A stretch of DNA of 21,812 nucleotides, taken from UHGV virus genome UHGV-1651579, one strand, 5' to 3'. Source of the DNA: a virus. Below are positions 1 to 21,812 of this stretch, in pieces. Under the pieces are notes generated by a model. The model was given only the letters and a program-made list of their open reading frames with translations. It had not been told where the DNA came from and did no database searches. Positions within the stretch are counted from its first letter, which is position 1. The number at the start of each line of letters is the position of its first letter. The translations under genes and the position numbers were made by a program.

Positions 1-7610: not shown

Positions 7611-7630
7611 TACTGTACATATAAACAGTA
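7611..7630 (-). promoter_or_regulatory. LexA (SOS) box TACTGTACATATAAACAGTA
   Basis: CTGT-N8-ACAG with TA flanks; on minus strand overlaps a TACTGT -10 that is 17 bp from TTGACC (+ coordinates 7648-7653). Confidence 0.65.
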
Positions 7631-7684
7631 TTATTTATTACGGTACTGGTCAACTTTACGGGTTAATTGAATAACAAGATGGTG

Positions 7685-7699
7685 AAAACAATTTGTTTT
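7685..7699 (-). promoter_or_regulatory. P1 box copy j (AAAACAATTTGTTTT)
   Basis: about 30 bp upstream of the -35 of the LexA-box promoter. Confidence 0.5.
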
Positions 7700-7783
7700 G
7701 GCACTTGAGATTTTGCAAATCGCACCTACATGGAAAACGGCAATTTTTGAAACCTGATTTGACCCATGTGAAAGGAGGAAACG

Positions 7784-7987
7784 ATGAAGACCTATGATCG
7801 CAACCGTAACGCTATCACTACCGGCAGCCGAGTGATGGTGGCAACGAATGGTGCAACGGGAGTCATCAAGGAAATCTGCGGAGAAGGCAAATCAGAAGAA
7901 CAATTACGCCGCTCTGACTGCGTGTCTATCGAAGGTGTGGAAGGTCTATTCTGCCCAATGGATTTGGTTCGCCTGGGGTTCTATTAA
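7784..7987 (+). CDS. small hypothetical protein (67 aa)
   Basis: strong RBS GGAGG 6 nt upstream of ATG 7784; one of few plus-strand genes. Confidence 0.55.
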
Positions 7988-8000
7988 TTTCACCATCTAT

Positions 8001-8016
8001 AAAACAAATTGTTTAA
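8001..8016. promoter_or_regulatory. P1 box copy k (AAAACAAATTGTTTAA)
   Basis: abuts hairpin element copy 3. Confidence 0.45.
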
Positions 8017-8036
8017 GGCCACAACTAGTGGCCTTA
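8015..8036. repeat. hairpin element AAGGCCAC-aacta-GTGGCCTT (copy 3)
   Basis: 8-bp stem between convergent genes 7784-7987 and 8043-8741. Confidence 0.5.
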
Positions 8037-8042
8037 TCTGGC

Positions 8043-8741
8043 TTACGGAACAGCGGTAATCAGATCGCAAATGCCTGTTTTAGTTAAATCACTATTCAGC
8101 TTCTGAAAATTGGCATTCAGCATTGCGGTATGTATTCGATTCTCAAGTTCAAAGAAGAGATCGATCTTGCCCTCTTTGGCTGCCACCTTCTTCCAAATAT
8201 TCACCTGGTCATCTGCGATACGACTTGCGCAGGTGAACAAGAACGAACTCCCTCTGGGAAGGGATGTCGTGCTGTAGTATTCACCGTCAACTTCAATATA
8301 CTTAGCTCGGAATGACTCCAGAGTTAGCTTTTTACCGCTCTCAGCCTGCTTTGTGTCTGCCTTGCTTGTCTTTTCCTGAACTTCAGGCTGTTTCTGCACA
8401 GGCTTTGGTGTCTCATTGACCACCGCAGTGCTGGCCGAACCATCCAAACTCTTGAGGCCATTAATTTGGATTAGATAAGCCAACTCCAGAGCCTTATCAC
8501 CAGTGAGTTTTCCACGCATACTTACCCATTGACGCTGAACCGTCTTTAAGGCGTCTGCGTCCCCCGGGTTTGCTTTGAGTGCGTTGGAATAGGTAGAGCT
8601 AAGTTGTTCGTCTAATTTTGACAGGCGTTCGTTATCGCAGATTTTGTGTTCGATTTCTGCCGAAGCCTTTTGGCAGTCAAAGCTGGCTGCAAATACAGCC
8701 GGCGATGCCACCAACAATGATGCCAGTAGGATATTTTTCAT
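8043..8741 (-). CDS. secreted protein with LprI-like (DUF1311) N-terminal domain (about 232 aa)
   Basis: signal peptide MKNILLASLLVASPAVFA; C-x-KA-x-AE-x-IC-x-L-x-LD-x-Y ... QRQW pattern; track start 8747 is GTG, ATG at 8741 has GGAG upstream. Confidence 0.5.
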   Translation of the reverse strand: MKNILLASLLVASPAVFAASFDCQKASAEIEHKICDNERLSKLDEQLSSTYSNALKANPGDADALKTVQRQWVSMRGKLTGDKALELAYLIQINGLKSLDGSASTAVVNETPKPVQKQPEVQEKTSKADTKQAESGKKLTLESFRAKYIEVDGEYYSTTSLPRGSSFLFTCASRIADDQVNIWKKVAAKEGKIDLFFELENRIHTAMLNANFQKLNSDLTKTGICDLITAVP

Positions 8742-8779
8742 ATTCACTCCATAAATATAAAAGCGCCTGACTATAGCAC

Positions 8780-8995
8780 TTAACCAATTGCTTCTCTCAT
8801 CTGATTGTGAAGCTCTTTCAGCCCATCACGTACCGCGTTCATGATACGTTCTAGGTATTGGTATCTGGGGTTTGGCACTGTTGGCCAACCGGCATACCAC
8901 GGATCGTCACCAAACAGACTCAGCAGTTCGTTACCGACACCGAAACAGCAGCAACTTTCTTTTACGTCATCAGCGTTTTCTGCCTCGTCCCACAT
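8780..8995 (-). CDS. hypothetical ORF (71 aa); possibly 3' part of a frameshifted gene
   Basis: no SD before ATG 8995; frame is open upstream to 9082 and overlaps the end of CDS 9042-9281. Confidence 0.3.
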   Translation of the reverse strand: MWDEAENADDVKESCCCFGVGNELLSLFGDDPWYAGWPTVPNPRYQYLERIMNAVRDGLKELHNQMREAIG

Positions 8996-9041
8996 ATTGC
9001 GGGCCTGCTCTGCGTCGATTTCTCTCTCTCCCTGGGCAACT

Positions 9042-9281
9042 TTATGATTTCGGATTTGACGAAAAGCAGGTTTGCGTCGTTGTCATCGTCGACCGTACTG
9101 AAGTGGCACACTGAATTTGGCCGTCTGTAATGGGCAGATCCGGCAACTGTTTAAAAACTTCCATCTGCTCATGGATACGCAGAAACCACCTTGCCAGCTC
9201 CATCTGCTCACCGCGGGTGAGGGGATTATTCAGCGGGGACTTAACAAAAGCGGAGACTCGCTCGACAAGCAGATCATTCAT
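9042..9281 (-). CDS. hypothetical protein (79 aa)
   Basis: ATG at 9281 overlaps stop of upstream 229-aa gene by ATGA; track ORF extends to 9356. Confidence 0.45.
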   Translation of the reverse strand: MNDLLVERVSAFVKSPLNNPLTRGEQMELARWFLRIHEQMEVFKQLPDLPITDGQIQCATSVRSTMTTTQTCFSSNPKS

Positions 9282-9967
9282 GCCGCGCACCTCTCTGCTT
9301 TCTCCTGCAATTCGCGAACGAACTCGACCAAAGAGCCACCTGGCGGGATCTGGCATTCCTCAACCAACTGGAAGTAGATGTCTGCGGCCGCGCGTGTGTT
9401 CGAGCCTTTGTTTAGCTGCTCTTCGCGCAGCGCATCACGTTCATTAATCAAACGGACGCACTCGCCGTTACGCTGATCCACAACGGCCTCAAGTTCAGCG
9501 ATACGTTCGCCAGGAGTCTTACCTTCTTTGCGTTGAATGGTGACGGTAAACTCACCCATTTCAGGAACGTCGTACTCCAGCTCCAGGTAGTTTCTGGCCC
9601 CGCTACGAACAAACTCACCGGCAAACATGGTTGCGAACATCGCAGAGGCCATTTCACCTTTAAACAGAGACTCCAAATCTAACGGAGTGCCGGCAGCCAG
9701 AGCCTCTTTTGCTGTGTCCATTGCGTCCATGAACCGGTCAAACTCATTGGCGCATTTCTCAAGGTCTCTCCACTGCTGGCTCCAACGGCGTGCCAGATGG
9801 TCGATAAAAACCTGCGCCGATTCATCAAAGTTACCTTCGAACGTCACAAGCTCCTTGTCGATTTTGATGGTTCCGGCAGGCGCGCCTGCATTCCCCTGTA
9901 GCACTAAATTAAATGGCAGCTTCGCCTGATCAACGCTGGCGAATGTAATTCTCGATTTTTCGCTCAT
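9278..9967 (-). CDS. hypothetical protein (229 aa)
   Basis: ATG at 9967 with GAGG 7 nt upstream; P2 box 10010-10023 in its promoter. Confidence 0.6.
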   Translation of the reverse strand: MSEKSRITFASVDQAKLPFNLVLQGNAGAPAGTIKIDKELVTFEGNFDESAQVFIDHLARRWSQQWRDLEKCANEFDRFMDAMDTAKEALAAGTPLDLESLFKGEMASAMFATMFAGEFVRSGARNYLELEYDVPEMGEFTVTIQRKEGKTPGERIAELEAVVDQRNGECVRLINERDALREEQLNKGSNTRAAADIYFQLVEECQIPPGGSLVEFVRELQEKAERCAA

Positions 9968-10009
9968 GTGTTTACCTCTGATAAAGTGGCTCTATTCTTA
10001 CATAAATTA

Positions 10010-10023
10010 GGTAAGTATTTACC
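10010..10023 (-). promoter_or_regulatory. P2 box copy 2 (GGTAAGTATTTACC)
   Basis: 14-bp palindrome with one central mismatch, 3 nt after MTase stop and about 40 nt upstream of ATG 9967. Confidence 0.55.
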
Positions 10024-10025
10024 TA

Positions 10026-11711
10026 TCATTTTACACGTTTGAAAACGTATACGCTGACAGTGATTCCGGTGTCTTCAAACTCGTCAGTAAACGACTTCCC
10101 TTTGGCATAAACGTAATTATCCAGCGACATCCAGTTCAGAACTGGCGCATCACCCGGCAATACAGCCACCAGTCGCCCGCCGACTTTAAGATGCTCCAGC
10201 GCGGCCAGCGTATGCTCTCTGTGACGGTCAAGAGAGTAGGACGGGTTCATAACGATTTTGTCGAACTGATAACCTGCGTTGACCTCAGACCACTTCATGA
10301 AGTCGCAGCAGACCGTATTTGTGTACCCCTTGCCAAGCAGGATATCAGCGAAGAGAGGTGCGACTTCTATGCAGGTAACGTCTTCCGGATTGGCGTCGAT
10401 GCAGGCCAGCAGATCTCCGCGCCCGGCTTCAGGCTCCAGCAGCTTCTCACCTTGCTTCAGCTCGATGGCTCTGGCAACGTACTCCGCTATCAAACGCGGG
10501 GTAGGGTAGAACTGGTGTGATTTTGTATCCGGTATTAAGCCGGTGGCCACAATCGTATTGAGCGTATGGCCGATCTCATACGGGAACTGCCAGTGCCTTT
10601 TCTCCTGCACGCCGCCAATGAAGTTCAGTGTGCGCTCAAGCTCTTCCACCTGCGACTTCTGGAGGTTGGAATCAGAGAAGTACCAGACGCCTTTATCTTT
10701 GCTGAATCGCCCGTTGCGCAGCGCGGTACGAACCGGCTCGGAGATCGTCTTCTGGATTAACCCGAACTCTTTTGGTGCCCGTGTTTTGGGTGCAGTACGG
10801 CATGGCGCCGGGATTGCTGCAGGCATACTGTAAGCCAGCACCTCATTCAGCTTCCAGGCTACGTCAGGATGTATTTCAAAGTGAACGTTGCCGTTCTTAA
10901 ACATCTTCACACGCATCAGGTTTCCGTCGACATTCATCCAGTCGCCGGTCTGGCAGTCATTTGCTCGATACGCAGCTGACAGCATCTCGGCCGTGCGGTT
11001 GATGGTGATAAATTCTTTGTGTGCAAAGAAATGCAACATGACGCGCAGGTCGTCTATGTAATCCTCTTTCCGGTAGTTAACGCTGACGCTGTCCCGCCAG
11101 AAATCGGAAATGCAGTCGGCGATGATCAGACGCTCGCTGAAGCCGTTCGTCTTATTGGTCTTGTGAGCAGGACTCAACGCCTTAAACAAGCCATACACGC
11201 GCTCAGAGAGATATTTGTGCCTGTCATTCAGCAAATTAAGCATCGTTGGTATGACCGTTTCTGCTTTGAACTCAGGTACACCAACGAACTCTTTAACCTT
11301 CATTTGATAGCCAGTTCTGTCAGTCTTGATCGTTTCCTGCTTGCCCTCGATAAACTGTTCACGCCACTCGTCGCGGCGGGATGCTGGCATGATCAGCAGA
11401 ACGTTGGTCATATCCGTGACCTTCTTCCAGTATTCAGCCCAGATGTTCTGTTTCACCCATTCCAGGTCGACTTTGTCCAACCAGGCTCTGTTAAAGCGTG
11501 TGCGCTCGTCATCCGGCCGGTGGTTGAGTCGCAGCAGGCGGTTAATCATGCTGTGGCGTTCGTCGCCATAAACGAAGTCGTGAACCTGATGCATGAATGC
11601 GATCTCTTTCTCGCACTCGGCCACAATTTCGTGGATAACGTTCATTTCCTGCCGGTAGTCGATATCAGTGTTTGGAGTGATAGCGTCAATGATGGAAAGG
11701 GCTGTATTCAT
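10026..11711 (-). CDS. orphan gamma-class N6-adenine DNA methyltransferase with about 380-aa N-terminal domain of unknown function (about 561 aa)
   Basis: C-terminal motifs in order FYPTP, LEPEAGRGDL (SAM binding), IVMNPSY (NPPY-type catalytic); track start 11729 is TTG, first ATG at 11711. Confidence 0.75.
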   Translation of the reverse strand: MNTALSIIDAITPNTDIDYRQEMNVIHEIVAECEKEIAFMHQVHDFVYGDERHSMINRLLRLNHRPDDERTRFNRAWLDKVDLEWVKQNIWAEYWKKVTDMTNVLLIMPASRRDEWREQFIEGKQETIKTDRTGYQMKVKEFVGVPEFKAETVIPTMLNLLNDRHKYLSERVYGLFKALSPAHKTNKTNGFSERLIIADCISDFWRDSVSVNYRKEDYIDDLRVMLHFFAHKEFITINRTAEMLSAAYRANDCQTGDWMNVDGNLMRVKMFKNGNVHFEIHPDVAWKLNEVLAYSMPAAIPAPCRTAPKTRAPKEFGLIQKTISEPVRTALRNGRFSKDKGVWYFSDSNLQKSQVEELERTLNFIGGVQEKRHWQFPYEIGHTLNTIVATGLIPDTKSHQFYPTPRLIAEYVARAIELKQGEKLLEPEAGRGDLLACIDANPEDVTCIEVAPLFADILLGKGYTNTVCCDFMKWSEVNAGYQFDKIVMNPSYSLDRHREHTLAALEHLKVGGRLVAVLPGDAPVLNWMSLDNYVYAKGKSFTDEFEDTGITVSVYVFKRVK

Positions 11712-11723
11712 GATTGCACCATT

Positions 11724-11740
11724 AAACAAATTGTTTTTTT
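11724..11740 (-). promoter_or_regulatory. P1 box copy l (AAACAAATTGTTTTTTT) within cassette 11712-11775
   Basis: followed by GTTGGTGTTATTATTTC; 13 nt upstream of ATG 11711. Confidence 0.6.
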
Positions 11741-11882
11741 GTTGGTGTTATTATTTCAAAATTGAGTAGGTAATAAATAAGGATTCACAAGCTGCACAGG
11801 GAGATACTTATAAGTTTATTGAGTTTGCTTAATACTCAACTGACAACTACACGTAAGATATTTGTCGCCTCCTTATTGAGTA

Positions 11883-12302
11883 ATGATGATGAAGAAAATT
11901 ATATTGCTGGGAATTGCCAGCGCTTTTGCTGTGAATGTCTACGCCAACAACACAGAGCAAGGTTTTAAAGAGACCGGCAGGGCAACCAGCTATGTTAAAT
12001 GCGCTCTTTATGCCGACATATCGAATATCTACACAGACAAATCCAGTGCAGTGCCTGCTGAAAATGCAAAACAGTTCAGAATTCTCGCGCTGAAGCACTG
12101 GAGAAAGGCAAATGAATTGCTTGGCAACGTTAAAACCGGAGATGATGAAATCGTCGACTTTGCCGTCTATCTATCATCTCAGGAATCAGTGGCCTGGGAC
12201 GCTCACCCTGAAATGAACAATTCGAATAATGACAGAGGCAATCCGGCAACTGCGGCATACATGAGCGAAAATTGCGGCTTATTGTTAGACGCCGCAAAGT
12301 AG
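11883..12302 (+). CDS. secreted hypothetical protein (139 aa)
   Basis: N-terminal signal peptide MMMKKIILLGIASAFAVNVYA; AT-rich by eye; followed by hairpin GGGGGC-ttt-GCCCC. Confidence 0.5.
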   Translation: MMMKKIILLGIASAFAVNVYANNTEQGFKETGRATSYVKCALYADISNIYTDKSSAVPAENAKQFRILALKHWRKANELLGNVKTGDDEIVDFAVYLSSQESVAWDAHPEMNNSNNDRGNPATAAYMSENCGLLLDAAK

Positions 12303-12327
12303 AGTAGGGGGCTTTGCCCCATATATA

Positions 12328-12906
12328 TTAATGATGTAAAGGCTGCATCTTTTGCGGCTGCGGCTGTTTGTTCAGGTCGTGGCGATGGGTCAGCTCGCGC
12401 ATCATGTCTTCAAGACGGCTCTTGGTGTCGTCAAGCTGGTCGGCCATTGCCCCCAACAGCTGGCGAAGGGCCATCGGATCGTCGCTGTTCAGCTCAGGCA
12501 TTTTGAACCCAGCCTGGGAAGACATCAGTTTGAAAGCGGCCAGCAACATCGCCAGAGAAGACTTCAGCCCGGCGATTTCACGATCTTTGCTGGCGTTGGT
12601 TTCATCTGCCTTGACTGAATCCGGTGAGCACTTCGGCTTGCTTACCATTTCCAGAGTTGCCTTAAGTTTGTCGGCGCGTTCTTTCTCTTCCAGATACGCT
12701 TCGCCGAAATGACGCGCCAGCATCACAATTTCAATCGGATCATCAATCATGCTTGAGAACTTGAGAACGCTGAAAAGGCGGTCAATAGGGGAGGCGTCGT
12801 CTTCGTGACCAACCACAAGACCCATGATCTCAACCAGTTCGGCCGCACCAACTTTTTTAATCACGCTTTCAACTTTGGCATTAGTTTTTTTGCATTTTTC
12901 ACACAT
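12328..12906 (-). CDS. hypothetical protein (192 aa)
   Basis: ATG at 12906 with AAGGAAG upstream; own cassette with P1 box. Confidence 0.55.
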   Translation of the reverse strand: MCEKCKKTNAKVESVIKKVGAAELVEIMGLVVGHEDDASPIDRLFSVLKFSSMIDDPIEIVMLARHFGEAYLEEKERADKLKATLEMVSKPKCSPDSVKADETNASKDREIAGLKSSLAMLLAAFKLMSSQAGFKMPELNSDDPMALRQLLGAMADQLDDTKSRLEDMMRELTHRHDLNKQPQPQKMQPLHH

Positions 12907-12926
12907 GCGCTCTTCCTTATTCTTTT

Positions 12927-12940
12927 AAACAAGTTGTTTT
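12927..12940 (-). promoter_or_regulatory. P1 box copy m (AAACAAGTTGTTTT)
   Basis: about 20 nt upstream of ATG 12906. Confidence 0.6.
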
Positions 12941-13114
12941 CTTAATTGTTTAATTGTCTCAAATTCTATGATGATGTGAAGAGTTGCATTAAGGCGAAAA
13001 GACACGCAAAAGGAAAAATCAGGCATACCAGACATTTATTTAAAGTGGCATTCATAGCAGAATGTTCTCATTGCCGAAGTTCTATTCAGACGTCAGTCCC
13101 TAAGAGAGAGCAAA

Positions 13115-14074
13115 ATGTTTGGTAATCTTTTCAAAACGGAAGAAACTAAGGCCCGGGAGGGCTTGGAGTCTCATTATCAGAAAGTCATGAGCTTCGTTGC
13201 TGAAAATGATCTACATGAAGCATGGGAAAAAACACGCAATATCATTTTTCGAAATATGGAAGTTAGAAGCTACATCACGCAAAACGGCGCGTTCGATCGT
13301 AACGATTTTTACTATAAGTCAGCCAAAGAGAAGCTTATTCAAAGCGCCTTCACTTCATACCTACTCATAAAAGTTTTACCTCAGTTCTATGAAATGCATC
13401 TCACCACTTTGAAAAGAAAAGAAAAAACACTCACAACACAGGATGAATACGGGGTCTGGAACTTTGACAAGTGGTTTGATGAAGTAGACTACTTTTATGA
13501 CAAGGTAGTAAAAGAGAAAGTTTACGATTGGATCGAAGAGAACACAGGCCGGCTCAACAACCTTTGGTTGGCAGAGTCGGAGGACAAGAATGCCTGGGGG
13601 CGGCCAGTTTACTTTAAATTCCAGTTGCCTGAACAATTTGATCGCTGCGCAATAAATCACATTATGACGGTGGTAGACAATACACCAGAACCTGAATTAC
13701 CTGAGTACACTTCGCTACTGACCGGGCACGAATATGAGCATTTTGTCGCTGGGGAGTTTATGAAGTATGGATCCGACACCCAAGTAACTAAGGGCAGCGG
13801 CGATCACGGTCTGGATATCCTTGTAACCTATAGAGAAGTTCGAATGGCTGTTCAGTGCAAACACTACCAGTCTAAAGTAGGCAACAAAGCTATTCAGGAA
13901 GCATTTTCCGCGAAACAGTTCTACGATTGCTCCCTCGCAATAGTAGTCAGCAACAGCGAGTTTACCCCTCACGCCAGACAAGCAGCCAAAAAACTGGACG
14001 TTTATCTGTATCACCATGAAGATATACACTTAATAATAGACGCCATTAATAATTGGCTGGATGCGCCGGAGTGA
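13115..14074 (+). CDS. two-domain protein: unknown N-terminal domain (about residues 1-195) + C-terminal Mrr-type PD-(D/E)xK restriction-endonuclease domain (319 aa)
   Basis: C-terminal block GHEYEHFVAGEF...KGSGDHGLDIL...AVQCKHY...IVVSNSEFTPHA matches Mrr catalytic-domain pattern (GxGDxGxD and VQCK); plus strand and AT-rich, unlike neighbours. Confidence 0.7.
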   Translation: MFGNLFKTEETKAREGLESHYQKVMSFVAENDLHEAWEKTRNIIFRNMEVRSYITQNGAFDRNDFYYKSAKEKLIQSAFTSYLLIKVLPQFYEMHLTTLKRKEKTLTTQDEYGVWNFDKWFDEVDYFYDKVVKEKVYDWIEENTGRLNNLWLAESEDKNAWGRPVYFKFQLPEQFDRCAINHIMTVVDNTPEPELPEYTSLLTGHEYEHFVAGEFMKYGSDTQVTKGSGDHGLDILVTYREVRMAVQCKHYQSKVGNKAIQEAFSAKQFYDCSLAIVVSNSEFTPHARQAAKKLDVYLYHHEDIHLIIDAINNWLDAPE

Positions 14075-14109
14075 AGATTGAGGGGCTAATGCCCCCCCCT
14101 ATTCGTCGG

Positions 14110-14298
14110 TTAAAAGAACCCGAGGATGCCGCCCACTGGAACAATGAAAACTCCCACGACACGCGCAAGTGTCACTCCGGCATGAGACTGGAGATCGCCA
14201 TCGTTCACAAGTTTCACCAGATTCATGATCCAGCCGTTAAACAAAAAAACGGTAAAGCCAACAATCATCAAGGTGAATTTCTGGAAGTTCCATTTCAT
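14110..14298 (-). CDS. small hydrophobic membrane protein (62 aa)
   Basis: ATG overlaps stop of upstream ORF by ATGA; strongly hydrophobic. Confidence 0.4.
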   Translation of the reverse strand: MKWNFQKFTLMIVGFTVFLFNGWIMNLVKLVNDGDLQSHAGVTLARVVGVFIVPVGGILGFF

Positions 14299-14552
14299 AC
14301 AATAGCCTCAGTCACTGTAGAAGGAAGATCCGGAGTCGCAGGTCGAGCTGGAATCGTGTCCATCAGCATCCCATCCAGAGAGACAGGAGGTCGTTCGGGC
14401 AGGGGTGTCATCTGCAAGGCTGTGGTGGCAGTGGAAGTAGTTGTGCCCGGCATCAAAAGGCTCTGACCGGCTGGTACGGTAACCGCTGCCAGAGTTGCCA
14501 AAATCACTCCGTAGGCCATTGACTTCAGTCGATTTCGTTGAAAATTTTCCAT
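14295..14552 (-). CDS. Pro/Thr-rich protein with signal-peptide-like N-terminus (about 85 aa)
   Basis: MENFQRNRLKSMAYGVILATLAAVTVPAG then Pro/Thr-rich; start uncertain (track start 14591); overlaps other-frame ORF 14308-14808. Confidence 0.35.
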   Translation of the reverse strand: MENFQRNRLKSMAYGVILATLAAVTVPAGQSLLMPGTTTSTATTALQMTPLPERPPVSLDGMLMDTIPARPATPDLPSTVTEAIV

Positions 14553-14808
14553 GAGAACTGTTCTTGTGTGTCCGGGTTTCACGCAACACACGAGAAGCGA
14601 CGCTATTACGCACCTTCTCCATGCCTACTGTCGTGCCCTGATTAGCTATGGCGGTAGCTTGCACATTAATGCGCTTCTCCAGTTCAAACACTCGTTCTTC
14701 CAGTTCCGTAAGGCGTGCGGAAACACGACCACTAAACAGCTCGGTCAGCACCAGGCGAATTGAACGGGGACGTTTATTGAAAGAAGTGAAAGACGTTTGA
14801 CGGGCCAT
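14308..14808 (-). CDS. ORF with protein-like coiled-coil N-terminus (about 85 aa) then low-complexity tail; possible frameshifted gene
   Basis: ATG 14808; N-terminal LTELEERVFELEKRINVQ looks genuine, remainder is Ser/Gly/Asp-rich and overlaps CDS 14295-14552 in another frame. Confidence 0.3.
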   Translation of the reverse strand: MARQTSFTSFNKRPRSIRLVLTELFSGRVSARLTELEERVFELEKRINVQATAIANQGTTVGMEKVRNSVASRVLRETRTHKNSSHGKFSTKSTEVNGLRSDFGNSGSGYRTSRSEPFDAGHNYFHCHHSLADDTPARTTSCLSGWDADGHDSSSTCDSGSSFYSD

Positions 14809-14837
14809 GTGGATTCCATTCAGTGTCAGAAAGAGTT

Positions 14838-14865
14838 GCGGCTGGCCAAGCCAGCCGCCTTTTGG
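14838..14865. terminator. GC-rich hairpin GCGGCTGG-ccaag-CCAGCCGC with T-tracts on both sides
   Basis: 8-bp stem; on plus strand followed by CTTTTGG; sits between P2 box 14942-14955 and ATG 14808. Confidence 0.4.
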
Positions 14866-14941
14866 CGTTCCATCCTGGAACCGTACCTAACCGGTACTTC
14901 GTCATCCTGACGATTTATAAGATACCTGATTTATTATAGTA

Positions 14942-14955
14942 GGTAAATACTTACT
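14942..14955 (-). promoter_or_regulatory. P2 box copy 3 (GGTAAATACTTACT)
   Basis: overlaps stop codon of RNase HI gene; TATAAT-like hexamer immediately downstream on minus strand. Confidence 0.5.
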
Positions 14956-15559
14956 TATACTTTTGTGACAAAAACCCAATGTCATGCTTGTGAGGCATAT
15001 CAGCTGCGGAATAGGCGGCGATCTTCGCCAGACGGTCACACATTTCGTTCTCGCGATGACCTGCATGGCCTTTAACCCACTTCCAGCGGACATTATGACG
15101 ACTGGCGGCCACGTCGAGACGTTTCCAGAGATCCACGTTTTTGACTGGCTTCTTCTCAGACGTGATCCATCCGTTACGCTTCCAGCCTTTCATCCAGAGC
15201 GTCATGCCGTTTTTAAGATACTGGCTGTCGGAATGCAGGATCACGTTGCAGGGGTACTTCAGACGCTCCAGCGCAATCAGGGCGCCCATCATCTCCATCC
15301 GATTGTTGGTCGTGCTGTGGAAGCCCTCAGAAAGCTCGCGCTCTTCGCCTCGATACTGGAGAACGATACCGTAACCGCCCGGCCCGCCCGGATTTTTGAG
15401 GCAGGAGCCATCACTGAATACTTTTACGGTTTTGAGCTGGGGATTGAACTCGACTACGGGTGTGTTGAAATTGGTACAGGAATGCTGGTGGGTTTGGCAT
15501 CTGGCTTTAGACTTCGTGCGGCAGCCAGTGCGTTGCCGGACTGGGTTCTTGGTCGTCAT
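14951..15559 (-). CDS. rnhA: RNase HI with about 45-aa basic Cys/His-containing N-terminal extension (202 aa)
   Basis: body aligns with E. coli RnhA ([43 protein letters not shown]); all four catalytic acidic residues present; ATG 15559 with GGAG 5 nt upstream. Confidence 0.85.
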
Positions 15560-15600
15560 TTTGGCTCCAGAATCGCGCGCCGCGACGATTTTTTTTCCCT

Positions 15601-15626
15601 CGCGCGTGTGCGCACGCGTGCGTGTA
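15601..15626. other. 26-nt perfect alternating pyrimidine-purine tract (CGCGCGTGTGCGCACGCGTGCGTGTA)
   Basis: about 45 nt upstream of rnhA ATG; potential Z-DNA-forming. Confidence 0.5.
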
Positions 15627-16136
15627 AATATTAAAAATTTTTTAGAAAAGAAAAATTACTTCCCAGAACAGGTTTTAATAAAACCTGAACTGAACGAACG
15701 AAGTGAGTGAAGTTCACCTCGAACGAAGTGAGAGGTTGTCTTTTCAAGTAATACTCTCCCAGTGAGGTGAGTACAAAATTTCCTCACCAACCTGGTCGTT
15801 TCATAACCTGAAAAGTTATGACCTAAGTCTACTGCCAGCTTAGGCTTGGGAAGTTATGGATGACAGCACCCCAGAACCGAGATCTTCCCACACTTTATGA
15901 AGGGGAGTACTGGATTCAACCTCTCGAAACACTCCAGACTCGACAATCATAAAGTGACCCTTCTCTCTGCCCACTTTGGTTCCCCCTTCCCCAACCCCTA
16001 AACGGTGCCGGTTCTACGCTGGTAGTGAGCTTTTTTAAACCTGACGCCAGTGACGCTATCCCCCACCCATCAGGTCGAGCTGCCGAAAGTATCCGGAAGC
16101 GGATAGATTGTATCACTGGTTAGTGGCGTTTTGAAT

Positions 16137-16150
16137 GGTAAGTACTTACC
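16137..16150 (-). promoter_or_regulatory. P2 box copy 4 (GGTAAGTACTTACC, perfect palindrome)
   Basis: just 3' of CDS 16153-16383; faces about 575 bp without a credible ORF before rnhA. Confidence 0.55.
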
Positions 16151-16152
16151 TA

Positions 16153-16383
16153 TTATATTGATTGATTAATTTCTCGCCCATGAAGCTGGACGTTCAGGGC
16201 AAACACCTCATTGATGAGTTCCCCTAACAGCTGTTCCACCAGCTCTTTGTGCTCGCCTGAATGAAGACATCTGAGCGACCATTCGTAGAGACTGAAAGCC
16301 TTATCGCGATCTTTCATCATGTCGCGCACTGTGGCCAGAAAATCGCTCTCAACGAGCGCTACGACGTTCGTCGGGTATACCAT
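16153..16383 (-). CDS. hypothetical protein (76 aa)
   Basis: ATG 16383 with AAGGA 8 nt upstream. Confidence 0.5.
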   Translation of the reverse strand: MVYPTNVVALVESDFLATVRDMMKDRDKAFSLYEWSLRCLHSGEHKELVEQLLGELINEVFALNVQLHGREINQSI

Positions 16384-16466
16384 GATAGTTTTCCTTACTG
16401 TGGTTCATAAAATCGATTCTAGAGCGTCTGAAGAGGGGTTCCAGTGGGTTCTGGAGGTGTAAAACG

Positions 16467-16579
16467 GTCTGGGAGTTGTTTGGAAATAACGTCTTAAAAA
16501 GCCTGCGTCTGTATATATTAATAATTAGTACTTAGTTATTTATATATACGGAAGCAGGTTCTCAAACTAACTCCCAGAC
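16467..16579. repeat. nested inverted repeat (outer GTCTGGGAGTT / AACTCCCAGAC; inner CCTGCGTCTGTATATAT / ATATATACGGAAGCAGG)
   Basis: 11-bp perfect outer arms 16467-16477 and 16569-16579; AT-rich centre contains AGTACT (P2-like half sites). Confidence 0.55.
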
Positions 16580-16585
16580 TGGTGT

Positions 16586-16972
16586 TTACGCTGCCTTTTT
16601 ACGTGGTCTCTTCTTCCTGACAACATTGGCAGGATCATAACCACCCAGCTTTTTCATCACCGCCAGCGGTATCTTGCTGATGGTGTGCCCAGCTTCCTGA
16701 CAGTAGCCACGGAAGATAAGCAACATGCTGCCACCAGGGTTGATGTTCACCTCCACCAGCCCAAGTTCAACATCCGGCTCAACGAACGCCACGCGGCCGC
16801 CAGACAAGATGACGGTTTCGTTGGCGCATTCAGCCGCACGCTCGTACCACTGCGTATCGAGGGATTGTGGTATCAGCATGACCGTCGTCACTCCACGCGC
16901 CTGCTCGCGAATGGCTGCGTCTATCCAGGGGGTGATTTTGGAGTAGGGCGGGTTGTCGCAAAAGCATCCCAA
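16586..16972 (-). pseudogene. 5'-truncated phage-type Dam-like N6-adenine methyltransferase fragment (C-terminal about 128 aa)
   Basis: begins at a TTG directly before CDNPPYS; upstream extension of the frame is not methyltransferase-like; AT-rich junction 16980-17160. Confidence 0.5.
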
Positions 16973-17137
16973 CGATGATAATGGGGATCTGATATTACCC
17001 CGTATGGCAATGTCATGTGTCTTTTCCTTTGTGGTTATTTTGATACAAATTCTAAGCGTGCATAAGAGGCGTACAACCCATACAAAACGGCATACAAAAG
17101 AATATAAAGGTACATGATAATGATAAAAAAATAAGTA

Positions 17138-17151
17138 AGTAAATACTTATC
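17138..17151 (-). promoter_or_regulatory. P2 box copy 5 (AGTAAATACTTATC)
   Basis: about 165 nt upstream of the truncated Dam fragment. Confidence 0.4.
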
Positions 17152-17412
17152 AGATAGAGCAGCAACGATTTCTAAACGTCACAAGCAATTTTATGAGAGC
17201 AGTCATTTACTGATGACAAGAAATGAAAAAGGAGAACGGACGGTGAAGTTGTGAGATGACATTTACGGCGTTTGCGTGCGTCGTCTTCAAACGCATCCGT
17301 CGGCCACAGTTTCTGCTCTTGAATAAAATTCACTCATGCATTAATCCCTAAAGCTCTCAGTGTCTTTCTAAGACACCATATTTTATGCCCGGTAAAAAGC
17401 ATGAGTTTGCCT

Positions 17413-18057
17413 TTAAAACGTCTCTGAGGGCTTCTGACGCGCTCTGCTGATGTCTATTACCCCAGCTTTTGGACGAGGGTCTACAAGATTCAACTCTTCA
17501 ACACTGTGATACTCCGTGTCGAACTCCCGATCGACATGGCGAATGTAAATGGCTGTCAGAAGGCTGTTATCATTCAGAAAGTGTCCGTAAGATTTGCGAA
17601 TTACTTCGCCAACCTTCTCAATCTTCTCTCCGCCCATGCAGAGATGGTTAAATCGGCTGTGTTTCCGCAGCATTTCATCCACCGGCCCTGAGTAGACCTT
17701 ATCAACTCTCCCGAACCGGATGATATTTCCGGTATCAGCTTCAACCAGACAAACGAGTTTGCCAGGTTCGACACGATCTCGCCAAGTGACACCAGAGCGC
17801 AGTGTGTTGAAGTAGGGAGCATCCAATCCGATGATCGGTTTACGAAATGCTAGTAGTGGCACGTAACGTATGCAGCTGTTTAGGTGGAAATGCGCACCGG
17901 CGTCGTGGAGTTTAAGCCGGGTTTCGTTAATCGGGCATTTCGAAGCAATGCCGCAAAGGTCGCAGAGCAACTTCTGTTTGTTCAGACTAGTGTTTGATTC
18001 AATGGTGTAGGAGCCATCTTCAAGACGGCGAACCCAGCGCGTGCGTTTAAGATCCAT
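17413..18057 (-). CDS. hypothetical protein with N-terminal Cys cluster (214 aa)
   Basis: ATG 18057, weak RBS; CDLCG...C pattern; adjacent to replicon iterons. Confidence 0.5.
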   Translation of the reverse strand: MDLKRTRWVRRLEDGSYTIESNTSLNKQKLLCDLCGIASKCPINETRLKLHDAGAHFHLNSCIRYVPLLAFRKPIIGLDAPYFNTLRSGVTWRDRVEPGKLVCLVEADTGNIIRFGRVDKVYSGPVDEMLRKHSRFNHLCMGGEKIEKVGEVIRKSYGHFLNDNSLLTAIYIRHVDREFDTEYHSVEELNLVDPRPKAGVIDISRARQKPSETF

Positions 18058-18253
18058 AATTCTTGTTCAAATAATTTTGTCCGGGGCAACGATAACGGAT
18101 AAGGCGCACCGGAGTTTGCAAATGCCTGTTTACTTATTCACTTTATTCACAGGCCCGATCCAATATTTAGATCCCCAGAGAGATCCTACAGAAGATCAAA
18201 AGAGATCCCCGATCGTCTCCAGCGCTTGCGGTTACTGGCTTGAGAAGGGGTTA

Positions 18254-18360
18254 CTATCCACTATAGGGAGCAAAATAACCACTGTAGAGAGCATAATAAC
18301 CGCTATGAAGAGCAAAACAACCTCTCTGGAGAGTAGTCGGTATCCACTGTAGTGAGTAGG
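18254..18360 (+). repeat. RepFIB-type iterons, upstream cluster 1 (5 units)
   Basis: about 21-bp units (T/A)A(T/A)CCACTGTAG(T/A)GAG; block 18115-18360 duplicated at 18485-18770. Confidence 0.8.
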
Positions 18361-18647
18361 AGACAATGTTTTAACTGGATAACTCCGAGCCTGTTTTTCT
18401 GCGGCAGATGGCTGATATTCTTGGAAATATTGTAAATTTTGCGTTGCGGCGTGTTTATTTCGATCACACATTATCCCCAGAAGGGGAGTGATGCCTGATT
18501 TTGTAATTATCTGATTTTTATACACAGGCCCGATCCAGTAATTCAGATCCCTGTTAGAACCAAAGAGAACCACAAAGACCCAAAGAGATCCCCGGCCCCT
18601 GCAAACCGTTGTGCCACATGGCTTTAGAGGTTATCGATATCCACTAT

Positions 18648-18765
18648 AGTGAGAATAACAACCACTATAGAGAGTAAATCAACCACTATGGAGAGTAGAA
18701 AAACCGCTGTAGGCGGTAGGATAACCACTGTGATGGGTGCTACTATCCACTGTAATCAGTAAAGG
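18648..18765 (+). repeat. RepFIB-type iterons, upstream cluster 2 (6 units)
   Basis: same core as cluster 1. Confidence 0.8.
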
Positions 18766-18799
18766 CACCCAAGCCGTCGAATAAAAAGAGACATTTGGA

Positions 18800-19855
18800 A
18801 TGAGCGTAAACGACAATAAAAACATTGCGATAAGCGAAGCATTTTCCGAAACAGACAAAAAGACCGGCGAAGTTGTTACGTTAGTTCCTAACACCAACAA
18901 CACAGTTCAGCCTGTTGCTCTGATGCGTCTTGGTCTCTTCGTTCCGACGCTGAAATCGACATCCAGGGGTAGAAAGGGGCAAATGGTCTCTATGGACGCC
19001 TCCGCTGAACTCAAACAGCTGTCTCTGGCCAAAGCCGAAGGGTACGAGGATATAAGGATTGCTGGTCTTCGTCTTGATATGGATAACGATTTCAAAACAT
19101 GGGTGGGCATCATCCACGCGTTCGCCAAGCACAAGGTTGTTGGTGACACCGTCACGTTGCCGTTCGTCGAGTTCGTCAGACTTTGTGGCATACCAACAGC
19201 CAGATCGTCCGCGAAGTTACGTAAGCGCCTGGACAGCTCTCTAAGTCGTATCGCCACAAACACCATCTCATTCCGCAGCAAAGGCTCTGAAGAGTATTAC
19301 GTTACGCACCTTGTGCAGACGGCAAAGTACAGTACCAAGAATGACACGGTCGAACTGAAGGCCGATCCTAAGATTTTCGAACTTTACCAGTTCGACAAAA
19401 AGGTGCTTTTGCAACTTCGGGCCATCAACGAACTCTCCAGAAAAGAATCCGCGCAGGCGCTCTACACCTTCATTGAAAGTTTGCCACCAGACCCGGCGCC
19501 AATCTCATTGGCTCGCTTACGCGCCAGACTTAACTTAACCAGCCGCACCATTACCCAGAATGCGACAGTCAGGAAGGCGATGGAGCAGCTGCGAGAGATC
19601 GGCTATCTCGATTACACTGAAGTGAAACGCGGCAGCTCGGTCTACTTCGTCATCCACTATAGACGGCCGAAGTTACGTTCGGCACTGCCGCCATCTATGG
19701 CTACGCCTGAAGAGCCAGAAGATATTTTGCCAGGTGATGATCCGGAGGACATTATCGATGTTGCCCCTGAAGAAAAAGACGGGGAAATGGTCATGTTGAG
19801 CAAGGAAGAACTAGCGATTCTCGAAGAGCTGCGCAAGGCAAAGGCTCGCAAATAG
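18800..19855 (+). CDS. repA: RepA replication initiator, RepFIB family (351 aa)
   Basis: recalled similarity to RepFIB RepA ([67 protein letters not shown]); iterons on both sides. Confidence 0.85.
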
Positions 19856-19879
19856 CCCAACCACTGTAGAGAGTAAAAA

Positions 19880-19909
19880 GGCTCACTATCTACTGTAGTG
19901 AGCCTTTTT
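19880..19909 (+). terminator. rho-independent terminator of repA (GGCTCACTA-N7-TAGTGAGCC + T5)
   Basis: 9-bp stem followed by TTTTT, 25 nt after repA stop; stem is itself iteron-like. Confidence 0.7.
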
Positions 19910-20351
19910 GTTTATCGGAAATGCAATATCCACTGTAGTGAGTAAAAGAAACCGAAGAATAACCACTGTAGGCAGTGCGCACAAATCGCGAAGTAAATGT
20001 TAGTGGTTGCAAACATAGATAAAACAAGGGCTGAGAGGTTAGCGGTCACTGGGTATCTCTGTTAAGTCTACTCTCTACAGCGGTTATCGTCGCTCTCCTC
20101 ATTGTTGACTATCCACTGTGAAGAGCAGAATTGGCTGACTTGACCTCTATCCACTGTAGTGAGTGGATATCCGTTTAAAACAGCGAAGATTTACTCTCCA
20201 TAGTGGATATCCGCTGGAGGGGGCATTCCATCACTCTCTATAGTGGTTGTTTGTAGTCAGTGAACGCCTGTTTACTCACTACAGTGTATAGCGACCCCGA
20301 TAATCACCAATTTACTCACTGCAGTGGATAGTTGATATCGTGGCAGGGGGG

Positions 20352-20493
20352 TTGCTCACTACAGTGGTTGGGGTGCATACCCGAATGGTGTTTTACTCAC
20401 TACAGTGGTTGGGGTGCATACCCGAATGGTGTTCTACTCACTACAGTGGTTGGGGTGCATACCTGAAGGGTGTTCTACTCGCTACAGTGGTTA
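20352..20493. repeat. 41-bp tandem repeat, 3.5 units (TTACTCACTACAGTGGTTGGGGTGCATACCCGAATGGTGTT)
   Basis: period 41 bp measured between CTCAC starts at 20355, 20396, 20437, 20478; each unit contains one iteron core. Confidence 0.8.
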
Positions 20494-20546
20494 TGAGCCG
20501 GATTCACACGCGGTGAGCTGGCTACTCACCGCAGTGGATAGTGTTA

Positions 20547-20762
20547 TCAGTGGATTTTCTTCAGCAGACCCCAGAGTGTCCCGGCCTTCGTTGCGAGCTT
20601 ACCTGTTTCCGGATCGTACATGCGCCATTCACGTCGCTGGTGGACAATATACCCATCTTCACGTTCCAGTCGTTCCAGTACGCCGGACTGCTTGAACCCT
20701 TTGGCACGCCAGTAGCCGCTTGTTTTTTCGATTTCCAGACCTGTCAGTGTAACCGCCATCAA
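20547..20762 (-). CDS. hypothetical protein (71 aa)
   Basis: ATG overlaps stop of upstream gene by ATGA. Confidence 0.5.
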   Translation of the reverse strand: MMAVTLTGLEIEKTSGYWRAKGFKQSGVLERLEREDGYIVHQRREWRMYDPETGKLATKAGTLWGLLKKIH

Positions 20763-21094
20763 CTAATCTCCTTGCAGTCATCGAAAAGGTAGCTGTCGTT
20801 CTTCGCGTGAACGCCGTATACATCACCCGATTTGTTGTAAACGAACCTATCTTTACCTACGCCAGATAGTTCGCCGTTACGTTTAGTGAGAAACGGGGAA
20901 GACAGGACACGATTATCGCGTACCACATAAAACTGTTCGCCGCGGTCCACAACCATCGCGCCGTAATTAGCTTTGACGACGTTGCGGATCAGGCCGTTTT
21001 TCGCTTCGACCACAAACATTTCGCACTCATAGACATGTGTGTCCGCAAAGACGGGGAGAGTGAGCAGCGCCAGTACCAGGGCTGTTTTCTTCAT
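20759..21094 (-). CDS. secreted hypothetical protein (111 aa)
   Basis: signal peptide MKKTALVLALLTLPVFA; two Cys in mature part; ATG overlaps stop of upstream small ORF by ATGA. Confidence 0.55.
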   Translation of the reverse strand: MKKTALVLALLTLPVFADTHVYECEMFVVEAKNGLIRNVVKANYGAMVVDRGEQFYVVRDNRVLSSPFLTKRNGELSGVGKDRFVYNKSGDVYGVHAKNDSYLFDDCKEIS

Positions 21095-21270
21095 GCCACG
21101 ACTCCTTTGAAAACGCCTAATGCTGAGTCGAAGACCAGTACTACGGCCAGCGCATTGATCATCACATCATTAACAGGCGCCAGCGCTTTACGGATTGCCC
21201 CTGTGAAGATGCAGTCGAGCACAAAGGCTATCGAGATAATAAGTAACGTGATATCTAATGAAATTTTCAT
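21091..21270 (-). CDS. possible small membrane protein (59 aa, MKISLDITLLIISIAFVLDCIFTGAIRKALAPVNDVMINALAVVLVFDSALGVFKGVVA)
   Basis: hand-translated; below ORF-track cutoff; stop overlaps ATG of 20759-21094 by ATGA; weak RBS. Confidence 0.3.
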   Translation of the reverse strand: MKISLDITLLIISIAFVLDCIFTGAIRKALAPVNDVMINALAVVLVFDSALGVFKGVVA

Positions 21271-21309
21271 GATAGGTAAATGCTAACTTATATATTTTTG
21301 CTGTAAATA

Positions 21310-21585
21310 TCACTTAAAAGTGCTGATACCCAAAATGCGCTCAAGATGGGCCGCGTCTTCATCGCTTACCAGCATTGTGTCGTCAACGTACCAGCAGCTA
21401 CCGTTGTGCCAACAAACACCGTCATCATCGATATAAATAGAATCCGCATCCATTCCTGTGTATTCAACTAGATTGCGTTCAATTGCCGCTTGAATTTCTT
21501 CATCGTTCAGCCCGTCGCACTTGATCATGAACAACGGGTAAACGTCATAGTCGGTACTAGATGAAATGCGAACCAAAGTCTTCAT
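21310..21585 (-). CDS. hypothetical protein (91 aa)
   Basis: ATG 21585 with AAGGA about 9 nt upstream (track ORF extends to 21648); P2 box 21602-21615 in promoter. Confidence 0.5.
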   Translation of the reverse strand: MKTLVRISSSTDYDVYPLFMIKCDGLNDEEIQAAIERNLVEYTGMDADSIYIDDDGVCWHNGSCWYVDDTMLVSDEDAAHLERILGISTFK

Positions 21586-21601
21586 GTGTTTTTTCCTTGT
21601 T

Positions 21602-21615
21602 GGTAAGTACTTATC
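21602..21615 (-). promoter_or_regulatory. P2 box copy 6 (GGTAAGTACTTATC)
   Basis: about 17 nt upstream of ATG 21585, immediately after a TAAGAT -10-like hexamer; followed by CAACAAGGAAAAAACAC resembling the P1 cassette leader. Confidence 0.55.
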
Positions 21616-21653
21616 TATCTTAATGGGCGCTATAAGGCGCACAATCATTGTGT

Positions 21654-21812
21654 TCAGGCTGGTGGAAAGAACTTCTCCAGCGTGTGGTTGATAGCCTTAT
21701 CAATGTGCATCAGGTGCCAGACGACCATATCTTTGCTTCCAATGCCGCGAGTGTAGATGAAGTGGTCAACAAAAACTGGCCACCGAGTTAGAGTTTTTCC
21801 AGTATCGATTTT
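21654..21812 (-). CDS. 3' end of a gene entering from the right window edge (last 52 codons)
   Basis: open minus-strand frame from 21812 to TGA at 21654-21656; not in ORF track because its start lies outside the window. Confidence 0.35.
   Translation of the reverse strand, partial: KIDTGKTLTRWPVFVDHFIYTRGIGSKDMVVWHLMHIDKAINHTLEKFFPPA

Follow-up and report, generated by a model that had tools for sequence, protein, structure and literature searches.

A probable LexA-operated accessory gene carried as a putative mobile cassette by SSU5-like phage-plasmids and other temperate phages of enterobacteria

The 21,812-nt stretch of viral DNA analysed here (hereafter the window) contains an 88-aa gene that, as the best overall explanation of the evidence presented below, is probably a phage accessory gene operated by LexA and carried on a mobile cassette. 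The gene is preceded by the 20-nt sequence TACTGTACATATAAACAGTA (Table 1), which its score and its conservation mark as very probably a functional LexA operator. An earlier note on this DNA had described these 20 nt as a consensus LexA box and had proposed motif scoring as a check. We scored the window with a symmetrised 20-nt LexA matrix built from 29 E. coli LexA sites, an uncurated list of our own drawn from published sites. The sequence was found to be exactly as described and, on this matrix, reached 24.2 bits, confirming the assignment; the runner-up in the window scored 12.4 bits, and just two of the 29 training sites outscored the box. The heterology index of the box, obtained with the same uncurated list, amounts to 2.6 and 4.1 for the two strands, which places it among the strongest sites, and it matches the perfect palindrome TACTGT(AT)4ACAGTA at 18 of 20 positions, with the CTGT-N8-ACAG core present.

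The box is also the sole occurrence of CTGT-N8-ACAG in the 21.8-kb window. Chance alone would give 0.3 copies of so loose a pattern, and the finding that the bare pattern appears in at least one copy in 27 of 100 shuffles of the window lends some weight to the view that the box is a chance match, or else a decayed and non-functional site. The distance between the score of the full 20-mer and that of the runner-up argues against this view, as does the conservation of the site across homologous loci described below.

The promoter of the 88-aa gene had been read as a minus-strand TACTGT -10 hexamer overlapped by the box and spaced 17 bp from TTGACC, upstream of the 88-aa ORF, and our analysis recovers the same arrangement (Table 1). 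TACTGT agrees with TATAAT at T1, A2 and T6, that is, at three of six positions, and because of this limited fit a consensus promoter scanner run on the window did not return the TTGACC-17-TACTGT promoter in its output. The homologous promoter of phage SE1 has the form TTGACC-16-TATACT, a fit at 10 of 12 positions, and its box begins inside the -10, while distant homologues present TTGAC-like hexamers at the same distance. The transcription start site is predicted from this anatomy to lie near position 7618, within the operator, and the operator, which ends 14 nt before the ATG of the 88-aa gene, begins at the -10 hexamer and spans this predicted start site, as expected of a site acting by occlusion. 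Given a LexA operator lying over the -10 of its promoter, we infer that expression of the 88-aa gene would be SOS-inducible.

Table 1. Features of the 88-aa gene and its surroundings in the window (positions numbered from the first nucleotide of the window; a point marks features without a strand).
Feature	Position	Strand	Remarks
LexA (SOS) operator TACTGTACATATAAACAGTA	7611..7630	.	24.2 bits on the LexA matrix; half-sites kept in 97 of 98 distinct homologous loci
-10 hexamer TACTGT	7625..7630	-	Inside the operator; same architecture in homologues
-35 hexamer TTGACC	7648..7653	-	17 nt from the -10; conserved block in the 43-region alignment
Shine-Dalgarno GAGG	7603..7606	-	6 nt before the ATG (7596); purine-rich block conserved
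88-aa gene (WP_023135689.1; SSU5_103 homologue; PHROG 2100)	7330..7596	-	RefSeq annotation match
Palindrome AAAACAATTTGTTTT, 15 nt	7685..7699	.	Centre some 74 nt before the predicted transcription start; kept together with the promoter at SSU5-like loci
AAACAAWTTGTTT cores	1487, 1972, 2722, 3620, 5691, 7258, 7309, 7687, 8003, 11725, 12928, 13632		
Inverted repeat, 33-nt arms	7253..7324	-	Directly after the stop codon of the 88-aa gene; two AAACAAWTTGTTT copies

At 107 loci with a homologue (38-100% identity), which collapse to 98 distinct sequences, we scanned up to 700 nt ahead of the gene for boxes of at least 16 bits. Such a box was identified upstream of the gene in 97 of the 98 distinct loci. 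In 79 of them it lies at -45 to -25 from the ATG, and in another 18 it lies 45-700 nt upstream, with one or two small genes between box and family member; the background in the remaining 657 kb of DNA from the same loci is a single site of at least 16 bits. The only locus without a box, an IMG/VR contig of 113,250 bp (L038), carries an ISL3-like insertion within the box itself (L038 2656-3972). The element sits in the AT-rich centre of the box, is associated with an 8-bp target duplication (TTATATGT) and splits the gene from its promoter and from one half-site. Because of this linkage across homologous loci, in which the half-sites and their placement with respect to the ATG are kept in 97 of 98 cases and down to 38% protein identity, the chance-match interpretation is in practice refuted, and we assign it next to no probability.

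Two further observations bear on the conservation of the box. The box tracks the 88-aa gene and not the divergent ydfZ homologue, since it is retained in loci that do not harbor ydfZ. Moreover, in an alignment of 43 distinct upstream regions, drawn from SSU5-like phage-plasmid loci and from lambdoid loci bearing the upstream palindrome, the conserved blocks comprise the palindrome, a GTTATT block, the -35, both LexA half-sites and the ribosome-binding site, and the variable parts are the centre of the box and the promoter spacer. This conservation footprint is what would be expected of a working operator. Together, the operator anatomy and the linkage in 97 of 98 loci strongly support, at the level of sequence, the SOS-inducible control that the earlier note had put forward for this gene. 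Homologues preceded by enterobacterial-type LexA boxes were also detected on contigs of 0.2-7 kb attributed to Capnocytophaga (L006), Micromonospora (L016) and Paenarthrobacter (L032); contamination with DNA of enterobacteria or phages is their most likely source.

Plasmids matching the window number 210 and come from Enterobacter, Salmonella, Escherichia and Citrobacter; the window also shows 86.5% identity to Salmonella phage SSU5 and is collinear throughout, repA included, with Cyrano, a phage-plasmid of E. coli LF82. About 14 kb of Cyrano nucleotide-metabolism genes are missing from the window between the repA and methyltransferase regions (Cyrano 63386-77691 versus window 16955-17428), and the best-matching records are IncFIB/IncHI1B cointegrates of 138-231 kb with IS elements. 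We therefore identify the window, from its matches and gene order, as an SSU5/pHCM2-like phage-plasmid or a rearranged derivative of one, rather than as a conjugative leading region; this phage-plasmid may be defective or fused.

This identification bears directly on the role that had been attributed to the gene, namely that of an SOS-induced factor of a conjugative plasmid, expressed upon entry of the plasmid into a recipient as single-stranded DNA. The 88-aa gene is closely followed by DUF1380 and DUF5983 genes, families of this type also occur in plasmid leading regions, and some of the host plasmids are large cointegrates typed as mobilizable, all of which would agree with such a role. However, 203 of the 210 matching plasmids are typed as non-mobilizable, collinearity links the region to phages SSU5 and Cyrano, and the family is present in integrated prophages of several types; the context of the gene is that of a phage-plasmid, not that of the DNA beside the oriT of a conjugative plasmid. 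Since the window corresponds to an SSU5-like phage-plasmid, the plasmid-entry rationale is left without support, and we deem it highly improbable. Elsewhere in the window, a segment of about 1.1 kb (4960-6045) is without an annotated gene in related plasmids; it contains three tandem-like repeats of about 30 nt (5526-5619) along with other short repeats and is 72% conserved with Cyrano 94275-95805. The Rfam scan of the window returned no family, for this segment as for the rest.

Members of the family occur in markedly different contexts. In SSU5-like phage-plasmids the 88-aa gene stands alone behind its own LexA box. Lambdoid prophages, among them the P22-like ones with phage SE1, carry the unit between the ea genes and xis-int. 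The P22-like homologues are 67% identical and reside in phages with a LexA-family repressor, and SE1 encodes its own LexA-family repressor of 216 aa. Comparison of SE1 with a phage-plasmid contig of 92.9 kb revealed 92% identity confined to positions -85 to +387 from the ATG, and the gene lies within this common stretch together with its promoter, the box and a terminator-like hairpin. In this pair, the unit thus displays the features of a moron, with a promoter and a terminator of its own and sharp borders; in the window, an AU-rich hairpin follows the 88-aa gene, with no U-tract terminator. Some lambdoid copies present a single SSU5-type palindrome at -104, which suggests that the cassette was transferred to them from a phage-plasmid. 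As a separate observation, in P22-like and lambdoid prophages (SE1: L115 3942-4862) the cassette lies directly upstream of a same-strand 116-aa ORF, possibly xis, beside the integrase gene, and excision could come to respond to SOS if transcription ran past the hairpin of the cassette.

P2/186-like prophages, among them Cartapus, a phage of LF82, and numerous prophage loci on chromosomes, share one operon arrangement in which a LexA box is followed by an ORF of 60-62 aa (62 aa in Cartapus) in the position of tum, usually by DinI, and then by the family member and variable cargo. The family member here holds the position occupied by orf97 in the SOS operon of phage 186. In several loci (L019, L020, L022, L025, L030 and L107) the gene is followed by differing long ORFs of 258-647 aa, and the ORFs found after the gene in prophage loci with a tum-position ORF suggest a hotspot of variable cargo.

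Expression of Orf97 from a plasmid blocks infection by 186. The occurrence of family members in the orf97 position, downstream of tum/dinI in the LexA operon of P2/186-like prophages, and the long variable ORFs that follow them would suit a factor of exclusion, defence or anti-defence that is induced by SOS and directed, while induction proceeds, at competing phages or at the immunity of the host. Such a factor is nonetheless a doubtful, rather improbable account of the 88-aa protein, which shows no similarity to Orf97 and whose family has a best PADLOC match that is not significant (E 0.015). In addition, the family gene is conserved while the downstream cargo varies, and it therefore behaves as a part of the SOS operon and not as cargo.

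Considered together, the promoter, the operator, the gene and, in some copies, a terminator appear to constitute a self-contained "SOS moron" cassette that moves between unrelated temperate phages. Since this site-plus-gene unit recurs in several unrelated temperate phages, we would place the 88-aa gene among the DNA-damage-induced phage accessory genes, as a further, uncharacterised case of this known class. As with phage morons, the unit is self-contained, has sharp homology borders and is common to unrelated phages; morons, however, are typically expressed in the lysogen, whereas the 88-aa cassette should be silent until the SOS response.

The evidence from the SSU5 subgroup also bears on a different function, that of a LexA-controlled antirepressor coupling the induction of SSU5-type elements to the SOS response by binding and inactivating a non-cleavable master repressor, in the manner of Tum in 186, AntC in N15 and GfoA/GftA in the Gifsy phages. 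SSU5-like elements are inducible by mitomycin (PMC9600943), and Cyrano, an SSU5-like phage-plasmid, is reported to be induced by genotoxic stress (PMC9928086); the production of virions by such elements after mitomycin C or ciprofloxacin (PMC9600943; PMC9928086) is in line with an antirepressor. So is the absence of any other strong LexA box from the SSU5 genome (103 kb), in which a single LexA-like site, that of the gene, exceeds 15 bits, with a score of 25.6 bits, and the next best reaches 14.9 bits. No S24 peptidase ORF or repressor was detected in SSU5 with a crude three-sequence LexA/UmuD/CI model, the same model that detects the S24 ORF of Cyrano (4e-19). Small proteins under LexA control, furthermore, are a known paradigm for antirepressors, phage-plasmid N15 included, and at 88 aa, with the box at its promoter, the protein has the size and the direct LexA control, as read from the DNA, that this paradigm entails. 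For the SSU5 subgroup, the sole LexA box, the lack of a detected S24 ORF and the inducibility of these elements fit an antirepressor at least as well.

Several lines of evidence point away from this function. No homology to Tum was found (hhalign probability 1%), hhalign against Orf97 and DinI revealed no similarity, and the family HMM found nothing in the 186 regions or in the part of N15 where the LexA box of that phage is located. The family is 67% identical in P22-like phages that possess a LexA-family repressor, it sits behind both a Tum-position ORF and DinI in P2-like prophages, and Cyrano is inducible and does not harbor a family member. The gene also lies in a plastic region with alternative cargo, the corresponding segments being window 7324-9318 and Cyrano 85331-93110. 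Trans-acting antirepressors are known even in phages that do not need them, as illustrated by FsoA of Fels-1 (PMC3121763), and this precedent speaks against the accessory-factor reading. Because the family co-exists with other switches and Cyrano is inducible without it, we rank an accessory factor first, an antirepressor second and an exclusion or defence factor third, and regard the antirepressor function as unlikely.

Within its plastic segment, Cyrano presents CYRAN_98 (L124), a UmuD-like S24 gene located 16 nt behind a 25.5-bit LexA box (OV696614 89275-89294). Its leader, ACAGTATT..GAGGCGAG..ATGGGC, resembles that of the 88-aa gene, and the two cases are alike in that an accessory gene occupies the same plastic region behind a strong LexA box, but the cargo is unrelated. 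N15 also encodes a UmuD-like protein (gp26). A second Cyrano box, of 21.9 bits (OV696614 41044-41063; L123), is found 46 nt before the integrase gene CYRAN_44, beside the putative repressor CYRAN_45.

Similar arrangements have been described in other temperate phages. In the p95-tum-orf97 operon of 186, and in its split P2-like versions (antirepressor, DinI), the LexA box likewise overlaps a sigma-70 -10 and controls small genes expressed only upon damage, and the P2-like SOS operons physically include members of the 88-aa family. Tum, DinI and Orf97 are, however, unlike the 88-aa protein in sequence, and in the phage-plasmid the gene is alone behind its box. GfoA and GftA of the Gifsy phages and AntC of N15 are, by their description, also small, directly controlled by LexA and encoded outside the immunity region. 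N15 is itself a phage-plasmid, although the N15 region searched contains no homologue of the 88-aa family, and in contrast to GfoA, GftA and AntC the family is spread over phages with unrelated immunity systems, a LexA-family repressor included.

The 88-aa protein has a mass of 10.2 kDa and a pI of 5.3, and its RefSeq and SSU5 counterparts (WP_023135689.1 and SSU5_103) are annotated as hypothetical protein. The family comprises 102 clusters at 50% identity, is essentially enterobacterial and is characterized by the invariant motifs VYRG, VFFQR and GGG[FY]WLG. Neither the protein nor 32 members of its family gave a significant match in Pfam, NCBIfam or PADLOC, PHROGs matched the family to an "unknown function" entry only (PHROG 2100), searches of PDB and BFVD with the 88-aa protein gave no match, and no paper on the gene family was found in the literature searched. 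Two candidate identities were discarded. A match of 22 residues to PCNA, obtained in a profile search of PDB sequences (E 0.076), was treated as chance, and an assignment to DUF2829/Tad2, taken from the UniRef name of one homologue (P0085), was not reproducible and was borne out neither by Pfam nor by the fold.

An AF2 model of the protein (pLDDT 75) predicts four strands, a helix at residues 58-78 and a disordered tail. The tail is C-terminal and acidic, ends in DDFKLT and has low pLDDT; across the family it carries the motif D-[DN]-[ND]-[FL]-x-L-[FT]-COOH, whose entropy of 0-1.4 bits, compared with about 3 bits in the preceding linker, indicates far stronger conservation. The consensus for binding the beta clamp, QL[SD]LF, is a short motif in a disordered region, often C-terminal. 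Many family members end in NLSLF or NFSLF, which are near this consensus, and the DFKLT of the window fits it less well. One could speculate, with little probability, that the family is an SOS-timed effector whose C-terminal motif (…D-N-N-L-S-L-F / …D-D-F-K-L-T) docks on the beta sliding clamp, on RecA or on SSB-partner surfaces. If this were true, unrelated temperate phages would reprogramme replication or repair at the moment of LexA cleavage, with a mobile LexA-operated cassette as the delivery vehicle.

The intergenic region upstream of the 88-aa promoter contains the palindrome AAAACAATTTGTTTT, which is probably what the earlier note had termed a P1 box. Repeats of this 15-nt palindrome number about 10 in the window, and its 11-nt core, AAACAAWTTGTTT, occurs about 12 times (21 strand matches versus 0.9 expected), mostly in intergenic positions and in many cases 20-30 nt ahead of a start codon on the minus strand; there are 8 copies in SSU5, against 0.1 expected, and 13 in Cyrano. 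With the exception of one hitch-hiking copy in some lambdoid loci, the core is specific to SSU5-like elements, being absent from P2-like and other non-SSU5 loci, and it is a candidate operator of a regulator belonging to the phage-plasmid itself. The notion that the 88-aa protein is an SOS-induced transcription factor acting on AAACAAWTTGTTT was rejected as a general mechanism, because the protein occurs without the palindrome in P2-like and further chromosomal-prophage loci outside the SSU5 group, as well as in many of the lambdoid ones.

The inverted repeat that follows the 88-aa gene is predicted to fold into an RNA hairpin of -30.5 kcal/mol (z -5.4) lacking a U tract, the 3' arm of which covers the AAGGAG of the next gene (DUF1380, ATG 7244). 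This hairpin may insulate the downstream genes from SOS-driven read-through; alternatively, the repeat may be a promoter-operator module of the regulator proper to the phage-plasmid. A related 55-nt module, consisting of the palindrome and TTTTCTTATTTGTGTTATTATC, occurs at 4487-4541 and 7256-7310 with 73% identity, upstream of two different minus-strand genes, and may represent a shared promoter-operator unit. On the other side of the box, the small divergent gene previously noticed at 7784-7987 is indeed present and encodes a YdfZ homologue (Pfam E 1.8e-30). Copies of AGATGGTGAAAACAATTTGTTTT in inverted orientation flank this gene (window 7677-7699 and 7983-8014), the downstream one abutting a GC-rich hairpin (AAGGCCAC..GTGGCCTT), an arrangement suggestive of a cassette boundary or of paired regulatory elements.

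Established SOS biology and the anatomy of the promoter lead to a simple scheme for the 88-aa gene. In undamaged cells, a LexA dimer would occlude its sigma-70 promoter; upon DNA damage, LexA self-cleavage stimulated by RecA would free the promoter, and a burst of 88-aa protein would be produced from a leader of about 21 nt. The protein would then serve as an accessory factor in SOS-induced cells, acting on a target common to enterobacterial hosts, for instance the RecA filament or the replisome, which it would bind through the small beta-rich domain of the structural model and the conserved acidic tail. That the protein is directed at the host, and is not an antirepressor, is argued from the distribution of the family, because no homologue of known function is detectable, and we advance it tentatively, as a possibility that could well prove mistaken.

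In the literature searched, we found no description of a LexA site in SSU5 or of damage sensing by phage-plasmids of the SSU5/pHCM2 type. Among Enterobacteriaceae, such elements commonly act as carriers of resistance genes, and the promoter of the 88-aa gene, as the sole strong direct LexA input in SSU5, offers the obvious first experimental handle on them. The linkage of PHROG 2100 to a LexA operator, which is nearly absolute in at least three unrelated lineages of temperate phages, makes this family a clean candidate for a new phage function of the SOS phase.

What the first reader, a model, noticed from the sequence alone, without database searches (positions are those of the whole stretch)
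11776..14100. Compositionally distinct three-gene patch interrupting the cassette-driven array
Between the methyltransferase cassette (ends about 11775) and the convergent gene end at 14110 lie a plus-strand secreted protein (11883-12302), a minus-strand cassette-driven 192-aa gene (12328-12906) and the plus-strand Mrr-type nuclease gene (13115-14074). The two plus-strand genes are AT-rich by eye and lack P1 or P2 boxes, while the minus-strand gene between them keeps its cassette. This mosaic suggests separate insertion events into the array.
Basis: inference. Interest (0 to 1): 0.5.

Follow-up and report, generated by a model that had tools for sequence, protein, structure and literature searches.

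The report
Two swappable accessory-gene slots in phage-plasmid
The patch is two rare add-on genes (a stand-alone Mrr-type DNA-cutting enzyme and a small exported protein) in two long-established swap sites on either side of a conserved early gene of an SSU5-type phage-plasmid, which is ordinary phage mosaicism with one untested candidate defence gene.

Summary
The window is an SSU5-family phage-plasmid (Salmonella phage SSU5 about 93% identical; E. coli IncFIB plasmids 98-99.7%).

The minus-strand genes carry a repeated promoter/palindrome cassette (AAACAAnTTGTTT, 12 hits against 0.08 expected). The two plus-strand genes lack it.

"Compositionally distinct" is weak:
- The Mrr gene has 43.0% GC against 47.3% for the window (6th percentile).
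- The 139-aa gene is unremarkable (32nd percentile).
- Codon usage and dinucleotide signature are not outliers.

Comparison with relatives does show mosaicism:
- Of 736 plasmids with the 192-aa backbone gene, 10 carry the 139-aa gene and 8 the Mrr gene, in all combinations.
- The Mrr module takes the place of SSU5's Rha antirepressor.
- Allele divergence breaks sharply at the slot edges.

These are not recent insertions. Every homologue of the 139-aa gene (down to 57% identity) sits in the same slot. One diverged contig, L016, has the whole + - + patch (67/56/67% aa).

Best reading: two old recombination-exchanged accessory ("moron") slots. One holds an intact PD-(D/E)XK nuclease that also rides on other mobile elements and is probably a defence gene (inferred). 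The other holds an orphan periplasmic helical protein.

The parts
10026..11729 (-). DUF4942 / N6-methyltransferase gene. It is the conserved left flank (SSU5_095 homologue). The likely start is the ATG at 11711.
   Evidence: Pfam DUF4942 1.3e-20 and phrog_6263 'DNA methyltransferase' 8e-295. 97-98% aa identity in relatives whether or not they carry Mrr.
11712..11800 (-). Promoter/operator cassette of the methyltransferase gene, with the palindrome AAACAAATTGTTT at 11724-11736.
   Evidence: It aligns with SSU5 and pYLPI6a up to about 11753-11800.
11753..12358 (.). Slot-1 variable module: the 139-aa gene with its upstream region, the hairpin, and a divergent 3' end of the 192-aa gene. It replaces 85-118 bp in SSU5 and pYLPI6a.
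   Evidence: BLAST breakpoints at 11760/11792 and 12359/12361; alignment A1.
11819..11858 (+). Conserved block upstream of the 139-aa gene (TTGnGnTnGCTTAATA ... TAnnAT at 11853-11858). Possibly its own promoter.
   Evidence: Invariant columns among four diverged alleles. The consensus scan finds no strong sigma-70 site here, so this is inferred only.
11883..12302 (+). 139-aa exported protein. Signal peptide is about aa 1-21 (11883-11945). The mature part is a helical bundle with two Cys (C40 invariant; C130 conserved wherever the C-terminus is present).
   Evidence: ORF. phrog_7437, unknown function, 2.7e-13. Only 8 protein clusters, mostly on 100-110 kb contigs (two are on short contigs). Alignment. 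AlphaFold pLDDT 85.8. dN/dS 0.10-0.14.
12305..12321 (.). GC-rich hairpin (GGGGCTTTGCCCC) between the convergent 139-aa and 192-aa genes. It is homologous to the SSU5_094 terminator but has lost its T-tract.
12328..12906 (-). 192-aa conserved early gene of unknown function (SSU5_094 homologue), lying between the two slots.
   Evidence: phrog_5508 3e-99. 34 homologue clusters, nearly all on roughly 100-115 kb contigs, none with a functional annotation (one fragment matches Pfam Dam). Found in 736 plasmid records. No PDB, Pfam or NCBIfam hit.
12907..12990 (-). Promoter/operator cassette of the 192-aa gene: palindrome AAACAAGTTGTTT at 12927-12939, and TTCACA-16-GACAAT with an upstream TG at 12980-12953.
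   Evidence: It is the rightmost cassette in the window.
12943..14111 (.). Slot-2 variable module: the promoter half of the 192-aa cassette, the Mrr gene with its upstream region, and the hairpin. It replaces the 997-bp Rha/Ant antirepressor unit of SSU5 and an 80-bp 'empty' allele in pEC21Z137.
   Evidence: Breakpoints at 12942/12943 and 14111/14112.
13058..13068 (+). CAGAAT / AGAATGTTCT motif about 50 nt upstream of the Mrr start codon. Candidate -10 element and/or operator that travels with the gene.
   Evidence: The AGAAT core plus one flanking T is invariant in all six contexts aligned, including a chromosomal island and an IncFII-type contig.
13115..14074 (+). 319-aa stand-alone nuclease. 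It has an all-helical N-terminal domain (aa 1-200) of unknown type and a C-terminal Mrr_cat PD-(D/E)XK domain (aa 202-303, nt 13718-14023).
14082..14099 (.). GC-rich hairpin (GGGGC-TAAT-GCCCC...) between the convergent Mrr and 62-aa genes. It is an IS421 insertion point in some relatives.
   Evidence: Sequence. Matches of CP088502, AP027538 and AP027577 end at 14094, next to IS421.
14110..14298 (-). 62-aa conserved gene (SSU5_092 homologue), the right flank.
   Evidence: phrog_6006 8.6e-20. The alignment with SSU5 resumes exactly at its stop codon.

Best explanation
The patch lies in the early-gene array of an SSU5-family phage-plasmid. It consists of a conserved early gene (192 aa, unknown function, with its own promoter/palindrome cassette) flanked by two long-standing accessory-gene slots.

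Each slot holds a self-contained, oppositely oriented transcription unit of the 'moron' type. The unit has its own conserved upstream element, an ORF, and a GC-rich hairpin shared with the convergent neighbour. It lacks the array's cassette.

Shown:
- The modules are present or absent independently among relatives.
- Their edges lie inside conserved flanking sequence.
- Allele divergence jumps at the slot edges.
- The same genes occupy the same slots in relatives whose backbone proteins are only 52-67% identical.

Together these indicate old residents that are gained, lost and swapped by homologous recombination between co-infecting relatives. They are not transposon-like insertions.

Slot 2 alternates between an Mrr-type nuclease (+), a Rha/Ant antirepressor (-), TciA/TciB (TerB/DUF3927) genes (-), or nothing. 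Slot 1 holds the 139-aa gene (+), other small genes (-), or nothing.

Inferred function:
- The 319-aa protein is an active stand-alone PD-(D/E)XK DNA nuclease. Its helical N-terminal domain provides target sensing. It probably serves the lysogen as a single-gene defence or superinfection-exclusion nuclease.
- The 139-aa protein is exported to the periplasm. It most plausibly acts at the envelope, for example in superinfection exclusion or lysogenic conversion.
- Lacking the cassette, both genes probably escape the regulation that keeps the early array silent in the plasmid-prophage state.
For: Identity of the element:
- SSU5 about 93% identical; roughly 100-kb IncFIB 'non-mobilizable' plasmids 98-99.7%.

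Independent assortment and rarity:
-. Among the 138 of 5426 complete E. coli genomes that carry the region, 3 have both genes, 3 have Mrr only and 3 have the 139-aa gene only.

Alternative occupants of the slots:
- Rha/Ant in SSU5. Empty in pEC21Z137. TciA/TciB in Cyrano and pJN2-26. Mrr plus DUF3927/TerB in L006, L016 and L022.

Same slot in diverged relatives:
-. In L016 the methyltransferase is 90% identical, the 139-aa homologue 67%, the 192-aa homologue 56%, Mrr 67%, the 62-aa homologue 52% and the 166-aa homologue 52%.

Recombinational mosaic:
- In L018 the 139-aa allele has dS 0.51 against 0.10-0.16 in the flanks. In L017 it is saturated (pS 0.87) against 0.13-0.18.
- No target-site duplication or terminal inverted repeats.

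Purifying selection:
- dN/dS 0.10-0.14, and pN about 0.2 against pS about 0.9.

Nuclease:

Stand-alone cargo:
- Homologues sit in an E. coli integrase/DUF5906/resolvase island, on an IncFII repA/TraX contig, beside a pyocin locus and beside another resolvase, with no shared neighbour.
- A conserved upstream motif travels with the gene.
- The methyltransferase allele does not co-vary with Mrr.
- The Mrr_cat domain matches nuclease modules of defence proteins in PADLOC (ZorD 1.5e-15, candidate PDC-S02 8e-11).
- Mrr_cat fusions are known defence effectors (bioRxiv 10.1101/2024.07.02.601686; PMC9122126).

Silence of the array in lysogeny:
- In the SSU5-like Cyrano lysogen, none of the cassette-driven homologues (CYRAN_82-97) is listed among lysogeny-expressed genes (PMC9928086).
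Against: - Function is not shown. PADLOC matches cover only the nuclease domain, and NCBIfam gives nothing.
- No convincing sigma-70 promoter was found for either plus-strand gene. Expression in the lysogen is therefore inference, and Cyrano lacks both genes.
- The 139-aa protein has no informative sequence or fold relative.
- Deep co-residence could equally mean that the genes are ancestral and were lost many times, rather than exchanged. The data show both patterns and do not give the direction.
- Mrr-family genes are consistently GC-poor (0.376-0.43). That fits a foreign origin at some earlier time.
Confidence: 0.7

Rival explanations
1. One reading: two recent, independent insertions of foreign, compositionally distinct DNA into this plasmid's cassette array.
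For: - Both genes are absent from SSU5 and from about 99% of related plasmids.
- The Mrr unit is somewhat GC-poor, at the 3rd-6th percentile.
- All ten 139-aa-positive plasmid records are 97-100% identical across the module, and seven of the Mrr-positive ones are at least 99.9% identical. This is compatible with a recent spread of one allele.
Against: - The same genes sit in the same slots in relatives with 52-67% aa identity across the whole neighbourhood.
- Codon usage and dinucleotide signature are not distinct.
- There are no insertion scars.
- The module boundaries lie inside homologous flanks.
Confidence: 0.12
2. The Mrr-type gene is a free-standing homing endonuclease. It cuts the 'empty' or Rha-type allele of slot 2 in co-infecting relatives and is copied in by recombinational repair. 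That would explain its fixed position, patchy distribution and reversed orientation.
For: - It has a fixed intergenic site, and presence/absence is polymorphic with recombinational edges.
Against: - Close homologues (50-70% aa) lie in unrelated contexts with no SSU5 flanks: a chromosomal island, an IncFII-type contig and a pyocin locus.
- The flanking 62-aa allele is not linked to Mrr presence. It is 97% identical in Rha-bearing pLAO18 but 73-76% in other Mrr-less elements.
- The gene is very rare for an element that drives its own spread.
Confidence: 0.08
3. The nuclease serves the phage's own lytic programme, for example host-DNA degradation or processing of replication or recombination intermediates, rather than defence. 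The 139-aa protein is a lysis or envelope accessory factor.
For: - The gene lies in a region rich in DNA-metabolism genes: methyltransferases, RNase H, exonuclease and DHFR in relatives.
Against: - About 99% of family members do without it, and the slot can be empty.
- Homologues occur on non-phage elements and chromosomes.
- The gene lacks the early-gene cassette and is transcribed against the array.
Confidence: 0.1

Closest known systems
Phage 'morons' and accessory-gene hotspots of temperate phages and satellites (for example the P2/P4 hotspots, PMC9122126; lysogeny-expressed morons of the SSU5-like phage-plasmid Cyrano, PMC9928086)
   Same: - Self-contained genes sit between conserved phage genes and are absent from close relatives.
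- They are bounded by hairpin terminators.
- Different cargo occupies the same position in different relatives.
- The cargo includes a nuclease of a type used in defence.
   Different: - Expression in the lysogen and any phenotype are untested here.
- The two slots are tiny (one gene each) and flank a single conserved gene.
- The same cargo has stayed in place across deep divergence, rather than turning over freely.
E. coli Mrr (EcoKMrr) and other Type IV modification-dependent restriction enzymes carrying Mrr_cat
   Same: - C-terminal Mrr_cat PD-(D/E)XK domain with the D...QxK catalytic signature.
- Stand-alone gene without a cognate methyltransferase.
   Different: - The N-terminal 200 residues are all-helical and match no Pfam family. 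No Mrr_N winged-helix domain is found.
- The element itself encodes DNA methyltransferases and lives in Dam+/Dcm+ hosts, so any modification dependence must differ.
- Specificity is unknown.
Salmonella phage SSU5 locus SSU5_095 to SSU5_091 (methylase, hypothetical 094, Rha/Ant antirepressor 093, 092, 091)
   Same: The backbone genes and their order are the same, at 76-98% aa identity, with the same promoter/palindrome cassette.
   Different: - SSU5 has only 85 bp where the window has the 139-aa module.
- SSU5 has a cassette-driven minus-strand Rha/Ant gene where the window has the plus-strand Mrr module.
Single-protein defence nucleases that combine a variable sensor domain with a PD-(D/E)XK or Mrr_cat effector (for example Epona and Divona of Vibrio integrons, bioRxiv 10.1101/2024.07.02.601686; the PADLOC candidate PDC-S02)
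   Same: - One-gene architecture with an N-terminal non-catalytic domain and a C-terminal Mrr_cat domain.
- Carried on mobile elements.
   Different: - The N-terminal domain is different.
- The PADLOC match is confined to the nuclease domain.
- No phenotype has been demonstrated.

Membership tests
SSU5-family phage-plasmid | Nucleotide and gene-order similarity to phage SSU5 and to the roughly 100-110 kb IncFIB 'non-mobilizable' plasmids related to it | tested here: met
   About 93% nt identity to SSU5 over the shared parts. 514 plasmid records match, 502 of them typed non-mobilizable. Gene order is the same.
Mrr_cat (PF04471) PD-(D/E)XK nuclease superfamily | Profile match above the curated threshold | tested here: met
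   76.6 bits against a cut-off of 21, E 2.1e-21, residues 202-303.
Mrr_cat (PF04471) PD-(D/E)XK nuclease superfamily | Catalytic E ... D ... (E/Q)xK residues present and conserved | tested here: met
   E208, D234, Q247 and K249 are invariant in the alignment of 11 homologues.
Mrr_cat (PF04471) PD-(D/E)XK nuclease superfamily | Restriction-endonuclease-like alpha/beta core fold | tested here: met
EcoKMrr-type Type IV restriction enzyme | N-terminal winged-helix DNA-binding domain (Mrr_N) | tested here: not met
   No Pfam family matches residues 1-200 at E <= 0.01 (only two sub-threshold chance-level matches, E 0.04-0.06). The model there is all-helical with one small hairpin.
EcoKMrr-type Type IV restriction enzyme | Cleavage dependent on DNA modification | not testable with these tools
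   This needs biochemistry or in vivo restriction assays.
Type II restriction-modification system | A cognate methyltransferase that is linked to the nuclease and co-varies with it | tested here: not met
   - No methyltransferase is adjacent to the nuclease gene.
- The DUF4942 methyltransferase 1.4 kb away is a core gene, 97-98% identical in Mrr+ and Mrr- relatives.
- Homologues elsewhere share no neighbour.
Phage moron (autonomous accessory transcription unit) | Located between conserved genes and absent from close relatives | tested here: met
Phage moron (autonomous accessory transcription unit) | Own promoter and terminator | tested here: inconclusive
   - Hairpins lie at 12305-12321 and 14082-14099.
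- Conserved upstream blocks travel with each gene.
- No strong sigma-70 consensus site was found.
Phage moron (autonomous accessory transcription unit) | Expressed from the prophage during lysogeny | not testable with these tools
   The only indirect evidence is that cassette-driven homologues are not among the lysogeny-expressed genes of Cyrano (PMC9928086). Cyrano lacks both plus-strand genes.
Transposon, IS or integron-cassette insertion | Target-site duplication, terminal inverted repeats, attC, or a recombinase gene | tested here: not met
   No flanking repeats beyond chance-size matches. No transposase or integrase lies in the patch.
Free-standing homing endonuclease | Confined to one genomic site, whose empty allele is its target | tested here: inconclusive
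   The site is fixed within SSU5-like elements. However, homologues of 50-70% identity lie in unrelated contexts. Cleavage was not tested.
Known anti-phage defence system (PADLOC-DB v2) | Full-length match to a model of a defined system | tested here: not met
   Only the nuclease domain matches (ZorD C-terminus 1.5e-15, candidate PDC-S02 8e-11). The 139-aa protein has no hit.

The most novel reading that the evidence does not exclude
The 319-aa protein founds an undescribed single-gene anti-phage or anti-plasmid defence family: a helical sensor domain with a conserved KRK...L...DDYG...W..E.DYF core, joined to an Mrr_cat nuclease. SSU5-family phage-plasmids keep it as an alternative allele to their Rha antirepressor at a fixed hotspot. 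The family-specific 139-aa periplasmic protein in the neighbouring slot is a new superinfection-exclusion factor. Both would be expressed in the lysogen because they lack the array's promoter/operator cassette.
Probability: 0.3. Interest if true: 0.45.

Novelty: new member of a known kind. Interest (0 to 1): 0.25.

Why it matters
SSU5-type phage-plasmids are common in clinical Enterobacteriaceae: 138 of 5426 complete E. coli genomes carry this region. They are known carriers of accessory traits.

- Two exact, recombination-exchanged cargo slots next to a conserved gene give a simple landmark for mining accessory and defence genes across this family.
- The work also points to one concrete, cheaply testable candidate defence nuclease and one orphan exported protein.

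The finding itself is ordinary phage mosaicism. It does not open a new question.

Tried and rejected
Composition as evidence of foreign origin was rejected. GC percentiles, dinucleotide signature and synonymous codon usage with a multinomial null do not single out the two genes.

A transposon-like insertion was rejected. No target-site duplication or terminal inverted repeats were found.

A Type II R-M pair with the neighbouring methyltransferase was rejected. The methyltransferase is a core gene and does not co-vary with Mrr.

Function of the 139-aa protein led nowhere:
- No Pfam, NCBIfam, PADLOC or PDB sequence hit.
- The BFVD Foldseek search gives nothing with E <= 0.001; the best hit has E 0.33.
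- The afdb50 library was not available.

Function of the 192-aa protein also led nowhere. There is no PDB, Pfam or NCBIfam hit, and homologues are all hypothetical proteins of SSU5-like elements.

The N-terminal domain of the nuclease:
- An exhaustive HMMER search found only 17 relatives. Of the 10 more distant hits scanned against Pfam, 9 couple the conserved core (about residues 70-150) to Mrr_cat.
- No named domain was identified.

Hidden RNA genes in the patch were excluded: no Rfam match at E <= 1 and no tRNA.

Literature:
- No description of these slots or of the cassette was found.
- One possibly relevant 2026 preprint on an SSU5-like phage-plasmid could not be opened.
Full report
**What the window is.** The region matches Salmonella phage SSU5 at about 93% identity over the shared parts. 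It matches 514 plasmid records, 502 of them typed 'non-mobilizable', mostly about 100-115 kb IncFIB plasmids of Escherichia, Klebsiella, Enterobacter and Salmonella. It is therefore part of an SSU5-family phage-plasmid, not of an ordinary plasmid. In SSU5 the homologous stretch reads, all on one strand: DNA methylase (SSU5_095), hypothetical 094, Rha/Ant antirepressor 093, 092, 091, RNase H.

**Check of the observation.**
- The three ORFs exist exactly as given.
- The 319-aa product has a C-terminal Mrr_cat domain (76.6 bits against a cut-off of 21).
- The 139-aa product begins with a canonical Sec signal, read from the sequence.
- The 'cassette' is real. The palindrome AAACAAnTTGTTT occurs 12 times against 0.08 expected.
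- Seen from the minus strand, each copy lies between a sigma-70-like promoter (TGnGATAAT, then AACACCAACAAGA) and the Shine-Dalgarno sequence and ATG of a minus-strand gene.
- One copy precedes the methyltransferase gene (11724-11736). One precedes the 192-aa gene (12927-12939; promoter-like site 12980-12953).
- Neither plus-strand gene has a cassette. With 3 mismatches allowed, the only match near either gene is one chance-level hit that overlaps the Mrr start codon.

**Composition.** The claimed distinctness does not hold up.
- The Mrr CDS has 43.0% GC (6th percentile of same-size windows). The 139-aa CDS has 45.2% (32nd percentile). The window mean is 47.3%.
- Several cassette-driven genes are equally low.
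- The dinucleotide signature is ordinary.
- Synonymous codon usage does not deviate significantly (p = 0.33 and p = 0.06). The 'resident' 192-aa gene deviates more (p = 0.01).

**What comparison shows: slot 1.**
- Relative to SSU5, window 11793-12358 replaces 85 bp. pYLPI6a shows the same 'empty' allele.
- The 139-aa module starts inside the upstream part of the methyltransferase promoter.
- It keeps a homologue of the SSU5_094 terminator hairpin (12305-12321) but without its T-tract.
- It ends inside the last 10 codons of the 192-aa gene.

**What comparison shows: slot 2.**
- Window 12943-14111 replaces the 997-bp Rha/Ant unit.
- The Mrr module starts between the palindrome and the -10 element of the 192-aa cassette. 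It ends exactly at the stop codon of the 62-aa gene.
- The SSU5 Rha/Ant gene has its own AAACAATTTGTTT box. In SSU5 the cassette array therefore extends one gene further.
- No target-site duplication or terminal inverted repeat flanks either module.

**Distribution.** The 192-aa backbone gene is detectable in 736 plasmid records. The 139-aa module is in 10. The Mrr module is in 7, plus one diverged Cronobacter plasmid. All four combinations occur:

| 139-aa gene | Slot 2 | Examples |
|---|---|---|
| present | Mrr | window, CP088502, AP027538, AP027577 |
| absent | Mrr | pYLPI6a and three others |
| present | Rha | pLAO18 |
| present | empty (80 bp) | pEC21Z137 |
| absent | Rha | SSU5 and most others |

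Other relatives put different genes in the same slots. Cyrano has two small minus-strand genes in slot 1. Cyrano and pJN2-26 have TciA/TciB (TerB/DUF3927) in slot 2.

**The arrangement is old.**
- Every homologue of the 139-aa protein found among 5.8 billion clusters (8 clusters, down to 57% identity) lies in the same slot and orientation in an SSU5-like contig, wherever I looked.
- Mrr homologues of 65-67% aa identity lie in slot 2, divergent from the 190-aa gene, in the Cronobacter plasmid pCsaCS931a (L006) and in contigs L016 and L022.
- L016 has the complete + - + patch. Identities to the window are: methyltransferase 90%, 139-aa homologue 67%, 192-aa homologue 56%, Mrr 67%, 62-aa homologue 52%, 166-aa homologue 52%. 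The two 'inserts' are no more diverged than their neighbours.

**There is also allelic exchange.** In L018 the 139-aa allele has dS 0.51 while the flanks have 0.10-0.16. In L017 it is saturated (pS 0.87) while the flanks have 0.13-0.18. Both genes are under purifying selection: dN/dS is 0.10-0.14 where measurable, and pN is about 0.2 against pS about 0.9 for Mrr. The simplest account is two long-standing accessory slots whose contents are shuffled, lost and regained by homologous recombination between related phage-plasmids.

**The nuclease.**
- E208, D234, Q247 and K249 (the E...D...QxK signature of Mrr-type PD-(D/E)XK enzymes) are invariant in 11 homologues.
- Residues 1-200 form an all-helical domain that matches no Pfam family at E <= 0.01.
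- An exhaustive HMMER search with this domain found only 17 relatives. Of the 10 more distant hits scanned against Pfam, 9 couple the conserved core (about residues 70-150, L.TLKRKE.TL...DDYG..NFDKW..E.DYF) to an Mrr_cat domain.
- Outside SSU5-like elements, homologues sit alone in unrelated mobile contexts: an E. coli island with integrase, DUF5906 and resolvase genes (70% identity); an IncFII repA/TraX contig (69%); next to a pyocin/tailocin locus (50%); and next to another resolvase (37%).
- A short upstream motif travels with the gene in all six contexts aligned (CAGAAT within the near-palindrome AGAATATTCT; window 13058-13068).
- There is no cognate methyltransferase, and the nearby DUF4942 methyltransferase is core and does not co-vary.
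- PADLOC matches only the nuclease domain. NCBIfam and PDB sequence searches give nothing specific.
- I infer an active, autonomous nuclease, most likely a defence or superinfection-exclusion gene. This is not shown.
- Mrr-positive SSU5-like relatives carry adenine-methyltransferase genes (DUF4942 in L016; Dam-type in L006 and L022). The window has its DUF4942 methyltransferase and an ORF with a DNPPY motif at 16586-16972. A simple 'cuts any methylated DNA' specificity is therefore unlikely.

**The 139-aa protein.**
- It has a signal peptide, two Cys (C40 invariant; C130 conserved wherever the C-terminus is present) and a confident helical-bundle model (pLDDT 85.8).
- It is an orphan found only in SSU5-like elements in every context examined. 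Its function is open. An envelope-level role in the lysogen is my guess.

**Regulation (inference).**
- The cassette places a palindrome just downstream of a promoter, which is the usual position of an operator.
- In the SSU5-like Cyrano lysogen of E. coli LF82, published transcriptomes list none of the cassette-driven homologues (CYRAN_82-97) among lysogeny-expressed genes (PMC9928086).
- Genes that lack the cassette and face the other way would escape that control.
- The consensus scan found no strong promoter for either plus-strand gene, so this remains to be tested.

**Rivals.**
- A homing endonuclease would explain the fixed site and patchiness. It fits poorly with homologues in unrelated contexts and with the gene's rarity.
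- A lytic-cycle DNA-processing role fits poorly with dispensability and with carriage on non-phage elements.

**Verdict.** The anatomy is real and correctly read. The composition claim is weak. This is ordinary phage mosaicism with one reasonable, untested defence candidate. I rate it of low to moderate interest.

Noticed in passing
window 1486-12952 (copies at 1486, 1971, 3619, 4110, 4488, 5896, 7257, 11724, 12927; further palindromes at 2721, 5690, 7308, 7686, 8002): The repeated unit is a full promoter/leader cassette on the minus strand: a -35-like CTTTGnnGCC, TGnGATAAT, AACACCAACAAGA, the palindrome AAACAAnTTGTTT, then the Shine-Dalgarno sequence and ATG. All copies lie left of 12952 and none lies to the right. 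It looks like a promoter plus operator for a dimeric regulator. I found no description of it in the literature searched.
   Followed up: partly
window 3200-3228, 10009-10033, 14941-14965, 16136-16160, 17118-17146, 21601-21625: A second palindrome family, TAGGTAAGTACTTACCTA, lies in the gaps between minus-strand genes that lack the first cassette. It often overlaps the stop codon of the upstream gene. It may be a second operator or promoter type.
   Followed up: no
window 13058-13068; L016, L006, L022, L007 and L021 about 50 nt upstream of the Mrr homologues: A CAGAAT / AGAATATTCT near-palindrome is conserved upstream of every Mrr homologue aligned, including those in a chromosomal island and on an IncFII-type contig. 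The gene appears to carry its own regulatory element between hosts.
   Followed up: partly
window 14094 (hairpin 14082-14099); CP088502, NZ_AP027538, NZ_AP027577, NZ_JBRNIK010000002: In the only public E. coli records that carry both plus-strand genes, similarity stops at 14094, next to an IS421 (annotated there in CP088502). Beyond it CP088502 continues with structural (baseplate) genes. These are large cointegrate or rearranged plasmids (158-240 kb). The window is the intact form, which is not present in the collections searched.
   Followed up: partly
window 5000-5900: A non-coding-looking stretch has extreme strand skew (GC skew up to +0.41, AT skew down to -0.45). It contains repeated units of the type TTGCCTG...GGTTGGT (repeat families D9, D12 and D19).
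   Followed up: no
window 18253-20541: Dense iteron-like repeats (TATCCACTGTAGTGAG and its reverse complement, 21- and 41-bp spacing) lie on both sides of a plus-strand 351-aa ORF (18800-19855). This is presumably the plasmid replication initiator and origin of the phage-plasmid.
   Followed up: no
L007-L011 (E. coli chromosomes), gene at 6001-6969: The 70%-identical Mrr homologue sits in an island with an integrase, a DUF5906 protein and a serine resolvase. The island is found at two or more different chromosomal neighbourhoods, so it is a mobile island carrying the same stand-alone nuclease.
   Followed up: partly

What the first reader, a model, noticed from the sequence alone, without database searches (positions are those of the whole stretch)
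13115..14074. AT-rich insert encoding an unknown N-terminal domain fused to an Mrr-type nuclease domain: candidate single-gene defence or exclusion factor
The 319-aa product has a C-terminal about 110 residues matching the Mrr catalytic PD-(D/E)xK pattern as I recall it (KGSGDHGLDIL around residues 226-237, AVQCKHY around 245-251, IVVSNSEFT around 275-283). The first about 195 residues match nothing I recognise and would be the specificity or sensor module. The gene is on the plus strand, visibly more AT-rich than its neighbours, lacks either cassette, and is divergent from the 192-aa gene at 12328-12906. That fits a recently acquired nuclease module. It could be a methylation-dependent restriction-like or abortive-infection nuclease, or a plasmid exclusion or addiction function. 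Function is inferred.
Basis: partly seen in the sequence, partly recalled or inferred. Interest (0 to 1): 0.75.

Follow-up and report, generated by a model that had tools for sequence, protein, structure and literature searches.

The report
Solitary Mrr-type nuclease on a phage-plasmid
A real, well-conserved gene in a swap-prone slot of an SSU5-type phage-plasmid encodes an apparently active Mrr-type DNA-cutting domain behind an unstudied helical front half; it is most likely a one-gene defence or exclusion nuclease, but no experiment shows this yet.

Summary
The ORF (13115-14074, +, 319 aa) is real. dN/dS is about 0.1 in both halves. Residues 202-303 match Pfam Mrr_cat (E=2e-21), the catalytic residues are invariant, and the modelled fold matches PD-(D/E)xK nucleases.

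The window is an SSU5/pHCM2-like phage-plasmid. The gene is a 1.15-kb single-gene cassette, antisense to the backbone, in a slot that elsewhere holds Ant/Rha, TciA/TciB-like genes or nothing.

It is rare: 6 of 5,426 complete E. coli genomes and about 2% of related plasmids. It is not recent. Four alleles (100, 83, 66 and 65% identity) occupy the same slot, and the flanking genes have diverged about as much.

Other homologs sit on an IncFII plasmid and on integrase-bounded E. coli islands, one type of which also carries PD-Lambda-2. No conserved partner gene or methyltransferase was found.

The N-terminal half has no Pfam, PDB or viral-structure match. Its core (residues 88-142, a "DDYG" helix-hairpin-helix) recurs in 391 protein clusters, and 115 of 124 scanned carry Mrr_cat. 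About two-thirds of these relatives have TM anchors instead of the helical bundle.

A defence or exclusion role is plausible but inferred. A test for incompatibility with the element's own adenine methyltransferase was negative.

The parts
12957..14108 (+). Whole exchangeable cassette: 5' control region, nuclease ORF and 3' hairpin
   Evidence: Alignment with a Rha-carrying relative (pLAO18) and an empty-slot relative (pEC21Z137) loses homology at about 12957 and regains it at about 14108 (A3). No repeats flank the cassette.
13055..13072 (+). Conserved upstream element TAGCAGAATGTTCTCATT (consensus (C/T)AGAAT(A/G)TTC, partly palindromic); candidate -10 region or operator
   Evidence: Found 49-61 nt upstream of the ATG in 7 of 8 family loci from phage-plasmid, IncFII plasmid, genomic-island and chromosomal contexts whose upstream DNA is otherwise unalignable. 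The consensus promoter scan found no + strand site, so its function is inferred.
13115..14074 (+). ORF, 319 aa plus stop: solitary Mrr-type nuclease
   Evidence: Annotated 'restriction endonuclease' (WP_089591471.1) in identical plasmid copies.
13115..13375 (+). Residues 1-87: conserved N-terminal peptide MFGNLFK (modelled as unstructured) followed by a family-specific helical bundle
   Evidence: AF2 pLDDT is 93-97 for residues 11-90, all helical. Mean pairwise identity is 0.75 for residues 1-12 and 0.50 for 13-87. No TM segment. No fold or sequence match.
13376..13540 (+). Residues 88-142: 'DDYG' helix / beta-hairpin / helix module (HLxTLKRKxxxLxxxDxYGxxxxxxWxxExxYF)
   Evidence: This is the only part of the N-terminal profile that hits widely: 391 representative clusters at E<=1e-3. 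115 of 124 scanned carry Mrr_cat. The spacing to the catalytic GDxGxD is 83-149 residues, median 99, and 119 here. L99, K102, L106, D110, Y112, G113, W120 and E123 are invariant.
13541..13699 (+). Residues 143-195: linker subdomain (short strands plus helix 175-189), ending in the PEPELPEY linker
   Evidence: AF2 secondary structure; mean identity 0.54.
13700..14014 (+). Residues 196-300: Mrr_cat PD-(D/E)xK nuclease domain with E208, D230, D234, Q247 and K249
14015..14071 (+). Residues 301-319: C-terminal helix, variable
   Evidence: AF2 helix 301-316; identity 0.49.
14082..14095 (.). GC-rich hairpin GGGGC-TAAT-GCCCC between the convergent nuclease gene and the 62-aa backbone gene
   Evidence: Read directly from the sequence. 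It lies inside the cassette-specific DNA. It was not called a canonical intrinsic terminator because there is no T-run.

Best explanation
The gene is a self-contained, moron-like cassette of an SSU5-type phage-plasmid. It encodes an active Mrr-type (PD-(D/E)xK) DNA endonuclease. The resident element expresses it to cut incoming foreign DNA, whether superinfecting phage or a competing plasmid, so it acts as a one-gene defence or exclusion factor. The C-terminal domain does the cutting. The conserved DDYG module is a built-in accessory of this Mrr_cat subfamily, perhaps for DNA contact, oligomerisation or autoinhibition. The fast-evolving helical bundle in front of it (where relatives have membrane anchors) sets where or when the nuclease acts. 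SHOWN: the gene is real and constrained; the nuclease fold and catalytic residues are intact; it is solitary; it sits in a variable cargo slot and on several kinds of mobile element; relatives share the DDYG-Mrr_cat core with interchangeable N-termini. INFERRED: nuclease activity in vivo, the target, the trigger, and the defence phenotype.
For: The nuclease domain and catalytic residues are intact. Both halves are under purifying selection with dN/dS about 0.1. The gene is always solitary: its neighbours differ across phage-plasmid, IncFII plasmid, integrase-bounded island, resolvase-adjacent and bacteriocin-locus contexts. It lies in a slot with alternative cargo (Ant/Rha, TerB+DUF3927, empty) and runs antisense to the backbone genes. 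It carries its own conserved 5' element in 7 of 8 loci. It is rare and patchy: 6 of 5,426 E. coli genomes and 7 of 318 related plasmids. The 70% homolog sits on mobile E. coli islands, one type of which also carries a complete PD-Lambda-2 system (B 3e-187, C 1e-157). Mrr_cat is a recurrent effector in defence systems, with domain-level PADLOC hits to ZorD, LmuA, PDC-S02 and mREase_IV. An Mrr_cat + 2-TM single protein, Epona, has reported anti-phage activity.
Against: There is no experimental data for this family. PADLOC matches only the nuclease domain, so no known system is recognised. TM-type relatives with the same DDYG-Mrr_cat core are syntenic, vertically inherited chromosomal genes between Ros/MucR and G6PD in about 38 Methylobacterium/Methylorubrum species. 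That is atypical for defence genes and allows a non-defence cellular role for the core. No DNA-recognition or trigger-sensing domain could be identified. How self DNA is spared is unknown.
Confidence: 0.5

Rival explanations
1. It is a Type IV (modification-dependent) restriction enzyze in the manner of E. coli Mrr. The N-terminal half would recognise modified DNA (methylated, hydroxymethylated or glucosylated bases) and the Mrr_cat domain would cut it. No methyltransferase is needed because the host's own DNA lacks the mark.
For: It has an Mrr_cat catalytic domain. No cognate methyltransferase is conserved next to it in any context. 88 of 124 wider relatives give domain-level hits to PADLOC mREase_IV models.
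Against: There is no Mrr_N-type winged helix or any recognisable DNA-binding domain in residues 1-195. The identical allele coexists with an intact phage N6-adenine methyltransferase in pYUXYEH3934-1 and pRHB17-C02_4, and with the DUF4942 methyltransferase in all carriers, so it tolerates at least those marks. About two-thirds of relatives replace the N-terminus with TM helices, which is hard to reconcile with a modified-base reader.
Confidence: 0.2
2. It is a spatially targeted nuclease that works like SNIPE. The variable N-terminus would place an otherwise autoinhibited nuclease at the site of DNA entry. Relatives would do this with a membrane anchor. This family would do it with a soluble adaptor that docks on a host or phage entry component. 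Only injected DNA would then be cut.
For: The architecture parallels SNIPE: a conserved C-terminal nuclease, a less conserved middle module, and a highly variable N-terminus. In 95 DDYG-Mrr_cat proteins the N-terminus has 0 TM in 34%, 1 TM in 38% and 2 TM in 25%. SNIPE homologues have 34%, 59% and 7%. The identity gradient here is nuclease 0.78 > DDYG 0.63 > bundle 0.50.
Against: This is analogy only. There is no DUF4041, no GIY-YIG domain and no TM segment in this protein. Nothing shows membrane or entry-site localisation. The TM counts come from a simple hydropathy rule, not a trained predictor.
Confidence: 0.15
3. It is not a defence gene. It would be a DNA-processing enzyme serving the element or the cell, such as a structure-specific or junction-resolving nuclease, a recombination helper, or a host-DNA degradase used in the lytic cycle.
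Against: Only about 2% of SSU5-like plasmids have it, and the slot holds unrelated cargo or nothing in the rest, so it is dispensable for the element. It is antisense to the backbone transcription units. All PD-(D/E)xK nucleases share the core fold, so the Hjc/NucS similarity is generic.
Confidence: 0.1
4. It is a toxin or addiction module that stabilises the phage-plasmid by killing cells that lose it.
For: It is a nuclease on a plasmid-like replicon. In the SNIPE study, removing the N-terminal anchor made that nuclease toxic, so an unregulated nuclease could act as a toxin.
Against: No small partner or antitoxin ORF is co-inherited. The cassette contains only this ORF, and both neighbours are backbone genes present in elements that lack it. 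Some homologs are chromosomal.
Confidence: 0.05

Closest known systems
E. coli Mrr and Mrr-family Type IV restriction endonucleases (Pfam Mrr_cat, PF04471)
   Same: Same catalytic domain family, with a strong HMM match, conserved E...GDxGxD...QxK residues and the PD-(D/E)xK fold. Both are solitary, with no cognate methyltransferase.
   Different: It lacks the N-terminal winged-helix (Mrr_N) DNA-binding domain. It has an unrelated ~195-residue helical region with the DDYG module instead. Modification dependence is untested, and the gene tolerates the element's own adenine methyltransferase.
Epona (single-gene anti-phage cassette of the Vibrio cholerae chromosomal integron; bioRxiv 10.1101/2024.07.02.601686)
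   Same: A single protein with a C-terminal Mrr_cat effector and a non-catalytic N-terminal part, carried as a small mobile cassette. Its description (Mrr_cat + 2 TM) matches the 2-TM branch of the DDYG-Mrr_cat family found here.
   Different: The window protein has no TM segment. Homology beyond the Mrr_cat domain, and presence of the DDYG module in Epona, are therefore untested.
SNIPE (TM - DUF4041 - GIY-YIG nuclease; Nature 2026, PMC13190303)
   Same: The functional logic may be the same: a one-protein nuclease with a conserved C-terminal cutter, a middle accessory domain, and a hypervariable N-terminus that is a TM anchor in most homologues and a soluble domain in about a third.
   Different: There is no sequence or fold relationship. 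The nuclease superfamily differs (GIY-YIG versus PD-(D/E)xK) and so does the middle domain (DUF4041 versus DDYG module). The mechanism is not demonstrated for any DDYG-Mrr_cat protein.
PADLOC candidate system PDC-S02, and the Mrr-like effector domains of ZorD (Zorya I) and LmuA (Lamassu)
   Same: They share the Mrr-like nuclease domain (PDC-S02 8e-11, ZorD 1.5e-15, LmuA 5e-5).
   Different: The matches cover only residues ~196-305 of the protein and only the C-terminal third of the PDC-S02 profile (190-297 of 334). The N-terminal half is unmatched, and there are no helicase, SMC or other partner genes.
Shedu (single-protein PD-(D/E)xK immune nuclease with diverse N-terminal sensor domains; bioRxiv 10.1101/2023.08.10.552793, abstract seen)
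   Same: The concept is the same: one polypeptide, a common nuclease core, and interchangeable N-terminal regulatory domains.
   Different: The nuclease subfamily differs (DUF4263 versus Mrr_cat), and there is no PADLOC Shedu hit.

Membership tests
Mrr_cat (PF04471) PD-(D/E)xK nuclease domain | Profile match above the curated threshold | tested here: met
   76.6 bits against a cutoff of 21, E=2.1e-21, residues 202-303, profile positions 4-110 of 115.
Mrr_cat (PF04471) PD-(D/E)xK nuclease domain | Catalytic acidic residues and (Q/E)xK lysine retained | tested here: met
   E208, D230, D234, Q247 and K249 are invariant in 11 sequences. The equivalent columns are at least 90% conserved in 124 wider relatives.
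Mrr_cat (PF04471) PD-(D/E)xK nuclease domain | Restriction-endonuclease-like alpha/beta fold | tested here: met
NA-iREase1 (PF22722), inactive restriction-endonuclease domain | Loss of catalytic residues | tested here: not met
   The weaker profile hit (3e-11) overlaps Mrr_cat, and the catalytic residues are all present and invariant.
E. coli Mrr-type Type IV restriction enzyme | N-terminal winged-helix (Mrr_N) DNA-binding domain | tested here: not met
E. coli Mrr-type Type IV restriction enzyme | Cleavage dependent on DNA modification | not testable with these tools
   Only a proxy was tested: the identical allele coexists with an intact phage N6-adenine methyltransferase in two plasmids.
Classical restriction-modification system (Type I/II/III) | Cognate methyltransferase co-inherited with the nuclease gene | tested here: not met
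   Neighbours differ in every context and none has an adjacent methyltransferase. The DUF4942 methyltransferase 1.4 kb upstream is a backbone gene also present in elements without the nuclease.
PADLOC PDC-S02 candidate defence system | Full-length match to the system's protein profile | tested here: not met
   Only profile positions 190-297 of 334 are matched, to residues 196-299.
Epona | Mrr_cat domain | tested here: met
   the Epona description is.
Epona | N-terminal holin-like region with two transmembrane helices | tested here: not met
   No hydrophobic 19-mer passes the Kyte-Doolittle 1.6 threshold in any member of the narrow family.
Epona | Sequence homology outside the nuclease domain | not testable with these tools
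   The sequence is not in the held text or supplement. There was no Vibrio hit in the genome scan or the profile search.
SNIPE | TM anchor + DUF4041 + GIY-YIG nuclease | tested here: not met
   None of the three features is present. The resemblance is architectural only.
Toxin-antitoxin / addiction module | Co-inherited partner (antitoxin) gene | tested here: not met
   The cassette 12957-14108 holds one ORF, and the flanking genes are backbone PHROG families present without it.
Phage 'moron' (autonomous accessory transcription unit in a prophage) | Variable presence between otherwise collinear relatives, and orientation independent of the flanking operon | tested here: met
   The gene is on + while the flanking backbone genes are on -.
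Phage 'moron' (autonomous accessory transcription unit in a prophage) | Own promoter and terminator | tested here: inconclusive
   A conserved 5' element is present in 7 of 8 loci and there is a 3' GC hairpin. The consensus scans called neither a + strand promoter nor a terminator.

The most novel reading that the evidence does not exclude
The DDYG-Mrr_cat proteins are a large, unrecognised family of one-protein nucleases: 391 representative clusters, and 253 relatives in species-representative genomes. In this reading their interchangeable N-termini (1-2 TM helices, Sel1 repeats, or the soluble helical bundle seen here) direct an autoinhibited PD-(D/E)xK nuclease to the place where foreign DNA enters the cell. 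That would be a convergent, Mrr-based counterpart of SNIPE. The phage-plasmid version would use its soluble adaptor domain and conserved MFGNLFK peptide to dock on a host or phage entry component, and so exclude rival phages.
Probability: 0.2. Interest if true: 0.7.

Novelty: new variant of a known kind. Interest (0 to 1): 0.45.

Why it matters
If the defence reading holds, this is a compact (about 1 kb, with its own control region) anti-phage or anti-plasmid gene. It is carried by SSU5/pHCM2-type phage-plasmids, which are common in clinical and livestock Enterobacteriaceae and already known as vehicles of resistance genes. It would affect phage-therapy host range and competition between mobile elements.

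More generally, the work defines an unmodelled ~55-residue module (DDYG helix-hairpin-helix). This module marks a widespread Mrr_cat subfamily with swappable N-termini. It gives a concrete, testable handle on how solitary nucleases without methyltransferases avoid cutting self DNA.

The syntenic Methylobacterium relatives also warn that not every member need be a defence gene.

Tried and rejected
1. Methyltransferase incompatibility (a proxy for Type IV behaviour). The window's phage N6-adenine methyltransferase is 5'-truncated, and pYLPI6a has a 1-bp G-run insertion in it, which suggested mutual exclusion. This is rejected: pYUXYEH3934-1 and pRHB17-C02_4 carry the identical nuclease allele with an intact methyltransferase, as do the Cronobacter and P0006 elements. 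The window's truncation is one end of an ~11-kb deletion.

2. Link to Epona. The sequence is not in the paper text or supplement. Cluster look-up of ten 2-TM relatives gave no Vibrio names. This is unresolved, not refuted.

4. Recent acquisition. Rejected.

5. Boundary repeats or att-like sites that would explain cassette exchange. None were found, so exchange is presumably by homologous recombination in the conserved flanks.

6. Phage DNA database. There is no nucleotide match to the cassette among 50,697 phage records, although the backbone matches SSU5 at 90%.

7. A sigma-70 promoter on the + strand upstream of the ORF. The consensus scan called none.

Full report
OBSERVATION. The ORF at 13115-14074 (+) exists as described: ATG start, 319 aa. 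Residues 202-303 match Pfam Mrr_cat (PF04471) at E=2.1e-21, 76.6 bits against a gathering score of 21. Weaker overlapping hits go to the related NA-iREase1, Mrr_cat_2 and RRG7 models. E208, D230, D234, Q247 and K249 are invariant in the 11 closest relatives, and the equivalent columns are at least 90% conserved in 124 more distant ones.

The AT-richness is real but modest. GC is 0.430 against 0.473 for the window, the 6th percentile of same-sized windows.

WHAT THE WINDOW IS. The flanks match about 318 PLSDB plasmids, almost all non-mobilizable IncFIB replicons of about 100-115 kb from Escherichia, Enterobacter, Klebsiella, Salmonella and Citrobacter. They also match Salmonella phage SSU5 at 90% identity. 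The window carries a Rep3-type RepA, an RNase H, a DUF4942 methyltransferase and an LprI-like gene. It is therefore an SSU5/pHCM2-type phage-plasmid.

Homology to every relative stops at 16954. The sequence from 16955 onward is the RepA region of the same backbone, which lies about 11 kb further away in relatives. This element therefore has an ~11-kb deletion that also truncates its Dam-like methyltransferase.

THE CASSETTE AND ITS SLOT. I aligned the window with a Rha-carrying relative and an empty-slot relative. Homology is lost at about 12957 and regained at about 14108. The exchangeable unit is thus 1.15 kb: 158 nt of upstream DNA, the ORF, and a GGGGC-TAAT-GCCCC hairpin. No repeats flank it.

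The same slot lies between the homolog of the 192-aa gene and the 62-aa/RNase H block. It holds an Ant/Rha gene in SSU5 and most E. coli elements, TciA/TciB-like TerB+DUF3927 genes in Klebsiella phage ST13-OXA48phi12.3 and phage Cyrano, or nothing. The nuclease gene runs antisense to the surrounding backbone genes. This is moron-like organisation.

A short element, (C/T)AGAAT(A/G)TTC (window 13055-13072), lies 49-61 nt upstream of the ATG in 7 of 8 family loci whose upstream DNA is otherwise unrelated. The gene evidently travels with its own control region. Whether that element is a -10 box or an operator is not established, and the consensus scan called no + strand promoter.

DISTRIBUTION AND AGE. 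The gene is rare. It occurs in 6 of 5,426 complete E. coli genomes, all on plasmids, in 7 of the roughly 318 related PLSDB plasmids plus one Cronobacter plasmid at 66% identity, and in 3 IMG/VR contigs. Only 8 full-length relatives appear among 5.8 billion protein clusters.

It is not a recent arrival. Alleles of 100, 83, 66 and 65% identity all occupy the same slot in SSU5-like elements. Between the E. coli and Cronobacter elements the immediate flanking genes are 59% and 58% identical and RNase H is 83% identical, against 66% for the nuclease. That is the pattern of co-divergence with the backbone, combined with frequent loss or replacement.

Other family members lie in four further settings. 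One (69%) is between repA and traX of an IncFII plasmid. One (70%) is on integrase-bounded E. coli islands with a DUF5906 primase and a resolvase, at two different chromosomal sites. One (37%) is next to a resolvase and a RecD2-like helicase. One (50%) is beside a cloacin/pyocin-S and lysis cluster. The only constant is the gene itself: no partner, no methyltransferase. One of the two E. coli island types also carries a complete PD-Lambda-2 system. From my own knowledge, that system was validated in the functional selection listed (PMC9519451).

An exhaustive HMMER search with the N-terminal profile against 1.84 billion representatives gave 391 hits. Only a handful cover the whole region. Almost all hit only profile positions ~85-136, the helix / beta-hairpin / helix HLxTLKRKxxxLxxxDxYGxxxxxxWxxExxYF. 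Of 124 such proteins scanned, 115 carry Mrr_cat. The module sits 83-149 residues (median 99, and 119 here) upstream of the catalytic GDxGxD, and it is occasionally repeated two or three times in tandem. No Pfam model covers it.

This 'DDYG module' is therefore a dedicated accessory of one Mrr_cat subfamily, not a free sensor domain. What varies is the part in front of it. Among 95 proteins with both motifs, a simple hydropathy rule finds 0 TM segments in 32, one in 36, two in 24 and three or four in 3. A few carry Sel1 repeats or other domains. The window's family has no TM segment. In its place is a soluble helical bundle preceded by a strongly conserved, unstructured MFGNLFK peptide. Within the family, mean pairwise identity is 0.78 for the nuclease, 0.63 for the DDYG module, 0.54 for the linker subdomain and 0.50 for the bundle.

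FUNCTION: WHAT IS SHOWN AND WHAT IS INFERRED. These points are shown. The gene is constrained and has an intact nuclease. It is solitary and carries its own 5' element. It sits in a cargo slot of a temperate element and on other mobile elements, including a defence island. It belongs to a wider family with interchangeable N-termini. The inference is that it cuts foreign DNA to the benefit of the resident element (confidence about 0.5).

Two published systems bear on this. Epona, from Vibrio cholerae integron cassettes, is described as Mrr_cat fused to two TM helices and has reported anti-phage activity. That description fits the 2-TM branch found here. I could not obtain its sequence or find a Vibrio member, so the link is untested.

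SNIPE is unrelated in sequence (TM, DUF4041, GIY-YIG). It is a membrane-anchored nuclease that cuts phage DNA during injection. Its homologues have a conserved nuclease, a less conserved middle domain and a hypervariable N-terminus with one TM in 59%, two in 7% and none in 34%. The parallel with the DDYG-Mrr_cat family suggests a testable mechanism, spatial targeting by the N-terminus, but it is analogy only.

CAUTIONS. PADLOC recognises only the nuclease domain (ZorD C-terminus, PDC-S02, LmuA), so no known system is identified. The TM-type relatives are also not confined to mobile DNA. In about 38 Methylobacterium/Methylorubrum species the gene sits at a fixed position downstream of a Ros/MucR regulator gene, and in about 22 of those loci a glucose-6-phosphate dehydrogenase gene lies on its other side. 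That is vertical inheritance, unusual for defence genes, and it leaves room for a cellular role of the core.

A specific Type IV idea was that the nuclease is incompatible with the element's own N6-adenine methyltransferase. Two independent lesions of that gene suggested it. It was tested and rejected, because identical nuclease alleles coexist with the intact methyltransferase.

VERDICT. The gene is already annotated generically as 'restriction endonuclease'. It is best filed as a new variant of a known kind: a solitary Mrr_cat nuclease with an orphan N-terminal adaptor and an undescribed but widespread DDYG module. Interest is moderate at 0.45. It is a good candidate for a cheap phenotypic test and a pointer to an unstudied nuclease family, but it is not categorically new and has no functional evidence.

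Noticed in passing
window 16586-16972 (-), junction at 16954/16955: The Dam-like phage N6-adenine methyltransferase is 5'-truncated. Homology to all relatives stops at 16954. The sequence from 16955 onward is the RepA region, which lies about 11 kb further on in relatives. This element is therefore an ~11-kb deletion derivative that has probably lost the exonuclease, AAA ATPase, DHFR and thymidylate synthase genes seen in pYLPI6a, and it may be defective as a phage.
   Followed up: partly
window 11883-12302 (+): A second antisense accessory gene (139 aa, signal-peptide-like N-terminus MMMKKIILLGIASAFAVNVYA, phrog_7437, no Pfam hit). It is present in some relatives (pLAO18, pEC21Z137) and absent from others (pYLPI6a, pRHB17-C02_4), so it looks like another moron next to the nuclease slot.
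   Followed up: partly
L018 7152-8264, L020 7151-8263, L022 7151-8263 (about 190 nt after the nuclease stop): IS421 is inserted at the same site immediately 3' of the nuclease gene in three carriers. Several carriers are 158-239 kb IncFIB+IncHI1B/MOBH cointegrates with rearranged right flanks.
   Followed up: no
L004 2487-5111 (also L006, L008): A complete PD-Lambda-2 system (HigB-like A, B at E=3e-187, C at E=1e-157) lies on the same integrase-bounded E. coli island as the 70% homolog. The island also has a DUF5906 primase and a serine resolvase. A sister island at another chromosomal site shares the primase-resolvase-nuclease-196aa-tRNA_anti-like block but not PD-Lambda-2.
   Followed up: partly
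L043-L102 (Methylobacterium/Methylorubrum loci), e.g. L068 4818-5675: TM-anchored DDYG-Mrr_cat homologs are syntenic across the genus, lying between a Ros/MucR regulator (38 loci) and glucose-6-phosphate dehydrogenase (22 loci). This is a vertically inherited chromosomal member of a family otherwise seen on mobile DNA.
   Followed up: partly
proteins P0016, P0017, P0020, P0024, P0027, P0053; L084: Some relatives carry the DDYG module two or three times in tandem with a period of about 85-90 residues, so it behaves as an independently folding repeatable unit.
   Followed up: no
window 13115-13135 (residues 1-7): The extreme N-terminal peptide MFGNLFK is conserved across the family down to 37% overall identity (MFNLFK in P0008), yet it is modelled as unstructured with lower pLDDT. 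It could be a short linear motif for partner or membrane binding.
   Followed up: no
window about 5000-6250: There is a strong local strand-composition anomaly: GC skew up to +0.40 and AT skew down to -0.40 over about 1 kb, unlike the rest of the window.
   Followed up: no
L001 about 12380 (pYLPI6a), A6 column 388: A 1-bp insertion in a G-run of the N6-adenine methyltransferase gene explains why no CDS is annotated there. It could be a true frameshift or a homopolymer sequencing error.
   Followed up: partly

Follow-up and report, generated by a model that had tools for sequence, protein, structure and literature searches.

The minus strand between positions 14947 and 14110 of the analysed window (a stretch of 21,812 nucleotides, virus genome UHGV-1651579) carries three ORFs in overlapping frames behind a hairpin-bearing leader. 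This raises the question of whether a single gene has been split by a frameshift or several genes share the same DNA, and what the leader does for them. An initial annotation, which had entertained both readings, reported an ORF at 14808-14308 (here ORF1), another starting at 14552 (ORF2), an ATGA junction and a hydrophobic ORF of 62 aa (ORF3), and all of these are present. Taken as a whole, the locus is probably a small dual-coding accessory operon of SSU5-like phage-plasmids that is preceded by a structured leader.

The window represents an SSU5/pHCM2-like phage-plasmid. Such elements are common in clinical Enterobacteriaceae, and matches to the locus occur in 681 plasmids from PLSDB (Klebsiella 310, Escherichia 195, Enterobacter 83, Salmonella 49) and in 109 of 5,426 complete E. 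coli genomes. The operon is flanked by rnhA on one side and by a variable cargo site on the other, and its neighbourhood (rnhA, Dam, TerB, Ant) is a replication/accessory region. An antirepressor (Ant/Rha) gene follows the three ORFs on their 3′ side in SSU5 and the Salmonella lineages, while most lineages have TerB/TciA or other cargo instead. RNA-seq data from Cyrano place CYRAN_83-86 at background level in LB, with a joint rise at 1 h during which rnhA stays nearly flat; the genes from ORF1 to TciB co-vary independently of rnhA.

Upstream of the leader, a promoter-like pair was found at 14947-14919 on the minus strand. It consists of TTTACC (14947-14942) and TATCTT (14924-14919), separated by a 17-nt spacer, and both hexamers are invariant in 19 of 19 aligned loci; L177 has TTTACG. 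The 'P2 box' of the initial annotation (14942-14955) covers the invariant TTTACC and so captures one half of this pair. With only 8 of 12 positions agreeing with the consensus, the pair was missed by the promoter scanner. It may represent a σ70-like promoter, for which transcription is predicted to start around 14912, at the first base of the leader.

The leader itself (14911-14825, 87 nt, minus strand) folds into four helices in the RNAalifold consensus. Helix P1 pairs 14911-14902 with 14834-14825 and encloses hairpin B (14897-14883), hairpin C (14881-14867, with the loop AGGAU) and hairpin D (14858-14838), a G+C-rich stem of 9 bp that is preceded by an A-tract and followed by a T-rich tail. 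As a MAFFT alignment of 23 leaders had put hairpin D out of register, it was replaced by a covariance-model alignment. In this alignment of 27 variants, 98.7% of the cells are paired, compared to 35-48% when the structure is slid along the sequence. Eight pairs have changed on both sides, and there are 38 compensatory cells versus 11.8 in shuffles, a value not attained by any of 500 shuffles. Compensatory base changes are found in hairpin D, and the G-U pairs are compatible with the gene-sense strand alone. P1 and hairpin C show no covariation since they are invariant, and P1 thus has the status of a predicted helix; the changes in L177 leave it paired. The covariation indicates that the leader is a conserved structured RNA, and it does not belong to any Rfam family: cmscan returned no match at E<=1 for 13900-15300 and none at gathering score for the whole window. 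There is no second copy in the window and no tRNA-like call. A pattern scan of IMG/VR outside SSU5-like contigs gave chance matches only, plus a recombinant, L104, in which unrelated sequence takes the place of ORF1 behind the leader.

The hairpin singled out in the initial annotation is therefore real, covarying and regulatory in appearance, but it is only one of four helices and has a poor terminator U-tract. This bears on the possibility that the leader does not regulate ORF1-3 at all but is either the terminator region of rnhA or an independent sRNA that ends at hairpin D. A scanner scores hairpin D as terminator-like, the leader is more conserved than the genes, and L104 retains it without ORF1 behind. 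A terminator, however, would need neither the three additional conserved helices nor the invariant promoter-like box upstream, and the U-tract is interrupted, its tail AACUCUUUCU having no run of at least three U beside the stem (L093 has a better one, CUUUUUC). An sRNA ending at hairpin D would leave out the invariant 3′ strand of P1, so that the conserved element outruns the would-be end, and the spacing between the leader and the SD of ORF1 is fixed. We consider it unlikely that the leader serves rnhA or acts on its own.

As the leader of ORF1-3, the element probably gates translation or read-through. One option would be partial termination at hairpin D. Another would be a GGA-recognising protein such as CsrA, binding at two invariant CAGGAUG loops and at the GGA in the ORF1 SD. 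CAGGAUG is present at 14909-14903 and at 14877-14871, and the SD region of ORF1 contains GGA at 14817-14815. The leader thus has at least two GGA motifs, of which at least one lies in a hairpin loop and another at the SD; these are candidate sites, and the motifs are conserved in nearly all lineages. The SELEX consensus for CsrA is RUACARGGAUGU with the GGA in hairpin loops, and a plasmid precedent for a CsrA-repressed leader is provided by that of the ColE7 lysis protein gene cel (PMC2896534). The leader loops, (C)A(R)GGAUG, correspond to the 3′ two-thirds of this consensus and, as in the cel leader, GGA is present in hairpin loops and at the SD ahead of a small plasmid-borne membrane-protein gene. 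The four-helix architecture, in contrast, would be atypical among known CsrA targets. P1 could alternatively bury the first GGA, hairpin C of L104 lacks GGA, and the rest of the window shows no enrichment of CAGGATG. The accessibility of the ribosome binding sites is the same as in shuffled sequence.

ORF1 (14808-14308, minus strand, 166 aa) corresponds to SSU5_091 and phrog_10411. A basic N-terminus is followed by a long helix (residues 17-80) and a disordered tail rich in Ser, Asp, His and Cys, which includes the peptide SGWDADGHDSSSTCDSGSSF and ends in the motif C.SGWD..G.D.S.S.C.SGS..(CC)D, with YSD instead of CCD in the window. The initial description of a protein-like N-terminus with a low-complexity tail fits the AF2 model, which has a single helix at 17-80 and pLDDT <50 over most of the tail (81-146, 155-166). 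ORF1 is predicted to be a soluble protein that combines a long helix with an acidic, disordered Ser/Cys tail. The N-terminal part evolves with a dN/dS of 0.32. An exhaustive HMMER search with the ORF1 profile against 1.84 billion representatives retrieved 18 proteins, all from one and the same family.

ORF2 (14552-14295, minus strand, 85 aa) is read in the +1 frame relative to ORF1, from the ATG at 14552 to the stop at 14297-14295. The positively charged N-terminus MENFQRNRLK precedes a single hydrophobic segment (residues 12-29), which is predicted to serve as signal peptide or as signal anchor and is followed by a linker rich in Pro and Thr and by the conserved motif LDGM..D.IP; the peptide PVSLDGMLMDTIPAR lies within this ORF. 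The product is predicted to be a Pro/Thr-rich periplasmic protein, either secreted or anchored in the membrane with its N-terminus inside. Comparison to PHROGs yields phrog_15659 (E 9e-14). Several observations indicate that ORF2 is a genuine protein-coding gene, as had been suspected initially. Pairwise differences by ORF1 codon position are 0.30/0.20/0.44 upstream but 0.31/0.25/0.21 in the overlap, where they correspond to ORF2 positions 3/1/2, and this signature switches at the ORF2 ATG. Codons 2-35 have an ω of 0.29 (CI 0.19-0.45), the N-terminal 35 residues being the best-conserved peptide of the region. The ATG is invariant across lineages. An SD (14561-14565, minus strand) reads AAGGA, GGAG or AGGAGG in 9 of 11 lineages and AAGAA in the window, where a G-to-A exchange that weakens it also causes a D-to-N replacement in ORF1. 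ORF2 is not listed in any of the 17 annotated GenBank, RefSeq and PLSDB tables inspected, all of which list ORF1; gene callers permit only one frame, and this is why it is missing, although some pipelines do call it, at 83-93 aa.

ORF3 (14298-14110, minus strand, 62 aa) corresponds to SSU5_092 and phrog_6006, is predicted to form a hairpin of two transmembrane segments, and has the conserved motif GDL...AGMTLARVVGIF..P.GS.LGFF. Its dN/dS is 0.21, with 0.11 for the C-terminal half. Loss or truncation is seen in locus L024 and in the lineages L009, L007 and L177, so that ORF3 can be dispensed with in four lineages. ORF2 is kept where ORF3 is lost, and ORF3 is also unannotated in the Klebsiella records. 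The three ORFs meet in a triple junction at 14295-14312. The ORF1 stop TGA (14310-14308) sits within the ORF3 SD (TGAGG), while the ORF2 stop TGA (14297-14295) overlaps the ORF3 ATG (14298-14296). That ORF2 is coupled to ORF3, as proposed in the initial annotation, agrees with an ATGA or GTGA junction in all lineages that have ORF3.

None of the three ORFs has a significant match in Pfam, NCBIfam or PADLOC, so they are orphans. PHROGs offer only families of unknown function, one for each frame, and homology searches with ORF2 and ORF3 stayed within SSU5-like elements.

The overlap of ORF1 and ORF2 (14308-14552, minus strand, 245 nt) comprises ORF1 codons 86-166 and ORF2 codons 1-81. Uncalibrated dN/dS analysis in the style of OLGenie is misleading here, as it gave a false signal of selection (0.65) on a phantom frame. 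For this reason, ω was calibrated on phantom frames over real genes, and tests of stop avoidance and of synonymous rates were added. T occurs at none of the 80 stop-risk sites of the ORF1 frame, compared to 37% elsewhere, and when the ORF2 protein is held fixed in synonymous resampling, the ORF1 frame remains open in only 5-14% of cases per lineage. The segment 14313-14384 (minus strand), which encodes SGWD...CCD of ORF1 and LDGM..D.IP of ORF2, is constrained in both frames. Here, the ORF2-synonymous rate is 0.33 and the ORF1-synonymous rate 0.40, compared to flanking dS values of 1.16 and 1.75. This synonymous-site constraint could in part reflect RNA-level signals for ORF3 initiation. The ORF1 ω in the C-terminal segment is 0.43 with a confidence interval (0.16-1.04) that just touches 1, versus a baseline of 1.2-2.0 for phantom frames. 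Over the first half of the overlap, ORF1 has an ω of 1.66, equal to that baseline, and no separate amino-acid constraint. Substitution patterns thus reveal a mosaic: the first ~100 nt are set by the N-terminal membrane segment of ORF2, neither frame is under tight constraint in the middle linker, and both frames are constrained over the final ~25 codons. Open frame and purifying selection are both clear for ORF2, while ORF1 avoids stops over the whole overlap but is constrained at the amino-acid level only in these final ~25 codons.

These data permit an evaluation of whether only ORF2 and ORF3 matter, with the ORF1 tail being a by-product of no function, its frame staying open only to let ribosomes travel to the ORF3 start, either for coupling or to avoid Rho polarity. 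Such a tail would be expected to have the phantom-like ω measured over the first overlap half, to be disordered, and to end inside the ORF3 SD. Its last residues vary (YSD, LSD, CSD and SCD for CCD), and fusion and truncation alleles are tolerated. Frameshift alleles that destroy the tail are in fact widespread (one of them, P0011, is indexed in 132 collection blocks and occurs on a complete plasmid), and the tail thus is not essential for plasmid survival. Against this stands the observation that ORF1 extends to the same end point in L009 and L177, two lineages devoid of ORF3. In addition, the C-terminal ω lies below the baseline, ORF2-synonymous sites evolve 3-5 times slower than flanking dS, and SGW[DN]..G.D.S.S.C is invariant up to the most divergent member, L177. 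We thus regard a by-product tail as unlikely. The stop avoidance and the constrained C-terminal motif also contradict the second initial alternative, in which ORF1 is a short N-terminal gene.

A further suggestion was that the small membrane protein might be a toxin, an idea that has nothing behind it beyond the hydrophobicity of the product. Its elaborated version is a type I system resembling hok/mok/sok, in which ORF2 or ORF3 would be a membrane toxin, its translation would depend on ORF1 as an overlapping leader ORF, and an antisense RNA would block that translation. The layout does recall mok, an upstream frame that overlaps the membrane-protein gene hok out of frame with coupled downstream translation, and that system is plasmid-borne, too. 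The products are small and hydrophobic, expression is near-silent in lysogens, and CTTTTG follows hairpin D on the plus strand. However, there is neither homology nor a Hok/Gef match in Pfam or Rfam, no antisense RNA gene was detected, and the antisense strand has no promoter-like site. The ribosome binding sites are not sequestered, the products are larger, ORF1 contains a conserved helical protein of 85 residues and hence is more than a leader, and ORF3 is often lost while the rest is kept. A toxin of this type is very improbable.

It could also be argued that ORF1 and ORF2 are one gene, split by a sequencing error or mutation, or joined by programmed +1 frameshifting into a fusion of the ORF1 N-terminus with ORF2. 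Natural fusion proteins of this kind do exist in four backgrounds (P0011, P0019, P0039, P0044), and the window has an A4T4 run at the start of ORF2. However, the two-frame layout is shared by about 90 loci that represent 12 lineages, which excludes a sequencing frameshift. ORF1 could be located in 87 loci, of which 85, spread over all 12 diverged lineages, have both frames intact, and the layout persists down to ~67% DNA identity, indels notwithstanding. The comparison of homologues, which had been recommended as a check, thus revealed two frames and not one uninterrupted gene. The frameshifted fusion alleles are 1-nt deletions. For two of them (L032 for P0011, and L089), the indel could be traced at the DNA level in backgrounds that are otherwise 98-99% identical, and these are therefore derived. 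Alleles truncated by a shift into the third frame occur as well, a pattern that random indels would produce. ORF2 comes with an SD and an ATG of its own. The A4T4 run was rejected as a programmed frameshift site, being replaced by sequences such as GAT CAA TTT, AAT TAT or AAC TTT and missing in L006, L009, L012, L047 and L093. A frameshifted single gene can be given very little credence; the comparison of the lineages indicates that the region is truly dual-coding, with both frames ancestral and conserved. Remote-homology searches with ORF1, ORF2 and ORF3 did not find a non-overlapping ancestral arrangement.

That ORF1 is the only gene, as in the RefSeq annotation, and ORF2 an accidental frame left open by the composition of ORF1 is hardly credible: all annotated records inspected do list ORF1 alone, and with the ORF1 tail protein fixed 15-74% of resamplings leave the +1 frame open by chance, but the third position of ORF1 is the least variable in the overlap, which is the pattern of ORF2, and the selection on ORF2, its conserved N-terminus, its invariant ATG, its SD and the ATGA junction all speak against an accidental frame.

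Similarities to known systems are limited to architecture. As with the lambda spanins Rz/Rz1, two genes of a phage genome share a strand, the second being shifted to +1 relative to the first. The first encodes a product with a long helix, and the product of the second is short and Pro-rich with an N-terminal export signal. SSU5 has its own spanins, also in an overlapped architecture, at 28,585-29,000, ~51 kb from the locus. In contrast to spanins, ORF1 lacks an N-terminal transmembrane segment (the maximal hydropathy over 15 residues is 0.91, with no window at 1.6), ORF2 lacks a lipobox Cys and is Cys-free in 10 of 12 lineage representatives (the exceptions are L012 and L177), and the locus lies outside the lysis cassette and shows no sequence similarity. 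A spanin identity was thus rejected, given that the i-spanin transmembrane segment and the o-spanin lipobox are missing and the location is wrong.

In the immI operon of the phage-plasmid P1 (c4 RNA, icd, ant), a promoter-proximal cloverleaf-like RNA precedes small coupled ORFs. The present locus resembles it in having a leader RNA ahead of small coupled ORFs and, in the SSU5 and Salmonella lineages, an Ant/Rha gene behind them. It differs in that cmscan finds no match to the C4 family of Rfam in the leader, no complementarity of the c4 type between loop and ribosome binding site was seen by eye, and ant is absent from this position in most lineages. Overprinting in phiX174 (E within D, K across A/C) likewise has one stretch encoding two out-of-frame proteins, with overprinted parts that are disordered or membrane-active and with strong constraint in one frame and weak constraint in the other. 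Unlike phiX174, the genome of ~100 kb is under no obvious size pressure, and both partners are orphans.

For the dual-coding operon, we propose that a transcript from the σ70-like promoter would fold its first 87 nt into the four-helix leader. Ribosomes would initiate at the ORF1 ATG (14808) and, independently, at the internal SD and ATG (14552) that open ORF2 in the +1 frame; with these two starts, ~245 nt would be read in both frames. Both frames terminate no more than 13 nt from the ORF3 ATG, and the geometry of the two stops suggests that ribosomes from either frame may reach ORF3 by termination-reinitiation. The module probably targets the cell envelope and is probably kept nearly silent in lysogens, although our certainty on this is low.

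ORF2 is a conserved and selected gene that is missing from the reference gene tables inspected. The locus provides a well-supported case of long (245-nt) out-of-frame dual coding in a large phage genome, outside the lysis cassette, and its mosaic pattern of constraint should be useful for studies on the evolution of overlapping genes. The leader adds a new RNA motif. A more far-reaching and rather doubtful proposal is that the leader is a new phage-plasmid riboregulator, either sensing a CsrA-type protein or switching between a P1-closed and a hairpin-A-open state, and that the overlap is a translational device for ORF3. If this were true, ribosome traffic on ORF1 and independent initiation at ORF2 would jointly set the level of the ORF3 membrane protein, and an envelope-acting module would be tied to host physiology in the plasmid-to-phage decision.

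The genes studied here are all on the minus strand, in the order rnhA (15559-14951), an intergenic leader between rnhA and ORF1, ORF1 (14808-14308; 166 aa; SSU5_091) and ORF3 (14298-14110; 62 aa; SSU5_092). ORF2 (85 aa) begins with an ATG at 14552 and stops at 14297-14295, being read in the +1 frame relative to ORF1, 245 nt of which it overlaps. Its stop codon overlaps the start of ORF3 as ATGA, and the ORF1 stop (14310-14308) sits within the ORF3 Shine-Dalgarno (SD) sequence TGAGG. All features described in the initial annotation lie where it had placed them. One of the two alternatives it offered, that a single gene has been split by a frameshift, does not hold. The comparison covered 18 annotated homologous loci (67-99% DNA identity), 73 loci from IMG/VR and several further loci. 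The script located ORF1 in 87 loci; both frames are open in 85 of them, and indels within the overlap are multiples of three without exception; a frameshift artefact was therefore rejected. Among the 12 lineage representatives are L078, L093 and L177, each of which was examined separately. The ORF2 start M-[ED]-[NQK]-[FY]-Q is common to the homologous loci and an ATGA or GTGA junction occurs in every lineage that carries ORF3, while no slippery site is conserved across lineages at the frame junction.

Frameshift derivatives, in which the N-terminus of ORF1 is joined to the ORF2 frame, do exist (loci L032 and L089; database proteins P0011, P0019, P0039 and P0044), and P0043, P0045 and P0048 are cut short by a shift into the third frame. 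L032, which carries the P0011 allele, has a 1-nt deletion and L089 a 2-nt insertion, both in backgrounds that are otherwise 98-99% identical, which argues that these fusions are derived and not ancestral. Fusion alleles are in circulation among plasmids of E. coli and Klebsiella, given 132 blocks of the collection in which P0011 is indexed and 8 contigs on which P0019 was read. Such alleles were seen at L097-L100 (e.g. CP101235.1), L032 and L094-L096.

The initial suggestion of a plausible gene in another frame, starting at 14552, is borne out by several lines of evidence. Sorted by ORF1 codon position, pairwise differences ahead of the ORF2 ATG stand at 0.30/0.20/0.44, a normal coding signature. 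Within the overlap they switch to 0.31/0.25/0.21, a pattern that matches ORF2 codon positions 3/1/2. For ORF2 codons 2-35, ω is 0.29 (CI 0.19-0.45; 10 lineage representatives), and AAGGA, GGAG or AGGAGG is found 8-9 nt ahead of the ATG in 9 of 11 lineages. ORF2 is also kept where ORF3 has been lost (L009 group, L177) or truncated (L007 group). We conclude that ORF2 is a real gene. PHROGs has separate families for ORF2 (phrog_15659) and ORF1 (phrog_10411); some pipelines call ORF2 in place of ORF1 but never both together, and ORF2 is absent from all 17 annotated record tables inspected. L012, L013 and L017 (Klebsiella plasmids and phage pJN2-26) have an intact ORF3 that often starts with GTG and is missing from their annotation; the pJN2-26 record instead has a 46-aa antisense CDS over the leader, which is probably spurious.

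The ORF1 tail is maintained too. When synonymous codons were resampled with the ORF2 protein fixed, only 5-14% of the trials in each lineage left the ORF1 frame without a stop. T is the commonest ORF2 third base (34-42%); at the ORF1 stop-risk sites (5-10 per lineage) it occurs in none of 80 pooled cases, and A, C and G are all used. Flanking dS is 1.16 in the N-terminal part of ORF1 and 1.75 in ORF3, and the last ~25 overlap codons have values of 0.33 at ORF2-synonymous and 0.40 at ORF1-synonymous sites. Against a baseline of 1.2-2.0, obtained for a phantom −1 frame over real genes, ORF1 has ω=1.66 in the first part of the overlap, without constraint of its own, and 0.43 in the last segment (0.16-1.04, an interval that touches 1). 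The linker between these segments is relaxed in both frames, and so the constraint is mosaic. The pattern C.SGW[DN]..G.D.S.S.C…D is kept even in the most divergent member (P0042/L177). RNA-level constraint near the ORF3 ribosome binding site could contribute to the last-segment signal, and the wide circulation of frameshifted alleles lacking the tail speaks against a need for it.

In the structural model of ORF1, residues 17-80 form a single long helix (pLDDT up to ~90) and the tail is of low confidence; the protein has no transmembrane segment. ORF2 has R6, R8 and K10, one hydrophobic segment (12-29) and a Pro/Thr-rich stretch with a conserved LDGM..D.IP; a signal-peptidase site VPA|GQ is plausible in the window, and is conserved in not all lineages. 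ORF3 has two transmembrane segments, and its C-terminal half is highly conserved (ω=0.11). None of the three matches Pfam, NCBIfam or PADLOC, and an exhaustive HMMER search with ORF1 gave 18 hits in 1.84 billion representatives, all from its own family. The layout resembles three known systems. Leader and small ORFs recall the P1 immI operon (c4-icd-ant), but the leader does not match the C4 family. ORF1/ORF2 resemble Rz/Rz1 spanins but lack their defining features, and the SSU5 spanins are located elsewhere. The third likeness is to hok/mok, but the locus shows no homology, no antisense signal and no sequestration of the ribosome binding site.

Conservation is higher in the rnhA-ORF1 intergenic region than in the genes. 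A leader hairpin noted initially is present (hairpin D), but is only one of four helices predicted by RNAalifold in the 87-nt leader (14825-14911), the others being hairpins B and C and the long-range helix P1 (14911-14902 with 14834-14825). In a covariance-model alignment of 27 leader variants, 98.7% of cells are paired (35-48% in slid controls). Double-sided changes affect eight pairs, five of the six in B and three of the nine in D, and the 38 compensatory cells (11.8 expected) were reached by none of 500 shuffles. P1 and hairpin C are sequence-invariant; P1 changes only from G-C to G-U, with a U·U mismatch becoming U-A in L177. Being nearly invariant, the P1 pairing is plausible but unproven, and a local hairpin A is an alternative fold competing with it. 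The G-U pairs fit the gene-sense strand only. The leader, present once in the window, has no Rfam match and no tRNA-like call, and is a new structured RNA. At L104 (674-791; IMGVR_UViG_2869154154_000004), promoter box and leader are followed after P1 by unrelated sequence without ORF1, so the leader can be recombined as a separate module; its hairpin C loop there is ACUGAU, without GGA.

Directly 5′ of the leader is an invariant, promoter-like TTTACC-17-TATCTT pair, from which transcription would start at the first base of P1. RNA-seq of the SSU5-like relative Cyrano shows ORF1, ORF3, TciA and TciB at background level in an overnight LB culture, followed by a joint rise 1 h into fresh medium with little change in rnhA (PMC9928086 S1 Table). 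CYRAN_81 (44 aa), in the gap upstream of rnhA, is expressed in lysogens ~12-fold over prophage background (normalised counts 117 vs ~8 for neighbours; PMC9928086 S1 Table) and may represent a moron or a non-coding RNA; its window counterpart, by position only, is at ~15840-15974 on the minus strand. CAGGAUG forms the loop of hairpins A and C, and GGA recurs in the ORF1 SD. These resemble CsrA sites (consensus RUACARGGAUGU, GGA in hairpin loops), through which CsrA represses the ColE7 cel leader (PMC2896534), making CsrA a candidate regulator and a lead only.

Region 13900-15200 matches non-mobilisable plasmids of E. coli, Klebsiella, Enterobacter, Salmonella and Citrobacter and is ~90% identical to Salmonella phage SSU5, which indicates that the window is from an SSU5/pHCM2-like phage-plasmid. 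Two differences from the closest relative, pYLPI6a (L001, 99% identical), are functional-looking: at 14311-14316 the terminal CCD of ORF1 is YSD, both nucleotide changes falling within one ORF2 codon (Ala to Thr), and at 14561-14565 the ORF2 SD AAGGA is weakened to AAGAA by a G→A change. The rnhA ORF (202 aa) is intact in the window and annotated as a frameshifted pseudogene in pYLPI6a (3571-4250). Convergent to ORF3, a plus-strand gene (13115-14074) codes for a 319-aa Mrr-like restriction endonuclease matching the PADLOC ZorD Mrr-like nuclease domain (E 1.5e-15). As Ant/Rha, TerB/TciA-DUF3927 or other genes take this position in relatives, the site just 3′ of ORF3 appears to be a hotspot for variable cargo or defence genes. 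Between the two convergent stops (14110 and 14074), a G8 homopolymer and a GGGGC-ATTA-GCCCC hairpin (14082-14099) are found; the hairpin could be a bidirectional terminator and was not flagged by the terminator scanner.

In summary, the dual-coding gene pair at this locus is real and conserved, and a gene for a small membrane protein is coupled to it. A literature search found no paper on the ORF1/ORF2 overlap or on the leader; the pair adds to the already known kind of out-of-frame overlapping genes. That the module is envelope-directed and tightly regulated can only be inferred. In effect, the fusion alleles are naturally occurring knock-outs of the ORF1 tail and the ORF2 C-terminus.

Follow-up and report, generated by a model that had tools for sequence, protein, structure and literature searches.

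The gene under study lies in a window of 21,812 nucleotides from the virus genome UHGV-1651579 and, going by its sequence, is a real open reading frame for an ordinary, intact E. coli-type RNase HI with the complete DEDD + His active site. It is a core gene of the SSU5-family phage-plasmids, and public annotation mostly names it rnhA or RNase H already. The catalytic domain is preceded by a polybasic tail that is predicted to be disordered. The stretch upstream of the gene is, as judged by covariation and conservation, a structured non-coding RNA that is highly conserved and was previously unannotated. The coordinates are summarized in Table 1.

Table 1. Features of the RNase HI locus, in positions of the window; all lie on the minus strand.
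Feature	Position	Strand	Basis or remark
Terminator-like GC-rich hairpin, 9 bp	14838..14858	-	Candidate from consensus scan; about 90 nt past the RNase HI stop
RNase HI coding sequence, 202 codons + TAA stop (14951-14953)	14951..15559	-	ORF list; Pfam, NCBIfam, PHROG, and PDB matches
RNase H catalytic domain, residues 45-185	15005..15427	-	Codon check, alignments, dN/dS, AF2, Foldseek
Conserved linker to strand beta-1, residues 33-44	15428..15463	-	dN/dS 0.07
Polybasic N-terminal tail, residues 1-32	15464..15559	-	Lineage-specific; predicted disordered
Shine-Dalgarno GGAG	15565..15568	-	Sequence read; 5 nt upstream of the ATG at 15559
Variable spacer, from the end of the upstream RNA to the RNase HI start	15569..15654	-	Least conserved stretch of the neighbourhood
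Conserved structured RNA, about 440 nt	15655..16100	-	Covariation, conservation; ends predicted; directly upstream of RNase HI
Sigma-70-like promoter of the RNA (TTCAAA, 17 nt, TG-n-TACAAT)	16107..16135	-	Scan hit

The protein passed every test for RNase HI of the E. coli type. The Pfam family RNase_H (PF00075) matched residues 44-182 with 154.7 bits (gathering cut-off 25.8), the NCBIfam ribonuclease HI equivalog NF001236 matched residues 42-185 with 218.2 bits (curated cut-off 160), and the protein sits in PHROG 531, 'RNase H' (E=4e-75). Residues 2-143 of the solved E. coli RNase HI chains aligned with residues 42-184 of the window protein at an E-value of about 1e-61. The catalytic residues were verified at the codon level as D50 (15410-15412), E89 (15293-15295), D111 (15227-15229), H165 (15065-15067), and D175 (15035-15037); their counterparts in E. 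coli RNase HI are the carboxylates D10, E48, D70, and D134, and His124. The original prediction had the product aligning with E. coli RNase HI and keeping four catalytic acids, and this was borne out: all four, and H165 in addition, were invariant in the alignments, which included chromosomal RnhA. The 16 residues of the basic protrusion, the substrate-binding handle, aligned without gaps with E. coli WKKRGWKTADKKPVKN. In the AF2 model, pLDDT exceeded 90 across most of the catalytic domain. Foldseek matched the model to E. coli RNase HI structures, the matches including Shewanella RNase HI entries, with TM(target) values of 0.84-0.94 and an rmsd of 1.5-2.5 A over about 154 columns. The dN/dS of the catalytic domain was 0.03, which indicates strong purifying selection. 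By homology, the gene would encode a functional type-1 RNase H like E. coli RnhA.

Over 143 residues, the catalytic domain has 58% identity to that of E. coli RNase HI (RnhA; PDB 1RNH and 2RN2, and many mutants). The two have the DEDD + His site, the basic protrusion, and a common fold (TM about 0.9), and the window protein also passes the NCBIfam equivalog cut-off. Unlike the E. coli enzyme, the window protein has a 41-residue polybasic tail plus linker, predicted to be disordered, and about 12 extra C-terminal residues; it is encoded by a phage-plasmid, and its Cyrano counterpart is silent in lysogeny. The net charge of the domain is +8 to +11 in the phage-plasmid enzymes, in contrast to +2 in E. 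coli RNase HI, and the pI of the window protein is 9.84 compared to 8.43 for RnhA.

The start of this gene is annotated inconsistently in public records, which call it at 196/197, 202, 214/215, and 254 aa, and the present analysis settles the matter. Codons 2-64 contain no in-frame ATG, GTG, TTG, CTG, or ATH. On the upstream side there is a stop at codon -33, and the interval from this stop to the ATG is free of in-frame ATG, GTG, and TTG codons. Alternative internal or upstream starts were rejected because there are no in-frame candidates on either side of the ATG. The extension must be translated, since codon 1 is the sole usable start and the catalytic D50 precedes codon 65. The original prediction had named an untranslated extension, with the true start at an internal non-ATG codon, as the outcome that would count against it; no start-like codon was found before D50. 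The start MTTK is kept in all lineages, a purine-rich GGAG or GAAG is retained at the Shine-Dalgarno position in other lineages, and the indels within the extension are in frame. The longer public calls (254 aa for SSU5_090, 214/215 aa from PGAP) read through the variable-length spacer, in which the reading frame differs between lineages.

Pairwise identity in this spacer was 0.32-0.76. It contains an AT-rich stretch, an A8 run (15589-15596), a GC hairpin (15573-15585), and a tract of 25 nt in which purines and pyrimidines alternate (15601-15625) and which includes the palindrome CGCACGCGTGCG; the tract lengths vary even among close relatives. The palindrome was considered as a repeated operator and rejected as such, because additional copies in the window were not above the number expected by chance.

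The extension ahead of the RNase H domain comprises about 41 residues in the window protein, and in every lineage it is 36-41 residues long with a net charge of +6 to +8. Its first eight residues are conserved as MTTK[TN]P[AV]R. The dN/dS of these eight residues was 0.27, and that of residues 9-32 was 0.62. In the AF2 model the pLDDT was below 50 for residues 1-30 and averaged about 71 for residues 31-40. A search of 1.84 billion representative proteins matched the tail residues to the SSU5-like cluster only. The linker core F-[ND]-P-x-L-K-T is retained in the P0092, P0099, and P0101 relatives (62-66% identity), and more distant relatives have shorter Lys-rich tails ahead of the same F-D/N-P-x-L-K-T linker. 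The dN/dS of the tail core is near enough to neutrality for a tail that is tolerated rather than selected.

The original prediction described a basic, Cys-containing extension of about 45 residues. The basic character stands, at about 41 residues, and the window does contain C13-x7-C21-x6-C28, with H24 and H26 between the last two cysteines; however, relatives do not conserve the cysteine pattern. In a set of 57 distinct coding sequences, the extension has no cysteine in 36, one in 17, two in three, and three in one, which is this window. C28 (TGT) is unique to the window and arose by a single CGT-to-TGT change; 45 of the 56 other relatives have Arg (CGT or CGC) at this position. The segment holding C21 is deleted in 43 of the 57. 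A Pfam search at E<=1 returned PF00075 as the sole family and left residues 1-43 without a match, zinc-finger families included, and disorder is predicted for residues 1-30. The pattern as read in the window is what speaks for a small zinc-binding Cys/His module, a reading whose probability we consider negligible. C-x7-C-x6-C appears to be an accident of this one sequence, and the tail is in all likelihood no zinc finger. A folded N-terminal hybrid-binding domain (HBD/dsRHbd, PF01693) was also rejected, given the lack of a match at E<=1 and the low pLDDT of residues 1-30.

The anatomy suggests that the 41-residue extension is an intrinsically disordered polycationic appendage, with a charge of about +7, which the conserved 12-residue linker would attach to the catalytic domain. 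Its most likely function would be that of a non-specific electrostatic tether, which would raise nucleic-acid affinity and residence time. The conservation of charge and length across lineages fits electrostatics better than a specific interface. Such a tail would be functionally comparable, without homology, to the hybrid-binding domain of RNase H1. Enzymes of type 1 that carry this domain at the N-terminus are known from eukaryotes (RNase H1), Bacillus halodurans (RNase H1), and Shewanella (the SIB1 type) (PMC9719913). These enzymes and the window protein have in common an N-terminal substrate-binding appendage, a linker, and a catalytic domain, and the proposed effect on affinity or processivity is the same. 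However, their hybrid-binding domain is folded and has about 40-50 residues (PF01693), whereas the tail of the window protein is predicted to be disordered; the resemblance is best regarded as analogy and not homology.

The RNase HI region of the window has 95% identity to Salmonella phage SSU5; its identity to E. coli plasmids about 110 kb in size, which are typed as non-mobilizable, is 99%. Going by these matches, the replicon is an SSU5-family phage-plasmid, neither an ordinary nor a conjugative plasmid. The original prediction held a second RNase H on a plasmid to be unusual, but this gene is carried by 685 plasmid records and 12 phage records of this one phage-plasmid family. The gene order is identical in SSU5, Cyrano, PhiR41_1, and Klebsiella ST13-OXA48phi12.3. 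Literature searches on SSU5 or pHCM2 together with RNase H turned up no more than incidental mentions. Neighbours of the gene in relatives encode a Dam methylase, a DnaQ-like exonuclease, an AAA ATPase, DHFR, ThyA, a MazG-like protein, and an SbcCD-like pair; RNase HI belongs to the DNA-replication and nucleotide-metabolism block of this family of temperate phage-plasmids. In the window, a deletion of about 13 kb has removed the adjoining part of this block, so the RNase HI of this particular element may have lost its normal working context. The same deletion is the reason why repA lies only 3.2 kb from RNase HI, and the closeness of repA was rejected as a sign of a role in plasmid replication. 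A variable slot 1 kb downstream of RNase HI holds a defence-like Mrr nuclease in this window.

The RNA upstream of the gene is better conserved than the gene itself, with pairwise identities of 0.9-1.0 compared to 0.8-0.9 for the RNase H coding sequence. Of 130 pairs predicted by RNAalifold, 18 showed compensatory double changes, and 98.9% of the cells were paired. Shuffled alignments gave 8.5 +/- 1.4 such pairs, none of 500 reaching 18, and slid controls gave 1-4. The promoter elements TTnAnA / 17 nt / TAnnAT are kept in SSU5, Cyrano, and the Klebsiella and P0092-type relatives, while the surrounding bases have diverged (alignments compared by eye). The only sizeable open reading frame within the element (15840..15974, 44 aa) has a counterpart annotated as CYRAN_81 in Cyrano. 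It was rejected as a gene: conservation extends to all codon positions, and the frame is broken by indels of 1 and 2 nt between lineages, which marks the element as non-coding. Existing annotation either leaves the RNA blank or places a small hypothetical protein there.

A search of the whole window at gathering scores matched none of the 4227 Rfam families, and in E-value mode the matches were at chance level (E of 2.4 or worse). ARAGORN detected neither a tRNA nor a tmRNA in the element, a scan for an antisense promoter within it gave none, and a literature search for its signature sequences returned no paper containing them. In complete E. coli genomes the RNA matched at 234 places, 232 on plasmids and 2 on chromosomes, and about 4% of these genomes carry it. 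It was not found with nhmmer or with a covariance model of its 5' domain in the P0099- and P0101-type contigs and at seven other viral RNase HI loci, and a Buttiauxella remnant keeps part of the RNA while RNase H is absent. The RNA is G-rich, with a GC skew of +0.15 overall and up to +0.49 near the GGGGTTGGGGAAGGGGG cluster.

Published RNA-seq of E. coli LF82 with Cyrano, at 5.5 copies per cell, gave gene-level counts of 8.4 for CYRAN_82 (the RNase H, 83% identical to the window protein), which equals the prophage background, 9.5 and 8.3 for its protein-coding neighbours, and 117 for CYRAN_81, the homologue of the RNA, as against 9.5 and 8.4 for the genes that flank it (PMC9928086). CYRAN_81 is about 12-fold above background in these data (PMC9928086). 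Going by this homologue, the RNA would be a separately transcribed element expressed in lysogeny. In this respect, and in its conserved secondary structure, it would resemble regulatory or large non-coding RNAs of phages and phage-plasmids (P1 c4 and P4 CI RNA; GOLLD and ROOL); unlike P1 c4 and P4 CI RNA it is much larger, and it differs from the known families of Rfam in matching none of the 4227 in sequence or structure.

We consider the removal of primers and R-loops in lytic replication, with the tail as an electrostatic tether to nucleic acid, to be the best explanation for the enzyme, and a probable one. Judging by genomic context and expression, RNase HI would be a lytic-cycle gene that is silent in the plasmid state, and it would clear RNA primers and R-loops as the element replicates its genome of roughly 105 kb. 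An RNase HI of its own would free the element from dependence on the single host RnhA, on the assumption that a second enzyme is needed. The RNase H of phage T4 (rnh) is a FEN-1 family 5'-3' exonuclease that removes RNA primers in phage DNA replication. The presumed job is the same, but the two differ in fold and mechanism and are unrelated; the window protein is, by sequence, a true RNase H-fold endonuclease. The original prediction had suggested a role in establishment after conjugation, which is not supported, given that 675 of the 685 carrier plasmids are typed as non-mobilizable and that the RNase H is at prophage background in Cyrano lysogens.

Other roles for the tail were weighed against the tether. 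It might be a docking or targeting element, which recruits the enzyme to the phage replisome, SSB, or the sliding clamp, or carries it into the capsid with the DNA. The SSB C-terminus is a binding partner of E. coli RNase HI, and some capsid-internal proteins have arginine-rich arms. As is typical of short linear motifs, residues 1-8 and the linker are better conserved (0.27 and 0.07) than the middle of the tail (0.62). However, no known motif was recognised, residues 1-43 are without a Pfam match at E<=1, and conservation across lineages mainly concerns charge and length; we regard docking as unlikely, though worth keeping in view. Slightly less likely again is that the extension is evolutionary baggage, which arose when the start moved upstream into a former leader and left a disordered tail that is tolerated but functionless. 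The dN/dS of residues 9-32 and their frequent indels would fit this, as would the confinement of the tail to one phage-plasmid clade. Of some 90 representatives of single-domain RNase HI, about 28 have N-terminal overhangs of at least 35 residues; such overhangs are therefore common and probably often incidental. Against baggage, no lineage lacks the tail or has regained a start near the domain, the net charge has been held at +6 to +8 despite turnover of the sequence, the linker is under the same degree of constraint as the catalytic domain, and relatives of 62-65% identity retain a shorter Lys-rich tail.

A different role for the enzyme itself would be counter-defence, in which RNase HI destroys the RNA:DNA hybrids of retron or defence-RT products or of RNA-guided Argonaute complexes. 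Its appeal is one of general plausibility: according to passages in two reports, retron msDNA maturation and RnlB function require host RNase H1 (PMC8989520, PMC5308261), and the variable slot with the Mrr nuclease is nearby. However, the gene lies among replication genes and not among accessory genes, and its strict conservation as a core gene, under strong purifying selection, contrasts with the rapid evolution of anti-defence genes. A PADLOC search with the protein gave no match, and a literature search yielded no phage RNase HI acting as an anti-defence factor. We judge counter-defence to be very improbable.

RNase HI might also act with the adjacent RNA, either because the RNA is an R-loop or pre-primer that is processed to start or switch replication, or because the enzyme is under the control of the RNA. 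All of the roughly 690 carriers have RNA and rnh side by side, among them a lineage whose RNase H is only 66% identical, and the polybasic tail could bind the RNA. In ColE1-type origins, RNase H processes RNA II. The size of about 440 nt and the multi-helix structure recall RNA II, and there are further parallels in the G-rich segment (skew up to +0.49 around GGGGTTGGGGAAGGGGG) and in the position of a structured RNA of several hundred nucleotides beside an RNase H function on a plasmid-like replicon. However, ColE1 relies on the host enzyme, and the RNA of the window has no antisense promoter of the RNA I type. In SSU5-type elements, a RepA/Rep3 initiator is credited with plasmid replication. 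Lysogens express the RNA at a high level but RNase H only at background, so that co-expression is lacking in that state. The P0099- and P0101-type relatives have RNase HI without the RNA, and the Buttiauxella remnant has partial RNA without RNase H. The RNA II parallel may serve as a lead only, and we consider joint action of enzyme and RNA to be quite improbable. A more specific proposal is that the two form one module, in which the RNA, abundant in lysogeny, would serve as R-loop, pre-primer, or decoy and would be bound and processed by the tailed enzyme once the lytic programme is on, so that processing of RNA:DNA hybrids would be coupled to the change from plasmid to lytic replication. We put this forward as a long shot. 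With or without such coupling, the RNA would represent a new family of large structured RNAs in phage-plasmids.

The RNase HI itself is of small import: it is a member of a textbook family, already named rnhA, and most likely serves the DNA replication of the phage-plasmid. In this phage lineage, a minimal RNase HI would have been equipped with a disordered polycationic tail where other RNases H use a folded hybrid-binding domain, and the idea that an intrinsically disordered region tethers the substrate could be tested on this enzyme. The larger pay-off lies in the upstream RNA, the most conserved stretch of the neighbourhood. Candidate roles for it are immunity, control of copy number or induction, host manipulation, and R-loop biology with RNase HI. 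Phage-plasmids of the SSU5 type are widespread among clinical Escherichia, Klebsiella, Enterobacter, and Salmonella, and the function of the RNA could show how these elements are kept and switched.

By every computational test applied to sequence and predicted structure, the window protein belongs to the RNase HI family, and public records already carry it as rnhA. Residues 44-182 matched Pfam RNase_H (PF00075; E=2.2e-45, 154.7 bits, gathering score 25.8), and residues 42-185 matched the NCBIfam equivalog 'ribonuclease HI' (NF001236; 218.2 bits, cut-off 160). The top matches among solved structures were E. coli RNase HI and its mutants (residues 42-184 versus 2-143, E ~1e-61). D50, E89, D111, D175, and H165 (E. 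coli D10, E48, D70, D134, and H124) were invariant in alignments with phage-plasmid relatives and chromosomal RnhA, and their codons were verified directly in the window DNA. The solved-structure match independently confirmed the residue correspondence with E. coli RNase HI. The basic protrusion of RNase HI is retained. The AlphaFold2 model, built on a shallow alignment of 33 sequences, had pLDDT >90 across most of the RNase H domain and superposed on E. coli RNase HI structures with a TM(target) of 0.84-0.94, Shewanella RNase HI entries included, and an rmsd of 1.5-2.5 A. Since domain matches, catalytic residues, protrusion, and fold are all present, the original prediction of a catalytically intact RNase HI holds at the level of sequence and fold.

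The N-terminal extension is translated, judging from the reading frame and its conservation. GGAG (15568-15565) precedes the ATG at 15559 with a spacing of 5 nt. An untranslated extension with an internal non-ATG start was considered and fails: no in-frame ATG, GTG, TTG, CTG, or ATH was found between codon 1 and codon 65, and a shorter product could not be active because the next possible start, codon 65, lies past the catalytic D50. No upstream in-frame start was found as far as the closing stop at codon -33. The M-T/K-T-K/S start and the 12-residue segment preceding strand beta-1 are present in every lineage among the 75 loci compared (57 distinct coding sequences), and length differences are whole codons in all cases. 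Longer public calls (254 aa for SSU5_090; 214/215 aa from PGAP) were rejected as mis-calls; the stretch they add is spacer that varies in length and frame between lineages. Two viral contigs (L050 and L059, 1446-2040) have the first ~20 tail codons swapped for unrelated sequence with no obvious start (…AVDCTGPSQFEYQTHQQSRTNFKTPVVEF…), which points to rearrangement of the gene's 5' end.

The spacer before the start codon contains a 25-nt strictly alternating purine-pyrimidine tract (15601-15625), potentially Z-DNA-forming, which includes the palindrome CGCACGCGTGCG; no further copies of this palindrome were found in the window. An A8 run (15589-15596) and a GC hairpin also lie in the spacer. 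Tract lengths differ even among close relatives, which accounts for the inconsistent public start-codon calls.

Features of the RNase HI gene and its upstream region. Values of dN/dS are Nei-Gojobori estimates (own script) from ten lineage representatives, with dS saturated for the most distant pairs.
Feature	Position	Strand	Basis or property
RNase HI ORF	14951-15559	minus	ATG start, 202 codons
First part of tail	residues 1-8		dN/dS 0.27
Tail core	residues 9-32		dN/dS 0.62
Linker	residues 33-44		dN/dS 0.07
Catalytic domain	residues 45-185		dN/dS 0.03
Spacer upstream of RNase HI start	15569-15654	minus	sequence features
RNA element and promoter	15655-16135	minus	conservation, covariation; ~440 nt, directly upstream of rnh
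Sigma-70-like promoter, extended -10	16135-16107	minus	scan; predicted
Last helix of RNA element	15692-15664	minus	compensatory changes; U-rich stretch next

A lineage-specific polybasic tail, predicted to be disordered, and a conserved linker set this RNase HI apart. The tail core is nearly free in sequence, yet its length (36-41 residues) and net charge (+6 to +8) are kept in every lineage. The pI is 9.84, versus 8.43 for E. coli RnhA, and the net charge of the RNase H domain is +8 to +11, versus +2 in E. coli RnhA. Residues 1-30 had pLDDT <50 in the AlphaFold model. No Pfam family matched the tail at E<=1, and therefore it has no hybrid-binding domain. Among the 1.84 billion representative proteins searched, residues 1 to ~35 were matched solely by the SSU5-like cluster, and all other matches started at about residue 35-47. 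Overhangs as such are common: ~28 of ~90 single-domain RNase HI representatives have at least 35 residues before the domain. In relatives at 62-66% identity, the same F-[DN]-P-x-L-K-T linker follows a shorter tail rich in Lys/Arg.

The rnh region shares 99% identity with ~110-kb E. coli plasmids and 95% with Salmonella phage SSU5. It occurs in 685 plasmid records from Klebsiella, Escherichia, Enterobacter, Salmonella, Citrobacter, and Cronobacter, and in 12 phage genomes, among them Cyrano and PhiR41_1. Many of these records label the gene 'rnhA: ribonuclease HI' or 'RNase H', and its product falls in PHROG 531. A second RNase H, previously thought unusual in this context, is thus the rule in the SSU5-type family. 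In relatives, rnh lies in a co-oriented block with genes for a Dam methylase, a DnaQ-like exonuclease, an AAA ATPase, DHFR, ThyA, a MazG-like protein, and an SbcCD-like pair. E. coli LF82 carries Cyrano at 5.5 copies per cell (PMC9928086). In gene-level RNA-seq counts from LF82, the RNase H gene of this relative, CYRAN_82, is at prophage background (8.4, versus 9.5 and 8.3 for its protein-coding neighbours; PMC9928086, S1 Table), which argues that rnh behaves as a lytic-cycle gene and not as a plasmid-maintenance gene. Because of this expression, and because 675 of the 685 carrier plasmids are typed non-mobilizable, the proposed role in plasmid establishment after conjugation was dropped.

Within 16586-17100, the window's dam methylase gene is 5'-truncated, with nt 226-594 alone remaining. 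From 16955 onward the sequence corresponds to the repA / hypothetical / metallophosphoesterase (SbcD-like) region, opening with the first ~22 codons of the SbcD-like gene. The regions joined at 16954/16955 lie ~13 kb apart in relatives, so the window has lost the DnaQ-exonuclease, AAA-ATPase, DHFR, ThyA, MazG-like, and SbcC block by deletion. None of the matching plasmid records crosses this junction, which may reflect a defective derivative or an assembly artefact. On the plus strand, 13115-14074 encodes 319 aa with an Mrr-type restriction-endonuclease domain (PF04471) at the C-terminus; the protein resembles the nuclease end of ZorD and PDC-S02 (PADLOC). It fills, on the opposite strand, the slot of Rha/Ant antirepressor or TciA/TciB-like genes in relatives, a position that seems to vary and to host accessory or defence genes.

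An alignment made for a promoter-region check revealed a predicted structured RNA upstream of rnh. About 390-440 nt of the 590-nt 'intergenic' stretch are near-invariant in SSU5, Cyrano, PhiR41_1, and a Klebsiella phage, although the latter's RNase H coding DNA reaches only 78-80% identity. Across 66 distinct sequences, mean pairwise identity was 0.9-1.0 from ~16065 to 15681, compared with 0.8-0.9 for the RNase H domain and 0.3-0.76 for the spacer just before the ATG. Lineages retain their own characteristic substitutions in the element, which argues for selection and against a recent sweep. RNAalifold on 24 diverse copies gave 130 pairs in 17 helices, with 98.9% of cells paired and compensatory double changes at 18 pairs; shuffles gave 8.5 +/- 1.4 covarying pairs (0/500 reached 18), and sliding the partners by 1-3 columns gave 1-4. 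Many invariant G-U pairs are compatible only with the minus strand, the strand of the genes, on which the fold reaches -150.7 kcal/mol (z = -2.7). GC skew is +0.15, rising to +0.49 around GGGGTTGGGGAAGGGGG. The ends are predicted from the promoter and the last helix; by eye, the alignments keep the promoter's position and consensus in all lineages while flanking bases diverge. The sole sizeable ORF within the element (44 aa, 15840-15974) was ruled out as a gene by 1- and 2-nt indels.

The element had no match in Rfam, and ARAGORN returned nothing. It was found in 687 plasmid records and 12 phages; 232 of 5426 complete E. coli genomes have it, as does Kluyvera. Among the listed records (~700 public records) none annotates it as RNA; Cyrano alone has a small 'hypothetical protein' (CYRAN_81) called within it, and the over-long RNase H call of SSU5 records overlaps it. 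Its signature sequences matched no paper in the literature library searched. In lysogens, CYRAN_81 has been described as a 'moron' with expression 12-fold over prophage background (PMC9928086), with a count of 117 versus 9.5 upstream and 8.4 for RNase H downstream (PMC9928086, S1 Table). These gene-level Cyrano values point to a discrete lysogeny-expressed transcript that would mostly end before rnh.

Distant SSU5-like lineages (L088 166-702, L089 218-733, L090 and L091 5477-6004) encode an RNase HI 62-65% identical with a tail of just 23-26 residues, and have no conserved RNA element. A second gene there (171-178 aa) overlaps the RNase HI start and is RNase H-like with catalytic residues lost (SGC for DGS; no E in the TNNRME motif). 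In a Buttiauxella gaviniae contig (L092, 4840-6188) the locus is a decayed remnant: a 387-aa SbcD-like metallophosphoesterase ORF has the 3' 320 nt of the RNA element fused in frame to its end, and the place expected for RNase HI is taken by a gene for a LysR-type regulator. Many metagenomic proteins of ~300-360 aa (P0093-P0097, P0121-P0160) consist of two tandem RNase HI domains, a few of three, and outscore single-domain chromosomal RnhA against the window query. A 202-aa copy on a 5.2-Mb E. coli contig (P0086, 74% identical) has scattered substitutions that hit catalytic positions (e.g., VVGAGNRL for VFSDGSCL), as a result of either decay after integration or poor assembly quality.

By homology, the product would be a Mg-dependent RNA:DNA-hybrid endonuclease of the RnhA type. 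Gene context and expression suggest that it clears primers and R-loops while the ~105-kb genome replicates in the lytic cycle. From its anatomy, the disordered polycationic tail most likely tethers the enzyme to nucleic acid, with the constrained linker fixing it to the RNase H domain. The hybrid-binding domain of RNase H1 and the N-terminal substrate-binding domain found in RNase HIII (PMC9719913) would be analogues of such a tail, not homologues. Rival readings are that the tail serves partner docking or virion packaging, that the extension is neutral baggage, or that RNase HI is a counter-defence factor. Another makes the extension a zinc-binding module. The basic extension ahead of the domain was borne out, and its C-x7-C-x6-C pattern was rejected as an accident: C13 is found in 21/57 distinct coding sequences, the segment holding C21 is missing from 43/57, C28 (TGT) is unique to the window, with mostly CGT or CGC in relatives, and 36/57 have no Cys in the extension at all.

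RNase HI could also be coupled to the upstream RNA. Obligatory coupling is contradicted by the discordant expression of RNA and rnh in lysogeny, by P0099- and P0101-type relatives (distant carriers) that have RNase HI without the element, and by the Buttiauxella remnant, which keeps part of the element without rnh. Because the RNA is G-rich and always adjoins rnh in the SSU5-type clade, a functional link, with the RNA acting as R-loop, pre-primer, or regulator, is possible. It is this adjacent RNA element, with its possible link to RNase HI, that most merits pursuit.

Follow-up and report, generated by a model that had tools for sequence, protein, structure and literature searches.

The segment from 15560 to 16150 of the window, the window being the whole 21,812-nt stretch of the virus genome UHGV-1651579, probably contains a discrete, undescribed gene for a structured non-coding RNA of about 455 nt, read from the minus strand from about 16100 to about 15645. 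A first-pass annotation, made from the letters alone, had proposed for this strand a long structured leader or else a non-coding RNA in its own right, a proposal supported by the predicted structure, its covariation, a conserved promoter and published RNA-seq of the related phage Cyrano. No description of the RNA was found in a full-text search of the literature.

The window is a phage-plasmid of the SSU5/pHCM2 type; Salmonella phage SSU5 matches it at 95% identity and E. coli plasmids at 99%. Such elements are frequent in clinical isolates of Klebsiella, E. coli, Enterobacter and Salmonella, pHCM2 of S. Typhi among them; they spread resistance genes, and their regulation is almost unstudied. 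The region was found in 687 PLSDB plasmids, 12 phage records and 260 of 5,426 complete E. coli genomes, carriage of the RNA among the latter being about 5%. It is never annotated as an RNA gene and nearly all listed records are without any feature there; in Cyrano a small hypothetical ORF, CYRAN_81, is annotated in the block. Several replicon types accompany the RNA (IncFIB, rep_clusters 763 and 488), and on this typing it is independent of the replicon. More distant relatives were sought by a viral-contig scan, a genome-contig scan with a profile of the neighbouring 76-aa protein and a distant blastn comparison with phages, all of which returned the same narrow family; the weakest relatives in those scans were at least 84.6% identical over the whole 593-bp intergenic query and at least 91.5% over the RNA, while the profile scan gave only two Kluyvera loci.

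The core of the block (15689-16083) is 90.4-98.7% identical to nine divergent relatives, as against 78.8-96.7% for the rnhA core and 75.8-96.5% for the 76-aa ORF in the same comparison. Within the divergent lineages the block remains 90-99% identical where identity in rnhA and the 76-aa ORF is down to 76-84%. At either edge conservation falls off steeply, to 63-93% in the 3' spacer and, among the nine relatives, to 54-75% in the promoter spacer. Judged from these alignments, the block is better conserved than the neighbouring protein genes, and the best conserved piece of this backbone region would be an unannotated RNA rather than a protein. The Cyrano RNA is 97.5% identical to that of the window. 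The features of the locus are collected in Table 1.

Table 1. Positions and strands of the features at the predicted RNA locus, in window coordinates.
Feature	Position	Strand	Remarks
76-aa helical protein (PHROG 5343)	16153-16383	-	always just upstream of the RNA slot
Perfect 14-bp palindrome GGTAAGTACTTACC	16137-16150		covers RNA promoter positions of about -50 to -37
RNA promoter, -35 hexamer TTCAAA	16130-16135	-	TT(T/C)A.. kept in six lineages
Extended -10 TGaTACAAT	16107-16115	-	predicted start G at about 16100
Predicted ncRNA, ~455 nt, 19 helices	15645-16100	-	from conservation, structure, covariation, lack of a conserved ORF and abundance in Cyrano; ends predicted
H1, 5'-terminal hairpin	16079-16100	-	begins at the predicted +1
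H2, long hairpin with conserved GGGUGGGGGA	16038-16076	-	15 pairs, 3 compensatory, 100% paired
H3 domain	15969-16030	-	encloses H4 and GGGGAAGGGGGAACCAAAGUG (15978-15999), an invariant purine tract that is mostly unpaired
Central multi-branch domain	15730-15967	-	closed by H6/H7
H8-H11, long hairpin	15891-15956	-	in central domain; H8 has compensatory changes
H12-H13	15847-15890	-	in central domain
H14	15821-15845	-	in central domain; compensatory changes
H15-H16	15741-15814	-	in central domain
3' domain	15658-15729	-	stem ACUUC/GAAGU (H17) encloses H18, which contains GUGAACUUCAC
H19, A/U hairpin of the 3' domain	15663-15693	-	covaries, U-A to G-C
U-rich tract AAUUUUUCUUUUCU	15644-15657	-	follows the 3' domain directly; candidate 3' end of the RNA and terminator tail
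25-nt perfectly alternating purine/pyrimidine tract (CG/CA)n	15601-15625		pattern and composition conserved, length not
GC hairpin followed by T8	15573-15596	+	intrinsic terminator reading, antisense to rnhA
rnhA, RNase HI	14951-15559	-	Pfam RNase_H 2e-45; variable ~45-aa N-terminal extension

Folding of the 61 distinct sequences with RNAalifold gave 128 pairs in 19 helices on the minus strand, and the block folds better than shuffles (z = -3.8, minus strand). Across 53 distinct homologues 99.8% of the minus-strand pair cells are canonical, as against 88.5% for the same helices read on the plus strand, where the 11.4% of cells that form G-U pairs are mismatched. Both sides have changed in 11 pairs (115 cells), compared with 7.8 pairs and 30 cells in shuffles, none of 500 of which reached the observed covariation, although the sequences fall into few clades, the independent compensatory events are few and some 70% of the pairs are invariable. 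When the structure was slid by 1-3 columns, 1-4 such pairs and 3-20 cells resulted, with 37-49% of cells paired. Structure prediction and covariance analysis, which had been named beforehand as checks, thus both picked the minus strand, and the block shows, as read from the alignment, the strand-specific conserved structure with compensatory changes that marks a structured non-coding RNA gene. Many column pairs outside the structure also appear to covary, and in a search for extra pseudoknot helices by covariation the signal was swamped by clade structure.

The 5' hairpin H1 is kept in at least five sequence versions, with double changes in three of its six pairs. H12, H15 and H16 hardly vary and are hence candidate helices without covariation signal. 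The short repeats and palindromes remarked on earlier are present within about 10 bp of where they had been placed: CGAACGAAGTGAG occurs at 15695-15707 and 15720-15732, about 9 bp to the left of its expected position and with GTGAAGTTCAC between the copies, and GGTGAG...CTCACC corresponds to helix H16. One CUCACUUCGUUCG repeat stands on either side of H18. The GA-rich minus-strand segment noted at about 15960-16010 is likewise there and contains the G-rich tract of the H3 domain; an RNA G-quadruplex was considered and rejected, since the lineages do not share the first and fourth G-tracts. UGGGAAG occurs at 15882-15888 and again at 15659-15665, and either copy is able to pair with CUUCCCA (15848-15854); all of these columns are invariant.

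The palindrome upstream of the RNA is perfect, as the first-pass annotation had it. Sites matching its motif with up to three mismatches number seven in the window, against 0.46 expected, a count reached in none of 100 shuffles, and the palindrome is one of a dispersed family of sites, presumably targets of a regulator. The minus-strand transcript proposed to start near 16130 is supported by a conserved promoter just downstream of the palindrome, but the palindrome itself is not the promoter. This sigma-70 promoter consists of TTCAAA, a spacer of 17 nt and TGaTACAAT, and hexamers and spacing are kept in six lineages while the spacer sequence varies. The -10 hexamer TAnnAT is present in every variant, and the upstream TG occupies the canonical extended -10 position in five of the six lineages, lying one base nearer the hexamer in the Klebsiella type. 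Transcription is predicted to start near 16100. A TATAAT is found 1 nt upstream of the palindrome, so the regulatory sign of the 16137-16150 site is ambiguous.

A transcript of the block, for which a check by RNA-seq had been suggested, is consistent with published data for E. coli LF82 lysogenic for Cyrano, in which the segment stands far above both neighbours (PMC9928086). CYRAN_81, a 135-nt feature, was recorded at 12 times the prophage background (PMC9928086), in a phage whose copy of the palindrome is degenerate (10 of 14 positions). Values of log2(FPKM+5) over five conditions were 6.8-10.4 for CYRAN_81, 3.1-5.8 for the upstream ORF and 2.6-5.0 for rnhA (PMC9928086), and the block is accordingly 7-60 times more abundant than either neighbour in lysogens, on counts that are perhaps not strand-specific (PMC9928086).

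At the 3' side, the U-tract that follows the last domain is weak in Klebsiella-type and some other lineages, so termination could be partial, Rho-dependent or replaced by processing. Further downstream, the hairpin that reads as a terminator on the plus strand appears on the minus strand as an A8 run and a hairpin just before the ribosome-binding site of rnhA, whose Shine-Dalgarno sequence GGAG lies at 15565-15568. No promoter of its own was found for rnhA between the RNA and the gene, and any mRNA from which rnhA is expressed therefore has the RNA, physically, as its 5' portion. The 76-aa protein on the other side has no Pfam family and only non-specific coiled-coil matches in the PDB.

The RNA is kept with a different downstream sequence in several variants (loci L078, L079 and L067 and PLSDB hits H50 and H52-H54), and the alternating tract at 15601-15625 stays with it in variants without rnhA at this position. 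Distant Klebsiella relatives have another structured RNA, about 430 nt long and unrelated to the first, in the same slot; it possesses a palindrome and a promoter of its own and a 5' hairpin that covaries, shows compensatory changes in 12 pairs, ends at a clear hairpin-T7 terminator and likewise persists where rnhA is missing. No homology between the two classes was detected by nhmmer with all filters off, 7-9-mers common to both are no more frequent than chance and the helix topologies differ; the two are therefore treated as analogous. The presence of a second, non-homologous RNA in the same slot of another lineage suggests that the position carries a selected RNA function.

According to the reading preferred here, sigma-70 host RNA polymerase would start at the conserved promoter abutting the palindromic regulator site, and the transcript would open with a hairpin and fold into four domains comprising its 19 helices. 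The branched 3' domain, with its U-rich tail, would be where most transcripts end or are trimmed, which would allow the RNA to accumulate far above its neighbours, and a minor read-through fraction would supply rnhA mRNA; rnhA is probably fed in this manner. The RNA would act as a folded molecule, presumably in trans. That its loops and purine tract are nearly invariant suggests a binding partner equally conserved across the Enterobacteriaceae, be it a host factor or a phage component that is itself conserved, and not the product of a fast-evolving phage gene. The RNA is a defined and testable object, for which approximate coordinates, a promoter, a model of the fold and 61 distinct aligned sequences are available, as are lysogens such as LF82/Cyrano and SSU5.

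Comparison with known RNA families returned no counterpart. None of the 4,227 covariance models of Rfam 15 matched anywhere in the window at the gathering threshold, and permissive filters with E-values up to 10 over 14900-16600 produced only chance microRNA-type matches, the sole one in the block being mir-375 (15.1 bits against a threshold of 46.7). ARAGORN found no tRNA or tmRNA genes. The ROOL, GOLLD, OLE and raiA models gave no match at gathering or permissive threshold; these RNAs resemble the present one in their several hundred nucleotides, many helices, strong conservation including that of loops, carriage on mobile elements and unassigned function, whereas here the hosts are Enterobacteriaceae phage-plasmids and a tRNA neighbourhood is lacking. 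The P1/P7 c4 (C4, RF01695), P4 CI and N15 CB RNAs are also phage-plasmid non-coding RNAs, expressed in the lysogen from early or regulatory regions under operator control, but they are about 70-100 nt long and work through short antisense contacts to sites within their own operon, while the RNA described here is about 455 nt, does not match the C4 model and has no complementary sites in the window. No significant complementarity to it was found in the rest of the window, nor any widespread match in E. coli chromosomes, and antisense targets were set aside on this basis. Like 6S RNA and CsrB/CsrC it appears abundant, stable and structured, with a conservation that may be set by a conserved host protein partner, yet it lacks a central bubble of the 6S kind, matches neither in Rfam and is not enriched in GGA motifs (9 observed, 7.8 expected), the last of which led to a CsrA sponge being discarded.

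A bolder and distinctly unlikely extension of the preferred reading would make the RNA the first representative of a new class of large, ornate RNAs confined to phage-plasmids, serving as an RNP scaffold, a ribozyme-like molecule or a decoy for a host factor, and the most constrained element of the SSU5/pHCM2 backbone. Were this true, the filling of one slot by same-size non-homologous RNAs in different lineages would imply that plasmid or lytic life depends on an essential function performed by RNA, and the RNA might work with the adjacent RNase H on RNA-DNA hybrids.

A cis-acting leader of rnhA, of the attenuator or riboswitch-like sensor kind, deserves consideration although it is unlikely. 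Here the 3' hairpin and U-tract would set how much transcription or translation reaches rnhA, and the abundant short species would be the terminated 'off' product. The RNA does lie co-directionally and directly upstream of rnhA, without a separate promoter seen for the gene; the large fall in reads from RNA to rnhA, the GC hairpin just ahead of the ribosome-binding site and the alternative UGGGAAG/CUUCCCA pairings, which would permit other folds, could all be accommodated. Those pairings, however, lie entirely in invariant columns and show no covariation, and the gene supposedly regulated is far less conserved than the RNA. Known leaders of this type are far smaller than its roughly 455 nt and 19 helices, none of the known aptamer or leader models in Rfam matches the block, and both RNA classes persist where rnhA is absent from the position. 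A discrete RNA is favoured over a simple leader by the 7-60-fold drop in reads into rnhA (perhaps not strand-specific), by this retention without rnhA and by the terminator of the analogous RNA.

By analogy with ColE1 RNA II, the transcript might instead serve as a primer or R-loop RNA of a replication origin, for example in lytic replication, an idea that is quite improbable. A hybrid with the template would form near 15601-15657 and the adjacent RNase HI would cut the RNA into a primer for DNA polymerase. The two systems share a long (~450-550 nt) structured plasmid RNA with a sigma-70 promoter and 5' stem-loops, as well as a functional or positional link to RNase H; the invariant G-rich unpaired tract, the AT-rich stretch downstream followed by the conserved alternating tract, and a next gene encoding what looks, from its sequence, like an active RNase HI would also fit. 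They differ in that similarity in sequence or covariance model is lacking here: the RNAI model (RF00106) has no match, and no plus-strand pair of promoter and terminator, as for an antisense RNA I unit, lies opposite 16000-16100, the 5' end of the RNA. Nor was a GC-skew switch seen at the locus, which speaks against a replication origin there. The plasmid already possesses a Rep3 initiator with iterons 2 kb away, the RNA has a terminator-like 3' end, and the analogous second-class RNA ends at a strong terminator. The RNA is moreover kept in plasmids without rnhA at the position, and it is expressed in lysogens without runaway replication, the published Cyrano copy number being 5.5 (PMC9928086).

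That the block works as DNA, as a single-strand initiation signal, a packaging site or a protein-binding array, is very improbable. Strand-specific hairpins could form in single-stranded DNA too and the block lies in a DNA-metabolism module 2 kb from the replicon, but a conserved promoter points into it, the transcript is abundant in Cyrano, 11% of the pairs are G-U, many of them invariant, as is typical of RNA, and no iterons or repeated protein sites were found save a single pair of 13-mers.

The first-pass annotation saw no credible ORF ahead of rnhA, and the comparison bears this out. No conserved ORF is present in 15560-16150 among the 61 distinct homologues, where a conserved small protein gene, the outcome that would have spoken against an RNA, was looked for. 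The 66-aa ORF listed at 15916-16116 is intact in 10 and broken in 51. The 44-aa ORF at 15840-15974, which is CYRAN_81 of Cyrano, is intact in 44 and frameshifted or stopped in 17, the losses including the whole Klebsiella-type and AnCo3-type lineages, in which the nucleotides are still conserved. All ORFs of 30 aa or more overlapping the block are interrupted in some of the homologues, 16 to 60 of them depending on the ORF, and a single 20-aa ORF survives in all of them, only because its columns are almost invariant. The block shows no third-position pattern, and its conservation reaches far past any ORF. A small protein such as the 44-aa or the 66-aa product can be practically discounted, since frameshifts run through entire lineages with nucleotide conservation undisturbed, even though the Cyrano annotators called the 44-aa ORF and most homologues keep it intact. 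Both CYRAN_81 and the extended RNase H ORF of SSU5 overlap the RNA, and these are the annotations that the present reading corrects.

By its sequence the window is a portion of an SSU5/pHCM2-type phage-plasmid, because positions 14900-16450 share 95% identity with Salmonella phage SSU5 and 99% with E. coli plasmids of ~110 kb, and match 687 PLSDB plasmids (hosts Klebsiella, Escherichia, Enterobacter, Salmonella including S. Typhi pHCM2, Citrobacter and Cronobacter) and 12 phage records. The gap between the 76-aa ORF and rnhA sits in a DNA-metabolism module in which every gene lies on the minus strand, in the order adenine methyltransferase, 76-aa protein, gap, RNase HI and small uncharacterised ORFs. 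The plasmid replicon is located ~2 kb to its right, and a 41-bp repeat array downstream of the Rep3 initiator could be a partition or incompatibility site. The gap probably houses a discrete, structured non-coding RNA gene of ~455 nt, its ends being placed from sequence signals.

Nine divergent relatives aligned to the window (SSU5, pHCM2, Cyrano and plasmids of Cronobacter, S. Derby, K. quasipneumoniae, K. pneumoniae and E. coli) show 90.4-98.7% identity in a central block, compared with 78.8-96.7% for the rnhA catalytic core and 75.8-96.5% for the 76-aa ORF. Identity falls sharply at both block edges, to 54-75% in 16084-16152 and 63-93% in 15560-15688, and 20-nt runs are invariant throughout 61 distinct sequences from IMG/VR and other databases. 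Because a non-coding block with sharp edges is markedly better conserved than the adjoining genes, it is under purifying selection of its own.

On the minus strand, RNAalifold yields 19 helices (H1-H19, numbered 5' to 3') with 128 pairs, canonical in 99.8% of cells over 53 distinct rows. Both-sided changes are seen at 11 pairs (115 cells), representing few independent compensatory events since the sequences form few clades and many column pairs outside the structure also seem to covary; shuffling the columns yields 7.8 pairs and 30 cells, and 0 of 500 shuffles attain the observed values. Control structures slid by 1-3 columns, which keep the phylogeny intact, reach 1-4 such pairs in 3-20 cells and pair in 37-49% of cells. 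Compensatory changes fall in H1, H2, H3, H8, H14 and H19, one-sided G-U changes in further pairs of these same helices and in H4, H9, H10, H11, H13 and H15, while ~70% of pairs never vary. The strand is assigned as minus because the wobble pairs (G-U, 11.4% of cells) lose canonical pairing on the plus strand, where just 88.5% of cells in these helices remain canonical; z-scores of the minimum free energy are -3.8 for the minus strand and -2.8 for the plus. The 5' hairpin H1 is the strongest single case, lying in a poorly conserved zone with at least five different sequence versions, all of which keep the stem. The 3' part forms a branched domain, with a stem ACUUC/GAAGU around H18 and a covarying A/U hairpin, H19. 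Structure and covariation therefore favour the minus-strand RNA envisaged by the first-pass annotation, whose short repeat CGAACGAAGTGAG and purine-rich tract are likewise present.

The palindrome reported there upstream is indeed perfect over 14 bp. Six lineages differ in the spacer sequence of the adjoining promoter but share TT(T/C)A.., the -10 hexamer TAnnAT and a spacing of 17 nt, and from these conserved hexamers and spacing a start is predicted at ~G16100, exactly the first base of H1, relative to which the palindrome spans ~-50 to -37. The palindrome family has 7 sites in the window versus 0.46 expected, and the dispersed copies resemble operators of a single phage-plasmid regulator. 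Most other copies have a -10-like TAnnAT 1 nt upstream and so overlap the transcription start in the manner of a repressor operator; for the copy at 21602, a start codon follows just 18 nt further on. The copy at 16137 likewise has a TATAAT 1 nt upstream, which shares bases with the stop codon of the 76-aa ORF. This copy could therefore prevent read-through or silence an upstream promoter while also contacting the -35 element of the RNA promoter, and its action here may be negative or positive. Separately, the 5' UTR of the 166-aa ORF that starts at 14808 holds, after the palindrome and promoter at 14942, a strong terminator-like hairpin of 9 pairs (8 GC) with a U-rich tail, which may be an attenuator.

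Features of the gap, its surroundings and related loci (window positions unless a locus is named)
Feature	Position	Strand	Remark
76-aa ORF	16153-16383	minus	
Gap	15560-16150		
Palindrome	16137-16150		
-35 TTCAAA	16135-16130	minus	directly downstream of palindrome
TGaTACAAT	16115-16107	minus	17-nt spacer after TTCAAA
Candidate RNA	~16100 to ~15645	minus	
Conserved block	15689-16083		
G-rich tract	15978-15999	minus	
44-aa ORF (CYRAN_81)	15840-15974		
CGAACGAAGTGAG repeat	15695-15707, 15720-15732		GTGAAGTTCAC between copies
AAUUUUUCUUUUCU U-tract	15657-15644	minus	
Alternating purine-pyrimidine tract	15601-15625		perfect, 25 nt; Z-DNA-forming composition
GC hairpin + T8	15573-15596	plus	antisense to rnhA start
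RNase HI (rnhA)	14951-15559	minus	
RNase HI extension	15441-15559	minus	rnhA codons 1-40
GGTAAGTACTTACC-like palindromes	508, 3216, 10010, 14942, 16137, 16523, 17138, 21602		before minus-strand genes
Terminator-like hairpin	14838-14858	minus	
Rep3-family initiator	18800-19855		plasmid replicon
21-bp iterons CCACTATAGAGAGCAAAATAA	18258-18333, 18641-18712		plasmid replicon, two arrays
41-bp repeat	20355-20492		3.4 copies
ORF-poor region	4960-5900		
Class 2 RNA	L085 2760-3195		K. oxytoca pCAV1015-111; also L086, L088-L092
M. wisconsensis slot	L087 3178-4149		

Directly after the 3' domain, in the window and in SSU5, the U-tract looks like a terminator, and it is weaker in other lineages. Towards rnhA there follow an AT-rich stretch, the alternating tract (its pattern conserved across lineages, its exact sequence and length not), an A8 run, the GC hairpin and the rnhA ribosome-binding site. 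The hairpin with T8 reads as a textbook intrinsic terminator pointing from rnhA toward the RNA gene. Most transcripts would stop at the 3' domain, with a minority reading through to give rnhA expression.

Transcription of the slot finds support in published RNA-seq of a strain carrying Cyrano, re-analysed in a paper on the E. coli LF82 prophages (PMC9928086). Cyrano's copy of the RNA is 97.5% identical to that of the window, and CYRAN_81, a 44-aa ORF called in error inside the block, is listed among lysogen genes expressed 12-fold over prophage background (PMC9928086).

Expression in Cyrano lysogens, log2(FPKM+5), replicate pairs (supplementary table of PMC9928086)
Condition	CYRAN_81	Upstream 76-aa ORF	rnhA
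LB	6.8/6.9	3.4/3.1	2.6/3.4
1 h in medium	9.3/9.0	4.6/4.2	3.9/3.8
6 h in medium	6.9/6.9	4.1/4.1	4.4/4.3
Macrophage 1 h	9.0/8.2	5.8/5.1	4.7/4.0
Macrophage 6 h	10.4/10.3	5.2/5.0	5.0/4.8

The excess of CYRAN_81 over both neighbours is ~7-60-fold, for a feature of only 135 nt with counts that are perhaps not strand-specific; the block therefore probably has a transcription start of its own, and the signal is not carried at that level into rnhA. Cyrano carries a degenerate palindrome (10 of 14 positions), and regulation in the present plasmid may therefore differ. In the same transcriptome table CYRAN_43 (Cyrano OV696614, beyond the window's coverage), a 'hypothetical protein', reaches 723-fold over prophage background in lysogens, and may again be an RNA annotated in error, or else a transcript of toxin-antitoxin type.

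No separate rnhA promoter was found, in keeping with the alternative that the slot encodes a cis-acting leader of rnhA. This reading is unlikely: in several relatives (L078, L079, L067 and the PLSDB matches H50 and H52-H54) unrelated sequence follows the A-run, rnhA is absent from the position and the RNA is intact. Annotated rnhA starts vary between records, that of SSU5 entering the RNA gene by 156 nt. RNase HI itself carries a basic N-terminal extension of ~45 aa with cysteines, 54-68% identical in 6 of 9 relatives and ~90% in SSU5, pHCM2 and K. quasipneumoniae.

Furthermore, 30 Klebsiella plasmids share the gene order, with a 76-aa protein only ~50% identical and a ~570-nt gap of different sequence, which shows no similarity to the RNA by nhmmer and no Rfam match. 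It holds an unrelated RNA of ~430 nt (class 2) with its own promoter, whose -35 is overlapped by a longer palindrome, AGTAAGTAAcaaTTTACTTAT. Its 5' hairpin covaries, 12 pairs in all show double changes among 7 sequences, the fold is much better on the sense strand (-135 kcal/mol) than on the other (-97 kcal/mol), and a hairpin-T7 terminator is clearly recognisable; this RNA, too, is kept where rnhA is replaced. A discrete RNA function at the slot is suggested because the position is shared by two structured RNAs of equal size but unrelated sequence.

A ColE1-like primer or R-loop RNA acting with the neighbouring RNase H is improbable, and a DNA-level element very improbable; the locus shows no skew switch of the kind seen at origins. 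Since the RNA is found alongside three or more replicon types, a copy-number control RNA bound to a single initiator is disfavoured. A small protein gene can practically be dismissed, in line with the first-pass annotation, which saw no convincing ORF: of 61 distinct homologues only 10 keep the 66-aa track ORF intact, and the 44-aa ORF has a frameshift or stop in 17 of 61, being broken throughout the Klebsiella-type and the S. Derby AnCo3-type lineage although nucleotides past the frameshifts remain conserved.

The favoured non-coding RNA matches no Rfam family, is neither tRNA nor tmRNA, is annotated in none of 261 E. coli RefSeq records, and full-text literature searches returned no description of it. 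Its near-invariant loops suggest a partner itself conserved across Enterobacteriaceae, and action in trans is a candidate mode. A CsrB-like sponge is ruled out, no conserved G-quadruplex was found in the RNA, and no antisense target in the window or E. coli chromosomes.

In the most distant relative, Moellerella wisconsensis plasmid L087, the slot is laid out differently, with a 76-aa homologue, a 113-aa ORF and then ~970 nt lacking an annotated gene, RNase H being absent. Elsewhere in the window, ~900 bp with almost no ORFs show a strong plus-strand G+T bias (GC skew +0.19, AT skew -0.22 over 4501-6750) and may be another non-coding element.
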